Assembly (NCBI GenBank): GCA_037379345.1
Contig: CM074524.1
Location: forward strand, 22,130,750-22,194,749
Length of the DNA: 64,000 nt
From: Perna viridis
Taxonomy: Eukaryota
Direction: 5' to 3'
A model generated the notes under the pieces. The model ran no database searches, was not told the origin of the DNA, and worked only from the letters and a program-made list of their open reading frames with translations. Below are positions 1 to 64,000 of this stretch, one piece after another. Both the position numbers and the translations under genes were made by a program. The stretch's first letter is position 1. Each line of letters begins with the position of its first letter.

Positions 1-51
1 GAATAACCATTATAACATCCTAAATAAACTTGTATACAATAGTTGCATATA

Positions 52-404
52 CATTACTCAAGATGTTTAGGTTTCCTGCATGCATGATACCTAAATGCAC
101 CCTACATGTAAATGCTCACCGAATGCACAATGAATAATCTTGTGTTTAAAGGAATGCTCCCATTGTGCATTTAAGCCCACTATAAAGTATGCTCCCAGCA
201 TGCTTTCAAACCCAATAAAAATGAATGGCCTTAATGTACGTTTAAACAAACAATACACGAATGCTCATAGCCTGCATTTATATGCCTGATAGACGAATGA
301 TGAAAAATAATATCAACAAATATTAATGATGAGAGTAAAAATTGAAAATAGAATTAATGAAATTACGAAATCTAAAATGGGAAATGTGAACATTTCAAGG
401 AGTG
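52..404 (+). mobile_element. Degenerate, CpG-decayed copy of the TA-flanked MITE found intact at 55770-56259
   Basis: Right end TTTCAAGGAGTG-TA is identical to the other copy. Left end and internal repeats align, with many CG to TG/CA changes. Confidence 0.7.
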
Positions 405-482
405 TATATTTGACATAATCATGATCAGCTGAATGCCCAAGAGACAATGATATTGCCTGAAATGTTGATACAGGGACCTTGA

Positions 483-492
483 GCTGAGTCAC
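483..492 (-). promoter_or_regulatory. Candidate antioxidant response element (ARE/AP-1) GTGACTCAGC in the intron upstream of in-window exon 1
   Basis: Exact RTGACTCAGC match; GCLC is a known Nrf2/CNC target in other animals; function untested. Confidence 0.3.
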
Positions 493-707
493 AGGCAATA
501 TCACTTCCAATGGACAGTTGACACTATACATAAGGAACTTGTGTTTATTTCATTGAAGAATCTGAAGTGGACATTACTGGATGGTAAAATGACCTCTTGA
601 CAATTGACATTCTTTTATGAATACCATGTCTTTTTTTATCATTAGTTTATACATATAGGTATTGAACTGTTGATATGCATGCATTACATGTATTTTAAAA
701 GTATTCA

Positions 708-783
708 CATTGTACATGTAATTTAATATGTACATTGTACATGTAATTTAGTATGTACATTGTACTTGTACATACACATGTAT
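708..783. repeat. Minisatellite, ~25-bp unit (CATTGTACATGTAATTTAATATGTA) x ~3
   Basis: Visible tandem repeat. Confidence 0.7.
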
Positions 784-914
784 GCACTTAGGGAAATGCA
801 AGTTTCACCACTTTTATTAGAAAAAATTAAGCTTCCCCATTTGGCAACAAACAAAAAGCTACTTATTATGATTGAGGATTATTGTTAAATCAATGACAAA
901 GTTATATATTTCAG

Positions 915-1024
915 GTTGAGTACATGATAGTGAAGTTTGACGATGAGAATAAAACGGCTAAACTAAGCCTGAATGCTGGAGAAGTTCTGAATAATCTTCA
1001 ACAATGTGAAAAACTGTGTCCACA
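915..1024 (+). CDS. GCLC: GCLC in-window exon 1 ([19 protein letters not shown]...)
   Basis: ttcag|GTTGAG...CCACA|gtaagt; phase 0 in, phase 2 out. Confidence 0.93.
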
Positions 1025-4000
1025 GTAAGTACTTGTATTATGATATGCATTACTGGTTAATTGGAAATTTTGGCTGCAATCTCATTTTTGTGTCATTTTA
1101 TGGCTCCCAAAAGACTGGAAAATTTTAAATCATAAATAGGACTTTTAAAAGTTACACTGATTAATAGTATAGGCTAAAAACCACTAATTCCACTTTCCAT
1201 AGGCTTCTATGCTAATTTCACAATATTCAATGGCTTCTCTGGACTTTACCTTAACTTTAACCTGCAGAGGACTACATATCAGCATGATTCTACATATGTC
1301 AGCTCACAATCCTCAGAATGGCATGTGGGGTTAGCAGACTTGCAGTGCAGTACTGGTCACCGGAAGTGAAGGGTCTGTAAATAGCATGGGAAATCCCAGT
1401 GTTTTCACAAGATAGGGGTATATTTAAAAATCATTATGGAGATTAGGCTTCACATCACAAGAAGCAAAATGCACCTATAAAATGTACAGAAATGTTTTTC
1501 CTTTCAGAAACTGTTTAAATTTTTAAAATAAGATGAGAACTTTTTTCACAGCACTATGAGGAACAGGGGTAATTTCTGCGTAGGACTATTTTTGCGTACG
1601 TTCCAAATGCTCATTTGTTGAATTGGTGGTCTGTAACCTAAAGAGTCACTTTTTGTCATAGGAAAAATAAATAACTATACAGGTATCTTCCTACACACAT
1701 ACTGAATGCATTTGCAAAGTTTCAGTGAAATGTGACAAGCACTTTTTTAAATATTTGATTTTTAAATATAGGGTAACCAAGTTGTGCGAGCAAAAAAGTG
1801 ACAATATTCTACCATACTTAAATGCATTAAATATTTGCAAAGAACTTTTTCTGACTTTTCAAATAAAAAATATCAATCACAACTTGTTTTTTAACAATAT
1901 TAATGAAGAAATAGTTTTAAAAGTAATCATTTTCTGAGAAATTGGTCTATTTTTAAAAATTTATTTCTGACATGCCTCCCCTTTTTCTTGATCACATGTC
2001 AAAAATCTTAAATCTTTAAATTTTCACAAAAGGTGATACATTTGGCTTTAAATTTGTAAATACAGTGTTTTCACATTAAAACATGACCAGTAAAGGGCAC
2101 CTAAAGCAAAAAAAAGTACTCAATAATGGATTTTCCATGTTGCCATAGGGGAATGCTGATATGGCCTTAACCGCAGTAATGAAAGTGAGTTTTTCCTCAT
2201 TTCTAACCTAATTTTTGCTCAAATCTACACAAAACTTGATTTCTAGTGCTTATTACCACCATATTTAGGTAAATATAGCCCTCCAAGTTTTATATTTGAT
2301 ATTTTTACTAAATTTTCTACACTTGATAGGACATAAAAATCAGCCAAAAAGACCAATTTTCCATAATTTGGACCTATAACTTAAAAAAATGCATATTTTG
2401 AAGGATTTTTGTAGTGTATTCCTCTCATGGCAAAGTTAACAAGATCTTCAAGTAGTTTAAAGCTATTTCAAGAAACTTTTCATTTTGCCATGGCTTCATT
2501 TTAAGGCTAAAAACCACTAATTCCACTTTCCATAGGCTTCTATGCTAATTTCACAATATTCAATGGCTTCTCTGGACTTTACCTTAACTTTAACCTGCAT
2601 AGGACTATATATCAGCATGATTCTACATATGTCAGCTCACAATCCTCAGAATGGCATGTGGGGTTAGCAGACTTGCAGTGCAGTACTGGTCACCGGAAGT
2701 GAAGGGTCTGTAAATAGCATGGGAAATCCCAGTGTTTTCACAAGATAGGGGTATATTTAAAAATCATTATGGAGATTAGGCTTCACATCACAAGAAGCAA
2801 AATGCACCTATAAAATGTACAGAAATGTTTTTCCTTTCAGAAACTGTTTAAATTTTTAAAATAAGATGAGAACTTTTTTCACAGCACTATGAGGAACAGG
2901 GGTAATTTCTGCGTAGGACTATTTTTGCGTACGTTCCAAATGCTCATTGGTTGAATTGGTGGTCTGTAACCTATATGACCTGCCTGTTTCTCGTTTTTCT
3001 TTATGATGTTTTAACAAAAAAATCATGATTTTGTACAATTATTTCAATGTTCCAAAATTACCTGTTTTAAGAAAAATGTCACATATTTTGAAAATAATAA
3101 AGGGTGGTGATAGTTTTGTAAAAAGTCTGCAATATTGCTGTTTGAAGACCACAGTACCTCCGTTTTGATTGTTGTCACTGTAGTGTTTTAAGCTCCATTT
3201 GATTAAAGCTTGAATTATTAAGCTTTTCTCTTCAAGACAATTTAAACAGCAGAAAGTTAATCTACCAATGGTTTGGTTTCAGTTAATGTTCCATATTTTA
3301 TACATTGTATATTTTAAAATGGTTGTTCATATTTGTTATCTAATGGAATTTTCACCTTGTTCTAAATTGTGTATTTTTCAGGGTGCAAGTCATGCTTTAA
3401 AATCACATGTGCATATATAAAAATGTAGATCTATTTTTTAACCCTACTATAGGTAGAACAGTACTATATTTTGTATTTGTCATCATTTTAGATTGGCCTT
3501 TTCTGCATTCTATAAATACTTCTGAACATTTTGATTGGACAAATTGTGCTGATGTTCAAAATTCAAAATGTTTTTTGAAAATTATTTTATTTAAGTTTTA
3601 TGATTTTTTAAAAATTTGTGTGCCATTAGCAGAAAAAGGGGAACTTTGACCCCTTAATTATCTGCTTGAAATAAAACATGTAAACTGTTTGCTATGACTT
3701 TGCTCACATTTTCAGTTAGGAAAATGACAATATAGTTAGGGCCCGCCACAAAAAGTGGGGTTCACCCTATTGTTATTACTCTGTCCATGTGTCTGTCCCT
3801 CTGTCTGTTACAAATCGTGTCCGGGCTGTAACTTTTTTGTCTTGTGATGTAGGCTTTATATATTTTGCATGTTGGTAGATTACCCAAAGACATTGTGTCA
3901 TGTTCCATGGATGTGGGCCTATAACCTTGAACACTGACATCATGGACAAATTCCTGTTTTTCACTGACCAACTGGTGTTCGGGCTGTGTTTTGTGTTTTT

Positions 4001-7000
4001 GTCTTTCTATGTAGACTTTTGATATTTTGCATGTTGGTAGATAACCTAAAGACAATGTGTCACATACCCATAGATATTAGCCTGTGACCTTGAACTTGAC
4101 CTCAAAATCAGATTTCTGTTTTTCATTGACAAACTTGTGTCCAGGCTGCAACTTTTTTTGTCTTTCAATTAGGGCTTTTGATATTTTGCATGTGGGTAGA
4201 TCATGTAAAGATGATGTTTCATATGTCACAGATTTGGGCCAATGACGTTGAACTTTGACTCCAAGGTCAAATTTCTGTTTTTCTCAGTGACAAATTTGTG
4301 TAGGGCTGTAACTTTGTTGTCTTTCGATACAGGCTTTTGATATTTAGCATATGGGTAGATCACCTAAGGACATTGATTCACGTACCATGGATAGTGGTCT
4401 GTGACCTTGAACTTTGACCTCAAGGTCAAATTCCTGTTCACTCTTGTTCAGGCTGTAACTTTTTTTCTCTTATGATGTGGGCATGTGGGTTAATCAGCTA
4501 ACTAAATCAAATTTGTATATACATGTATGGCTTAATTGCCATAGAGGGGCCCACAGAGATGGATTCCATCTCAATGATTTCTAGTTGGAACAAAGTCGTT
4601 TTATAGCTCAGTCACTGTTTTTAAAGGATGAATTTTGTTGAGTATTTGGGAAACCAGTAGTATTATTCTACCTATATAACTACCTGAAAAAGTACTAAAT
4701 AGACTTTCAACTAGGACATAATTTGTTCCTTTACATGTTTACATTTATAAATGCCATTGAATTAATATTGCTAATATTAACCCAGTATATACCAGTATTC
4801 ATATTTGAAAGTTTTTAAAATGCCTACTAACACCAATGTCTATAAAAGACTTCGCATTATATATGCTCAATCATTTAAACATTGATAGTATTCTTCATTG
4901 ATGACAAATTACATAGCCATTATTTAACTAAAAATTTGTATAAATTGATGATGTTTTACGGTAAGATGTAGGTGGAAAAATACAACATAACAAACTCAAC
5001 CAATACATAAAGAATCATTCAAATAGAACACATATGTTATCCACTATTCTTTTATTATTTTTGTTTAAAAAATAAAAAAATGCTTTAAAGTTCATTTCTG
5101 GTATTGAAATATATGATAAACAGATTAATACACAGCTTCTTTAATATTGCCCTTTTTATTGGTAAAACCCTCATCCAATATGAAGATCTAGAGCTGATAA
5201 CACTGTTAAAGAGACCATGTATTTATCTATAGATCTTGACAGTTGTTTGATTTTGAACTTTATGTGAAGTCTGTGAAAAAAAGCTCAAAATTCTTGCATT
5301 TATTTCTAGTATTTTACAATTAGGTTGTCCTTTAGTTATCAATGTTTTAATTTTTCTATTCAAAGCATTAATTTTGAATAGCATGCAAGCTTTAATGACA
5401 ACAAGTTGTAATCTGAATTGCACTATCAAGAGTAGAAATAATTTAAATCAAAACTTGGGTTTCTTGTATGAAAATATTTAAAAGTTAAAAAAATTAAGAA
5501 ATAAATCTTGAAAACTCCATTTTATCATTGTTTTACCATGGGTTCAACATTTATGCTACAATATTTAAAAATATTGGCATAAGTGGTCAGCCTGTGTAAA
5601 ACAATGATGAAATGATGTTTCCATGATTTAATTCAATTCTATCAGGACAATTACAGCATTTTTTACATTTTTATGTCCTATTACGGTAACCTTAGACCCG
5701 TCATATTTGTCCATATTTGGCTGTACACTTTATCCTATGTCAATTAAAATGGTTGGTAACGAAACTTTGCTTTGTATTGTTTATAATGAAGGAAAGGGCA
5801 AATAAAGTTGAATGATGTTAGATATGGCAATATTTGTTTGCATGAGAAGGTCAATGTCACTCACAGAGTTCATGCATGAACAGGTCCAATGTTTCATTCA
5901 TTGACAGTTGTTTTCATACATGATGGCGCATGTGGCACGCGGCGAGTGTTACCGTGTACATGTGCAAGTCATTTTTACAGAATATGATACAACTTTTCTA
6001 AAACATAATGTTTGATATTTGTATTAAATATGAATTTGATGCTCATTCACACTACTGAAATGAATGAAAACAACTGATACACATCGGAATGTTACATGTG
6101 TTTGTTTACATAATTAAGGTGGGCAGTAATGTACACACACACAAGCCATGCCCAATAAGTCCCATGCTGCTCATATAGCAATCGAAAATCAAACACAGTT
6201 GTGGTCTCAAAGCCTTTTAAGGAAGTCATGTTAGAATATAAAAATAACTGGCTGCTTTGAGATGAAATAGGCTCATGTGTATTTCATCATGCATTCAAAT
6301 GGAAGACATTTAGTTATAAGTATAAATATACAAAAAAAAATGTATAACATTTCTAGCCATAATTTACCTTCTTTTCCACTTTAATTGGTGTAACAAAACA
6401 CTTCCTTTGTTTACTCATTACATTATGCATTGTTATAAGTTTCATTCTTTATTTTGTGTCTGAAAAGTATGATAAATACATGTACATGTAACTTAGTACC
6501 CACAAAATACTAGTTATTGTTTCTTCCACAAATGTCCATAATTGACCATATTGAATCTGACTTTCCAAAAAAAATCAGTACTTTTTAAATGTTTTTATAC
6601 CATTAAACTGAGGGTACAGTACAGAAAGTAGAATGGAGTGTTGTTAGATCCTTCATGCAGTGACTGAATGGAACTGAATAAGTCTAATTGTAATTGATTA
6701 ATGATGAAGTTAATTGGACTGTCTCATGTCTCTCAGGTATTCTAAATTCTAAAATATCTCACATGGGGAAGTCACATGATATTCTTAAATTTTATGGTGC
6801 AAAAGATAGTATCAGTCAATAAGATTCTTTGAATAGCAGAGAAAACTCTTTGATTTTCTTATATTTGGTAAGAATGGCCCGTTCTTTTGACATGGAATGG
6901 GTGATTTCAAAATTGTCCTTGGCCAATAATATGAATAATGCATTATTTTACACAAAAATGACTCAAGTCGCTCGATCTTTTTGGATAATTTTTGTATTTT

Positions 7001-10000
7001 AAAGGTCAGTGGCCCATAACTTCCCTTTCTAAGTGATTCCTGGAATTGTTGACTTTTCTGATCAATATTTTTACAGGGACCACCCCACAACATGGAGACC
7101 AGAATATGCAGCATATATGGTGGAAGGGACCCCAGGAAAACCTTATGGTGGTCTATTAGCTCACTTCAATGTAGTGGAATCTAATATGAAATTAAGGTGA
7201 GGTGTTATTAGCACTATCTGTATTTAGAAACGCTGGGCATTCATTTGAACATAGTCAGTGGATTCAAATTGGTGTAAATATGTCTATGGTTTTATTAAAA
7301 TGTGAAATCAATATTGATGATTCAGAGTCCGTTATTCAGACGTCAACAAAATAAATGTCCTATTGAAGAAGACAGTTGACATTGATTGGAAAGGGAGGGT
7401 GGAAACAACCTCTTTTGGTATTTAAAATGGACTAAGAAAATTATATAAAAGTAGATATTGGATGGAAACAGAACAGATATAGACAAATCTGTCTTAGTGA
7501 CCACCTGATTTGTATGAAAAGATTGATTTGAATATTCATATGTAGTGCATTCTATATAAAATTAATCAGTATACAGAAGACCACCTGCTTTGACACTGAC
7601 CAACTTTATACTGAGGGGGTGGGGGCTGGGATTATTTTGAAAAAAAGGAAATTATTCCAAATTTGAGCAGCTGCTGAAAAAAAAATCATTTTCCGGCTTT
7701 CTCAACATAAAATCCCAGGCCCCCTTAAGAAGAAAATGGTCTGTGCCTTATGCAGCCATGATTTTTCTGTTCCTTGGAAGGTTTGACAGTGATCTTTTTC
7801 ATGATATCTTTCTTCCATATTGCAACTGTGACAAGCAGATAAGATAAAAGGGATGTGGTTTGGTTGTTCATCCTGTCATTAACTTAAAATCAACATCCTA
7901 CAACGTATTATTGTGAAAGTACTTTTACTCGCGGATACCAATTTTCGTTGATTGGGGAAGAAACACAAGTTCACAGATTCTTAAATTCGTGGTTTTGAGG
8001 TTTTCAGTATACACATCGATGGAAATCTCCATTTTTTGGTAACCAAATTTCATGGTTTGGCCTACCCACGAAAACCACAAAAATTGGTACCCCATGAACA
8101 ATAATACTTTCACAGTATGAGTGGATCTAGTACTTTAGTCCTGAAAGGATAATTTGTGACAAATCCTTTAATTTTCAATGTCAAACATAATTAACAAAAT
8201 GGTTGAAATGTTGAGTGGATACCATAATTTGCCGTATCCTTCCATGTAATAGACCACAACAAGATATATTGTCATTGCTCATATTTAATTTTATTGTTTT
8301 TGAGACCGGTATATTTTCCTATACAATTGTATTGGGTATTTAAAAGGATATTTTCTGATAATTGCATACTCCTGTTAATAGTGCTTTTTCACATTTACAG
8401 AATGCAAGCCATTTTAGCAATTTATTTTTTAAAGGGACAGTAAAAAAACCAATCAGTCTGGTTGGAAAGTTACTTCCCTTTGCTTAAAATGAAAAACAAA
8501 AGTCAAAGTCAGGAACATGAAAGAGGACTATTGCATTATTATTTCTTACAAATAGGCTATGCATTTAACATGAATCTATTGTAGTGAGTACTAATTAATC
8601 CAGATGATTATTAGTAGTACATTACTAGGATTTATATATATATATTATGTTAGAAAAGAACAGGTTTAGAAATTTAAAGAGGGATATAGGTGACCTAATA
8701 GATATTGTAGGTGTTAGATTAACATTTAAAAAATAATGACTTTAAGACCATTAAAAGTCAGTCTAAATATAGGTGTTAAAAGCCAAGATCTTAATCCTGT
8801 CACTAAAGACTCTTTTTCAGGAGATTTTACTGAATGGGAAAGTAGTAGAACCATGAATGAAAAAAAATGTTTTGCCACTTTTCTATACCCATCTTTATAG
8901 CAGTATATAGTGATTAGGATTTCCTTCTGTTTACCCATATGTCTATCTATCACACTGTTGTATTCTCAAAACTGAAACTTCCAGCAAATGATTATCGTGG
9001 TGTAGTAGGTAATTTTAATTGGGATGCTTATATTGGTTCATTTCAGTGGCCTGTCATAAAAAAATGCCAAATTAAATTCTGCAAAATATTTACTGTGGGC
9101 TTAAGTACTTAGTACACCAATTACCATCCACCAAAATTATAATTGCCAAGTTGTTTCATATACCTTATTGCCTTTAACATTCCAAATTTTACACCTGCCA
9201 AAATAACCTGCCATATGGTTTTAGATGATGCCATTGTGCATCTGCTATTTTGGTATTTGCTTTAAGGAGGTATCCTTTAGTGAGCTTTTGTTCAAAGTTT
9301 TTTTCTGGTTTACGCATATATAGTTATTCTGTAAAGAAATCATTCTGACATAGCTGAATAGGATTGGAAATTATAGTGGTTAATTGTTTTTAATGATTTT
9401 TTTTATAGACGGAAAGAAATTCAGCAAGCTCTTGGACCAAATGAAAAACCACTGAGTTTAACAGCGTACCCCAGGTATGTACAAAATGTGCATACAAATC
9501 ATCATAAATGCATAAAGCAACAAACACAGAAATTTATTAAAAAAAAGAAAGCTATATATTGTGAAAAAGGAGAATATTATCACATGCTTAGAATTCAATA
9601 TCGACAAATAAAGCAGATATTCAATGTAATGTGAATTATTATTCTCATACAAACTCCAGGTGCACTGGTAGGGTAAGCACCCTTTGTTTTTCTAAAAATA
9701 CTTGTCAAGCAGCTCATAAAAAGTCAAGTCCTGGGTAGAAGAAAGATGAAAGGAAAACTATAACACATAGAACAAATTCTCATATTGAAAATGGAATATA
9801 TTCATTAATACACAATGTATATGAAGGGGGGTTCAAATTAGTGAAAAACAATAGAAATTCAGCCCTTGGAATGTCATGTTTGGCACTTTTCTGGTTGATA
9901 CTTCATTTTTCTTCATTCATTTTTATGCCAACCTTTCTTGTAAAAGGCTGGTAATTTTTTAAAACGTCTAGATCACAGGGCCAAAATTTATAAAACAAAC

Positions 10001-13000
10001 AAAATAATTTTTCAAAGTATTATTTTAATTGTAGAATGAATTCAAGTTGTTCAAGTATTAGATACATGTATAATGTAAAGTTATTCACATCTTATATAAA
10101 AAGATTTATCACTAATCCTCTTACACTATTTTACATAACTTGTTACATTATAAAGACTGCTTATTATGTAGAAAATGTCTATTGATTTACAAATTAATGT
10201 TCATGTCAGTGATGTCCTGATGGCTACTACAAAGAAACAATTGCAACATATGTTTTTCATATGCTTTGAAAACACCTGCAGAACATATGTGTATGACGAG
10301 TTTCATAAGCTTATGACCACCATGATAAATGTGTGATGATTTTCATATGTTCAGGACCACCATGATAAACATGTGTGATGATTTTCATATGTTTAGGACC
10401 ACCATGATAAACATGTTTTTGATTAACTATTACATGTTTTCAGTAGGATCTCATTTGTATGAAAAGAGTTTGGTTTTCATATAATTTGAAAGAAATGATT
10501 TCATGAATTTTTAAATGCACAAAAACTTACATATTCCCATATTGATCATAAACATATGTTTCCATATCTTTCAATACATATGGAAAATATGTTGTAGTTT
10601 TGCATGTGTTCATTGTATATGTATTTTGTAAATATGCTGGGGCTACATTATCATATTGTTATGACATTTGTATTTTTTTGGGCACTGTATCAAGGGTTTG
10701 TCTGTCTGTCCATTCATCAACACATTTTTGCAAGCACAAATTCTTGAAAACTAAATGAAATACTGAATTAAACTTTTTACATGTGTTATTTACTGTTTGA
10801 AGATGTAATTGATATGATTTGGTTAAATTCGGGTACATATGTTTGTAAAAGTTTGATTTTTTTTCATGAAAAATCTTAGATCAGATCTTGATAACATGTG
10901 CAGATTCTCAGAAACTAATACATTATTGAGAACTGAAATTCTTTCTATTAATTATAATACAATGGTGTCCATAATAAACATTTGAATAGTAAAATTAGAT
11001 AAATATTTTTGTGCTTTTCTTTGACTTATATTTTATTGTTTTAGACTTGGAGTAGGAAGTTTTACAATTCCAGAGACGAAAACAACACCACAAGATGGTG
11101 CTTCAAAGTCACTTTTCTTCCCTGATGAAACAATATTCCAAGGTCACCCTAGATTTAGGTAATATTTTGTATTCATTTTAAGATTCTTTTTTATGTTAGA
11201 AAATGATACCATGCATTGTTTTTAAATGGGATTATAATATAGTGTTTTTAAGGTGTGAATGTTGGCTGTTACATTCCATGTATAAAGAATAACTTAATGT
11301 GAACTTACTAATTTTTTCTTACTTAAACTTTTGCGATAATCAAATGACTATAAAAAAAAATAGTACAGTCATATTGTTCCTTTTACACTATAAAAATGTT
11401 ATTATTTTTCAAAAACCGCATGAGCCATACCTGCAAATATGTTCATTTGAAAATGATCTTGAAAGTTGATATGTTTTCAGGACTTTTTTTTTATTCTCAT
11501 GTTTCTAAGCTTATTGGTGGAGTTGCTTTCATGTAAATTGGCTGATAGAGTGGTAAATGTTGATGGAGTTAAGGGGGGGGTTGGACAGGGAATTATTTTT
11601 GTAACATGTTTTCAGTGACTATAAATCACCGCCGCTAGATATTCGGTAGGCAACTTCACTATGGAGTCTCATATTGTGGGATGTGATTTCATGACTGTCA
11701 CACCTCTACATCATGTTTGCGACAACCAAGTCATTTCTGTCTTCGACCAATTTTTCTTGTGTGTATTGTAAACATTTTGAAAGGAATTGGTTGGAGTTAA
11801 TCATGTACTATGAGTTGTACACAGTTTTGAAGGCTAGGCAGTATACTCTCCTGGTTGGTTTTATTTGTATATATGTCTGATTGAGTAGTTGTCTTGTAGA
11901 AATTCTCAACTATAAAAGAAATACTGTCTTTTAATAAATTATGAGAAGTTATATATCATTATGGAAATGACTGAAGTGCGATGATGATGTATTTTACTTT
12001 TTCAGGACTTTATCAAGGAATATTAGACAGCGGAAAGGCAGCAAAGTTGAAATCCAAATTCCTGGTAGGTATATTTGGTTGAATTTCTGTTTTATAGAAT
12101 TTGTCAATCAATTCATGAAAAAGTCAGTATATTATACCCCCATTTATGGAGTAGGTGGTATATTAGTACCATCTTGTTCCTCCATTATTCTGTCTTCCAA
12201 TTTTGTATGTGGTTTTATATAGAATGGGCATATGTTATAAGTGATCTTGGTTGCTGTCAAACATCAACATCTTGTGGAGGTATACCTAGTACATGTGCAG
12301 CTTCATGTATTTATTTGATGAGTCAACCCTTTGGCATCATACAAAATCTCAGAGACTTCTTATGTATATATGTATTTATACTGGTATAAGAATCTACAAA
12401 ACAATTAAGCCAAGATTAATCCTGGCATCACTTGTTTGTAGTATATGATTAAGAGATTATTAGATACATTCTTTACTATTTAGCCCTTGTTCATATTTTA
12501 CCTTTTGGCCCAGCAGCTCTTGGACAGTTATGTAGTACGAGGCAAGTTGCTACCGATCAGCTTTAAATTTGTGTTAAAGAATTAAGGCTGTATTTGAAAA
12601 TGATATATGATTATGAATTGCTTGAACAGAATTTAATGCTAAATTAATGAATAACAACAGTAATTTCCTGTTTTATAGTTTTTAAAGATGTTAATACAAA
12701 GTCTCCATTTGTCGAGGACTACAACCAGTTAGGTGATGATGGTGAAGCAGCTCGGACAGCCAAACCTGACCATATCTACATGGACTGTATGGGGTTTGGC
12801 ATGGGATGTAGCTGTTTACAAGTCACATTCCAGGCTTGCAATATTGATGAAGCTAGACTTCTGTATGACCAGCTAGCACCCCTCTGTCCAATAATGGTAT
12901 ATAACAAATATATATTAATATTCAGAAAAAAACTTGACTTGGTATTAGAAAGGTTCATTTGTTGGAGAATTTGTCACCTGGATAATTGGTCATTTATTAT

Positions 13001-16000
13001 TTATTGAAATTTTCAGTGTTGGATTTTTTTTTAATTCATAAAACACCAAGACTATATTCCTTGTATTGAACATGGTAGAATTTCTTGGTGCTGGATTTGG
13101 CACTTAAAAATCATATAGAGCATGTAATCAAAATTTGCAATATTGTATGATAGGTATTTTAGTATTCAGTATAATCTATACAAATTATCTTCGGGATAAA
13201 TATTTATCAAAGTGGATAAAGTTTTAAATTGATTGATGGTCTTTTATGGGGAACTTAGTGTCTAGGTGGGGAACAACATGGTGTCTAGGTGGTCATATCC
13301 AAGGTTTGCAGTATTGATTAGGCTAGACTGCTAGAAAGTATATGACCGGCCAGCACCCCTATGTGACATAATGGTATGGATCCAAAAAAAAGAAAAAAAG
13401 AAACACCATAGAAATACAAAGAAAACAACATTTGAAGATGTTTTCTTGGGTTCAGCATGGTTTTTGCCTGTTTGAAACCACACTATTTACTGCATGGTGC
13501 CTGTCTTGTCTTGTAAACTTTGTAAAATACTCATTAAAATTAAAATGATAAAAAACTGCAATGTTTTCCATGCTTCAAAATTTGCATTTCTTTGAATTTT
13601 CTCTTTGTTCTAATTTATCCTGTTTTTGCTACGTTTCAGTATTCTGTTCTGTCACAATTTTAATCTTTTTGATTTCTTGCTTTTATTAAGTGAGACCTCT
13701 CATATTTTTGTGAATGAGCAACATTTAGACAAATTTACAGACATAATTTTGATCAAGTTATTTTATACTAAACGCAAAGATAGATACAAAGATTTCATAT
13801 CAAGTTAAATTTGAGTTTATATTTGTAGCTTGCTTTAAGTGCAGCATCACCTGTATATAGAGGCTACTTATCTGACAATGATGCTCGATGGACTGTCATT
13901 TCACAGTCTGTGGATGACAGAACCGATGAAGAAAGAGGGAAGAAAGTAGGTCATATCAAATGTAAATATGTCAGACTACGTCACTGTTAAACTATGTACT
14001 GTAAAGCCATTCAGTTTATTGTCTTGGTGTTCATGACAGTTTTGGTGGAAACAAACAATACAAGGAAGCATTTCCTTTGACTTGACTTATCAAGTGTGAA
14101 AACAGGTCTAGTAGCTGGTCAGTCTGTCTGTCCGTCTGTCTGTTCGTCATGCTTAGGGGTTACCTATTTTGTGTAATCTGTAACTCACAATGATACCGAT
14201 ACTTTGCACAGTATTTATGTACACATTGAAGATGTGCACCTCCTATTATTATTTATATTTTTAGCATGATAAACTTATTCCATTTTTCATCAGTTCATGT
14301 TGTGGAGGTTGCCTTCTCTGTATAATCTGTAACACAGACATTATTTACTCTATACTGCTGAAATTTTGCATAGTGTTTAAATGGACTTCCTATATATGAG
14401 AATGTAAGAGCAGAAATATGAAGGGCTAAAATATTTTCTGAAGGAAGTGACGATATTTGTCGACACAGAAGTAGACGATTGCACAAGTGCGGTGGTGCTG
14501 TTTTGTTTTTTAAATGTATTATGACATTGAGCTCTATCCATCATAGGCATAACCTAAAATTATATTATACATGTACATATTGAAGGTGTGCACCATTGTT
14601 TATTTAGCTTACTTTGTGTTTTTAAACAAATTGAAGATACTTATGTGCTGATAATTATGTGATGACACAGGTTCTTGTTACTCTTTTTGCATTGTTTGCA
14701 GTTAAAAAAGGTGAAATTTAAATTAGTTTATTGGATAAAGCGTAGTCAAATACAATTTACAGAGAATACAATATGTGCATAACCCATTACTTACAAATAG
14801 ATATTTTACATATATTGACATATAAGACCACATATTTATCATTATTAGAAAGTATATCTAAAGGTTTAAGTACGTATATTGCAGCACACCCATTATAGGG
14901 AAAAAATTTATATAGATTTAAGCTAATATGTAGTCTAGAGTATCAGCTAAGAATTAAAGAATTAGGGATTGATTGGTTTCTTACCTATATTTATTGTGAT
15001 TGTTTTTTTTTTCGATTATAGGAATTAAAGAATGACAAATACAGAATTAACAAATCTAGATATGATTCGATTGACAGTTACCTTACTGCTGGATTCAGAT
15101 GTTACAATGATATAGAACTGGTCTTGGACCAAGGAATCTGTGATGACTTAATCAAGGGAGGTAAGAATTGAACTGTAAGGGGAGGTAATTTAAGTCTTTT
15201 CTGAAACTCCCCTCCTACCCAATAGTGTTAATCTAAGGAAAATTATAAAGATTAAAGCAAAAGGACCAAGATTATAGCATTACAAAGATAATCAAGTGAG
15301 GAATAATGAATAACATACAGTTACTTAATGAGTAATATCATCAAAGATCAGGCAAAATTTGAGTAATGTTTTTAGAAAACTTTTTTTATGATTTATGTGC
15401 TGGAGTATAACAAACAATCTTTCATTTCTTATGTTATGATATGATCATTAAGATTCCAGAGATAATATAAACAGATAATATTTAAATGCTGTAATTATCT
15501 TTCCTCAGGTGTTGATGAAATGCAACAGACACAATTTCAATGCTGTAATTATCTTTCTTCAGGTGTTGATGAAATGCTAGCCAGACACATTGCTCACTTA
15601 TTTATAAGAGACCCAATCTCATTGTTCAGTGAAAAAATTAATCAAAATGATGAGGAAGACACAGATCATTTTGAAGTAAGTACTGTAGAATTTTTAGAAA
15701 CAGTATCTCCTTCTGTTTGCAGGTGATTACTCTGTTTTGCTAGCTTATACGGTTGGCTTTGAGACTGTGGGTGAAGTTTAAGACTGAAATTTTTCAGGCT
15801 GTATGATAATTAATAGGGAATCTATGCAAAAAACATACAGTGGGTGGCACATGACAAATTTTGTGTTAAATTTTGTTTACCCATTTCATATCACAAATGC
15901 ATCCTTCTTGAAGTTGAAAGTTGTTTTTTTCTTAATTAAATTCAATGATGAAAGAGAAAGAAATTACATAGAAAGCATTGAAATTCATTGAGCTTTCTCC

Positions 16001-19000
16001 TTTGGAAATTAGAGTTTTGGGTAGGGAACAGGGAACACTATTCTTTTATTATTAGCATCTTTTTATACCACTGTCTTTTAACTTGTGAATTATAATATAC
16101 TGCTGTCCTCCTATCTGTTGACATGTCCTACAGTGATTCCAACAAACTTTTTGGTGTTACTATAATTATTTTGTACACTGTTTTACCTGGTGAAAAGAAG
16201 TTTCCTTTTCTGTTCCAGTTTTTATTTCAGAGTTATGGGACTTAGTTCACTAAAATAAAAGGATGACCGGCATTGCATGTGCTTTTGAGCAGATATTTTC
16301 CTTATATCACACAAAAATGATATTGATTAATAATTCTATAATTTGCAACAATTTATTTTATCTTTGTAGAATATACAATCCACGAATTGGCAAACAATGA
16401 GATTCAAACCTCCTCCACCAAACAGTAAGATAGGATGGAGGGTAGAGTTCAGACCAATGGAAGTAAGTATATAAACAGGTCCTGTTCACCAAACAGTAAG
16501 ATAGGATGGAGGGTAGAGTTCAGACCAATGGAAGTAAGTATATAAACAGGTCCTGTTCACCAAACAGTAAGATAGGATGGAGGGTAGAGTTCAGACCAAT
16601 GGGGGTAAGTATATAAACAGGTCCTGTTCATCAAGTTCTGTCTGGGATAATTCAGGGGTACTGTCTGTCAGTCTTCTCCAAACAGTAAGATAGGATGGAG
16701 GGTAGAGTTCAGACCAATGTAGGTAAGTATATAAACAGGTCCTGTCCATCAAGTTCTGTCTGGGATAATTCAGGGGTATTGTCTGTCAGTCTCCACCAAA
16801 CAGTATGATAGGATGGAGGGTAGAGTTCAGACCAATGGAGGTAAGTATATAAACATGTCCTCTTCATCAAGTTCTGTCTGGGATAATTCAGGGGTACTGT
16901 CTGTCAGTCTTCACCAAACAGTAAGATAGGATGGAGTGTAGAGTTCAGACCAATGGAAGTAAGCATATAAACAGGTCCTGTTCGTCAAGTTCTGTCTGGG
17001 GTAATTCAAGGGTAATGTCTGTCAGTCTCCACCAAACAGTAAGATAGGATGGATGGTAGAGTTCAGACCAATGGAGGTAAGCATATAAACATGTCCTCTT
17101 CATCAAGTTCTGTCTGGGATAATTCATGCTACTGTCTGTCAGCCTGTCATCACTTAATTTCCCTCAGAACACTAGAATTTAAGAACCAACATATTGATAA
17201 TATTTTAAATGTTATGCTACATTCTTAATCTTTACCAAATTCAGCGGCTGTATTAGTTTTCATGGACAAACTTCAAGTTCAACGGGTCAAAGTTAAAAAC
17301 AGCAAGATTATTTAAAGCTGAGTATTACTTTGTATTTAAAAGCCTTACCATTAGGTGAAATCAAGTGCTCACTAATTTTTCAGTTAGTGTCATTTAGTTT
17401 ATAAAGAGTAATTATCTTCTATTATGCAATAAAGGTTGGTACAGATATCAAAGTAATGGCTGAAATTAATTTCATGGCTACACAATTTTTGCATCTCACT
17501 TGCTTTCAAATATGTATTGTGTTCTGAGAATGTATTACACTCCCATTCTGTAGGGGAGGGGGTATAAAGTTTTACCTATGTCTGTCATTCTGTACAACAT
17601 TGTTTTTGTAACAAAATTTTCAGCTTGTGTAAATCACAAGCTGTTGATTCTATATAAAAAGCTTCATATTAATATACTGAATCATGGAAGTGTTTTCATA
17701 CTCTTATGACATGTAGTTCCTGTTTGTCGATAAAGCAGGTGTTTCCATAGTGAGAAATTGCTCAGTTATCTTGTTGCCATCCTCCCAAGTCAGGGTTTTG
17801 AGTCCACCCTTGCTCCCTCAAACCCTTGACATCACTCATTCATATATAGTGGGTATCATCCAGCGCCATCTAATGAGTTGCTTAAATTTAACCCGGATCC
17901 AAAATCCAATCAAATCACTCGTAATAGAAACTCTTCTATATAACTTGCAAAGTGGCTGCACATAAAATCTTTTTTTTTTCAGTAAAGACTAAACAGAATC
18001 TACAGTTATCATTTTTGCTCATATTGCATCATTTGTGACATCATACAACTTTCAGTGCGTATTATTGTTTACCTTTCACAGACATTTGATGTTAAATCAA
18101 TTTTCATTGGTGCTTCTCACCCCAGGAAGCAACCAATTGGAATTGGCTGGACAATACCCGCTAAATATAAATGAGTGATGTCAGGGGTTTGAGGGAGCGA
18201 GAGTGCACTCAAAACCCTGACTTGGGAGGATGTCTTGTTGCCACAAATTATTTTTGCAATTTTTTTTGCAAGTAAAATTACAATGTAGTAAAAATAAGTA
18301 AGTTTACATTATGTGCATGGATATATTTTAAGGTGCAGCTGACTGACTTTGAGAATGCAGCATATACAGTGTTCATTGTTTTACTTACAAGAGTGGTGTT
18401 GTCCTATGGGCTGAATTTTGTCATTCCCATATCGAAGGTTAGTGCATTACATTGTGTTAGGTTAGTGTGATTACAGCACCTACAAAATGATGTTGAGTGC
18501 ACATAATTTGTCTGTCATTGATTAAAAGGGAATCACCTACTGAAATTCATTAGGGCTATTCCAGTAAAAGCATATGAAGGTGGGGGAGGCACTTTTATTT
18601 TTGTTTATGGGTGGGTGTTCAGGTCTCTTGACAAAATATAAAGTTAGTACAAAACATCAATAGAACTATGGGTGGCTCCCCTGGTGAAAAAATGCCTTCC
18701 CCGGATACCTCATACTAGTATCTTTTAATGGAAAGCTCTTAAGTTATTAACCAGACTGACCTGAGATGGAGATTTAAACGTTATATTATTCCAAAGGTAT
18801 TTGAATCTATGTTTAATGAACATTCAAATATTCTTATTATATAGATAGCAGTGATTTATGAAATCACTGTGTAAAAAAATTCGATAATTCACACTAATAT
18901 AAATTTGGAAATTCACTGTCTGGCCTTCTCCTGCAAAAACATCACAACACGTGTATCAACCTGCCAATCAAAAAATTTAAAATTTATGATGAAATAGCAA

Positions 19001-22000
19001 TGAATAATGGAGAAAATCTAAGCAATAGCGTTGGTAGTTACAGGGATATAATAGAATAATCAATTGGTTATCCCAAAAAAAACTAAAATATAATCACTCA
19101 TGCCAAGAACACATTAAGGTTAATTCTTGAACATATTTTGGCTATTCACACTTTCAAATTAATTATCAAATTATTCTCCATTTCCCAGTAATGTAACGTA
19201 GTGGCTACAAAACTGTTGATGATATAATCATTCTATGTAGGTTTTGATGCACATTTTCCAGAAACCAGATGACCATTCTTAATTAGCCTTTGTTGTGGAC
19301 CTTCCATGGATTAATGGACAATAAGTGCATAGATGCATAAATAATTCACTATCTATCTTTCCCACCTCTTTCTATTTATTAGTAGTTAATCAAAGACATT
19401 TGAAATCTAAATGATCTGCCTTACAGTTAATAAGTTAATTTATGTATAAATGATGGATTTAATAAAACATTGAACACTTATTAACTGTTGAAACTATGGG
19501 TTATGCAACAGTAACTACCAAAGGCAGTTCATTAAAACTAAAGAAAGACCAACTCTCTTCCCTTAACATCACTGTATGTGCTATATATCAAATTTCATAG
19601 GTCAACTTGGTTGTTAACCTTTACAGCTAAAAATATCACAATTTTATAAAAGAATCAGGATTATATAGATTATTATACAATGATATATGTCTATACCAAG
19701 CTCTGGTTTATTTGGAAACCTGTCTAAACCAGACACTTGAAATAGTCCCTTTATGTCAATTAAATGTATTTTAAAACTTGATAAACAGAACATCTGTATA
19801 ATATTCTGTTATTGGTAATTTATAGGTAACATTTTATTTTCACTTTTTTGTATGTTAGAAAAATACAAGTCACAATTTTGACCATGAAAAAGATGACCTA
19901 TTTTATCGGGATGAGCCAACATCATTCAACTTCACTGTGATGGTTTTTCAAGCATGCCTGGTTTGAAACTGACCTGTTCTTTTTTTGTTTTTTTTTTTCA
20001 TCAAGGCCAGTACACTCTTATTACATTATCAATCTGTGTACACCATAGGAAAATGTCAAAAATTACTTATAAAACCAAGTCAGAAAAACTTTAACCAAAG
20101 AAACACTGAATTTTAGATAAGATATTTTGTTCGACAAATGAATGTCATTGAAAATTTAATTTCTGCACTCTGTCTTAATTGTAGGTGGATGAAAATATGA
20201 CGACTGCTCATAAAAGGGATGCCGTAAATACAGAACAATTCTATTTCAGGAAAGAAATCTTCACAGGTTTGTATTAAGGTCATAGGTCATAGGTCAACTA
20301 TCTAGTACAAATGAGTAAAACAAGTTCTTAATTCTATATTGAAAAAAAAATATTAATTAAACAACAAATTTCTTTGTTCAAATCTTCTTGTTATATAATA
20401 GGCCACAAATTTAGATTTTGGGAAGTGAGCAAAATAAGTCCCAGCATTGAGTAACAAAGCAGCAGAGATAAGACATATGATGTAAGCCTTGCCATCTTAT
20501 TGTACTTTTTAAAGTAATAATTACGTTTACTATGCATGTCATAAAAAAATACACTAATCTCATTGGATAATCAGCTTAACATGCGTGTGTCATCAGTCGA
20601 TATTTTCAAGCTATTTGTATAGGTCATGCCTGCAATTAAGTGGACTACTTTTATGATATCTTTGTATTGCCTATTTTCTATGTAAATCTAAACTAAAATA
20701 AAAGGAACATATGAAATGTAAACATTAGAATTGAATGTTTCATTTTGAATGTTTCATTGGCATGTAAAAGTGTTGACTGGTCACACATTTGGACATGAAG
20801 CGCTTGTGTACTTCATTTCAAATATGCTATGGCCGACACTTTTACTCCCTGATGTAACATAAAAAATTGAAACATTCAAATCTTAATATTATCTGATATT
20901 GGTTAACAATGAAAAATGAAGGGATGTTTCCCTTTATAAGCAGACATTTTCTAAAAATGAGAATAAAATTTCTCAAAGTTGCTTTAAGTTAATGTACAAT
21001 GTGTGGACAATGGAAATATGTTATTTTACCAAAATACATATACATCTGGCAAAAGCAAGGATGATTTTACAAGGAGCAAGAAGTATTCGGAAAATGGCAA
21101 AATGAGAAATTAATGTATTGTAAAATTATGAATATTCAGGAAAAATTCAGATTTGAAAAAGTGGATGAAAATCATCCCTGCAGAAAACAGTCCCATTGAA
21201 ATTGATACCAGTATGTATGAAACAAAGGAGCACTTTCATAGGAAATTGATTGTGTTTCATGTCAGACTTAGTTCGTTCATTACTTTTCAGAATGTTCTCC
21301 CTCAAGTATTGTACAGTGTATGGCATCTGGGAAATGTCAAAGACGGTGCTCATCAATGGAGGATGAATATCGTCTTATGTCCATGAATGAAATATTCAAT
21401 GGCAGTGTAAGTAGAATATTTACTGAGAGGTGATAGATGGTGTAGAAAAACCAACCAAACAAACAAGGCTTTTTTGGTCTACCGTGGTTGGGAAAGATTT
21501 TTTTCAAATGGGCCATTTTCAGCATTTATTACAACTACTCAAGATGTTTATGGGCCATATATCAACATTCCAGGTAAAATCCTGTACCTTAAATGGGCCA
21601 TTTAGCTTCAATGAGCATATGACCCATGGCCCCTGTCTTTCCCTATCACAGGGTCTATATATATACTATATTTTTACATAATGGTAACCCTTTCTTTATT
21701 TAGATCTGTATTTTTGAGAAATCATACATTTGTCTCCCATTTAAGTCAATGTTAACTTTTGCAAAGTACCAATATCATGTACAATCTGTATGATATGCAT
21801 AGCAACCAAATGAAAAACTAAGATGTGATCAGTAACTGCTTCTGAACAAGAATTACAAGTGAAGTCGGTGGGTTTTTGAAATAAATGAATCACCTCCTGT
21901 CTGATTTTTATAATGGCTGCTACTTAAATGTTTATTCTTCTGTAATAACCAATTTGTAGTTGGGAGAACCATTGAAGAGGACTGCATGCATACATAACCT

Positions 22001-25000
22001 CTCACATTAAACAGGTCAACACCATTAGTTTTGTTACAGATATCTCCCTTTTTTTAAACTTTAAAAACCTGTAGTGGATGATTTGCTATTAGAGAATTAC
22101 TTTTTATTAACATTACCTATGAACTGAACTTTAATAGTTAATAATTGTGGTAAAATAGTTTTTGCATGGACAAACATTATGAAAACAAAAGTCCTCAATA
22201 ATTGGTCAATGAGAAAGGTTAAAGGTCATTAGAACTTAGGTAAATCAACTTCAAAGGTGAAGTTGTGACCTTGTCCTAAATTAATGGTCCAAGACCTCAA
22301 ACTCTCACTATTTTGAACCGGTGCATTGCTTAAGAATAATTTATAATTTATGAGCAACTCGGGTGTTTCTAGAAAAGCAGAAAACGCTTACCCTACCAGT
22401 GCACCTGGTCCATGCTCCAAGTTTTTAGTGGAGTCCGAATTACTCATTTGCTTTTGTTACTTTGTATGTATGATTTTACATGTTTTAGTTACTTTATGTT
22501 ATTTGTTGTGTACGTCTGTTTTCCATGTCTGGTCTTTGTCCCTGGATTACATTCTATTGATTACCGCTATAACCTTGGTTTGCTTGATTACTCTTGCAAT
22601 TACCAAATATGGCAACATTCCTGCCCTGTTGAAAATCCTTATTTAAATGTCAAAATGTACCAAACAAATTATATATTTAAGAAATGACTGATATATTTTT
22701 TCAGTCTATGAGGAAATAACCTCAATCTCTTGGTACACACTGAATAACCTACGTAGCTGATTATTTTCAAGTATGCATCATAAGCATTCACGTTCTTTCA
22801 AATAGATCGAAATAATATAACAGCCATTCTTTATGATTTAATTTTAATATCAAACTTTAATGAGTAAATTAGCAAAAAAGGCTTATGATGTCACAGCCAC
22901 AGTTATAGGTCATATACATCAGCAGGACCCTGATACGTATGAATATTCATTGTCAGTTGTTTAATCTGGTCAATATCATATGCAACTTAAAGATTGCTAC
23001 AACGTACCTCTTTTAAAAAAATATCATACACATGTCTATGTTTGTTTTTTTGCTTGTATGAGAATGGGAACTATACATTAAAAGATGAAATGATCCTTTA
23101 GAGCATAGAGCATTTGTACCATTTCTGATTTTGAAAGTAAACTAAAATCAGTGACAGAGAATATTTGACAATTAGTGACTTTGAAGACTTAAGTTTGACT
23201 TTCTAATTGTAAAAGTGTTTAGTATTGTTTTGCATCACAGCATATTTAAACATGTGTGTATGACATAGCTCAACATAGATTTCCTCAAGAATTGCTGTGA
23301 ATATAGCTTACAAAGGGTTGGAATTTTAAAAGAATCTTTAAGGAAATGATATAGATGAATTTAGGGTTTTCATAAGTATTACATGGCTTTGACCATTCAT
23401 TCTTTTGGGTGGTATAGGTTACCCATTGTGTAACTGCAACTCTGTCTACACCTTTATATGGATATCTATTTAAACTTTCATGGAATTGTTATTGAGCACC
23501 TGCTTTTTAGCTCACCTGGCCAATAGGCCATGTGAGCTATTGCCATCACTATGTATCCATCGTCCCTCATTGTCGTCCATAAACTTTTTCAACATCTTCT
23601 CTTCTGAAAATACTCAATAGATTGTAACCAAACTTTGCATGAATGTTCATTAGGGCATTTTTAACAAACCTTTTGTGGGGATTTTTGATCTGGCAAAAAA
23701 CATGGCCGTGGTTACTAAAAATAGACCAAAGGGGTCAAATTGTAGAATTATGCAAATAACTCAAAAATAGTTGGGTTTAGATAAAATCTGATGGGGTAAA
23801 ATTTTTCATCATGATGGGATGGACCTGTACCAAAATTTTCAGAAAGATCCATTGACGAATGAATGAGTTATGAGTTCTGAAATGGATGTTTTTTTTTTTT
23901 AAATCTCTTTTAGAATATTGTAGGATGGATCCTACAAAATGAATGTTTGTTAGGATATTCTTATTCTTCAGAATTTTTATCCGTTGAAACCATGGCCACC
24001 ACTAATAAATATTGACAACTTGTTGAAATAACTTGAAAACCAACTTGATTAAATGATTCTTGTGACAATAGTACAGTACAGTCAAGGAGTCCAGCTTTAG
24101 AAAGCTATAAAGAATATTTTTGATCAGGTGAGCGATTCAGGCTCTATAGAGCGTCTAGTTTGATTTTTAATATTGGTTTTCCACAAGTGTATCATGGACT
24201 ATATTTTTTTTTATTTCAGGATGAATTTCTGGGTCTGATTCCTATGATTAAGCAGTATTTAAATAGTGTGGATGTTGATGTAGATACTAGCTGTACAATA
24301 CAAAATTACCTCAAACTTATATCTAATAGGGCTTCAGGTATGTAAAGAGTTACCTCCCTTACAATCCAAATTTTGCCCAATACTTAGACAAAGGAAAACT
24401 AAAATTACGTTACTGTTACTGCAAAGTGAAGCTGGATGAATTGAAAAAAGGAAATTGTAATAAAAAGATGAAACCAAATTTATATTTTAAGAATTTTGTG
24501 ACAGGAGATAATTGTAAGGATAGAGGGAATGAATGAGATTACAAAATATAAATAGGGTTTGTAAGGTCATCTTCCTCACCAGAGATTCCATTGTACTCAT
24601 AGAACATACTTTAATCCATAGACTGATCTATATTTTATAGTTCACTTTCAGGATCTGAAAACATAGCTTTTTAACACTAACACTAATCTATTTATCGCTT
24701 TTCTTGACACTTTTATCATGTAAAAATTGATATTTTTCATTTTTATTGATATTTTCACACAGAAAGATGTTTTGCTTTAAATAATGAAATCAATGCTCAG
24801 TAAATTACAAATTTCTATGCATTTGAATGATAGATTGGGACCCATTCTTGTGAGACCACAGAGTCACTGCAGTCGTTGCCTTATAAATTTGTCAACAAGC
24901 CAAGGCTAAAAACAGTAATAAACATATATAGTAATAATAGGCATGTTAACTCATGGCTGTCGGGCTGGTGGTAAGTTTGAAGACAAGTCAAGTGATTACA

Positions 25001-25373
25001 CTAACATTCTCCATTACAGTGATTTCTCCATGTAAGTTTTCTGAAATTTGGAAATAAATAAGTTTTAAGACAATTCGTTTATCAAAACTGTTTTTTATCT
25101 TATTTTGCAGGGACAGAACCAACCATTGCAAAGTGTATACGAGACTTTGTTACTGAACATCCAGATTACAAACAGGATTCTGTAGTGTCAGAGATTATAA
25201 ACTATGATTTACTTAAACTAATTGAAGAAAAAACGGAAAAAGGTGAAACTCTTTCATCGGGAAATTTTTCGTCAAAGACTAACGACGATATTCCAAAGGC
25301 TTTATCAAAAACCGAAAAATTTTTAAATGGAAAGAAACCTCAGAGAAATTCTGTCACCGAACTGCATACGTAG
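915..25373 (+). CDS. GCLC: Glutamate-cysteine ligase catalytic subunit, 15 coding exons in window (5'-partial; 610 aa in window)
   Basis: Exons 915-1024, 7077-7196, 9409-9474, 11045-11158, 12006-12064, 12679-12896, 13829-13945, 15022-15160, 15563-15675, 16370-16462, 18333-18437, 20185-20266, 21291-21406, 24220-24337, 25111-25373. All are GT-AG and phase-consistent, totalling 1833 nt to TAG. Hallmark motifs: VEYM, WRPEY, HPRF, HIYMDxMGFGMG, [57 protein letters not shown]. Confidence 0.97.
1172..2971. mobile_element. Non-autonomous composite-like DNA transposon with long terminal direct repeats (KolobokP-like)
   Basis: 467-bp direct repeats at 1172-1638 and 2505-2971 (3 mismatches seen). Each repeat has imperfect inverted ends GGCTAAAAACCACTAATTC / GAATTGGTGGTCTGTAACC. 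Outer flanks are TATA...TATA; inner flanks are TAAA and TTAA. The 866-bp spacer has no credible ORF. Confidence 0.8.
3737..4587 (+). mobile_element. Helentron-associated/pearl-like element carrying ~4.3 internal tandem repeats of ~160 bp
   Basis: CTGT-type microsatellite near the 5' end; units start near 3818, 3976, 4138, 4298 and 4445 (GGCTGTAACTTTT...TGACCTTGAAC); 3' palindrome GAGATGGATTCCATCTC followed by CTAGTT. Confidence 0.7.
7077..7196 (+). CDS. GCLC: GCLC exon 2 ([25 protein letters not shown]...)
   Basis: ttacag|G...TTAAG|gtgagg. Confidence 0.96.
7911..8115. mobile_element. TA-flanked MITE (Tc1/mariner-type)
   Basis: TA-TTGTGAAAGTA...TACTTTCACAG-TA terminal inverted repeats. Confidence 0.7.
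9409..9474 (+). CDS. GCLC: GCLC exon 3 ([22 protein letters not shown])
   Basis: tttatag|A...CCCAG|gtatgt. Confidence 0.92.
10303..10415. repeat. ~41-bp tandem repeat x3 (GACCACCATGATAAACATGTGTGATGATTTTCATATGTT)
   Basis: Visible tandem units. Confidence 0.7.
11045..11158 (+). CDS. GCLC: GCLC exon 4 (LGVGSFTIP...[11 protein letters not shown]...HPRF)
   Basis: ttttag|A...TTTAG|gtaata. Confidence 0.95.
12006..12064 (+). CDS. GCLC: GCLC exon 5 ([19 protein letters not shown])
   Basis: tttcag|G...CCTG|gtaggt. Confidence 0.94.
12679..12896 (+). CDS. GCLC: GCLC exon 6 (FKDVNT...[23 protein letters not shown]...[12 protein letters not shown])
   Basis: tttatag|TT...ATAATG|gtatat. Confidence 0.96.
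13829..13945 (+). CDS. GCLC: GCLC exon 7 ([16 protein letters not shown]...SVDDRT)
   Basis: tttgtag|CTT...AAGAAA|gtaggt. Confidence 0.96.
15022..15160 (+). CDS. GCLC: GCLC exon 8 ([21 protein letters not shown]...)
   Basis: ttatag|GAA...GGGAG|gtaaga. Confidence 0.95.
15470..15577 (+). repeat. 54-bp tandem duplication spanning the exon 9 splice acceptor
   Basis: AATGCTGTAATTATCTTTC(C/T)TCAGGTGTTGATGAAATGC occurs twice, 54 nt apart. Confidence 0.92.
15563..15675 (+). CDS. GCLC: GCLC exon 9 ([17 protein letters not shown]...DHFE); alternative in-frame acceptor would start it at 15509
   Basis: tcttcag|GT...TTTGAA|gtaagt. Confidence 0.93.
16370..16462 (+). CDS. GCLC: GCLC exon 10 ([31 protein letters not shown])
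   Basis: tttgtag|AAT...ATGGAA|gtaagt. Confidence 0.96.
16416..17145 (+). repeat. 7-copy tandem array of the GCLC exon 10 3' half plus splice donor
   Basis: Copies start at 16416, 16487, 16558, 16676, 16794, 16912 and 17030 (periods 71, 71, 118, 118, 118, 118). Confidence 0.95.
17778..18232. mobile_element. Mutator/MULE-type MITE
   Basis: ~63-bp TIRs (CATCCTCCCAAGTCAGGGTTTTGAGT...) and a perfect 9-bp TSD TCTTGTTGC at 17769-17777 and 18233-18241. Confidence 0.88.
18333..18437 (+). CDS. GCLC: GCLC exon 11 ([25 protein letters not shown]...IPISK)
   Basis: ttttaag|GTG...TCGAAG|gttagt. Confidence 0.95.
18551..18741. mobile_element. Short degenerate MITE
   Basis: Imperfect inverted ends TAGGGCTATTCCA...TGGAAAGCTCTTA. 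Confidence 0.5.
20185..20266 (+). CDS. GCLC: GCLC exon 12 ([14 protein letters not shown]...FYFRK)
   Basis: ttgtag|GTG...ACAG|gtttgt. Confidence 0.94.
21291..21406 (+). CDS. GCLC: GCLC exon 13 (CSPSSIVQC...[14 protein letters not shown])
   Basis: ttttcag|AA...GGCAGT|gtaagt; the EYxLMSxxxIxNG motif is conserved in GCLC. Confidence 0.9.
22351..22595 (+). mobile_element. Penelope-like element 3' tail/pLTR copy
   Basis: Matches the tail of the RT-bearing copy at 52525-52763. Confidence 0.85.
23505..24160 (+). mobile_element. Helentron-associated non-autonomous element (HINE/DINE-1-like)
   Basis: 5' TTTTAGCTCACCTGGC, degenerate CGT microsatellite, subterminal inverted CAGGTGAGC, 3' hairpin followed by CTAGTTT. 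Confidence 0.8.
24220..24337 (+). CDS. GCLC: GCLC exon 14 ([23 protein letters not shown]...RASG)
   Basis: tttcag|GAT...TTCAG|gtatgt. Confidence 0.95.
25111..25373 (+). CDS. GCLC: GCLC terminal coding exon ([25 protein letters not shown]...TELHT*)
   Basis: tttgcag|GG...ACG TAG. Confidence 0.93.
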
Positions 25374-27295
25374 TGTTTTAGTATATTGTGTTTATTATAA
25401 TGTCTTTTAATTTAGTAGTTAAACAAAAGGCTCTTATCATATTCTACAGGGTAAGGAGGAATTCTAACACTGAACTACAAGCATACAATTTTAATATATG
25501 GAGTTCATTATTGATTATTACAGTACATAATTATGATGTTGTATTGACATTGAATGTGCATGTACATTTTCTACTAAGTAAATGTTGATTGTTTATCAAT
25601 TCATAGATGCCAAACTTTACAATTTGTCTATAATTTTTTAAAGAATTTTGGATTGAAAATACAGTGTTATGGTCAACAGTCAAATATTTACAAGACTCCT
25701 TTCCCTCCATTTCAAGCTGTCCCTGGTTTAGAAAAACATTGAAATCAGTGCAATGGGGATTCTGATCATGCAGTACTTTCATTTCATGAATGTTATCAGT
25801 TTGGGTTTAGATAAATATTATTTTTTCTGAATCGTGAAAGTAACACGTTTTCATGTCAGACAAAGTTGAGATTTTGATTTCAGTTTTAATGATGATTACT
25901 GACAAAAGTGCCAAGTTACAGAGAACTTACATGTTATTTACTGATAATATCAAAAAGTGGGAGGTATCTATGTTGATCATTTACATCAAGTAAAACAGTT
26001 GACTTCAGGGGATAGTGGTCTTTGCTTGTTTAAAAGATAATCACTGGATGAATTTTCTTCAGTAGTTAACTGCAACATTGACTAGAAGTTTTAAACTTGG
26101 CATCAGACATATATTTAAATACCTATGGAATTATAGAAAGTTTAAATCTCCATGTCAATTGTCCAGTTAAATACTTTAGCCATTCCATGAGGTAATGTCC
26201 TTTCATTCATGAGAAGACCAAATTTATCCCCTGAAGTTGAATATAACTTGCTGTTATGCTTGGTTGAAATATTTATTTTAAGCATCTGTTTGTTTGTACT
26301 TTTGTTAAAGTAATGATAATGTTATTGAAGCTTTTTGTATGAGTCAGAAGTCACATCCAGCATAATGTTTTAATTATTAATTATGACTGTCAGGGTTTCC
26401 TGTGGGTTGAAAATATTTTGGTCTAACACTAAAGCCAAATATAATATTTTGAGCCAAAAGCATTTTTGACTATCATTCATATGGTAGTGTATTTTTTCTT
26501 GCCATCCGTGAGTTTTGAAACAGCCAACACATGTCTTAACATCATTATTTTAAGGAGGCTTATAATTTTATTAACTGCAACATTAAAACATTCACATTAA
26601 TTTTATATTGTAAATGATTAACAATTGACCTGTGAAGTAACAGAATTTCTGAGATCAAGGATTGTAATCATTGCTAAAAGGCATTTTATTGCAGTAAATT
26701 GGTTGGTTTTCTTTGAATAGGTTAATATATAAACACACTTCCAATTCTGATATTGGATAACTTGATACATGTCCCTTGACTTTTGTTGACAAAGACAAAT
26801 TTTATCATCAAACTAATACATTTTTTTTCAAACTTGCAAATTGTGCACACCAGCAAAAACCCTGATGAGAATTTATATTTCTCTTTTTGCAATCTGATTG
26901 GAAAATGTGTAAATAGATATATATTTTGAAACAAAAATTACTATACCTTTATGTTAATTTTTCAAAGTTGTGGCCTGTAATTAATAACTATAGTAGCAGG
27001 TGACATTGCAGATTGGTCTCTCCAAATTCCCTGACAGTATTTGAATCAGAAATTTTGTAACAACCAATTACATTGTGTAAAGTTATTCACTTTTCCAAAC
27101 ATTACAATAATTTTGAATCTGCTTTTTGAAGGGCTAGCATCCTTCATCAGGTCTTGTTCACTAGGATTCTGATGTATAAAATAATATCATGCTTTCATGA
27201 CAAAAGAAGGATCAAGACAATATATTCTGTTTACGTGTTGTTGAATTTGGTATCACATGACCAATCTCTTCAATTACTACTTGTTGCTACCTTAT

Positions 27296-27572
27296 GGTGG
27301 TACACAACTTCTAAGGGAAATAACTCTGTAAAAATCAGCAAAACTTTTTATTTTGTGACACTCTAATATAGAACTTAAAGCATTTTAGAGATCAAAAGTT
27401 TTGTTGATGGAACTATTATATTTTCTTCGAAATTTTTCCAGTTAAACACTTAGTTAAAATTTATTGACATTTTTATATTTTGCTTCTTTTATCAAAGTAA
27501 AACACTGAATTAAAATTTCAAGAAATTTAAATGAGCCAAATAAATTTAATTTATTAGATGATAGGTACCTCC
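27296..27572. mobile_element. TTAA-type MITE (Kolobok-like), degenerate
   Basis: TTAT-GGTGGTAC...GTACCTCC-TTAA ends. Confidence 0.55.
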
Positions 27573-29519
27573 TTAACATAATAAAGTATTCTGGTTATGT
27601 TGTTTGCTAATCGCCTTTTTCAAGCATACATTTGGTTTATATCATATTCTATGGATTCCATTCACGTATAAGAAAAATATGAAAATTTACATGTAATCTC
27701 ACAGCACTTGTATATTTAGCCGATTTAACATTTTTTTAATGGAGGCACTTACTTACTTCCAGTGCTTGTTATTAACCACCAAAAATACTGACAGTCAATT
27801 GGTTAATGGGAATACTGCTAAATACTTTCAATATTCTAAGTCAGAAAGAAGACAATAATTGGAGTTTTTATTCGGATAGATCAGTTAAAAGTTAACTAAA
27901 AGCTCCATTCAGATATGTGTAAATGAGCAATTATTACGTAATTGTCTTATTTACTTGATTGGTAGGTCATTCCAGGTCACCACTTTTATATGTTTTGGTA
28001 GACAATGTCCATATATAGTAAGATGCTTGATCTGTTTAAGATGTGTTATTTTTCTAAGGGCTCAAGATTTACTATAGTAAAAAGAGGAAAGTTTGCTAAA
28101 AGGCCAGTAGTTATACTAGTACAATGTAATAGAATTTTTATAGGAAAACTGGATGGTATGTTAACTTTATGACTTAAGGTCACCCATTCCAATTAAGTAT
28201 ATCTAGAGTTCATTGCTGTTAATTAATCTGTCTGTGTAATCAGTGATAATGATTAATAAGACAATTTACTGTGAATTCAGAAATTATCGCTAAATATGGG
28301 ACTGATCATAGATCGCAATAATAAAAACTCGCCTTATGGAACCATGAATGATCCTGATAATTGTCTTTGCAGATTATCATCAGAACTCAACTTGTTACTT
28401 CGCAAGCATTTGTGTATCAAAATAAACACATCGAATGAGTAAAAAGAACTAACGCTTTAACCTGAGTGGACAGATTTCAACTATCAGTCGTTTTGCCTTA
28501 CTTTTGCCATTTTTCAATACAGAAGGTCAATTCGATTTGTCCTGCCTTTATTAGTTTGCGAAACATGTAAACAAAATGCAGACAACATTAAATGTCTTTG
28601 GCAGACTTTTGTATCATGCCTGTCTCATTTATTAAAGTAGATGTTATTGCCTAATTCAGTTAAAAAGATAAAACCAGTTTAACTATTTATTCGATTGAGA
28701 CTAACAACACATAATACAAACTAAGAGTTTTTTTGGTATAAAGATCTGACCTTACCAAACACTAATGAATGTGGCACTGCTATCGATCAAACCTCTCTCC
28801 TGCATGAATGTATAATTGCTTTTTCAAAGCTATACACCTCAGCCACACGAAGTATTAGAAAAAGTAACTACCCTTATTTGATAAAAGTACAGTGGCAGGG
28901 GACTTGCTGCCGGGAAAGGGGTGGATGGACAGAAAAATCATAAACTGATAACTGAATAAAATATACAGGATCGCAAAACATAATAAGATACAAAATGAGA
29001 ATTTATGATATAATTACTGTAAGTGGCGTATCTTCACTCGTTATCCTCATCAAATATGTCTTGAGAAGTCTTAAGATGTTGAAGCTCCTCACACATTCGC
29101 AGTTTGTAACAGGGAATATAGGTCTAATCTTAAGGATAGTCTTAATAAAAGGGGAAAAAAGACGAATCTCATTTGCTTAATGCATCCTGTATTCATGTTG
29201 GCTTCACTGTCATACATGTGTCAGATCTCATTTTGATGAATTTTTAAGATCTAGAGCACTGTTTGATGGTATAACATCATTAAAATATGAGAAACCAAGT
29301 GTTACTTTTGATTGTGATAATAATCGTACAAGCATCAGTCCTATCAGAGGTCTTTCGAGATGAGAAAAATAGTGAGCGTTTGATACAAATGTGTCATTGA
29401 ATTGTGGTGAACAGAAAAGTTCAGAATAACGGGCTAACCAACTGTTTAGAAAAAAATATATTTCTTCAACAAACTTTTGAGGAGGAGAATTTGATTGTAT
29501 CGTCTAGTTGGTAAACATT

Positions 29520-29820
29520 TTTTAGCTCACCTGGCCAAAAGGCCGTCTGAGCTATTGCCATCACTTTGTGTCCAGTTATGACGAGAACAAAAGTGTTTAG
29601 TATAAGATCAATCTGTGGTCAAATTTTCGGTATTCAGCCAACATCTTGAAAACTATGATAGATAGAATGAAACTTTTCATTTATGAAATTATCCTTATAA
29701 TAAATCCTACCAGAGTTTTCTTTGAGTCAAAATTGTCGGAAAACTCCTTGGAAGAGTTATTGCCCTTTAAAGGCAAAATTTTAAGCAGGTGAGCGATTCA
29801 TGCTCCTGAGACTCTTGTTT
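29520..29820 (+). mobile_element. HINE-like element, internally deleted
   Basis: TTTTAGCTCACCTGGCC...CAGGTGAGCGATTCA...CTCTTGTTT; same family as 23505 and 36262. Confidence 0.78.
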
Positions 29821-30169
29821 TTATATTATCGTACTTTTCAATATCACCAAGCCTTTCCAAATGGTAATCTTGAAATGTCAACCTATTCTGACTATTAACT
29901 TTTCTAGTGAATATTAGGAATTTCAGCAGAATGGGACATAAGATAGAAAAAATCGTTTTCAAATTGACTGGGATTCACGACAATAATATATTTAATACAT
30001 AATACACATTTTGTTTATAACGTGCAATTAACTTTAACCCATGTTCTTCGTTGTGGAAAAGTTTCACATTTAAGTTCCTTGTAATATTGTATAAATCATG
30101 TGACTATTATATCAATCGAACCTCGTCTAAGATCCACGTTTTTTGTGCAGGTTCGATTACTAAACCGGT

Positions 30170-30355
30170 CCAACTGGTCCATGCTCCCAGTTTTTAGTGG
30201 AGTCCGAGTTGCTCATTTACTTTTGTTACTTTGTATGTATGATTTTAGTTGCTTTATGTTCTTTGTTGTGTGTGTCTGTTTTCCATGTCTGGTCTTTGTC
30301 CCTGGATTATATTCTTTTGATTACCGCTATAACCTTGGTTCCCTTGATTACTCTT
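30170..30355 (+). mobile_element. Penelope-like 3' tail copy
   Basis: Near-identical to 52580-52763. Confidence 0.85.
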
Positions 30356-31174
30356 GCTTTTGTTTCTTTGTTTCAACATATAAGGTAAGACATCAATATA
30401 GCTGAAACTGTGATAAATATATCTAACTAAATTTAACTTGATGCTTCTTCAACTTCCTTTGTTTTTTAATAAGATCAGCTATAAAGTCAGCCTCATAAGA
30501 GTAAAGGAAAAGGCGAATAGAGCACAATTTGGAATTCCGACCATTTATCAAAAATAATTAAAAAACAACAACAAAAAATATTGATTAAATAGTTGTTAAA
30601 ATTTACAATTACAGTAGTTTTATATCTTTTTCATTTTTGATGTTTATAACCATGTATGAATATCTCTGTCAAAAGACTACGCATGTTGACCCAGTTAAAA
30701 AAAAATTGACTCTGGACCGAGAAGTCATTGACTTAGACATTTACCTTAGAAATGAAAGTTTACTTTCCCCTGACCTCTGATCACCCCACCATTTTTTTGC
30801 GATTAAACTTGCGAATACTGAAATTGATGTTGAAATGGGACCGCGATCCAACTAAAATTTTCCTCATTTGATTCCTTCCTATAAATGTTTTAAGATTTGT
30901 TAGAACTACAAAACATATTGTATTGGAAATAAAAAAAAACACTGTAGAACTCGTTAAAACTTCCTCAAAATTGATAAGAAAAAAAGCAATGGGATTACCT
31001 TTAAAATGTTACATGTATTTTCAGTTGCTTTCTACTTCCTATGAGCGATCTAAAAAAAAAACTAACAATGTCTTAGTTTATGGTTTTATGTGCACCGTCA
31101 TATTTAATCAAATATACACGTGTAGAACTTCCGATTATTTTTATACTTCATATTGACGTCTATGGTCACATCTT

Positions 31175-31265
31175 GATATGTGTATTTCTATTTTCCATGT
31201 CAGGTCTTTGTCCCTGGATTACATTATTTTGATTACCGATATATCCTTTATTCCCTTGATTATTC
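31175..31265 (+). mobile_element. Penelope-like 3' tail fragment
   Basis: TTTTCCATGTCAGGTCTTTGTCCCTGGATTACA...CCCTTGATTA. Confidence 0.7.
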
Positions 31266-31617
31266 ATTCTAATTAATTTAGGAAATGACAGTCGTTGGAC
31301 CGGACTGAAGAGAACAAAAGAAACCTTTTTTTTATGAAACGGAGAAAAAGAAAACAAGTCCGTTTTCAAAATTTTAGGGAGTGATATAAGCTATTTTTAG
31401 ATTAGAATTTTACATTTGTTTAATGTGACAAACATGGGATATTTGACATAATATCTTTAAATGCACTAAAATCAAAATTACATTTCAAACAAAAGATAGT
31501 AAACAGTGTGTGACGCCGTATGAGTGGTCCCCATAGTTCATGCTACAATTTTTTGCCCGATTAATGATAATTGCGAAAACAAGTACGAATCATCGTATAA
31601 ATTCCACGTCATTGAAT

Positions 31618-31819
31618 GAGGAAGACCTAAAGTAAGGGACATAACTCTTGAAGTCAGTTATATGTTTGTATCATATTCAATTTCACCAAAGCCTTTCAAC
31701 CTTTCCTTTGAAACAGAATGAAATCAGACCAAGTTACTTTGATGTTTACACGAGATTGATGTAAAATGGTGAATACAAACGTTCTATTGATCTGTGTCCC
31801 TTACCTAAGTTCTACCTCC
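31618..31819. mobile_element. TTAA MITE (Kolobok-like), same family as 37226-37436
   Basis: Colinear similarity; right end CTACCTCC-TTAA. Confidence 0.75.
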
Positions 31820-34504
31820 TTAAAGCTATTTTCAATGTGGTGCACTTCATTCGGGAATTTATTTATAAGTAGGTTGCAAAGTTTCCCTTTATTTAGATAT
31901 AATGACGAACATAAGTAATATCACGTGATGATCAAATGTATAAATATTTCTGTGAATGCTAAGTATGGTCTATTTTTGATTAAGATATACTTAGTAATAT
32001 AAAAAAAATCTTGTTTTTGTCTGATGATATATTTATGCATTGGTCCCTGACCTGTGCGTACTTTGCTTTACTCTTATAGCTTAAAGCTGCTTAAGCTGTC
32101 ATTTTCCTAACTTTCTGTTTCTGTTGAAATATACCTTAACTTTGAATTATTTCTACTAAATTGTATTTTTCCCGTATAATTTCATGTGATACTGTGATAC
32201 CCACAAATAAAATGCATTAAATACATGAAAAAAGTGTCGATACTTATATTGTCTTGCAGAACAAAAAGTCGACCTAGTTAAAACTCGTATGCGTTAACTT
32301 CTGGCGACCTTAATCCGTGCATGTGCTCAAAGGATCGATTCTTTGAAAGATAAATTTGATTGCAAAGTGAGAATGATTAATCAACGTCAAGGAAGACTCG
32401 TTTCTTTGACGGACTCACGCCATTGAAGGAAAAAGTTCGAATATAACGGAAGGATCCTTTTGATATTTACGTATAGTGATATAATACGGCACAAATGTGG
32501 TCAGTAATTGCCATTATTTATTTGCGAACTTATCAAGAAATAAATGAAACGAAATGAAAACCAGACATGTACTTACCTGTGTATCCGTTATTGCTATTTT
32601 AACCAATGTTATATATTTTCAGCATGAGTGAATTGTTGTCTCTTTGGCATATTTACCGATTCCACACTTGTTATATTCGGCTGATCTTCATGGATCTCTC
32701 TATTTGACTGAGAAGAACAAATAGAACATTTGCTGACTCAATACAAATTAAATCACACATATGACAAAGCAATTGTATCACGACTTGGGAAAAAGTTTTT
32801 CAGCGTAGTATGATCTTGAATGGCAACAAATTGTATAAAGTTCAGATCAAAACAGAAAATAATTTGACATTTGTAGTTAAACACAAGAAGTTTCTAATAA
32901 AACGCCATATTCTTTTCATTAAAAAGCCCTGCACATTCAACATTTATAACAGTACATTTACATTTCCTTAAACCTAACAACCAACCAACCAAACAAACAA
33001 AAATGCAGAAAAAAAGATGTAGAGATCAAATGTTCTAAAGCTCTGCAACAGTGGCATGACAGGGCAAAATGGTATACCCACAAACTGAGAACTGATGAAT
33101 TAATTGGCATGTGATTGTTTATAAGAGCTAACTAGCATTTATTTTAAATTTATGGAGCATTTTAAAATGGTTGAAATTCCCCTCAATGTTATTTTTTTCC
33201 TTCGTTGTTTTTGATTACTCAATGAAATCAAGTATATAATATAAACCAAAAGTCATGCACAGGCAATAGTTTTTTTTTATAACTATAGATAAATTTGCAC
33301 TTGATTAGTCCATTATAAAAAAGGTATATATGGTTCAAGACAGACAAGCAGACAGACAGACTGAGAACAATCCTTTAATTCGTTTAACTCTGACGTCAAG
33401 GACCTCAGTTTCGAAACAACAAGTTTGTCTTTTAAATGGCATGGTAAGTGCATAAACAAATACAATGTACGGTGTGTCACCCTTGACCTTAAAAACTTAT
33501 AATGTTGATTAGACTACATTAATTTATCTTTTTTGATAGTTTTTAAAATCTGAAAACATGAAAAAGGACCAGAATTTCTTAACGGGGAAAGAAATAGCAG
33601 TATTCATCGAAATCAGGCCTAATGCTGAATGTGAGAATATGTTATTTACCAACTTGAACAATAAAAATTATGTGGATATATTTTAATTTTTGTTCAAAAG
33701 AGATAGAAAGGAAATTGATGTTTTTTTTCATAGTTGATAAAAAATCCAAAATTTTACTTGGTTTTCTCAGACAGAGCTTCTTAAATTTTCACATTTACTT
33801 ACAAATGGTTAAATAAAATTTATGACGTAAAACAATTAGTTGTATGTAGGATTTGTATGGTTTATCATTTAGCAATTGATATCATAGGCGTAACTTTCAG
33901 ATGTGTATTTCTGTAACCTCCATTTCGAGACAGAACAAATATAGAAATCCACATAAATAAAATCTCATTGGTAGACTCGACTGTCCCAAATAAATATGTT
34001 TAAAATTGTCTTAACCTGTTTAGTTCAGACCCAAATGTATTGCCAAGATCACATATATCGCTAGCTTAGTTTTAGGAAAGACATGGAATGCATGGTATTT
34101 TGGATACTTTTTTTCTCATTTTTTATATGGTTCAATATAAATACATATTACGAAGTCTAATATCCTGTTGTGCGACATCGACCCCAACAGTCAAAGAACT
34201 TTAATGAATAAATTGTCCTGTCTATTGTTAAACGAAGGTCTTCAGAAAAAAAAACTCATTAAAAGATTAAAATTGGGTTACACTGACCATTCATACGTTA
34301 TGCTAAAGATTGCCATAGATACGCAGACTTTTGTACCGCACTAGACCTCTTACGATTAGGCTTCTGGTACAGGGCTATGTTATTGCAAGTTTGAAGCTGT
34401 CAATATAGAGTTTTGTATGGCTGTCATCAAAAACTCGACTAAGTTACGGTTATGGTGTATCCATCGGCACCATGAGAACCAATTTGTTCAACATATCATA
34501 GTTT

Positions 34505-34717
34505 TCCTTTCTTTTTCGTCTACCATGGACTTGACTTTTCGTGAGGTAGACTTCGCCAAAGCTCCTGGTTAGTGGAGTCCGAGTTGCTCATTTTTGTTGA
34601 ATTGTACGTATTATTTTGATTATTTTATGTTCTTTGTTGTTCGTGTGTGTGTATTCCCTGGTCTTTTCCCCTGGATTGCATTCTTTTGATTTTCGCTTTG
34701 TTCCCTTGACTACCCTT
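34505..34717 (+). mobile_element. Diverged Penelope-like 3' end copy
   Basis: TCGTCTACCATGGACTTGACTTTT...AGTGGAGTCCGAGTTGCTCA...CCCTGGATT. Confidence 0.7.
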
Positions 34718-36261
34718 TAATGGTCAAGTAAGATAAGAAGGCATGTGTCTCTCTGCAACAAACATGGTCATCTCAGCACATATTATAGGTATTTCTTACA
34801 CAAGGACACTTTAACATCTTGCCATTAATTCTTGCTTACTTAGTTCCTCATTGGTTGATCTAGAGGTGGATAACTTTATGACTTCCTCAATAGTGTTGTT
34901 TTTTTAATGTACGTCCATATATAGTATATAATACAAAACAATTTCCTTAAACATGTTACATACACTTTGTTCGCAATCTACGTACTATATACGTTCGGTT
35001 TTTTTTTTTCAATAAAGAAAAAAATCGTTTACGTTTATGGTTCCATGCGCAAGCATATATTTGATCAACGTTGAATTTTGGTAAACTATCATAAATAGTT
35101 TTTATAAAGAAACTGGCACAAAATGTAAGTCTTGATTTCGAAAGTTATTCTGTTTGAATTTGCTATGTTTCAATGGCTCATCCAGAATGATACTTATTTT
35201 TTTGTATTTGATGTGCGAGTTTTGCTTGTACATATTATGAATGATTTTTTTAAGTTTAAATTTTTTTATGCCATTCTTCAAACTCATGATTTTGAACACT
35301 TTTATTGGAAACTAAGATGGTAATAGATTTTTAAATATCAACGGAAAATATATTGATTGAATATCATATTTATTCATAAACAAAACGGTAATTTGTTTTG
35401 TCATTTTGTATTAATTTGAGAAACAGCCAACGATTATTGATCGCTAGGAAACAAAAGGAATCTCCTTAAAAGTTGGATTCGAAAAAGAGTTGGAATGTAA
35501 AATTTATTTGTTTAAAGTTCTATAATATTCACAATATTTATTTATGTCGACAGATGACTATTTCATGACATTTACTCAATAAAAATGTCTTTTACAAATG
35601 GTACTTCAGTAACTGTACTGACAACTGAGACAAACGATTTCAGTTTTGTTGGTCAGCTTGGCCTTTCAAACTTTTACAATGATACGACTTACTGACAATA
35701 TTTTAACACCTATATAGATAAAATCATTTTACAGGTGGCAACTGAAAAATACACACAAAAGATAGGTTAAGAATTTTCCATAATTATTTAGTAACAATTT
35801 TAAAATGAAAATGAACTGTATGTAACTCGACTCTCTATTAAGTTGCACTTTTTTTGCACACAATTTAGTTGTTTCATTACATAACATTTACATTGCATGT
35901 CCCTATTCTTGTTTTTGTATACTTCATACAAATTTTTGTAAATATAAAATTGTGCGATTCACAATTTATTTATCTATTGTGCTTTCTACTCCATATTACA
36001 AAAATGGTTTTCGTATTTGGTCAAAGCAGTGTATATCATTAATGGGTGCGACACCATCAGCATTAATGTTCATCATACGTGTCACCTAGCGACATATTGA
36101 TATAAAAAGATAGACAAATGCCATTGAATACATTTGTATGCGTTGGAGGAACGATTCTTTGTTTATAATATAATAGGGTTAATGCATGAAAATTGGTGAA
36201 TATTGGCCCGAACAGATGTGCCCAAAAAAGTCATTCAAGTTCGACACAATGCTTAAAGTCC

Positions 36262-36843
36262 TTTTAGCTCACCTGGCTATTGCTATAACTTGGCGTCTGT
36301 CGTCGTCCGTCGTCGTCGTCGTTAACAATTTTTCAAAACTCTTCTCCTTTGACATTACTTGAACATTCAGTTGGAAACAAACTTGGTATCAATGATTCTT
36401 GGGGTATCTTGCATAGATCTAATATGGGGAATTTTGATCGGTAGAAAAACATGGCCACCTTTACTAAAAATAGAAGATAGGGGTTAAATAGTAGTTGTTC
36501 GCATATTTCTCCAAAACCGTTAGGTTTAGTAAAATTATTTCCAAAGCTGAAATGACCCACCCTTACTATAAGGCCTTTAAAAGACTCCAGGGATCAAAAT
36601 TGTCAGGTGACTCCTTGTAAGAGTTATTGCCTATGAAAGATGAAAAAATGACGGGTTTTTATTACAGTTTTCAGCCAATATCTTGAAAACTATAATATAT
36701 AGAAAGAAACTTTCTATTGTTGGAATGATCCTCATGATAGTCTTCTTGAGTCAAACTTGTTGGACAATTTCTTGTTAAATTTATTGTCCTTGATAGACAA
36801 ACTTAACCAAGTCAGCGATTCGGGCTACTGGGAGCCTCTTGTT
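36262..36843 (+). mobile_element. HINE-like element
   Basis: TTTTAGCTCACCTGGC, (CGT)n microsatellite, 3' hairpin GGCTACTGGGAGCC followed by TCTTGTT. Confidence 0.8.
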
Positions 36844-37225
36844 AATACAGTTCATGGATGTTAACTTTTTCTGCTGATCTATAGAACTTTTACTTTGCTT
36901 TGGCAACTGGTTAATCACAATCATTTAGGTTTGACTAAATCTCCTCTGGTCAAGAGATATACTATGTCCATTTCGGCAATTTTATTTTGTTAACCCGACG
37001 ACAAGTATGCACTACGAAAATCGACATTAGGAACGTCTCCATATTTTCCCAGAATACATAAAAACTGACATGTATTTCACAGTTAATTTCTATTGAATTC
37101 AATAGACAAAAATGAATTATTGTATCATAATCATATCTATTTGTGAACGATGTATTGACGCCTGAAACACATTCTGGTTAAACATAATTAAGAAAGTTCA
37201 TTTTTGTTGTTGACTCTCTGTTTAA

Positions 37226-37436
37226 GGAGGTAGCCTATAGGGTAAGGGACATAACTCTAGGAATCAGTGATATGTTTGTATTATATTTAATTTTACCAGC
37301 CTTTCAAGCTTTCCTTTGAAACAGAATGAAATCAGTCCAAGTTACTTTGGTGCTTACATGAGATTGATGTTAAATGCTGAATGCAAACGTTCTAGTGATT
37401 TGAGAGAGTTGTGTCCCTCACCATAGGTCTACCTCC
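37226..37436. mobile_element. TTAA MITE (Kolobok-like)
   Basis: TTAA-GGAGGTAG...CTACCTCC-TTAA, with inner inverted GGGACATAACTC / GAGTTGTGTCCC. Confidence 0.85.
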
Positions 37437-37502
37437 TTAACTTTTAATCGATTTGGTGTTACAAATGATTAAATATATTTTCTTTTGTTTAAAAGTCAAA
37501 AG

Positions 37503-37623
37503 ATGTACAGGCAATTAGGTTTCCTTATCTTATTGTTAGCTGTCGATACTATTGAAACAAGATGGTATCGCTACTTGTATCGCAAACCACCACGATGTAA
37601 AACTACAATTAAACCAGATGCCG
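37503..37623 (+). CDS. NIDO gene exon 1 (signal peptide + RWYRYLYRKPPRCKTTIKPDA)
   Basis: ATG, hydrophobic core, GCCG|gtaagt donor. Confidence 0.75.
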
Positions 37624-40600
37624 GTAAGTTTTCATTAAGGGCAAAATTTACGTATTTTCGAAAGTAATAAGCTAATGACTCAATGAAGTCTATTAATCCA
37701 CATATTTGTACAGCACCATAAATTCTTGTTTTCTATGCTTTCGTTGCGTATTTGTATTATTATTTCGTATCGTCTACATTTTATTCGTTCCTTAATGATA
37801 ATGATGATGATGAGTTCAGTGTGGATGCATATGTTTTTGCACAAACATATCTTGGATGGAAAATCACGGTCATAGAAATTCTATAGTATACAATTACAGT
37901 TAAATAACTATCCATGTAGAAACCAGGCTGATTCCTTGATATGGTAGGCACAGAGTAAATTGTATTCCACCAAATTTTATGATATCAGAAAGAACAAGGA
38001 TTTATCGTTATAAAAATTTGATGACTCAAAAAAACTAATGAACTTAATATGATCATTCAAAGAGTTTTTCCTTTGTTTGTAAATTTTCATTGCTTTCGAT
38101 TTAATTTATTTCTCTTTTACCATTTTAGTGAATTACAAATAGTCAAAAAATTAAAAACAAAAAAACTGCGAAGTTGATTGCATTATATTGTCATATGTAT
38201 ACGTTTGCAAGTTCGTTTTTTGTCTGGTCACATTGCTTTCCTATATTCGCAAATACAAGTGTTACTGTGTGATAGCTAATGTTAACGAATAATGAAAGAG
38301 TAATCAAGGAAACCAATGTTAGAGCGGTAATCAAAAGAATGTAATCCAGGGACAAAGACCAGACATAGAAAACAGACATACACAACAAAGAACATAAAGT
38401 AACTAAAATCATACATACAAAGTAACAAAAGTAAATGAGCAACTCGGATTCCACTAAAATTTGGAGCATGGACCAGGTGCACCGATAGTGTAAGTGTCCT
38501 CTGCTTTTCTAGAAACACCCGCCGAGTTGCTCATAAAAAGTCCGGGGTAGACAAACGAGGAAAGGTAAACTATGACCCGTTGAATAAATCAGTTTTCATG
38601 GTGCTGATGGATACATCATAACGATCCATGAGTTCTTGATGACGACCATAAAACTTCTGTAGTGATGACTTCAATCTTGTAGCAACATAACCCTCTTCCA
38701 GAAGCCTATTTGTTAGAGTTCTAGCGCGATGCAAATAGTCTGCGTAGTTTCGGCAAGCTCTGGCCTAACGCATGAGTTGTGACATGAACACTCCATACGC
38801 AGGAGCCGAAGGAATGTTGCCACAGATGAAATATATCAATAAATCGATGTATACATGACACAATATTAAATGAAAATCTTTCGTAATTCACAAAATCAAA
38901 CAAAATCGTTCATAATTCACAAAATCAAACAGGAATTAACGGAGGATGGACACCATTTGGTAATTGGTCAGACTGTTCCGCTACGTTGCATTGTAGTACA
39001 GGATCGATGACAAGATCTAGAACGTGTACAAATCCGTTACCAAGCAATGGAGGCCAGGAATGTGTAGGGGAGTCAACTGAATGTAAAGATTGTGGGATGC
39101 CTTGTACACGTAATTAGCTTTCTGCATAATATCATGCAATATCATGAAAATAAAGATAATAATTGGTTTCATGGTTTGAAATGGAGAAAAGTCCTTTATC
39201 AATTGTCTCTCTCCAATTAAGGTAAATTATGTATAAACTTTTTTTTTCATTATACATCATATTAACATATTTTCTTCTACACACTTTTTTTTTATCAAAT
39301 AGCAGATATTTAGTTTCTCATCAGTTTTGGCAAAATCAAAACTAAGTTTTAGATAAATATCCGTGAATTATTGAGGAATATCAGTGTATAAAATTTTACC
39401 GCGTAAGTTCCCAATTATTTCAAGTTGTGAGGTTAAAATTAAAAGATCGTCACTGACGTTCTATAAAACAAGACAGAAACGATACATAATTATGTAATGT
39501 ATATATCCAAATGATATTTTTAAACATTTTATGATGTTTCTTTCTAGTACCAAGAGGAAATGCTAGTCTAGTGGAAAGAGTAAACAGTATTACATCTTTC
39601 CCCCTTTTCAACGAAACAGTTCGTATCACGATGGTACTAAATAAACAGTAAAGAACAGATAAGAGGGTGTCCATGAAAAAGAAAAAAAACAGGCAGTTGG
39701 TGACAAACATTTTTCACCAATTCTTCCTTTTCCAAAGTTGAATATTGGTTTTTGATTAACCGCTACTATTGCAGACAAATAAATTACATAGAAATCATTG
39801 AAATTCATTAAAAAAAAAAATAAAACTCTTTAATTTGAGCAAAATTTGGTTAATTTCTTAGGGATCTTAAAACTGTTTCCGAGCCATACTTAGTCGATTT
39901 AAAACAAACTTTATATTATTTGACATAAATACGAGATATGCATTACATGGAAACAAAAAAAAATCTGCCTATTTTCTACATGGATAACCTCGTAACACAC
40001 ATAAAAGGTACCTTACTTGCAATCACAAGTAATGTGATTTTATAAAATGTTAACGAACTGTTCATGAATAAATGAGTGAAAGTAAAGGAAAAGACCCTTT
40101 GTTGCCAGACAAATTCAAATAACTACTAGAAAATGTAAACCTAAAACGTATTGAACTCCAATTAGAATTATGTGCACAAATAACAGAATCATTAAGGATG
40201 AGTATCTGAGATTAAAGAATTTTAAGATCGTTTTTCAAAATTTGGGCGAAAGAAAATATATATTGGAGAGACTTTGTAACATTATTAGATCACAGTTTCT
40301 AGGATAGGTTTGGTGTTACAAAGAACCACTCGGCATTAGTTGTTGGTTTACACACTACTGAAATTTAATCCCCCTAAACCTACTCATATTTGAACTGAAC
40401 TGTAAATATGAATATTATCGTTCCGATTCGTTCTTTATATCAACATAAACAAATTAACCGATCTACAAACGCGTCAAATAAAAAAGCGTGTGTTCCCATT
40501 GAATTTTTACCACCGGTATCTGGTCAGATGTAGTTATCTGAAAATAAATGATTAGGAAATCGTCCATCTATAAAAAAAAAACATCATTCAATAAGAACAC

Positions 40601-43600
40601 ACAAAAATGGTATGTTGATATCTGTAAGTTTTTGCTTTGTTTGCTCATTATTACTCAGAAAAAAAATCATATGTTTTTAAACACAATGAGACACATTTAA
40701 GGTCCGATGAAGAAATTTATATTTTGTGCCTATACCAAATAGCAACAATTACTTTTTTTCTCAAAATTACTTGAAAACCATACATCTTTTCCCCACATTT
40801 AGTCCTATCGGAGACATATAATTACCAATTGAATTGTATTTACCTTCTTCACATGAATTGATTTGTTTATCCTAAAAAATGTTTTTCATGAACGTATGAG
40901 AACATATGAAAATCATATATTTTTCGGGTGTTTTTTAAACATATTCTACAATTTTAACTGTGTAAAGATTTTGTTTTTTAACACAGATATTCCTTTATGG
41001 TATGATACTCATGTCAAATAATGATGCATATTTCATTCTCGCTAACGCAATGGATACTTTGAAAGGTGGCAATGTGTCCTACACTTTCTCCGAAGATGCC
41101 TGTGTATTGAAAGAATTATCTATAGACGTCGAAAAGTTTTTCAACATACATTTTTCCGGCACTTGGATGTTTAACCTAAAATTTGTTAATGTATCCAGCA
41201 GCAGAAGTGATACGGATATGCATGCAAGTTTTAAAGCTAAATAACATGTCATTACCAAATTAAGTAGTTGTCTTTGTAAGAGTCATGCGAATTCTGTGAA
41301 ATGTGATACACCTTAAAAAAGGCCACACATGTTTATAAAATACAAAAGTTTCTATTTTTTTAGTGTCATTAATAAAGTTATCTCCCTTAATTTTGAATTC
41401 TACAGTGCATTCTATATATTTTGATCTCCTATGAACAAAGGTTATACGAAAAGCCACATATTACTTTCTTTTACCATTACATTTTAAGTAAAATATTAAA
41501 AATAAAAATATGTAGGCTTTCCAACCATGAATCAGATTTGCATGATTCTTATGTGGAGTGCTACTTAGGTACTAGTTTACCGGTATGTTGGAATCAGGGA
41601 ATGAAATGCCATTATAAAAAGTAACCACTTAAATCATTCATAATTTCTTTTCGTGCTTTAGGAAATCAGCGATAAAAAGCAACCATTCAATCAGAATGTC
41701 AAAGGAACAATGTTGCAACATTTCATTGCAAAGGTTTCCAACTTGCATAGAGTAGAAGACATCAAATAGTTATCAGTTCTAAAAAAAAGACGATATCTTT
41801 GAGTGATAACTTTAAATTATTGATGTTTATTTTCACTTGTATGTTTTGCTTAATTGTCATTTTGCCAGATTCTTACAAGGACTTGCACTTAAACTCTATG
41901 TTATGTCATAACCTGTCAAATTTCCATCTCATTATTAAGAAACAAATTATCATGAACGAGTAGACTTGCAAAATAGATTCAAATATTTAAGATGTTATAA
42001 CCAATTATAGTTTTGACCATGGACGAAGAATGTACTAGTCTAGATATGGTATTCCAATATCATTTAGAACAAGGGATAGTGATTGCTTTACAGCAATTTG
42101 ATCTGTAGGCAATGTTTTCATTAAACATACCCACGTAAACAAAAATATATAACCTTTAATGCAAAATGCGCTTTTTATATATTGCTCAAGGCTATGCAAA
42201 GTTCAGAATCTTTGACATATATGTAGATAGCCATCTTGCAGAACTCTCCTATCTGAAGGTTGATCATAAGCAGACTTTATTGATTTTTACCGATAGCTTC
42301 TGGTTGGCTCGTGACTTCATTACGTCAGTTTGGTACTGACACAAGTACTGCAAACAATATGCAAACAAAGAATATTCCGTAAATATTTCTTCCTATCTAA
42401 TCACCAAAACATGTTGTTTTGTCAAGCTTACGATTGAACGATCGATAAAAGAGAAGTATTCTAAAAGTTTGCACCAGGTGCATCGGTAGGGTAGGCGTCC
42501 TCTGCTTTTCTAGTAACATCCACCTAGTTGCTAATAAAAAGTAAACATAACAGTCCTGAAACACCACAATCGGTTCATATGGATACTCGTTTTCCTTTTT
42601 TCCTCTACTAGTTTACATACTTTCTTTTTTTAGGTCGTCCGACTAAATCGTGAACAGAAATTTCCCGGAATTTCGTTTAACTCATAAACGCATTGCGATA
42701 TAATAAAACAATAGGCTCAGAAACAATAGTAGGACATGTCTTTAAACAACGTATTGACTGTACCAGTTATGATTATAGCTAGTCTCTAAATACATGATTT
42801 CAATAAAGAAATTTGTAACAGATCGTAGTAAAAAGTATGTAAAAACTAAGTTTATATTATCTCTGTTTAGTTTCAAACATTTCAAGGGACTATCATCACA
42901 GATGGCACAAACACATTCATCAGAAACATGTATATCAGTGTAGATCTACCTGTCCGAGCAGTAAGTATTCAAACTTTTACCTGAATTTGTAGCTCCGGCA
43001 GGAAGTGATTTGTTAATGGAAACTACAATACATGTACAGGGAAAACTTCTCATACTATAGTATATGTAGGGGGCAGGAAATGAGAAATGGGGATTGTGTA
43101 TGGGGGACGAGATTTTGAATGGAAATAATAGGAAAGTAAGTGTTTATTTATATATAAAAAATAATCAAATTGAGTTTAAAAAAATCCATTCCAAATGTTA
43201 AATCACAAATCAACATTTTAAATTGATAATGTAAAAATTGGTATCGGGATTCTATGGGCGATGGGGATATTTCTACAAGTAATTTTGAATTAATTTAGGG
43301 GAATGGGGATGAGAAAAATAGGGAATGGCGGATTATATATTGTGTCAATGGGAAGTTGGTACCAATTTAGATCTGTATTCAACATATTCTTGTATACAAA
43401 ATTGTACCGAAAACGGCAAAGTAGTTCAAAAAGTACAGTACTATTTGAGAGCTTGGACTGTTGACCAGTCGTTCCAAGTCTACCAAAACCAAGGACGACG
43501 TCCAAATAACGTTAAGTGATATGTCTTCAAGGCTCTTTAGCATCGTCCTCCTACCTGTTATACCTAACTCATAACAACTCTATATTCATTTCAGCACATT

Positions 43601-43744
43601 GGGTTTAAGATTGATGGACATTATATTTTGCTGAATGAATCTCTTGGTTTAAACTCGTTTCGGATCACTACTTTAACTAACGTAAACCAATCTGGAGTTT
43701 TCTGGTATAAAGTTGACAGTGAAGTTCAAAGTCCAAATATATAG
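37503..43744 (+). CDS. Secreted single-NIDO-domain protein, 5 coding exons, ~227 aa
   Basis: Exons 37503-37623, 39548-39633, 40987-41223, 42871-42960 and 43595-43744 are phase-consistent (1,0,0,0) and total 684 nt. Signal peptide MYRQLGFLILLLAVDTIET. NIDO-like motifs in order: FPLFN, DTLKGGNVSY, FSGTWMF, QTFQGTIITDG, IGF..DG.Y, TNVNQSGVFWYKVD. Confidence 0.8.
38296..38880 (-). mobile_element. 5'-truncated Penelope-like element (ORF C-terminal remnant + tail) in NIDO gene intron 1
   Basis: Reverse complement of 52230-52763. Confidence 0.85.
39548..39633 (+). CDS. NIDO gene exon 2 (VPRGNASLVERVNSITSFPLFNETVRITM)
   Basis: tttctttctag acceptor; ATG|gtacta donor; FPxF motif that precedes NIDO domains. 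Confidence 0.72.
40987..41223 (+). CDS. NIDO gene exon 3 (IFLYGMILMS...GGNVSY...FSGTWMFNLKFVNV...DMH)
   Basis: ttaacacag acceptor; the end is inferred at a CAT|gcaagt GC donor. Confidence 0.72.
42470..42545 (-). mobile_element. Penelope-like tail fragment
   Basis: ACCAGGTGCATCGGTAGGGTAGGCGTCCTCTGCTTTTCTAG. Confidence 0.7.
42871..42960 (+). CDS. NIDO gene exon 4 (FQTFQGTIITDGTNTFIRNMYISVDLPVRA)
   Basis: ctgtttag acceptor; GCA|gtaagt donor; TFQxxxxTDG NIDO signature. Confidence 0.85.
43595..43744 (+). CDS. NIDO gene exon 5 (HIGFKIDGHY...TNVNQSGVFWYKVDSEVQSPNI*)
   Basis: catttcag acceptor; resembles the NIDO C-terminal SNVxxxGxWxFRVD motif; ends at TAG. Confidence 0.8.
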   Translation, partial: HIGFKIDGHYILLNESLGLNSFRITTLTNVNQSGVFWYKVDSEVQSPNI

Positions 43745-43959
43745 GAGGAAACAACGTTTTGCTAAGGAAAAATAATTAAACCTATTTCCGAATGTTTTGC
43801 TCAAAAGTCAATTAAACAACAACTCGAAATAAATCAATCAGGACATATAAAATTATAGTAAACAGCAACACAAAGTAATAAGCTTGAGGGGTTGACAGAC
43901 AACATATGTTTATAGTAATTAGCACTCATGATTTTATGAATAATTTCTGTTGTTCGAGA

Positions 43960-44195
43960 GATTTTTAAGATACACAACAAATAGCGAGCAAAGTCGATTT
44001 TTCTACTTTTGTCTATTGTTGAATTATTTACCTGCATTTTTACTTATCAATATTTACTTTTGTTACTTTTGTTGTATGTATCATTTTTGCTATTTAAAAT
44101 TTTTGTTGTGTGTGTCTGTTTTCCACACCTTATCTTTGTCCCTGGATTTTATTCGTTTGATTTTCACTATAATCTTGGTTCCCTTGTTTACTCTT
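43960..44195 (+). mobile_element. Diverged Penelope-like tail copy
   Basis: TTTACTTTTGTTACTTT...TCTTTGTCCCTGGATT...TTGGTTCCCTTG..TACTCTT. Confidence 0.7.
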
Positions 44196-44554
44196 TAACG
44201 CGGTTCCGTGAATACACATCCAATAAAAGTTATAAGGCAAGGGAAATCAGCGACTTGAAAAAATATAATACAAAAGATGTTTGAAACTACGTGGGGCATT
44301 TTTACCTTATTTATTATGAGCAATTTAAAAAATATTTATCAGATGAGAATTCGGTGTTACATGTACGTCTTCTAACTGCACGTACAATTATATTGGTGGT
44401 CAATGGGAGATACTTTAGTTGATATTTCCGTACACTGTAAATACTGAACGGACTCATGTTAACTATTTAATTCAAATACATGTAATCATATTGATAATAT
44501 GATGTTTGTTTGCGTATTGCTTGCCTAAAGAAGCGAGGACCGGAAGGTGCTCTC

Positions 44555-47500
44555 TGAATATACAACATGTTCAAATATATATACTATTCAATTATATAAG
44601 ACACATCCATCAATCAATGTGAATCTGGACATAAACATTCTATGCGTCCAGTTTACCCGCCGATTTATTATTTGTGTACAAGTATGTTTTTGACCTCTAG
44701 GTATAATTGCATTTCTTTTGACTTGCTCATTACTTGTTACGCTCTGGAATATTATTATTTGTGTACAAGTATTTTTTTACCTCTAGGTATAATTGCATTT
44801 CTTTTGACTTGCTCATTACTTGTTACGCTCCCCGAATATACAACATGATCATATATATATACCATTCAATGATATAAGACACATCCATCAATCAATGTGA
44901 ATCTGGACATAAATATTCTATGTGTCCAGTTTACCCGTACATGTTTACCCGTACATGCATATAATTCAATTTATAGTTAACATAGACAATATTAATTCTT
45001 AAAGTCATTATACATTCCTCCCTTTCTCAACAATAACAATTTAATCAAGAATGTCTACGTACTGTCCTATCATATTTCCTCCCTTTCTCAAAGAATTATC
45101 GTAGATAATTCAGCAAACAGGCCGGTAACCGGACTTGCATTGTGGTAGTACTCGCTAATTGTGTACAGTCAAGTTTATTTTGAAAAAATCCGTCACCAGA
45201 AACTAGGCACACATCAAATGAGAAAAGTTTTATAAAGATGAATGTCAATGTCCGACACCGCATGAAGATGATAAATGAAGTTCCGATCCTATCGTTACTG
45301 GAACATCAAGTTCAATAAAATAATAACAGATCAATGAGTTTATTTACAAATCATCCGCGCTCCAGCTCTCCTCTGCTCCATGATTACAAATGTAAACGTT
45401 TGTTTATACAGTTACAAAGTCACCAACACCGTCAACTGCGCTCCAGCTCTCCTCTGCAAGTAAAAAACGCGATACGACCCCAATGTTATAACAACAGATA
45501 ACTTCTAAAATTTTGGCTAAATGCCAACGAGTTCAACTGAATGCGATCTGAACCACCATTTTCTAGTTAACTTTAAGGAACCATAACTAATGATTTCAAA
45601 ATGAATAAAAAATAAAACAATGAAAATGAATGATATGACTACAATGAAAACTTTTGAATATCTGAATTGTTCACAGACAACTAATAAAAACTTTAACTGT
45701 GCACAATAAAATTGACAACAGAACTACAAGATCAATATGACAATGAATTAAACGCACTGCAAAGCAATCTTTTGCAAGATATCTAAAGTCAATTTCGACG
45801 TCTCATTCCCTTTTGAGGATTTATGATGACGACGTTTCTTACGTGATGGAAGTATATGTTTTGGAGTAACAGCATCCACTGACATCTCTTCTCTACTGCT
45901 TGAAAGCTTGGTTGACCCCGTTGAGCCGACCTTCGACGAAAAGGATTCTCAAATGTACTTATCAGAGTAACAAAGAAAAAGGAGAAGAATATTCACCAGA
46001 GGAAGTTGTAGTAATTACTTCCGTATCAGTATCTATATCAGTCTCGGAAATAGATTCCTGCTTAATTTTGACACGTTTCAATAATCCGAAAATACGGCCG
46101 CCAATAAATAAATAATCCCTAACAATTCATAAAAAAACAAATCCTCCAAAAAACAATTACCTAAGTTAAGGTGTCTAAACAAAAAATCATCTTCAAAGGT
46201 ACTTTTATACACTATGGAATTCAATATAACGAATTATGTGATCTGTCTTACGTAGAATGATTATAATGAAATATATGCATTTAAAAGAAAGTATGCTCGG
46301 CAAAATTTAAGCACGCTAAACATGCCTAAAACAACTAAATGGTAAGAAACACCAAATCAAAATCTGGATAACCAATTCAGAGCAACTTAATAACTTTTCA
46401 CAAAACTTCACGATGCACCTCACTACTACATACGCATTTCTGTGTTTTCTTATTGCCTCGGTCAACAATGTTACCTCTTGTAACATAAAAACAACGTTAT
46501 CTACGTTCAAATGACGGCCAACTGCCATACAGCCATATATCTAACGGCTTCAACTAAATAAAACAATAACGGCAAACTGCCATAGAGCCATATATCTAAC
46601 GGCTTCAACTATAATTAAAATAATAACGGCGAACTGCCATAAAGCCATATTTTTAACAGCTTCAACTAATTAAATACAACCGACCACTTCTCGTATATAC
46701 GCAACGCCAAATGGAGCTGACAATAACAAAAGTTAAATTACGTATGCACCAATTAAACTAAAAGTGAAGTTCTGTGAATAGTAATTTGCATCTAGGGAAT
46801 ATCAAAGAAAGAGTAAGATTTTATATAAACCATCAGAAGAAAAAAAAATCGACCAGAATATATTTGACCCATGAACCTATGAACACGCACTACTGCAACT
46901 AAATTATTTTTCGCAAAAACGTTCTCTAGTTCCATAACTTCACAACTTATCAGGAACATAAAAAATGTAACCTTACATCACTATTTTGCTATCCGCAATA
47001 CATTTTGTACATGATTTGTTTGAAGCATGAATCTTAGCCCATTCTTGGTTTGAGTCAACCATAATAAAGTGTATGTAGACAATAACATGACTACAATACA
47101 TTCACTATTATATAAGACAAATCCATCAATCAATGTGAATATGGACATAAACATTTTATGTGTCCAGTTTACCCGCCGATTTATTATTTATGTACAAGTA
47201 TTTTTTTTTACCTCTAGGTATAATTGCATTTCTTTTGACTTGCTCATTACTTGTTACGCTCTGGAATATTATTATTTGTGTACAAGTATTTTTTTACCTC
47301 TAGGTATAATTGCATTTCTTTTGACTTGCTCATTACTTGTTACGCTCCCCGAATATACAACATAATCATATATACATACCATTCAATTATATAAGACACA
47401 TCCATCAATCAATGTGAATCTGGACATAAACATTCTATGTGTCCAGTTTACCCGTACATGTTTACCCGTACATGCATATAATTCAATTTATAGTTAACAT

Positions 47501-47591
47501 AGACAATATTAATTCTTAAAGTCATTATACATTCCTCCCTTTCTCAACAATAACAATTTAATCAAGAATGTCTACGTACTGTCCTATCATA
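44555..47591 (-). mobile_element. Element bounded by ~490-bp direct repeats (~44595-45074 and ~47109-47591); probable non-autonomous or degenerate LTR element
   Basis: Two highly similar repeats with internal a-b-b-a subrepeats. A minus-strand polypurine tract GAGAAAGGGAGGAA abuts the left repeat. No clear PBS or TSD. Confidence 0.5.
46514..46680. repeat. ~56-bp tandem repeat x3 (ACGGCnAACTGCCATAnAGCCATAT...GCTTCAACTA)
   Basis: Units at ~46514, 46569 and 46626. Confidence 0.8.
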
Positions 47592-47916
47592 AGAACGTAG
47601 TGAATTCAAAGAAAGCATAGAATAGTAATAAGCAATGCAAAATGATATAACAAAACCTGAAGGATTCAAAGAAATCACCAAATTACAGAAAAGTAATCAG
47701 CATTACAAAACCATGTAACAAAACCTATTACATAACAAAACACAAAATATCAGTAACCAATATAACGCATGCCGTACAGCAAGGGCTATAATTAGAATAG
47801 CCACGCGTGTTGATGTCGTTTTCTTATTCCTACTTTGAATTTCGCAAGTTCATTAAAGCTTTAAACGTAATTCACTTAATCCGGGAATAGCTGATAAAAT
47901 ATGATTATGTTTTAAG

Positions 47917-48146
47917 GTATTGGTATACCTATACTATGGATAGGACTGAATGATATAGTTACAGAAGGGCAATACCTATGGCACGGAGATTCATCCAAGC
48001 TGACATATGGTAGTTGGTATCGTAGAGAACAAAATAATTATCGCGGAGGAGAAGATTGCGTAACTAGCGAAAGGACATTGTGGAATGACATTCCTTGTGG
48101 CAATAAACATCCGTATGGTTTTGAAAAACTATTGATAATACAGTAG
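47917..48146 (+). pseudogene. Orphan C-type lectin domain exon (C-terminal half), probably degenerate
   Basis: ttttaag acceptor, then ILWIGLNDIVTEGQYLW...LTYGSWYRREQNNYRGGEDCV...LWNDIPCGNKHPYGFEK...*. The final conserved Cys is missing, and no upstream CTLD exon was found. Confidence 0.75.
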
Positions 48147-49149
48147 CTACATTATTACTCAAACCAAACACATAATTCACAAGTCTCAGGCTATATTCAT
48201 CTTCACCACTTGATTTTAATTTTCGGAAATCCTCAAGTTATGAAATGTTAAAGGATAGTTAAAATGTAAATAGCATGGCATTCCTTAAATATTAAAAAAA
48301 GACATATTATTATGATATGTCACACAAGTAGGAATGAATGGAATACACACTGCAAGTATCTTATAGGCTCATATGCTCGATACAGACATAGGTTTGGGAG
48401 AAGGAACAAGTGTTATTAGACTTCAGATTCTAAAAAGAACAATACACATGCTCTTAGCTGTGCAAATTGCTTTTCACAAAACAACGTGATTCATTTACCA
48501 AAAAAATGTACATACATAAAGAAAATGAATATGTCAAAGAGACATAATCTTTCCGAGAAAAAAAAACTGTCAGCTCAGGGCCACCCATGTGTCTTCAATA
48601 ATTACGAGAAAGCCCTTGCACCACCAGGCAGGCTGGCTGTAGAAGTATGATGAATGTATTAAGAGGCTTTCTTTGAGAAAACCATTTTTTTGTCAAAAAG
48701 TCATTTTGCATTGACTGAAAATTTAAGTTGGGGTTGGACGATATTAAGTTAAGATTCCCTAAAATGCTAATTATTCTTGTCAAACATTGTTCTATTTATA
48801 GTGACAGTCATTTTTGAGTATTTACATATATTTTTTTTTATTTTACCCCATTTTTCATCACTACATTTGGACTATTTTCTTTGTTGAAAAATTAAAGGCA
48901 GTCAACTAAAAGATTGAAATCAGACAAACTCTGAATATCATTTAAATACAAGTTGAAAAACAATTTTTTATATAAAAGCAATTGGGACGAGATTTCGTTG
49001 GTCCGATTTGGCCAATTGGAAAATTAGATGTTCCCATCCCCTGCATTCCGTTCCTTCTTTGTTTGGAAAACGTTCATATTCTACGTTATAATAAAACTTA
49101 CACAGCTTAAATAAGATGATTAACTCGTACTTGAGTATCTTTTATCGGA

Positions 49150-50900
49150 AGGGTATTTATCTAACTTTGTCACGATCAAATATCGACGTAATTTTGGGTA
49201 ATAATGCTGTAGTAGTGGAGATCGCGGATTGTTATGAAACACTGCTTAACCATTCAAAAATTTGGCTACAAGCCCAACGCAGACTGTCATTTTGCATGAA
49301 TTATAGCGATGATTTAAAGGCCTAGGGAGAACACAGAACAACATTTTTTTTAGTGTTGCGATATATGTGTATTAAGGATAGACCAAAATGATATATTGAT
49401 AAAAGTTGGACAGAACTACGGAAACTATAACGCCAGTATTCATGGATTCAATAAAGACAGGTAAGACAATGTACGGATATAATCATTATTTTGAAAAATA
49501 AGAAATCAAACAACCAAGAACATTTCGATTACTACTGAAAAAAGTACAAAAGTACATTTTGTTGCTGCACATGTACACAAATTTACAATGTATGGTTCAG
49601 TGTACTGAATATGCATGGAATAGTCCTTTTTCATATTCCTGACTTTGGCTTCGTGTTTTAAAGATTTTTTTTTCGGAAAAGGGAGTAACGTTTACAAATT
49701 TTCATCTGACAGACTGGTTTTCTATCAAATTGGAGCAATGGACAGCAGTAGACTTCAATTCAAATGATAGCCGCGGTACAAATGTAAGTACTTGGATTCT
49801 TTTAAATAACTTATTTCAAACCATTCAGGTATTTACCAAATATTTGAAAATAGTTTAAGTTTCCAATAAAAATATTTACTGTTTTCCCTTTCTCCAATGA
49901 GACCGCCAACCAGGTTGTCGGATGTGGTGTGTTACATTCCTTTGAAAAAAATTGCCAAAATGGCTTGCATTTCGTAAATATGAAATATTGCTATAAGCCT
50001 GATTCCCAATGTGGTGAATAGTTTTTGTATTGGCCGTATACAGTACAGCCTAATCCCTTTTGTAATTCAGTGTCCGGGGCTGTTTTCTGACTTGGCCGCC
50101 AAATGGCCTAAAGGAATTAAATAATACAGAAAACAATAATAATTACTTTGTCTGTAAAAGCTGAACAACTATATTTATATTATGAGTTGCTTATAAAATG
50201 TAACAGTGCATATATGCACTTTTCTGTGTAGAGTATACCAGTATTCACATTCAAATGTTTTTTGGGGGTTTTCTTTACTTCTTGTTAACTTTTTATTTTT
50301 GTTTTTGTTTTGTTTTTGTTTTGTTTTGTTTTTGTTTTCACTTTCAGTGTTGTAGATATACATTTACAAGGAGATGCAATGAACATAGAAATGTCCAAAT
50401 TATTTTTTGTTGTTGAAATGAATAAAATCCTTAATGATTTTATTTATCTCAAAAATGTCATTCGCAGGGAAATGAGTTTGACTTACAAGTGTGTAAAAAT
50501 GCAAAAAGGTGATTGAAGCATTGCAGTTCCAAGCCTATCATTTCTTTTTTCAAATAATAAATGTTCATGAGGTTTCCTACTTATTATACTTGTACATGTA
50601 CACACATTTAAAGGTGATTCTAGTATTCGTTGAAATTCTGAGTGATACAAATTATTCATTTAAGGGCTTTGTTTGAAAATTGTTAAAATATATTTGTTTA
50701 AACTATCAGGAAGATAAAAAGCTTGTCCATTGCTATTGACGGCAAGTCTTCTAGGAGAGTGTGAGGGTACAGGAGGGTGTTGAAACGCTAAGAGCCTCCA
50801 ATTGAAAAAGAACCAAATGGATAAATCAAGACTTTGAATTCTGGAGCTTATGATGGGAATTGGAAACAAACTGGAAAAAACATTACCAACCTTATTAAAT
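49150..50900 (+). pseudogene. Possible decayed multi-exon gene of unknown family
   Basis: Exon-like blocks with splice signals (donor after 49460; 49713-49783; 50371-50508; acceptor at 50708), but with stops and phase conflicts. Confidence 0.22.
50296..50338. repeat. (TTTTG/TTTTTG)n microsatellite
   Basis: Direct reading. Confidence 0.85.
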
Positions 50901-51629
50901 TGGGTATTCAGTGTTTGACCCCCTTTCCAGCATATATTTTGCTATTATATATCAGTACATAGGAGTTACTATATGTTATTAACATAAAGTATGAAGTTGC
51001 AAATCTTTTTCTAGATTTTTCTTTCTTGTGAAGACGCTTTAAATGAAGTAAAGGATCAATGATGAACACCAAAATGATTTTGACTTAGGGCAATTTTCGC
51101 CCCACCATGCCAACTTCCTTATGCTATGAAATTGTCCTTTGATAAATTCCCAGTTGCAGCCCTTGTTTCTTTATACTACTAGGGTGCATCATCATGTTTC
51201 CATAAAAAAATAAATCTTAAAGCGTAACTTCGGCAATTCGAAGATGTTAAAATGTGGTTAAAATAAGGAATTTTTTAATTGGGCAAATTTCCAAATTTTA
51301 AAACCTATTTAAAGATTTTCGGTTACTTATTATAACAATCTGCTTGTTGTTTTAAGAAAGGCTAAATGCTTTATTTAGTAAATTAAGTTCATTGATCATA
51401 TTTTTTAAATTTTCTCAATAAATATTGTCTTAATTTTGCATGTTTTGACCTGAAAATTGATATTTTCCTTAGAAATTATCAGAAAACAAAATGGTGGCCA
51501 TATCTCGGCCATCTTGGATTTTACGGAAAAAATATTTTGCTTTTTTTTTGTTTCACAAGGGGTCCTTTCCAATGTACTATAAATTATTAGTAATTGCTGA
51601 AATCACTTTTGGACGATTTTGTATGGTTG

Positions 51630-52763
51630 GACCAGGAGCACCGGTAGGGTAAGCATCCTCTGCTTTGTAATTTACCGTCTATGTACTGGATTCCCAAACT
51701 CCACAAGAATCCATACAAACAATGTTACGTAGCTGGATCTGCAAAATGTGCCACCAAACCTCTTTCAAAACTTTTAACTTCTATACTCACAGCTGTCAAA
51801 GAGGGTTTGCAGTCCTACCACAACACTTTTTACTCCCGTAGTGGAATTAATTCAATGTGTATCCTTAAAAATTCGAAAGATCGCTTGGATACAATCAGTT
51901 CTAGACAATCTTCAGAATATGATAGCATTAAAACCTGTGATTTTTCAAAACTGTATACTTCTATTCCACATACATCCATTAAAATCACTCTTTTGAGGCT
52001 GACTTTATAGCTGATCTGATCCAAAAGAAAGAATATCGTTTAGTTGATCCTTTCATCTCAGTTTCCGCTATATAGATGACGTGTTATCTTTAAACAATCC
52101 TAATTATGGGGATTTGATACATTGTATTTACAACAAAGAATAAAGGATACTACAGACACTGTGAAGTCAGCCTCATATCTTAGAAATCGATGGTACAGGA
52201 AAACTACTGACCAAACTTTACGACAAATGTGATGACTTTTCATTCAAAATTGTCGTATGGAGTGTTTATGTCACAACTCATTCGTTATGCCAGAGCTTGC
52301 CGAGACTATGAAGACTTTTTGTATCGCACCAGACTTCGAAAAAATAGGCTTCTGGTGCAGAGTTATGTTGCTACAAGATTGAAGACATCACTACAAAAGT
52401 TGTATGGTCATCATCATGAACTGATGGATCGTTACGGTGTATCCATCAGCGCCATGAAAACTGATTCGTTCAACGGGTCATCGTTTTCCTTTCCTCTTTC
52501 GTCTACCAAGGACTTGACTTTTTATGAGCAACTCGGCGGGTGTTTCTAGAAAAGCAGAGGATGCTTACCCTACCGGTGTACCTGGTCCATGCTCCCAGTT
52601 TTTAGTGGAGTCCGAGTTGCTTATTTGCTTTTGTTACTTTGTATGTATGATTTTAGTTACTTTATGTTCTTTGTTGCGTGTGTCGGTTTTCCACGTCTGG
52701 TCTTTGTCCCGGGATTACATTCTTTTGTTTACGGCTATAACCTTGGTTCCCTTGATTACTCTT
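51630..52763 (+). mobile_element. 5'-truncated, frameshifted Penelope-like retroelement (RT + 3' tail), with an inverted tail fragment at its 5' end
   Basis: YWIPKLHKNPYK, KTCDFSKLYTSIPH, FRYIDDV (~52064-52084) and YGVFMSQLIRYARAC. No C-terminal GIY-YIG is seen, consistent with Naiad-like organisation. Confidence 0.9.
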
Positions 52764-52959
52764 TCAGGAGACGGATTGGTATAAGACTTTAAGCCTTGTT
52801 TCTGAATTCTGTGATTAATTTGCTATTGTTCAATTCATTCTATTGTTTTGGATTGATGTTAAAATATGCAAATTAGTTAATAAATATGTTTAAACTAAAC
52901 AAACTATAGAGTTTTTATACTATTTTAAGTTATAATGACATGAACATGAAAAGAAGTTG

Positions 52960-53382
52960 AAATAGTTGTCGAAGAATCGTAGTTCGGTCGTAAAATGGTC
53001 AGAGCAAGGACGGTGTGAGCTTGGTAAAACTTACTTTTGTGGTATGTTCGTGGTAGAAGTATAGATATATGGAGCTGAAACGAAACGGTCGAAGGATGCG
53101 CAGTATGATCGCAGCCCAGTTTTTCTCATCAATGTTGCGATACGCTCCCACTTCGATGTATCAACGGCCGTTCCGATCTTAGCACAACCGTACTACGGTC
53201 TTGTTATGCTCATACTACATCCAGAAATGCAACGACCGTACTACGCTTGAATTTTGTCCACGGTTATCACGATCACGGATGTCTTACTACGACCTCACCA
53301 AGACTTTACTGCAATCACCAAGACCCTACCACTATTGTCAGATATTGCCATTGTACGTTCGTGGCCTAGTGTGACGGGGATA
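52960..53382. mobile_element. CpG-rich non-autonomous DNA transposon fragment (possibly PIF/Harbinger-type)
   Basis: Composition differs from the flanks, and it ends AGTGTGACGGGG-ATA; the matching left TIR was not found. Confidence 0.35.
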
Positions 53383-54559
53383 AGATGTTTTTTTAATGGG
53401 GGTGTGGGATGTGATGCCGGATTGTTAATGTATCTCTAAGACAAGATTCAATCAAGTCTTAGCCAATTGATATTTGGTTAATGATTTTTTTTATGTTCTA
53501 AAATGCATACAACTCGTCTGTGGGTGACCTTTAAAACATTTACAAATAAACTTAATAAGATGATTGACGACGTGAACCAAAATGTTGTCTTTATGGAATA
53601 CCTCGTTTTCACTTTATACACATATACTTTAAATATGTTGTTTGCAGATAAGATGTACACGATTTTTTGCATTCATTGGGTTTCCCCAATATGATACACT
53701 CGATATAATCGCAAGGTCAAGCCTAGTTAATATAAAAATCAATACCTATTAAAACTGAGACAATATAAATATTACAATTATAATAGATAAATTCAGAATA
53801 ATTTCAAATCAGTAGTGATACGACTACTTAAGAATGGGCTAAATGTAGATTTAGACTACTGTGAAGTATGTTTCCGGTAGATATCAATTTATCATCTGAT
53901 GAATATTAAAACTTAATTTCAGTCTATAATGAAGTACTATTGAGGGGTGTAATGCATTTCAATTCTATAATATGCCCAAATAAAAAAAGGAAACGGTTAC
54001 ACACCGAAACTAAAAAGTAACTATCAACTCTTTTCTTACGCAAAAATATGTCTAAAGCAGAACAATAAAGATGAACGGAGAATTTTTGTGACAATTCAAG
54101 CAACTTATGCGTTACATTTAATCTGTAACAAACTATCACAAATGCTTATAAATCACACTAAGGTAGAGTGCTACAGATAAGAAGACTTTTGACTCCAAGG
54201 TCAAGTGACATACAAAATTTTGGCCAAATACCATACAAAAAACTTTGTCTTGGCCATAATTGTTTTGTCTTTTTACTTAGACATATGATATTTGGTATGT
54301 TGCTGTATTTTCTGATGGCGAGGCTCACATAATGAAGTGGTTGACATTTGAAATTGACCTTTGACGTCATGGTCAAATAAGATACCAAATCTAGTGTTAA
54401 TAAGTACAGATGTCATACTGATACTATTTTTTTTAAAAATAATTTCTGTATATTGAGAAAATTCAATTAAACCCAGAATATTATTTCTTGTTTTTGTTGA
54501 TCTTCTCTTGGCATTATATTCCATTTCCATTTTTTGAGCTGATGCTTTACTGAAATGCA

Positions 54560-54635
54560 CATATCCTTATCAAATTGTCCCAGGATTACATTCTTTTGAT
54601 TTCAGCTAGAATCTTGGTTTTCCTGATTGCACTTA
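54560..54635 (+). mobile_element. Penelope-like tail fragment
   Basis: TTGTCCCAGGATTACATTCTTTTGATT. Confidence 0.6.
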
Positions 54636-55632
54636 TAAACACGAACATGTAGATTCTTGTTTATAGAACATTTCAAAATCTTTTATAATTTTGTTGTTTA
54701 AACATAACATTACAAAACTGTAACTTACTCTACATGGAAATAGGTGCTAGAAATTTAGATAAGGACAATTGGAAAACCAACATTCATAAATATAACATAG
54801 AAATATTATAAATGGATAACTAGAGGCTCAGAGATCCTGAATCGGTCACCTGGTTTACTATTTAATTATTATTAAAACAAACTTAACAGTGAGACAGGCT
54901 ATGTTAGAATTAACTGAATTGTCAAATGCAGGAAATGGTTTTAATAGCATTTTATGACCTGAACCAGAATTTTGCTGAAGGCACAAGTTTTTTAAATTAT
55001 TCCAACCCCTATGTTTCGTTTGTAGTATAAGCAGCCATATATATTCATGGATTGAAAATCACAAGTCATTTCGATCACAAATACACTTAAGAACAAAGAT
55101 GCTTTATTTCCATTAAATGATCTTAAGTTGTACATGTACATGTAAAACATATTAAGAATTATTTCGGAACCCATAACTCCTGCATTAGTGGACAAATCGT
55201 TTCGAAATTTTCGGCATTGGTAGGTCTTATGAAAAAAAAAAACCTGCAAAAGTTTTGATAAAGGCAACAAATTTTAATTTATTTTCAAAAGCTGCCTTCG
55301 GACTCCTATGTTCTATTTTTAGTCCCAACAGTCTTATTGTGTGGATTACCATAAGGAACAAATACGCCAACTTTCATTTCATTTAAGTACAATGGTTTTA
55401 GAGAAGAAGATTTACGAAGTTACAATGTTTCAGGGGCTGTGTCAAGTATTTCAAATGATAAATTGTTTTGAAAATTCCGGCATAAGTCTGTCTCATGAGG
55501 CTGATCGATATTACTCTGCAATAATGTTGCTAAGGGCAACAACCTAGAGTTGTTTGCTAAATATTGTTTTATTATTAGTAACAGATGTTTTGTTTGAATT
55601 CTGCACAATGGTTTTTGAGAAGAATATTTTCA

Positions 55633-55720
55633 TGTATGTCTGTTTTCCATGTCTGGTCTTTGTCCCTGGATTACATTCTTTTGATTACCGCTAGAACCTT
55701 GGATTCATTGATTACTCTTT
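55633..55720 (+). mobile_element. Penelope-like tail fragment nested in the HINE
   Basis: TGTCTGTTTTCCATGTCTGGTCTTTGTCCCTGGATTAC...GATTACTCTT. Confidence 0.8.
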
Positions 55721-55769
55721 CAAAGTTGTACATACAACGAATGCCAAAAAAGCTGTTTTAGGGGTCTTA

Positions 55770-56259
55770 CACTCCTTGAGATGTGTAGGTTTTCCGCACG
55801 CAGAATATGCAAACGCACGCTAAACGCTCATTAAACGCACGATAAACGAACGCTTCTATCGTGCGTTTAAACGAACGTTCCTAGTGTGTGTTTAAATGCA
55901 CGATAACCGAACGCTTCTATCGTGCGTTTAAACGAACTTTCCTAACGTGCGTTTGAACGGAAGATAGATAAATGCTCATATAGGGCGTTTAAACACACGA
56001 TAGACGAACAATGAAAATGAACACAAATAATATTAACATATAATGAAGAAAAAAATACAATTAATGAAAATATATAAATTATTTATAGCAAGAGATATAT
56101 AAATAACAGTTGAATCAAGGAAATAATCGAAGTACAAAAATAAACGAACGCTTCTATCGTGCGTTTGTCGTGCGTATAAACGAACGAAAAACGATGTTTA
56201 AACGCACGATAAACGATGTACGAATGCTAAAATAGGAAACGCGAAGGTTTCAAGGAGTG
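55770..56259. mobile_element. TA-flanked MITE with internal AAACGCACGA/CGTGCGTTT repeats
   Basis: TA-CACTCCTTGA...TCAAGGAGTG-TA. Confidence 0.88.
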
Positions 56260-56769
56260 TAACTCCTACATCAGTTGTCAATATCGTTTTCAGAATTTCG
56301 GCATAGTTCTGTGTCTTGATGCTGACTAATATTATTCCCAGCCAAAATTTCGTGAAGGAGTTATTCACAAAAAAATGCCTTAAGACCCCTATTTTTCTAT
56401 TGTTCTATTTTTAGAAAAGGCGTCTATGTTTTTTTCATGGATCATAAGTCCCAACGGAGATTTTGTGGACAATTCTTTAGAAGAGAAGATTTCGAAAAAA
56501 AATTAACGACGACGGACGCCAAGTGATGGCATAAGCTTACTTGGCTTTTGGCCAGGTGAGCAAAAATATCAAATGTTTATCTACTGGCCTTTATGCCTCT
56601 ATGCCTTGCATATTTAGAAAATGCCAACGTGCACGTTTATACAATATATTCAACAAGTTTCTAATTATTTTAGCCCAAACATGAGATCAGAAGTAAACTT
56701 TAACACATTCAATGAACTGTAAAATATAGGTGGCAGATACTATCCTTCGTTTGGATGCTGATTCACTAT

Positions 56770-57420
56770 CCTTAATGCATCAGTATATAACGTCAGTTAT
56801 ATGATCCTGCCTTTTATATTAATTTAGGTACATGTAAGATACCAGAAGTACTGATGAGATTTTGTAACGGTGAAAAAACGGTACCCCTTGGTGTTTCAGC
56901 TTTTCTGTCAGTAATCTCTTGTGTTAATTCAAATCTAACACTATATTACCAATACGAGAAAAACAGACAAGTTGTAAATGTTTATACCATATAAGAGAGT
57001 GCTTCAGGTATATCGCAATCTAGGAATGGCAAATAAACAATAGGAAGATCGGAAAATGTGAAGAAGGTCAATGATTGTCAATGCTACATTAGTTTTCAAA
57101 AACATTTTCTACAAAACATGACCAAAATGGTGTCATATCAGCAACAAGGTCCAAACACAATGTTGGTTTTTGTATACAAAACGTATTGTATTCTATGTTT
57201 ATTATCAGAGGTTGAGGTAGAAAACAATATCAGTGATACGACCTACACTGGTTTACTATCACAATTTCCAAAGACGAGATAGTCGAAAACCACAAATCTA
57301 TGCTATTCTATTTAGGTCTCTATTCGAAAGACGATGACTGTAATCTATCGTCTGTGTACTAGATTCTTAAAATCCACAAGAATCCATTTAAACAACCTTC
57401 ATAACTGTATCTGAAAACTT
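56770..57420 (+). mobile_element. Old Penelope-like ORF remnant (pre-RT region)
   Basis: Degenerate VFVYKTYCILCLLSEV...TTYT and KIHKNPFKQ, which resembles KLHKNPYKQ of the 51.7-kb copy. Confidence 0.55.
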
Positions 57421-57871
57421 TAATTAATTAATGCACATTAGATGAAAATTCTACCACTTTCCGGATAGAACAAAATGAAATTCAAAACAACATTGATTTA
57501 TCTTTCTATTGACATGTACTTTAGTCGTATACATTCTACGCCCATTAGAATTCTAAACATCCGTAGCCGTCCGCTGCATTATATGTAAAATGACGGATTT
57601 TACATTTTTTCGTTATTTTTGATACTACATTTTACGAACAGAAATAAGGTAGAACATCGATGATTATTGATATAGTGCTGACCCGTGAAACAATGATTGT
57701 GATCCGTGATCAACCACAAATTAGTTTCCGATCAATCATCTATCTGTCGAATCGATCCGATTAACCGGTGATGATTTTCATCATGTGACCAATGATCGGT
57801 TAGTATGTTTTACAAGGATTAGATTTTATTTCGACTTTCCCTTTTTAGACATATGGACGAAATAGCATAAA

Positions 57872-59145
57872 TGTAGACGTCAAATTAATTTTTACTATTT
57901 TATAAATGTTCCATTATAGTGTATTGCTTGCCACATATTGTGTATTCATTATATTTTCCGTCATCTGCTATAAATAGTCTTTAGTATGTTTTGATCAGTC
58001 ATACTTCATTGAGCCTGGTTGTAATAGTTTTTCTGCTTTTACAGTGCTAATTATCACGCCTGATTTAGTTCTCTGAGGTCAGTTCTGATTGGTCAGACAA
58101 AACTGATTGGATATTTAAAATTATACTTGAAAATACTATACATTTGAAATAATTCACATTCTCAGAAGTTTATCGCACAACTATGATATAGACTTTAGTG
58201 CATATTTTGAGTTCAAAAGACAATATTCAAAGGAACACTCGATTGATGTGGGAAAATGAAGCACTCATCTGGTAAGTATGTTATCATATTTTGTAGAATG
58301 TAGAGTTTCAATGGCGTATGCAGTGTGTTATGTCTGTAGTTGGTAAGTTTGGCCCTTGCTCCGATTGATATGATAGATGCGAGATCGTTTATGAATTTGT
58401 GAATGTATTATGATATGAATCTGTAGTTTGGTTGTAGTCAGAAAGATTTTAGAGAGATTCTGTGAGCGACCTTGATCCTTGCGGTTATGGGTCTATATTT
58501 GACATCGCATGATAATTATTTATACTAGTCTTATTTATTGTATACTAGTGTCTACATGGATTAGTACTTTCATCATAAAGACGTGCTATATTGATATTTT
58601 TGAGAAATATATATCTCATAGATCCATAGATCGTGTAATACCTTTCTGTATTATATAATGGGTTAATAGCTTTGATCCGAGTATTTATGCTTTACTCCTT
58701 AATTTCAGGAGATACTATATGTACTGACCCTGTATGTTATACATGTAGATGTAGACTATTATAACATATTCCCATAGATTGGTAGGTTTATATGCTTTAT
58801 AGTGTACTTGGTTTTATATGAGAATTATTAAGCTTGGTATTTTGATAAAATATATGCTTGTCATTTATCCATATGGGAAGAAGTTTGTCTATATATTTAT
58901 AGCTATTATCTAGTATGACTGTCAGATTTATTTTGAACTTCAGTACTTTCATTGTCATTGTTTTCTAATTACATATCTAGAGTGTGAACTGCATTCTATT
59001 AATGATAGTTTAAAGGCAAGTAATACTTACTTATATAACTTGTGAATTACTTTATTGTTGCATTGTTGTAATTTCAGGGTTATTTATTTTACTGAATAAA
59101 GATCTAGAACCCTAGTAGCGTGTTCGATACGACCTGCTTTATACA
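57872..59145 (+). mobile_element. Putative solo LTR (BEL/Pao-like architecture)
   Basis: TGTAGA...TATACA ends, paired ATTGG boxes plus TATTTAAA, internal splice donor/acceptor motifs, AATAAA ~45 nt before the end; TSD not matched. Confidence 0.4.
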
Positions 59146-59751
59146 CGAACCGATCGGTCGTTATTTTACATACGAAAACCGCGATCAGACTGGTAATCAG
59201 TCATTGATCTGTCTGCTAATACTCAATCAGCAGTCATAGATCCGTCAAGCATGTGCAATGATCGGTTAAGGGAATATATTTGCCGATTTCGATTCCACAT
59301 TTATATAAACACAATAAGTATGGTGTGTATGTCAAAAGACAACAACCCCATGGGGTACTGTTGTCTGAATTCTTTATTTCTTATCAGATATATTTGTTTG
59401 AATTGAGAACATTTTAAACAAAATAATATAAGGTGTCATTTATGAAATCTAAGCGATGATATATTGGATTTACGAACGAGTATTGTAATTAACTGATGGT
59501 TATTAATCACATTTGTAAACCAAATTGTTGAACATTCAGGAGAATGGCATTGTCTAGAAACCTAAAACACATAATAGCCTTTTCGTCTTGTCTAAAAATA
59601 TTTTTTTGTAATTTTTTTTTTATTATTATGCGGTATTAATATGTGCCAATGTTACATGTAATTAACTCGGTCTACTCAATTATACAAGTACATTTCAAAT
59701 AGATATTTTCATATTTCAAATCAAATATAGCCAGTCATCAAAACAACATTT

Positions 59752-60012
59752 AAGAGTAATAAAGGGACCAAGGTTATAGCGGTAATCAAAAGAATATAAT
59801 CCAGAGACAAAGACCAGACATGGGAAACAGACATACACAACAAAGAACATAGAGTAACTAAAATCATACATGCAAATTTAAAGTAACAAAAGCAAATGAG
59901 CAACTCGGACTCCACTAAAAACTGGGAGCATGGATCACGTGCGCCGGTAGGATAAGCGTCCTCTGCTTTCCTAGAAACACCGCCGAGTTGCTCACAAAAA
60001 GTCAAGTCCGGG
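59752..60012 (-). mobile_element. Penelope-like 3' tail copy
   Basis: Reverse complement of 52510-52763. Confidence 0.88.
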
Positions 60013-61269
60013 GTAAAAAACGCTTTTTATTGTATAACCAATGCAAGTATAACCAATTATATGCACGTATTTATTCCATGATAAGGCAATGTTGGCTTCT
60101 TTCTTATATCAAGGAATGTTTGTGTGAATACTAGTACTGTTTCCTGAAATGCTACATGGGTTTCGTATCTGTAAATAAGTACATCGCATAATGAACAAAT
60201 ACCCAAATTAAAAGAAATAACCGTTACGTAAAGACTTCGATGGTTTAATGAGAAAAATCTGGTTAACTCAATGTCTGACAAAAAAACCAGTTGTTTGAGC
60301 CACTTGCAATTTTGTCTTAGACTTGGGGGAACAAGGGCTTTTATATGTAAATGTTGTTTTAATGAAGTAAGCACCATTGTTGTCCTCGAATGGTAAATGC
60401 TGCCATCAAACTATTTTGTAATAACTGTAACTCCGAAACGAAAAGTTTAGCGCCTTTAGCTCAGCAGATGTATTGGTTGCGTCGTTATATAAAAAAAAGA
60501 AGATTGGTATTGTGTGAATTACCAATTTATTTCACAATGAAACCTTTTTTTTGTTAAAGAGAAGGGGTAATAGTAATATTCTAGAAAAAAAACATGAGCA
60601 AGAAAATCAGATTATATTGGTTTAATGACATAGTAAATTAAACTATCACTTGAATGAAACCTAATTTTCGTCGTGATATAAATTGTAGAGTTGAAGTTAT
60701 AAGACTTTGTATGGAAAATTCGAAATTCCAATTTTTGGTCGCTTTTGATGTGTTCTGAATATGAAAATCGCCACTAGTATTGAAAAGAACCTTAGAAGTA
60801 TCAATTGTAATAATACTCAACTGAAAACCTCAAATTAGCCATTATTTATTGAAACATCACTACTTTTACATTGAAAAAATGTCAGTTTAAGGGTAGAGGA
60901 GCCATAATTGAGATTTTCCGATGTAAGATCCAGTAATCAATAAATATGTAAAACAAATGTAGACAGTTCTTATATGATATCAGGGTCCATGATGCTTTAT
61001 TATGTCTATTATGTCTACAAGAAAAATCAATGAAAATTATATCTAATTTAGAAGAAAACTCAGTAGCTAATGAGGTATATTGTAGAGTTTTCAATTAGAT
61101 GCATGAAGTTTGTAATTTAGAAGCACGGTTTAAGAAAAGAATACACAAAAATCGGCTGGAAGCCTGTTCAGTAAATAAAATTGCATTTTATTTTCATTCT
61201 TTTACAACTTGTTTAACTTGTTTTATAACATTAATAATTATGTTATTCACATTAATTAGTTTAATTTGC

Positions 61270-62100
61270 ATATAGGTCCGCCATTCTCAGGAATTGTCCA
61301 ATATGTTATTAAAACTCATTCTAAGCAGATCGCCTAAATTCTTATACCTTTTATAGGCTAACATTTGCTTTTCTTTGAAAATGTTATTGTAAGCCACATT
61401 ATTGCCAATAATGTGCCAATATTTTAGTGCAGGTTTGTGCAACTTCTTAATGCAAGGTTTATATTTGATTGTCATCACCAGAATAATTACTTTCACCTGT
61501 GTACTTTTCTTTATTCTATTCTATTTTAGAGCCTCAGAAAACGTTTGTCAATTTCATTTCTTGAGACACTTTATTCTAAGTCCAAACTGAACTTGGACAG
61601 AGTCTCATGCAAATCATTGTCATTGTTTGTTGATTTTCGTTTACGAATTTTTTTCCCGTGAATAAATGCACGGAAGACGTTATTTTTATGATAATTCTTC
61701 CGATTGAGATAAAAAAAAAATTAAATCTTCTTCCATTTAATAAGTGTACGTCTAGGAAAGTTATAAAACTATCAGATATTTCGTATGTAAATTTGAGGAG
61801 CTTATGGTGGCCAATCGCCAATTAAAAAAAATACCGATCAGTTTCTGTTCAGGCCCATAATAAATAAAAAATAAATCATCCATGTATTGCACATAATTAT
61901 AAATATTTATCTAAATTTGAAAGATACCTTTCATAAATTTTGACATTAAAATATTCTTTACTCCCGGGGTATAGCTGGTGTTTAACGCCGAACCAAAGCA
62001 TTGTTTGAACTGCTTAAAACAAAGATGTTGTTTTCTAAAACTATAATTAAGAGGGTTTAATACATCATCAGTTCATGGGTATTTCACAGTATATTGTGAG
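61270..62100 (-). mobile_element. Degenerate Penelope-like RT C-terminal half (second family)
   Basis: YMDDLF, LKFTYEISDSFITFLDV, KYWHII...LAYKRYKNLGDLL. Confidence 0.75.
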
Positions 62101-63369
62101 TTTTCATAATTGTCATTTCCTGATCTGACAGCCAATACAATTTCATCACTTCGACAGTTTGTAAACATTTAGCTAATGTGGAAACTGCAAAGCAGGCAAT
62201 TAGTTAATGATTTTGTCATTTTTATTTTATGTACGAAATTGGATGAATCTCATACATATGTGCTTTGTTTCTGTACTAGAGGCACTAGAAAAAACCAACA
62301 TAGCGACTGATTTTAAGAGTAATTTGGTACTCGACCTTTCAATGTTGCTCAGATAATATCTACATTTCTGCATAGCAATAATATGGCGGAGTAAAACCTG
62401 TTATCTGCATAAATGGATGTAATATGATTCCCTTAGAGTGGAAGATAAAACGGCATCTAAGCTTCATACTGAATACATCGAGATCACTAATTAAGTGGAT
62501 TTTCCCACCTTATTGAAGGGGCATTTATATTGTATGAATTTTAACCCGTTAGATAAGAGAAAGTAATCATATTAATTTTTTTGCTCGAACTAGTTAATTC
62601 CCGAATTCCCGTTAAAGCCTTGATGCATGGCAAGTTTATCTGATGGCTGAGTCTGTTGAATCGCCTAGCCAATTCTGTGATCACATAGAAGTGACTTGCA
62701 TGGGTGTATTTGGAAGCAACGCTGACTTGAAAATCCCAGTTGGCTGGTTTATTTCAATTAGTTTATGTTTCATGATTTATTAAGTACAATCGTGTTCAAA
62801 CATAAAGAATTTATTTTATAACATAATTGATGATTGTAATAAATGACCGCCTAAAATTCCATCATCATGAAACATTTTGGCGAATGTTTTAAAAATGTGA
62901 TTTGATATTTGGAAAAACGATTATGGCAGTGGCATCATAAGAACAATAATCATTATATCCTATCAGGCTTACTTTGCTTATAATGCGAGCAAACTCATAA
63001 GAATTTAATCCGCATGAACGATCGTTGAAGTGGTATCAAAAGAACAATAATATTATTTCTGTAATTAACCTGCTCTGCTTAAACTGCAAACAACTTCTCC
63101 AGAAGAAATCCACATACACGACAAATAGTACATAGTTGACTGTTTCGATAATGGTAAATGAACCAATCAGATCTTTTCATAGGAATGTTTAAACACGCCT
63201 ACCGGCACCTCTTGGTTTGCGTTAGACAGTAGTATCGTAGCGCTCCTTTTGTTTAATAACAAAAAAGATTCAATGTACGAAAAACAAATAGAAAAGAGTT
63301 AAAGAAAGGCATGGAAATAAAATTGCTAGGAAACGTAATGTGGTGAAATACAAGGTAGAACAGGCTTAA

Positions 63370-64000
63370 CAGCTTGTTTTAAACCTTTCTAACAAAATTC
63401 TTACGGACTATGAATATTTACTTCTATCAAAGGGTTTGAAATGCATACCCTTCCCTTCTAATAGGAGGGCTAACATGAATTCATTGAAGATATTGATGAA
63501 TTCTCTAGAAAAAAAGATACATTTAATTATTTTATTCTTCAATGAGTCACCTCCACCCTTTTGAAAAGAATAGAGGGTATAAACCTCCAATCAGTTGCGA
63601 TGTAATTGAAAATAACTTTTTCAATTCAAAACACGAGCTTTTATCAATGCAAACCCGAAAATTTAGAAACATGCATATTCTTTCATTCTTCCAGAAATTG
63701 AATTTGAGTGACATCGATGATGTTATGAAGAGTGGTGTAGCCCTCTGATACATGTAAGACCACCCACTAGGCCCATCACCGAATTTATAGCTCGATATTT
63801 TGATTATTTTTTGTACCTAGAATTCAAAAACAGAACACATACATTAGAGATTCTCCTGACCTCATACACAAAGAAGGGGTAAAAAAAAATTGTTATGCAG
63901 CTTTGATTTAAACTTTATGCTCCTTCTACAGTAAACATGAATATTTTGCTCCTACTAATATTCATGAATATGACAATACAACTACACTTTTCCGAGAATT
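63370..64000 (+). mobile_element. Degenerate Penelope-like ORF N-terminal region, running off the window
   Basis: VLNLSNKILTDYEYLLLSKGLKCIP and TYIRDSPDLI motifs. Confidence 0.7.

What the first reader, a model, noticed from the sequence alone, without database searches (positions are those of the whole stretch)
16416..17145. Tandem array of the active-site exon end that parses as in-frame cassette exons, one with a stop
Seen: seven copies of exon 10's 3' half plus GTAAG. The 118-bp unit is a 67-nt intron (gtaag...tgtctgtcag) plus a 51-nt phase-0/0 exon. Copy 4 reads [16 protein letters not shown] (TAG); copy 5 [17 protein letters not shown]; copy 6 [17 protein letters not shown]; copy 7 [17 protein letters not shown]. 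Known: GWRVEFRP carries the metal- and substrate-binding Glu/Arg residues of eukaryotic GCL. Inference: inclusion would duplicate a catalytic strand or trigger NMD, so the array could act as a copy-number-variable splicing rheostat on glutathione synthesis, or as a snapshot of exon/intron birth. The acceptors have weak pyrimidine tracts, so they may be silent.
Basis: partly seen in the sequence, partly recalled or inferred. Interest (0 to 1): 0.8.

Follow-up and report, generated by a model that had tools for sequence, protein, structure and literature searches.

The report
Intronic minisatellite repeating an exon end
A bivalve's glutathione-synthesis gene (GCLC) has a minisatellite that repeats the end of one exon and its splice donor seven times inside the next intron, and RNA data show the cell splices at the first donor and skips the rest, as in known human genes such as F7 and CBS.

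Summary
From 16416 to 17142 there are three 71-bp copies, then four to five 118-bp copies, of the last ~51 nt of GCLC exon 10 plus its GTAAG donor. Copies 4-7 parse as 51-nt in-frame pseudo-exons separated by 67-nt mini-introns, and copy 4 ends in TAG. The unit occurs nowhere else in the 723-Mb genome.

The functional reading is not supported by the RNA I could see.
- One 2.7-kb transcript contig (run X8) joins exon 10 (16370-16462) directly to exon 11 (18333-), with no array RNA at all.
- In two other runs, array-bearing RNA is colinear with the genome across copies 5-7. It is unspliced, not cassette-spliced.
- Substitutions in the pseudo-exons look neutral.

This is a known kind of structure: a minisatellite whose first monomer spans an exon-intron boundary and so reiterates the donor. 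Human examples are F7 IVS7, CBS IVS13, IFI6, LMNB2 and PDGFA, where the most upstream donor is normally used.

One point stays open. Intron 10 is the only intron in the laid stretch with locus-specific RNA contigs, at up to about one third of exon depth, and this varies among runs. That fits slowed removal or retention of the intron caused by decoy splice sites, but it is unproven. Copy-number variation was not tested.

The parts
16370..16462 (+). It encodes [31 protein letters not shown].
   Evidence: Laid as one piece of the X8 transcript contig, record 22. Aligns to yeast Gcl 3IG5 residues 439-475. Matches Pfam PF03074 positions 167-202.
16463..16468 (+). Authentic 5' splice site, GAA|GTAAGT. 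This is the one used in the mature mRNA.
   Evidence: X8 record 22 joins 16462 to 18333. It matches the CAG|GTAAGT consensus at 7 of 9 positions.
16416..16634 (+). Young 71-bp sub-array of 3.1 copies at 97% identity. Each unit is the exon end plus the donor plus 25 nt of intron. It adds pseudo-donors at 16534 and 16605. The junction shows 2-nt microhomology (CA).
16556..17142 (+). Older 118-bp sub-array of 5.0 copies, 91-95% identical in pairs. Variants are shared between copies in a mosaic pattern, which suggests unequal exchange or conversion. The unit junction reads cag|TCT, against CCT in both the ancestral exon and the ancestral intron flank (3-nt microhomology).
16672..16722 (+). Pseudo-exon of copy 4 (51 nt), ending in TAG. 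Its pseudo-donor TAG|GTAAGT matches the consensus at 8 of 9 positions, better than the authentic donor.
16790..16840 (+). Pseudo-exon of copy 5 (K>M). Its pseudo-donor is GAG|GTAAGT (8 of 9).
16908..16958 (+). Pseudo-exon of copy 6 (GWR>GWS). Its pseudo-donor is GAA|GTAAGC (6 of 9).
   Evidence: The X1 contig 16861-17126 reads straight through it, unspliced.
17026..17076 (+). Pseudo-exon of copy 7 (GWR>GWM). Its pseudo-donor is GAG|GTAAGC (7 of 9).
   Evidence: The X1 contigs 16861-17126 and 17097-17910 read through it, unspliced.
17143..18332 (+). Remainder of intron 10. 17143-17510 is unique to this locus. About 17512-17765 is a diverged dispersed repeat. 17778-18232 is a MITE-like element with 106-nt inverted ends. 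The authentic acceptor is ttttaag|G at 18332|18333.
   Evidence: RNA contigs lie at 17097-17910 (X1), 17099-17805 (X4), and 17297-17481 and 17690-17805 (X8).
18333..18437 (+). Exon 11 ([11 protein letters not shown]...), joined directly to exon 10 in the mRNA.
   Evidence: The piece was laid to 18435, and the last AG is ambiguous with the start of exon 12.

Best explanation
This is a locus-specific intronic minisatellite whose first monomer spans the exon 10 / intron 10 boundary of an expressed GCLC gene. A 118-bp segment (the last ~51 nt of the exon plus the first ~67 nt of the intron) was duplicated in tandem at a 3-nt microhomology. It was amplified to about five copies, which have since diverged by 5-9%. 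Later a 71-bp sub-segment at the exon end was duplicated twice. Every copy carries a donor-like site, and two of these match the consensus better than the authentic donor. The splicing machinery nevertheless uses the most upstream donor (16462|16463) and the acceptor at 18332|18333. The whole array is therefore removed as part of intron 10, and the protein is unchanged. The pseudo-exons evolve neutrally and are not coding cassettes. First-donor use is shown. Its cause is inferred by analogy with the human F7 IVS7 minisatellite: exon definition or 5'-to-3' selection of the first functional donor. A likely side effect, also inferred, is that the reiterated splice sites slow or block removal of intron 10 in some samples.
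For: Array anatomy. The unit is found only at this locus in the 723-Mb genome. X8 record 22 (2672 nt, depth 38.9) is colinear with 15022-15158, 15561-15675, 16370-16462, 18333-18435 and 20183-20266. X8 depth over 16540-17121 is 0, and its depth in bin 16346-16539 (18.7) is exactly what the 93-nt exon alone gives. The X1 and X4 exon-11 contigs each carry 28 further letters upstream of 18333, which fits the same junction. X1 record 3 (16861-17126, no mismatch) and record 4 (17097-17910) are colinear with the genome through the pseudo-acceptors at 16907 and 17025 and the pseudo-donors at 16959 and 17077. Of nine substitutions in the pseudo-exons, seven are nonsynonymous or nonsense, and the 67-nt intron parts show similar divergence. 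Pseudo-acceptor pyrimidine content from -25 to -4 is 0.45-0.50, against 0.55-0.73 for RNA-verified acceptors. The kind is already described: minisatellites with the first monomer across an exon-intron boundary in F7, IFI6, CBS, LMNB2 and PDGFA. In F7, only the most upstream donor is used, even when downstream pseudo-sites are improved to 91% U1 complementarity (PMC1557585).
Against: All RNA evidence comes from assembled contigs. These drop rare variants and give no strand. NMD-degraded isoforms would be under-represented. The junction of pseudo-donor 2 (16534) to exon 11 has the same 31-mers as the canonical junction, so its use would show only as unspliced donor-1 words. In X1 those words (record 2, 16435-16516) have depth 30, against roughly 20 expected from two genomic occurrences at the intron depth of 8.5-11. 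Some use of proximal pseudo-donors, or extra 71-bp copies in that animal, is therefore possible. X1 has no contigs on 16517-16860 although both flanks are covered, and I cannot explain this. The joints table was truncated, so rare joints into the array could not be inspected.
Confidence: 0.8

Rival explanations
1. Decoy-exon effect. The pseudo-exons and pseudo-donors engage U1/U2AF and the intron-terminal splice sites non-productively. Intron 10 is then retained or detained in a sample-dependent share of transcripts, which lowers productive GCLC mRNA. Array length would set the strength of the effect. This can coexist with the best explanation for the mature mRNA.
For: Intron 10 is the only intron in 14600-20400 with locus-specific RNA contigs. 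Depths are 8.5-10.9 against exon depth 27 in X1, 3-12 against 18-30 in X4, and 3-5 against 39 in X8. The unique bins of four other introns (14794-14987, 15182-15375, 16152-16345, 19256-19643) have depth 0 or 0.09 in all three runs. 17143-17510 is single-copy in the genome. The shares of sampled words fall into two classes: about 0.13, which fits exons only, and 0.26-0.38, which fits exons plus the unique part of intron 10. Both classes occur within study P2. Cryptic cassettes in retained introns longer than 1 kb, acting through their splice sites, are the published decoy model (PMC6097662, PMC7373989).
Against: This is one intron, so the link between array and retention is a coincidence of one. 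The strand of the intronic RNA is unknown, so it could be an independent or antisense transcript, or driven by the neighbouring repeats. X8 shows intronic contigs downstream but none on the array. No junctions to the pseudo-exons were seen, and no copy-number data exist. The pseudo-exons are not known to be conserved, unlike the SF3B1 decoys.
Confidence: 0.2
2. Unproductive splicing at the proximal pseudo-donors. As in human IFI6 and CBS, the second and third donors (16534, 16605) are used in part of the transcripts. This adds 71 or 142 nt with a TAA four codons past the exon end, and the products are removed by NMD.
For: Donors 1 and 2 are identical over more than 46 nt of upstream context, and donor 3 has a consensus G at -1. 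The depth excess of the unspliced donor-1 contig in X1 fits this. There is precedent in IFI6 and CBS (PMC1557585 introduction). Reading exon 10 through into the intron gives EVSI*.
Against: X8 has a single unbranched contig through exon 10 and no array words, so there is no detectable use in that sample. The X1 excess can equally be explained by an extra 71-bp copy in that animal or by uneven depth. In F7, identical pseudo-sites stay silent.
Confidence: 0.2
3. One reading: copies 5-7 are real in-frame cassette exons (and copy 4 a poison exon), whose regulated inclusion alters or switches off the enzyme.
For: The formal parse holds: AG acceptors, strong GTAAG donors, 51-nt phase-0/0 units and 67-nt mini-introns.
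Against: The RNA contig through copies 5-7 is unspliced. The canonical junction is the only one seen. There is no coding constraint: changes include a stop, R>S, R>M and K>M. Acceptors are weaker than every verified acceptor in the stretch. A 17-residue duplicate of an active-site strand would probably wreck the fold (inference).
Confidence: 0.03
4. Assembly artefact: a collapsed or expanded repeat produced by the assembler.
For: Tandem arrays are error-prone in assemblies, and the three 71-bp copies are nearly identical.
Against: The copies differ at specific positions. Those variant-specific sequences are found in independent DNA contigs (X15, 16867-17072, no mismatch) and in RNA contigs from runs of two other studies. 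The exact number of 71-bp copies is the only part not independently confirmed.
Confidence: 0.02

Closest known systems
Human F7 intron 7 37-bp VNTR minisatellite (Borensztajn et al. 2006, PMC1557585)
   Same: The first monomer spans the exon-intron boundary, so the authentic donor is followed by several identical or better pseudo-donors. Only the most upstream donor is used in normal mRNA. The origin is tandem duplication.
   Different: The F7 monomer holds only 4 exon bases. Here it holds ~51 coding bases and, by accident, an AG, so units also parse as in-frame pseudo-exons. Two nested periods (71 and 118 bp) are present here. Polymorphism is documented for F7 and untested here. The host here is a bivalve, not a mammal.
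Human CBS intron 13 31-bp VNTR and IFI6 (6-16) intron 2 minisatellite
   Same: Both are boundary-spanning minisatellites with reiterated donors. [quoted passage not shown] The CBS VNTR was reported to be associated with reduced enzyme activity (Lievers 2001, title as cited in PMC5188458). That is the nearest precedent for a 'rheostat'.
   Different: Use of proximal pseudo-donors is not shown here (absent in X8, ambiguous in X1 and X4). No genotype-phenotype data exist for this locus.
Human LMNB2 100-bp and PDGFA 81-bp boundary minisatellites
   Same: These have long monomers (81-100 bp), many copies, and only the authentic donor used (PMC1557585 introduction).
   Different: I have no information on whether those monomers contain pseudo-acceptors or in-frame pseudo-exons.
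Decoy exons in retained introns (SF3B1 intron 4; Parra et al. 2018, PMC6097662)
   Same: Cryptic, poorly spliced cassettes with real splice-site motifs lie inside an intron longer than 1 kb that shows retention-like RNA.
   Different: Published decoys are conserved, bind U2AF, and were shown by minigenes to promote retention. Here retention is only suggested by contigs of unknown strand, and the pseudo-exons are young duplicates.
Intron gain by tandem duplication of an AGGT-containing exon segment (Hellsten et al. 2011, PMC3265369; potato RdRp, PMC4974935)
   Same: A tandem duplication that involves exon sequence supplies ready-made splice signals, and the transcript is restored by splicing out the duplicate.
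   Different: No new intron is created here. The duplicate simply lengthens a pre-existing intron whose position is shared with the paralog.

Membership tests
Exon-intron-boundary minisatellite with reiterated 5' pseudo-splice sites (F7 IVS7 type) | A tandem array whose first monomer spans an exon-intron boundary | tested here: met
   The array starts at 16412-16416, inside RNA-verified exon 10 (16370-16462), and runs to 17142.
Exon-intron-boundary minisatellite with reiterated 5' pseudo-splice sites (F7 IVS7 type) | [quoted passage not shown] | tested here: met
   Six further GTAAG[TC] sites with the same upstream context. They match the consensus at 6-8 of 9 positions, against 7 of 9 for the authentic site.
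Exon-intron-boundary minisatellite with reiterated 5' pseudo-splice sites (F7 IVS7 type) | Only, or mainly, the most upstream donor is used in mature mRNA | tested here: met
   An unbranched X8 contig joins 16462 to 18333, with zero array depth. In X1 and X4, minor use of donors 2 or 3 cannot be excluded.
Exon-intron-boundary minisatellite with reiterated 5' pseudo-splice sites (F7 IVS7 type) | Copy number is polymorphic (VNTR) | not testable with these tools
   Short-read contigs cannot count copies. Only SNPs in copies 6-7 were seen in X4.
Decoy exons that promote intron retention | Cryptic cassette(s) with splice-site motifs inside a large (>1 kb) intron | tested here: met
   Four pseudo-exons lie in an 1870-nt intron.
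Decoy exons that promote intron retention | The host intron is retained in a share of polyadenylated transcripts | tested here: inconclusive
   Locus-specific RNA contigs lie over intron 10 only, at up to about 0.3-0.4 of exon depth, and this varies among runs. The strand and the continuity with the exons are unknown.
Decoy exons that promote intron retention | Removing or blocking the decoy splice sites reduces retention; U2AF binds at the decoy | not testable with these tools
   This needs a minigene, antisense oligonucleotides or CLIP.
Functional alternative cassette exons arising from tandem exon duplication | Inclusion in mRNA | tested here: not met
   No contig shows inclusion. The contig through copies 5-7 is unspliced. 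Rare isoforms are not excluded.
Functional alternative cassette exons arising from tandem exon duplication | Purifying selection on the duplicated coding sequence | tested here: not met
   Seven of nine changes are nonsynonymous or nonsense, including a stop, and divergence is similar to the intron part. The sample is small.
Intron gain by tandem duplication | A new intron at a position that lacks one in relatives | tested here: not met
   The chromosome-10 paralog has an intron at the same codon boundary (...HPMD | VQVTDFEN...). The mRNA here is unchanged.

The most novel reading that the evidence does not exclude
The array is a natural, possibly copy-number-variable bank of decoy splice sites that detains intron 10 of the rate-limiting glutathione-synthesis gene. 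Array length and cell state would together set how much productive GCLC mRNA a mussel makes. That would be a VNTR splicing rheostat acting through intron retention, not through exon inclusion.
Probability: 0.1. Interest if true: 0.6.

Novelty: new member of a known kind. Interest (0 to 1): 0.3.

Why it matters
As it stands, this is a clear invertebrate example of a structure described so far in a handful of human genes. It shows the same outcome: the first of seven equal or better donors is chosen. That is a small piece of evidence that the 'most upstream donor wins' behaviour is not peculiar to mammals. It also warns gene annotators. Ab initio models could easily thread the in-frame pseudo-exons into a false GCLC isoform with a duplicated active-site strand. 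If the intron-10-specific RNA signal proves to be array-driven retention, the locus would be a compact natural model for decoy-site-mediated control of a stress-response enzyme in an ecotoxicology sentinel animal.

Tried and rejected
- Looking for the array in other assemblies or species: a word search with the 53-aa minus-strand ORF that runs through the array found nothing. This says nothing about absence elsewhere.
- Rfam scan of 15600-18500: only a sub-threshold SNORD78-like match (23.7 bits against a cut-off of 38, E 0.48) inside the MITE, taken as chance.
- ORFs in the intron: none longer than 71 aa, and none convincing.
- Dispersed satellite or transposon origin of the unit: rejected, because the unit matches only this locus.
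- Intron birth: rejected.
- Assembly artefact: rejected.
- The primary yeast Gcl structure paper was not held, so a secondary source that tabulates its contacts was used.
- A literature search for bivalve GCLC paralogs or isoforms gave nothing relevant.
- Not done: the exons were not joined into a spliced protein, so annotated isoforms that contain the pseudo-exons were not searched for. The large representative-protein search was not used, because the protein's identity was not in question.
Full report
**What is there.** The window is G000:C14:22130750-22194749 of a 723-Mb, 46-contig genome with 32% G+C in the window. Earlier agents of this scan called it a mussel-like bivalve. I did not check that.

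Pfam GCS (PF03074) matches a chain of plus-strand exons from 12774 to 25226. One of them is 16367-16471, at profile positions 167-202. That exon, 16370-16462, reads [31 protein letters not shown]. It aligns end to end with yeast glutamate-cysteine ligase 3IG5 residues 439-475.

In the yeast structure, Glu470 coordinates a Mg2+ ion and Arg472 contacts the substrate glutamate (Table 3 of PMC5613772). These are the E and the second R of GWRVEFRP.

**The array.**
- Tandem Repeats Finder reports 16416-16634 (period 71, 3.1 copies, 97%) and 16556-17142 (period 118, 5.0 copies, 92%, score 1006). This is the strongest array in the window.
- Seven copies of the exon end plus GTAAG[TC]ATATAAACA are present, with donor-like sites at 16463, 16534, 16605, 16723, 16841, 16959 and 17077.
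Copy 4 ends in TAG, and copies 5, 6 and 7 carry K>M, R>S and R>M.
- Copies 2 and 3 belong to the younger 71-bp sub-array and lack the 47-nt tail that holds the pseudo-acceptor.
- The unit matches nothing else in the genome, so it is neither a dispersed satellite nor a transposon.

**Origin, read from the sequence.**
- The 118-bp unit junction is cag|TCT-CCACC. The ancestral exon reads CCT-CCACC and the ancestral intron flank reads cag|CCT-GTC. The first duplication therefore used a 3-nt microhomology, and the junction mutated once (C>T) before amplification.
- The 71-bp junction (gtt|CA|ccaaac) shows a 2-nt microhomology.
- The 118-bp copies differ by 5-9%. Variants are shared in a mosaic: copies 5 and 7 share aacaTgtcctCttc, while copies 6 and 7 share GTAAGC. 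This suggests unequal exchange or conversion.
- The 71-bp copies are nearly identical and so are recent.
- Within the pseudo-exons, leaving out the junction bases, I count nine changes. Seven are nonsynonymous or nonsense, and two are the same synonymous GAA>GAG. The 67-nt intron parts are about as diverged. This is what neutral decay looks like, not coding constraint, although the numbers are small.

**Splice signals.**
- The authentic donor GAA|GTAAGT matches CAG|GTAAGT at 7 of 9 positions. Pseudo-donors 4 and 5 match at 8 of 9, 3 and 7 at 7 of 9, 2 is identical to the authentic donor, and 6 matches at 6 of 9. The authentic site is therefore not the strongest.
- The pseudo-acceptors have 45-50% pyrimidines from -25 to -4. 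The five RNA-verified acceptors nearby have 55-73%. The pseudo-acceptors are weaker but not hopeless.
- Reading from exon 10 into the intron gives EVSI and then a stop. Any use of a downstream donor without further splicing would therefore give a premature stop.

**RNA evidence.** One search for runs and one laying of reads were allowed. All four runs laid were Logan contigs, so they show what is present. They do not show absence, strand or abundance.
- In X8, a single 2672-nt contig (record 22, depth 38.9) is colinear with 15022-15158, 15561-15675, 16370-16462, 18333-18435 and 20183-20266. X8 depth over 16540-17121 is zero. The depth in bin 16346-16539 (18.7) equals what the 93-nt exon alone gives. 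The mature mRNA therefore uses the first donor and skips the whole array.
- In X1 and X4 the exon contigs break at 16445 and 16435. That is where the graph must branch if array words are present. The exon-11 contigs carry 28 further letters upstream of 18333, which fits the same junction.
- X1 also has an 82-nt contig (16435-16516, depth 30) that reads through the first donor, a 266-nt contig (16861-17126, depth 10.9, no mismatch), and an 814-nt contig (17097-17910, depth 8.5).
- The second of these runs straight through pseudo-acceptors 16907 and 17025 and pseudo-donors 16959 and 17077. The array-bearing RNA is therefore unspliced there, not cassette-spliced.
- X15, a DNA run that may be the assembly's own sample, matches 16867-17072 exactly.
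- X4 carries SNPs at 17015 and 17058. Copies 5-7 (X1) and 6-7 (X4) thus appear in runs of two other studies, so they probably exist in other animals.

**An observation beyond the finding.** Intron 10 is the only intron of the laid stretch with locus-specific RNA.
- The unique bins of four other introns (14794-14987, 15182-15375, 16152-16345, 19256-19643) have depth 0, or 0.09 in one case, in all three RNA runs.
- Intron 10 has depth 8.5-12 in X1 (exons 27), 3-12 in X4 (exons 18-30) and 3-5 in X8 (exons 39).
- 17143-17510 is single-copy in the genome, so this RNA comes from this locus.
- The shares of sampled words fall into two classes. About 0.13 is what three exons give. 0.26-0.38 is what exons plus the unique part of intron 10 give. 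Both classes occur within one study (P2).
- My inference is that intron 10 is retained, or removed slowly, in some samples.
- This fits the published decoy-exon model, in which cryptic cassettes in introns longer than 1 kb engage the terminal splice sites and block excision (PMC6097662, PMC7373989). It remains one intron, with no strand information. An independent transcript is not excluded.

**Caveats.**
- The junction of pseudo-donor 2 to exon 11 has the same 31-mers as the canonical junction. Its use would show only as unspliced donor-1 words.
- In X1 those words have depth 30, against about 20 expected from two genomic occurrences at the intron depth. Some use of proximal pseudo-donors, or an extra 71-bp copy in that animal, is possible.
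- X1 has no contigs on 16517-16860 although both flanks are covered. I cannot explain this.
- The joints table was truncated to the best-supported rows, which were dominated by repeats. Even the canonical joint was not listed, so rare joints into the array could not be inspected.

**Comparison with what is known.** The kind is already described. Borensztajn et al. [quoted passage not shown]
- F7 IVS7: 37 bp, 5-9 repeats, only the most upstream site used, even when downstream sites are improved to 91% U1 complementarity.
- LMNB2 (100 bp) and PDGFA (81 bp): only the authentic site is used.
- The CBS VNTR was reported to be associated with reduced enzyme activity (Lievers 2001, title as cited in PMC5188458).
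- What is particular here: the monomer takes in 51 coding bases of an active-site strand and, by accident, an AG, so it mimics in-frame cassette exons. There are also two nested periods, and the host is a bivalve.
- Intron gain by tandem duplication (PMC3265369, PMC4974935) does not apply. The chromosome-10 paralog has an intron at the same codon boundary, and the mRNA here is unchanged.

**Verdict.**
- The formal parse is right, but cassette-exon use and exon/intron birth are not supported.
- The best reading is a silent boundary-spanning minisatellite, a new member of a known kind (confidence 0.8).
- Two open side questions remain: whether the array causes the retention-like RNA over intron 10, and whether its copy number varies.

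**Process notes.**
Annotated isoforms containing the pseudo-exons were therefore not searched for.
- The large representative-protein search was left unused, because the protein's identity was never in question.

Noticed in passing
window 15470-15577: A second boundary-spanning tandem duplication in the same gene: 54 bp x 2 at 91% identity, covering the acceptor and first bases of exon 9. The transcript contigs start exon 9 at the downstream copy (laid from 15561; by the AG rule 15563), so the upstream copy stays in the intron. Within 12-26 kb, the only two tandem-duplication loci found both straddle an exon boundary. My rough post hoc estimate of the chance of that is about 0.01.
   Followed up: partly
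G000:C10:23360586-23382726 (loci L001, L002): Two further GCS-domain gene copies lie on contig 10 in opposite orientation. In L001 the homologous strand reads GWCVEFHPMD, so both arginines of GWRVEFRP, including the one matching the glutamate-binding Arg472 of yeast, are replaced. The intron position after ...PMD is shared with the chromosome-14 gene. This may be a diverged or non-catalytic paralog.
   Followed up: partly
window 17778-18232: A MITE-like element with 106-nt inverted ends (85% complementary) and 243 nt between them, inside intron 10. Summed DNA contig depth there is about 1000 times the single-copy level, and RNA depth is also high.
   Followed up: partly
window 17512-17765: A diverged dispersed repeat (71-80% identity, at least 40 copies on many contigs) just upstream of the MITE.
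   Followed up: no
window 15991 > 19085: A joint that skips 3093 bases, seen in all three RNA runs (depth 87-191, far above the GCLC exons) but not in the DNA run. Both ends lie in high-copy repeats in introns 9 and 11. It most likely reflects an expressed full-length repeat elsewhere whose two parts match these fragments, not splicing at this locus.
   Followed up: no
window 18374: C>T in exon 11 in all three RNA runs, while the DNA run X15 reads C. This is probably a common allele difference between the assembled animal and the others. Editing cannot be told apart without matched DNA.
   Followed up: no
window 16517-16860: Run X1 has no contigs on this stretch (copies 3-5) although it covers 16435-16516 and 16861-17910. 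This could be a different array allele in that animal or an effect of repeat filtering. It is unexplained.
   Followed up: no
window 16461-16462 and homologous positions in copies 3, 4, 5 and 7: The base at donor position -1 is A in the authentic exon and in copies 2 and 6, but G (the consensus) in copies 3, 4, 5 and 7. The older copies may preserve an ancestral GAG codon, with the authentic exon later changed to the synonymous GAA.
   Followed up: no
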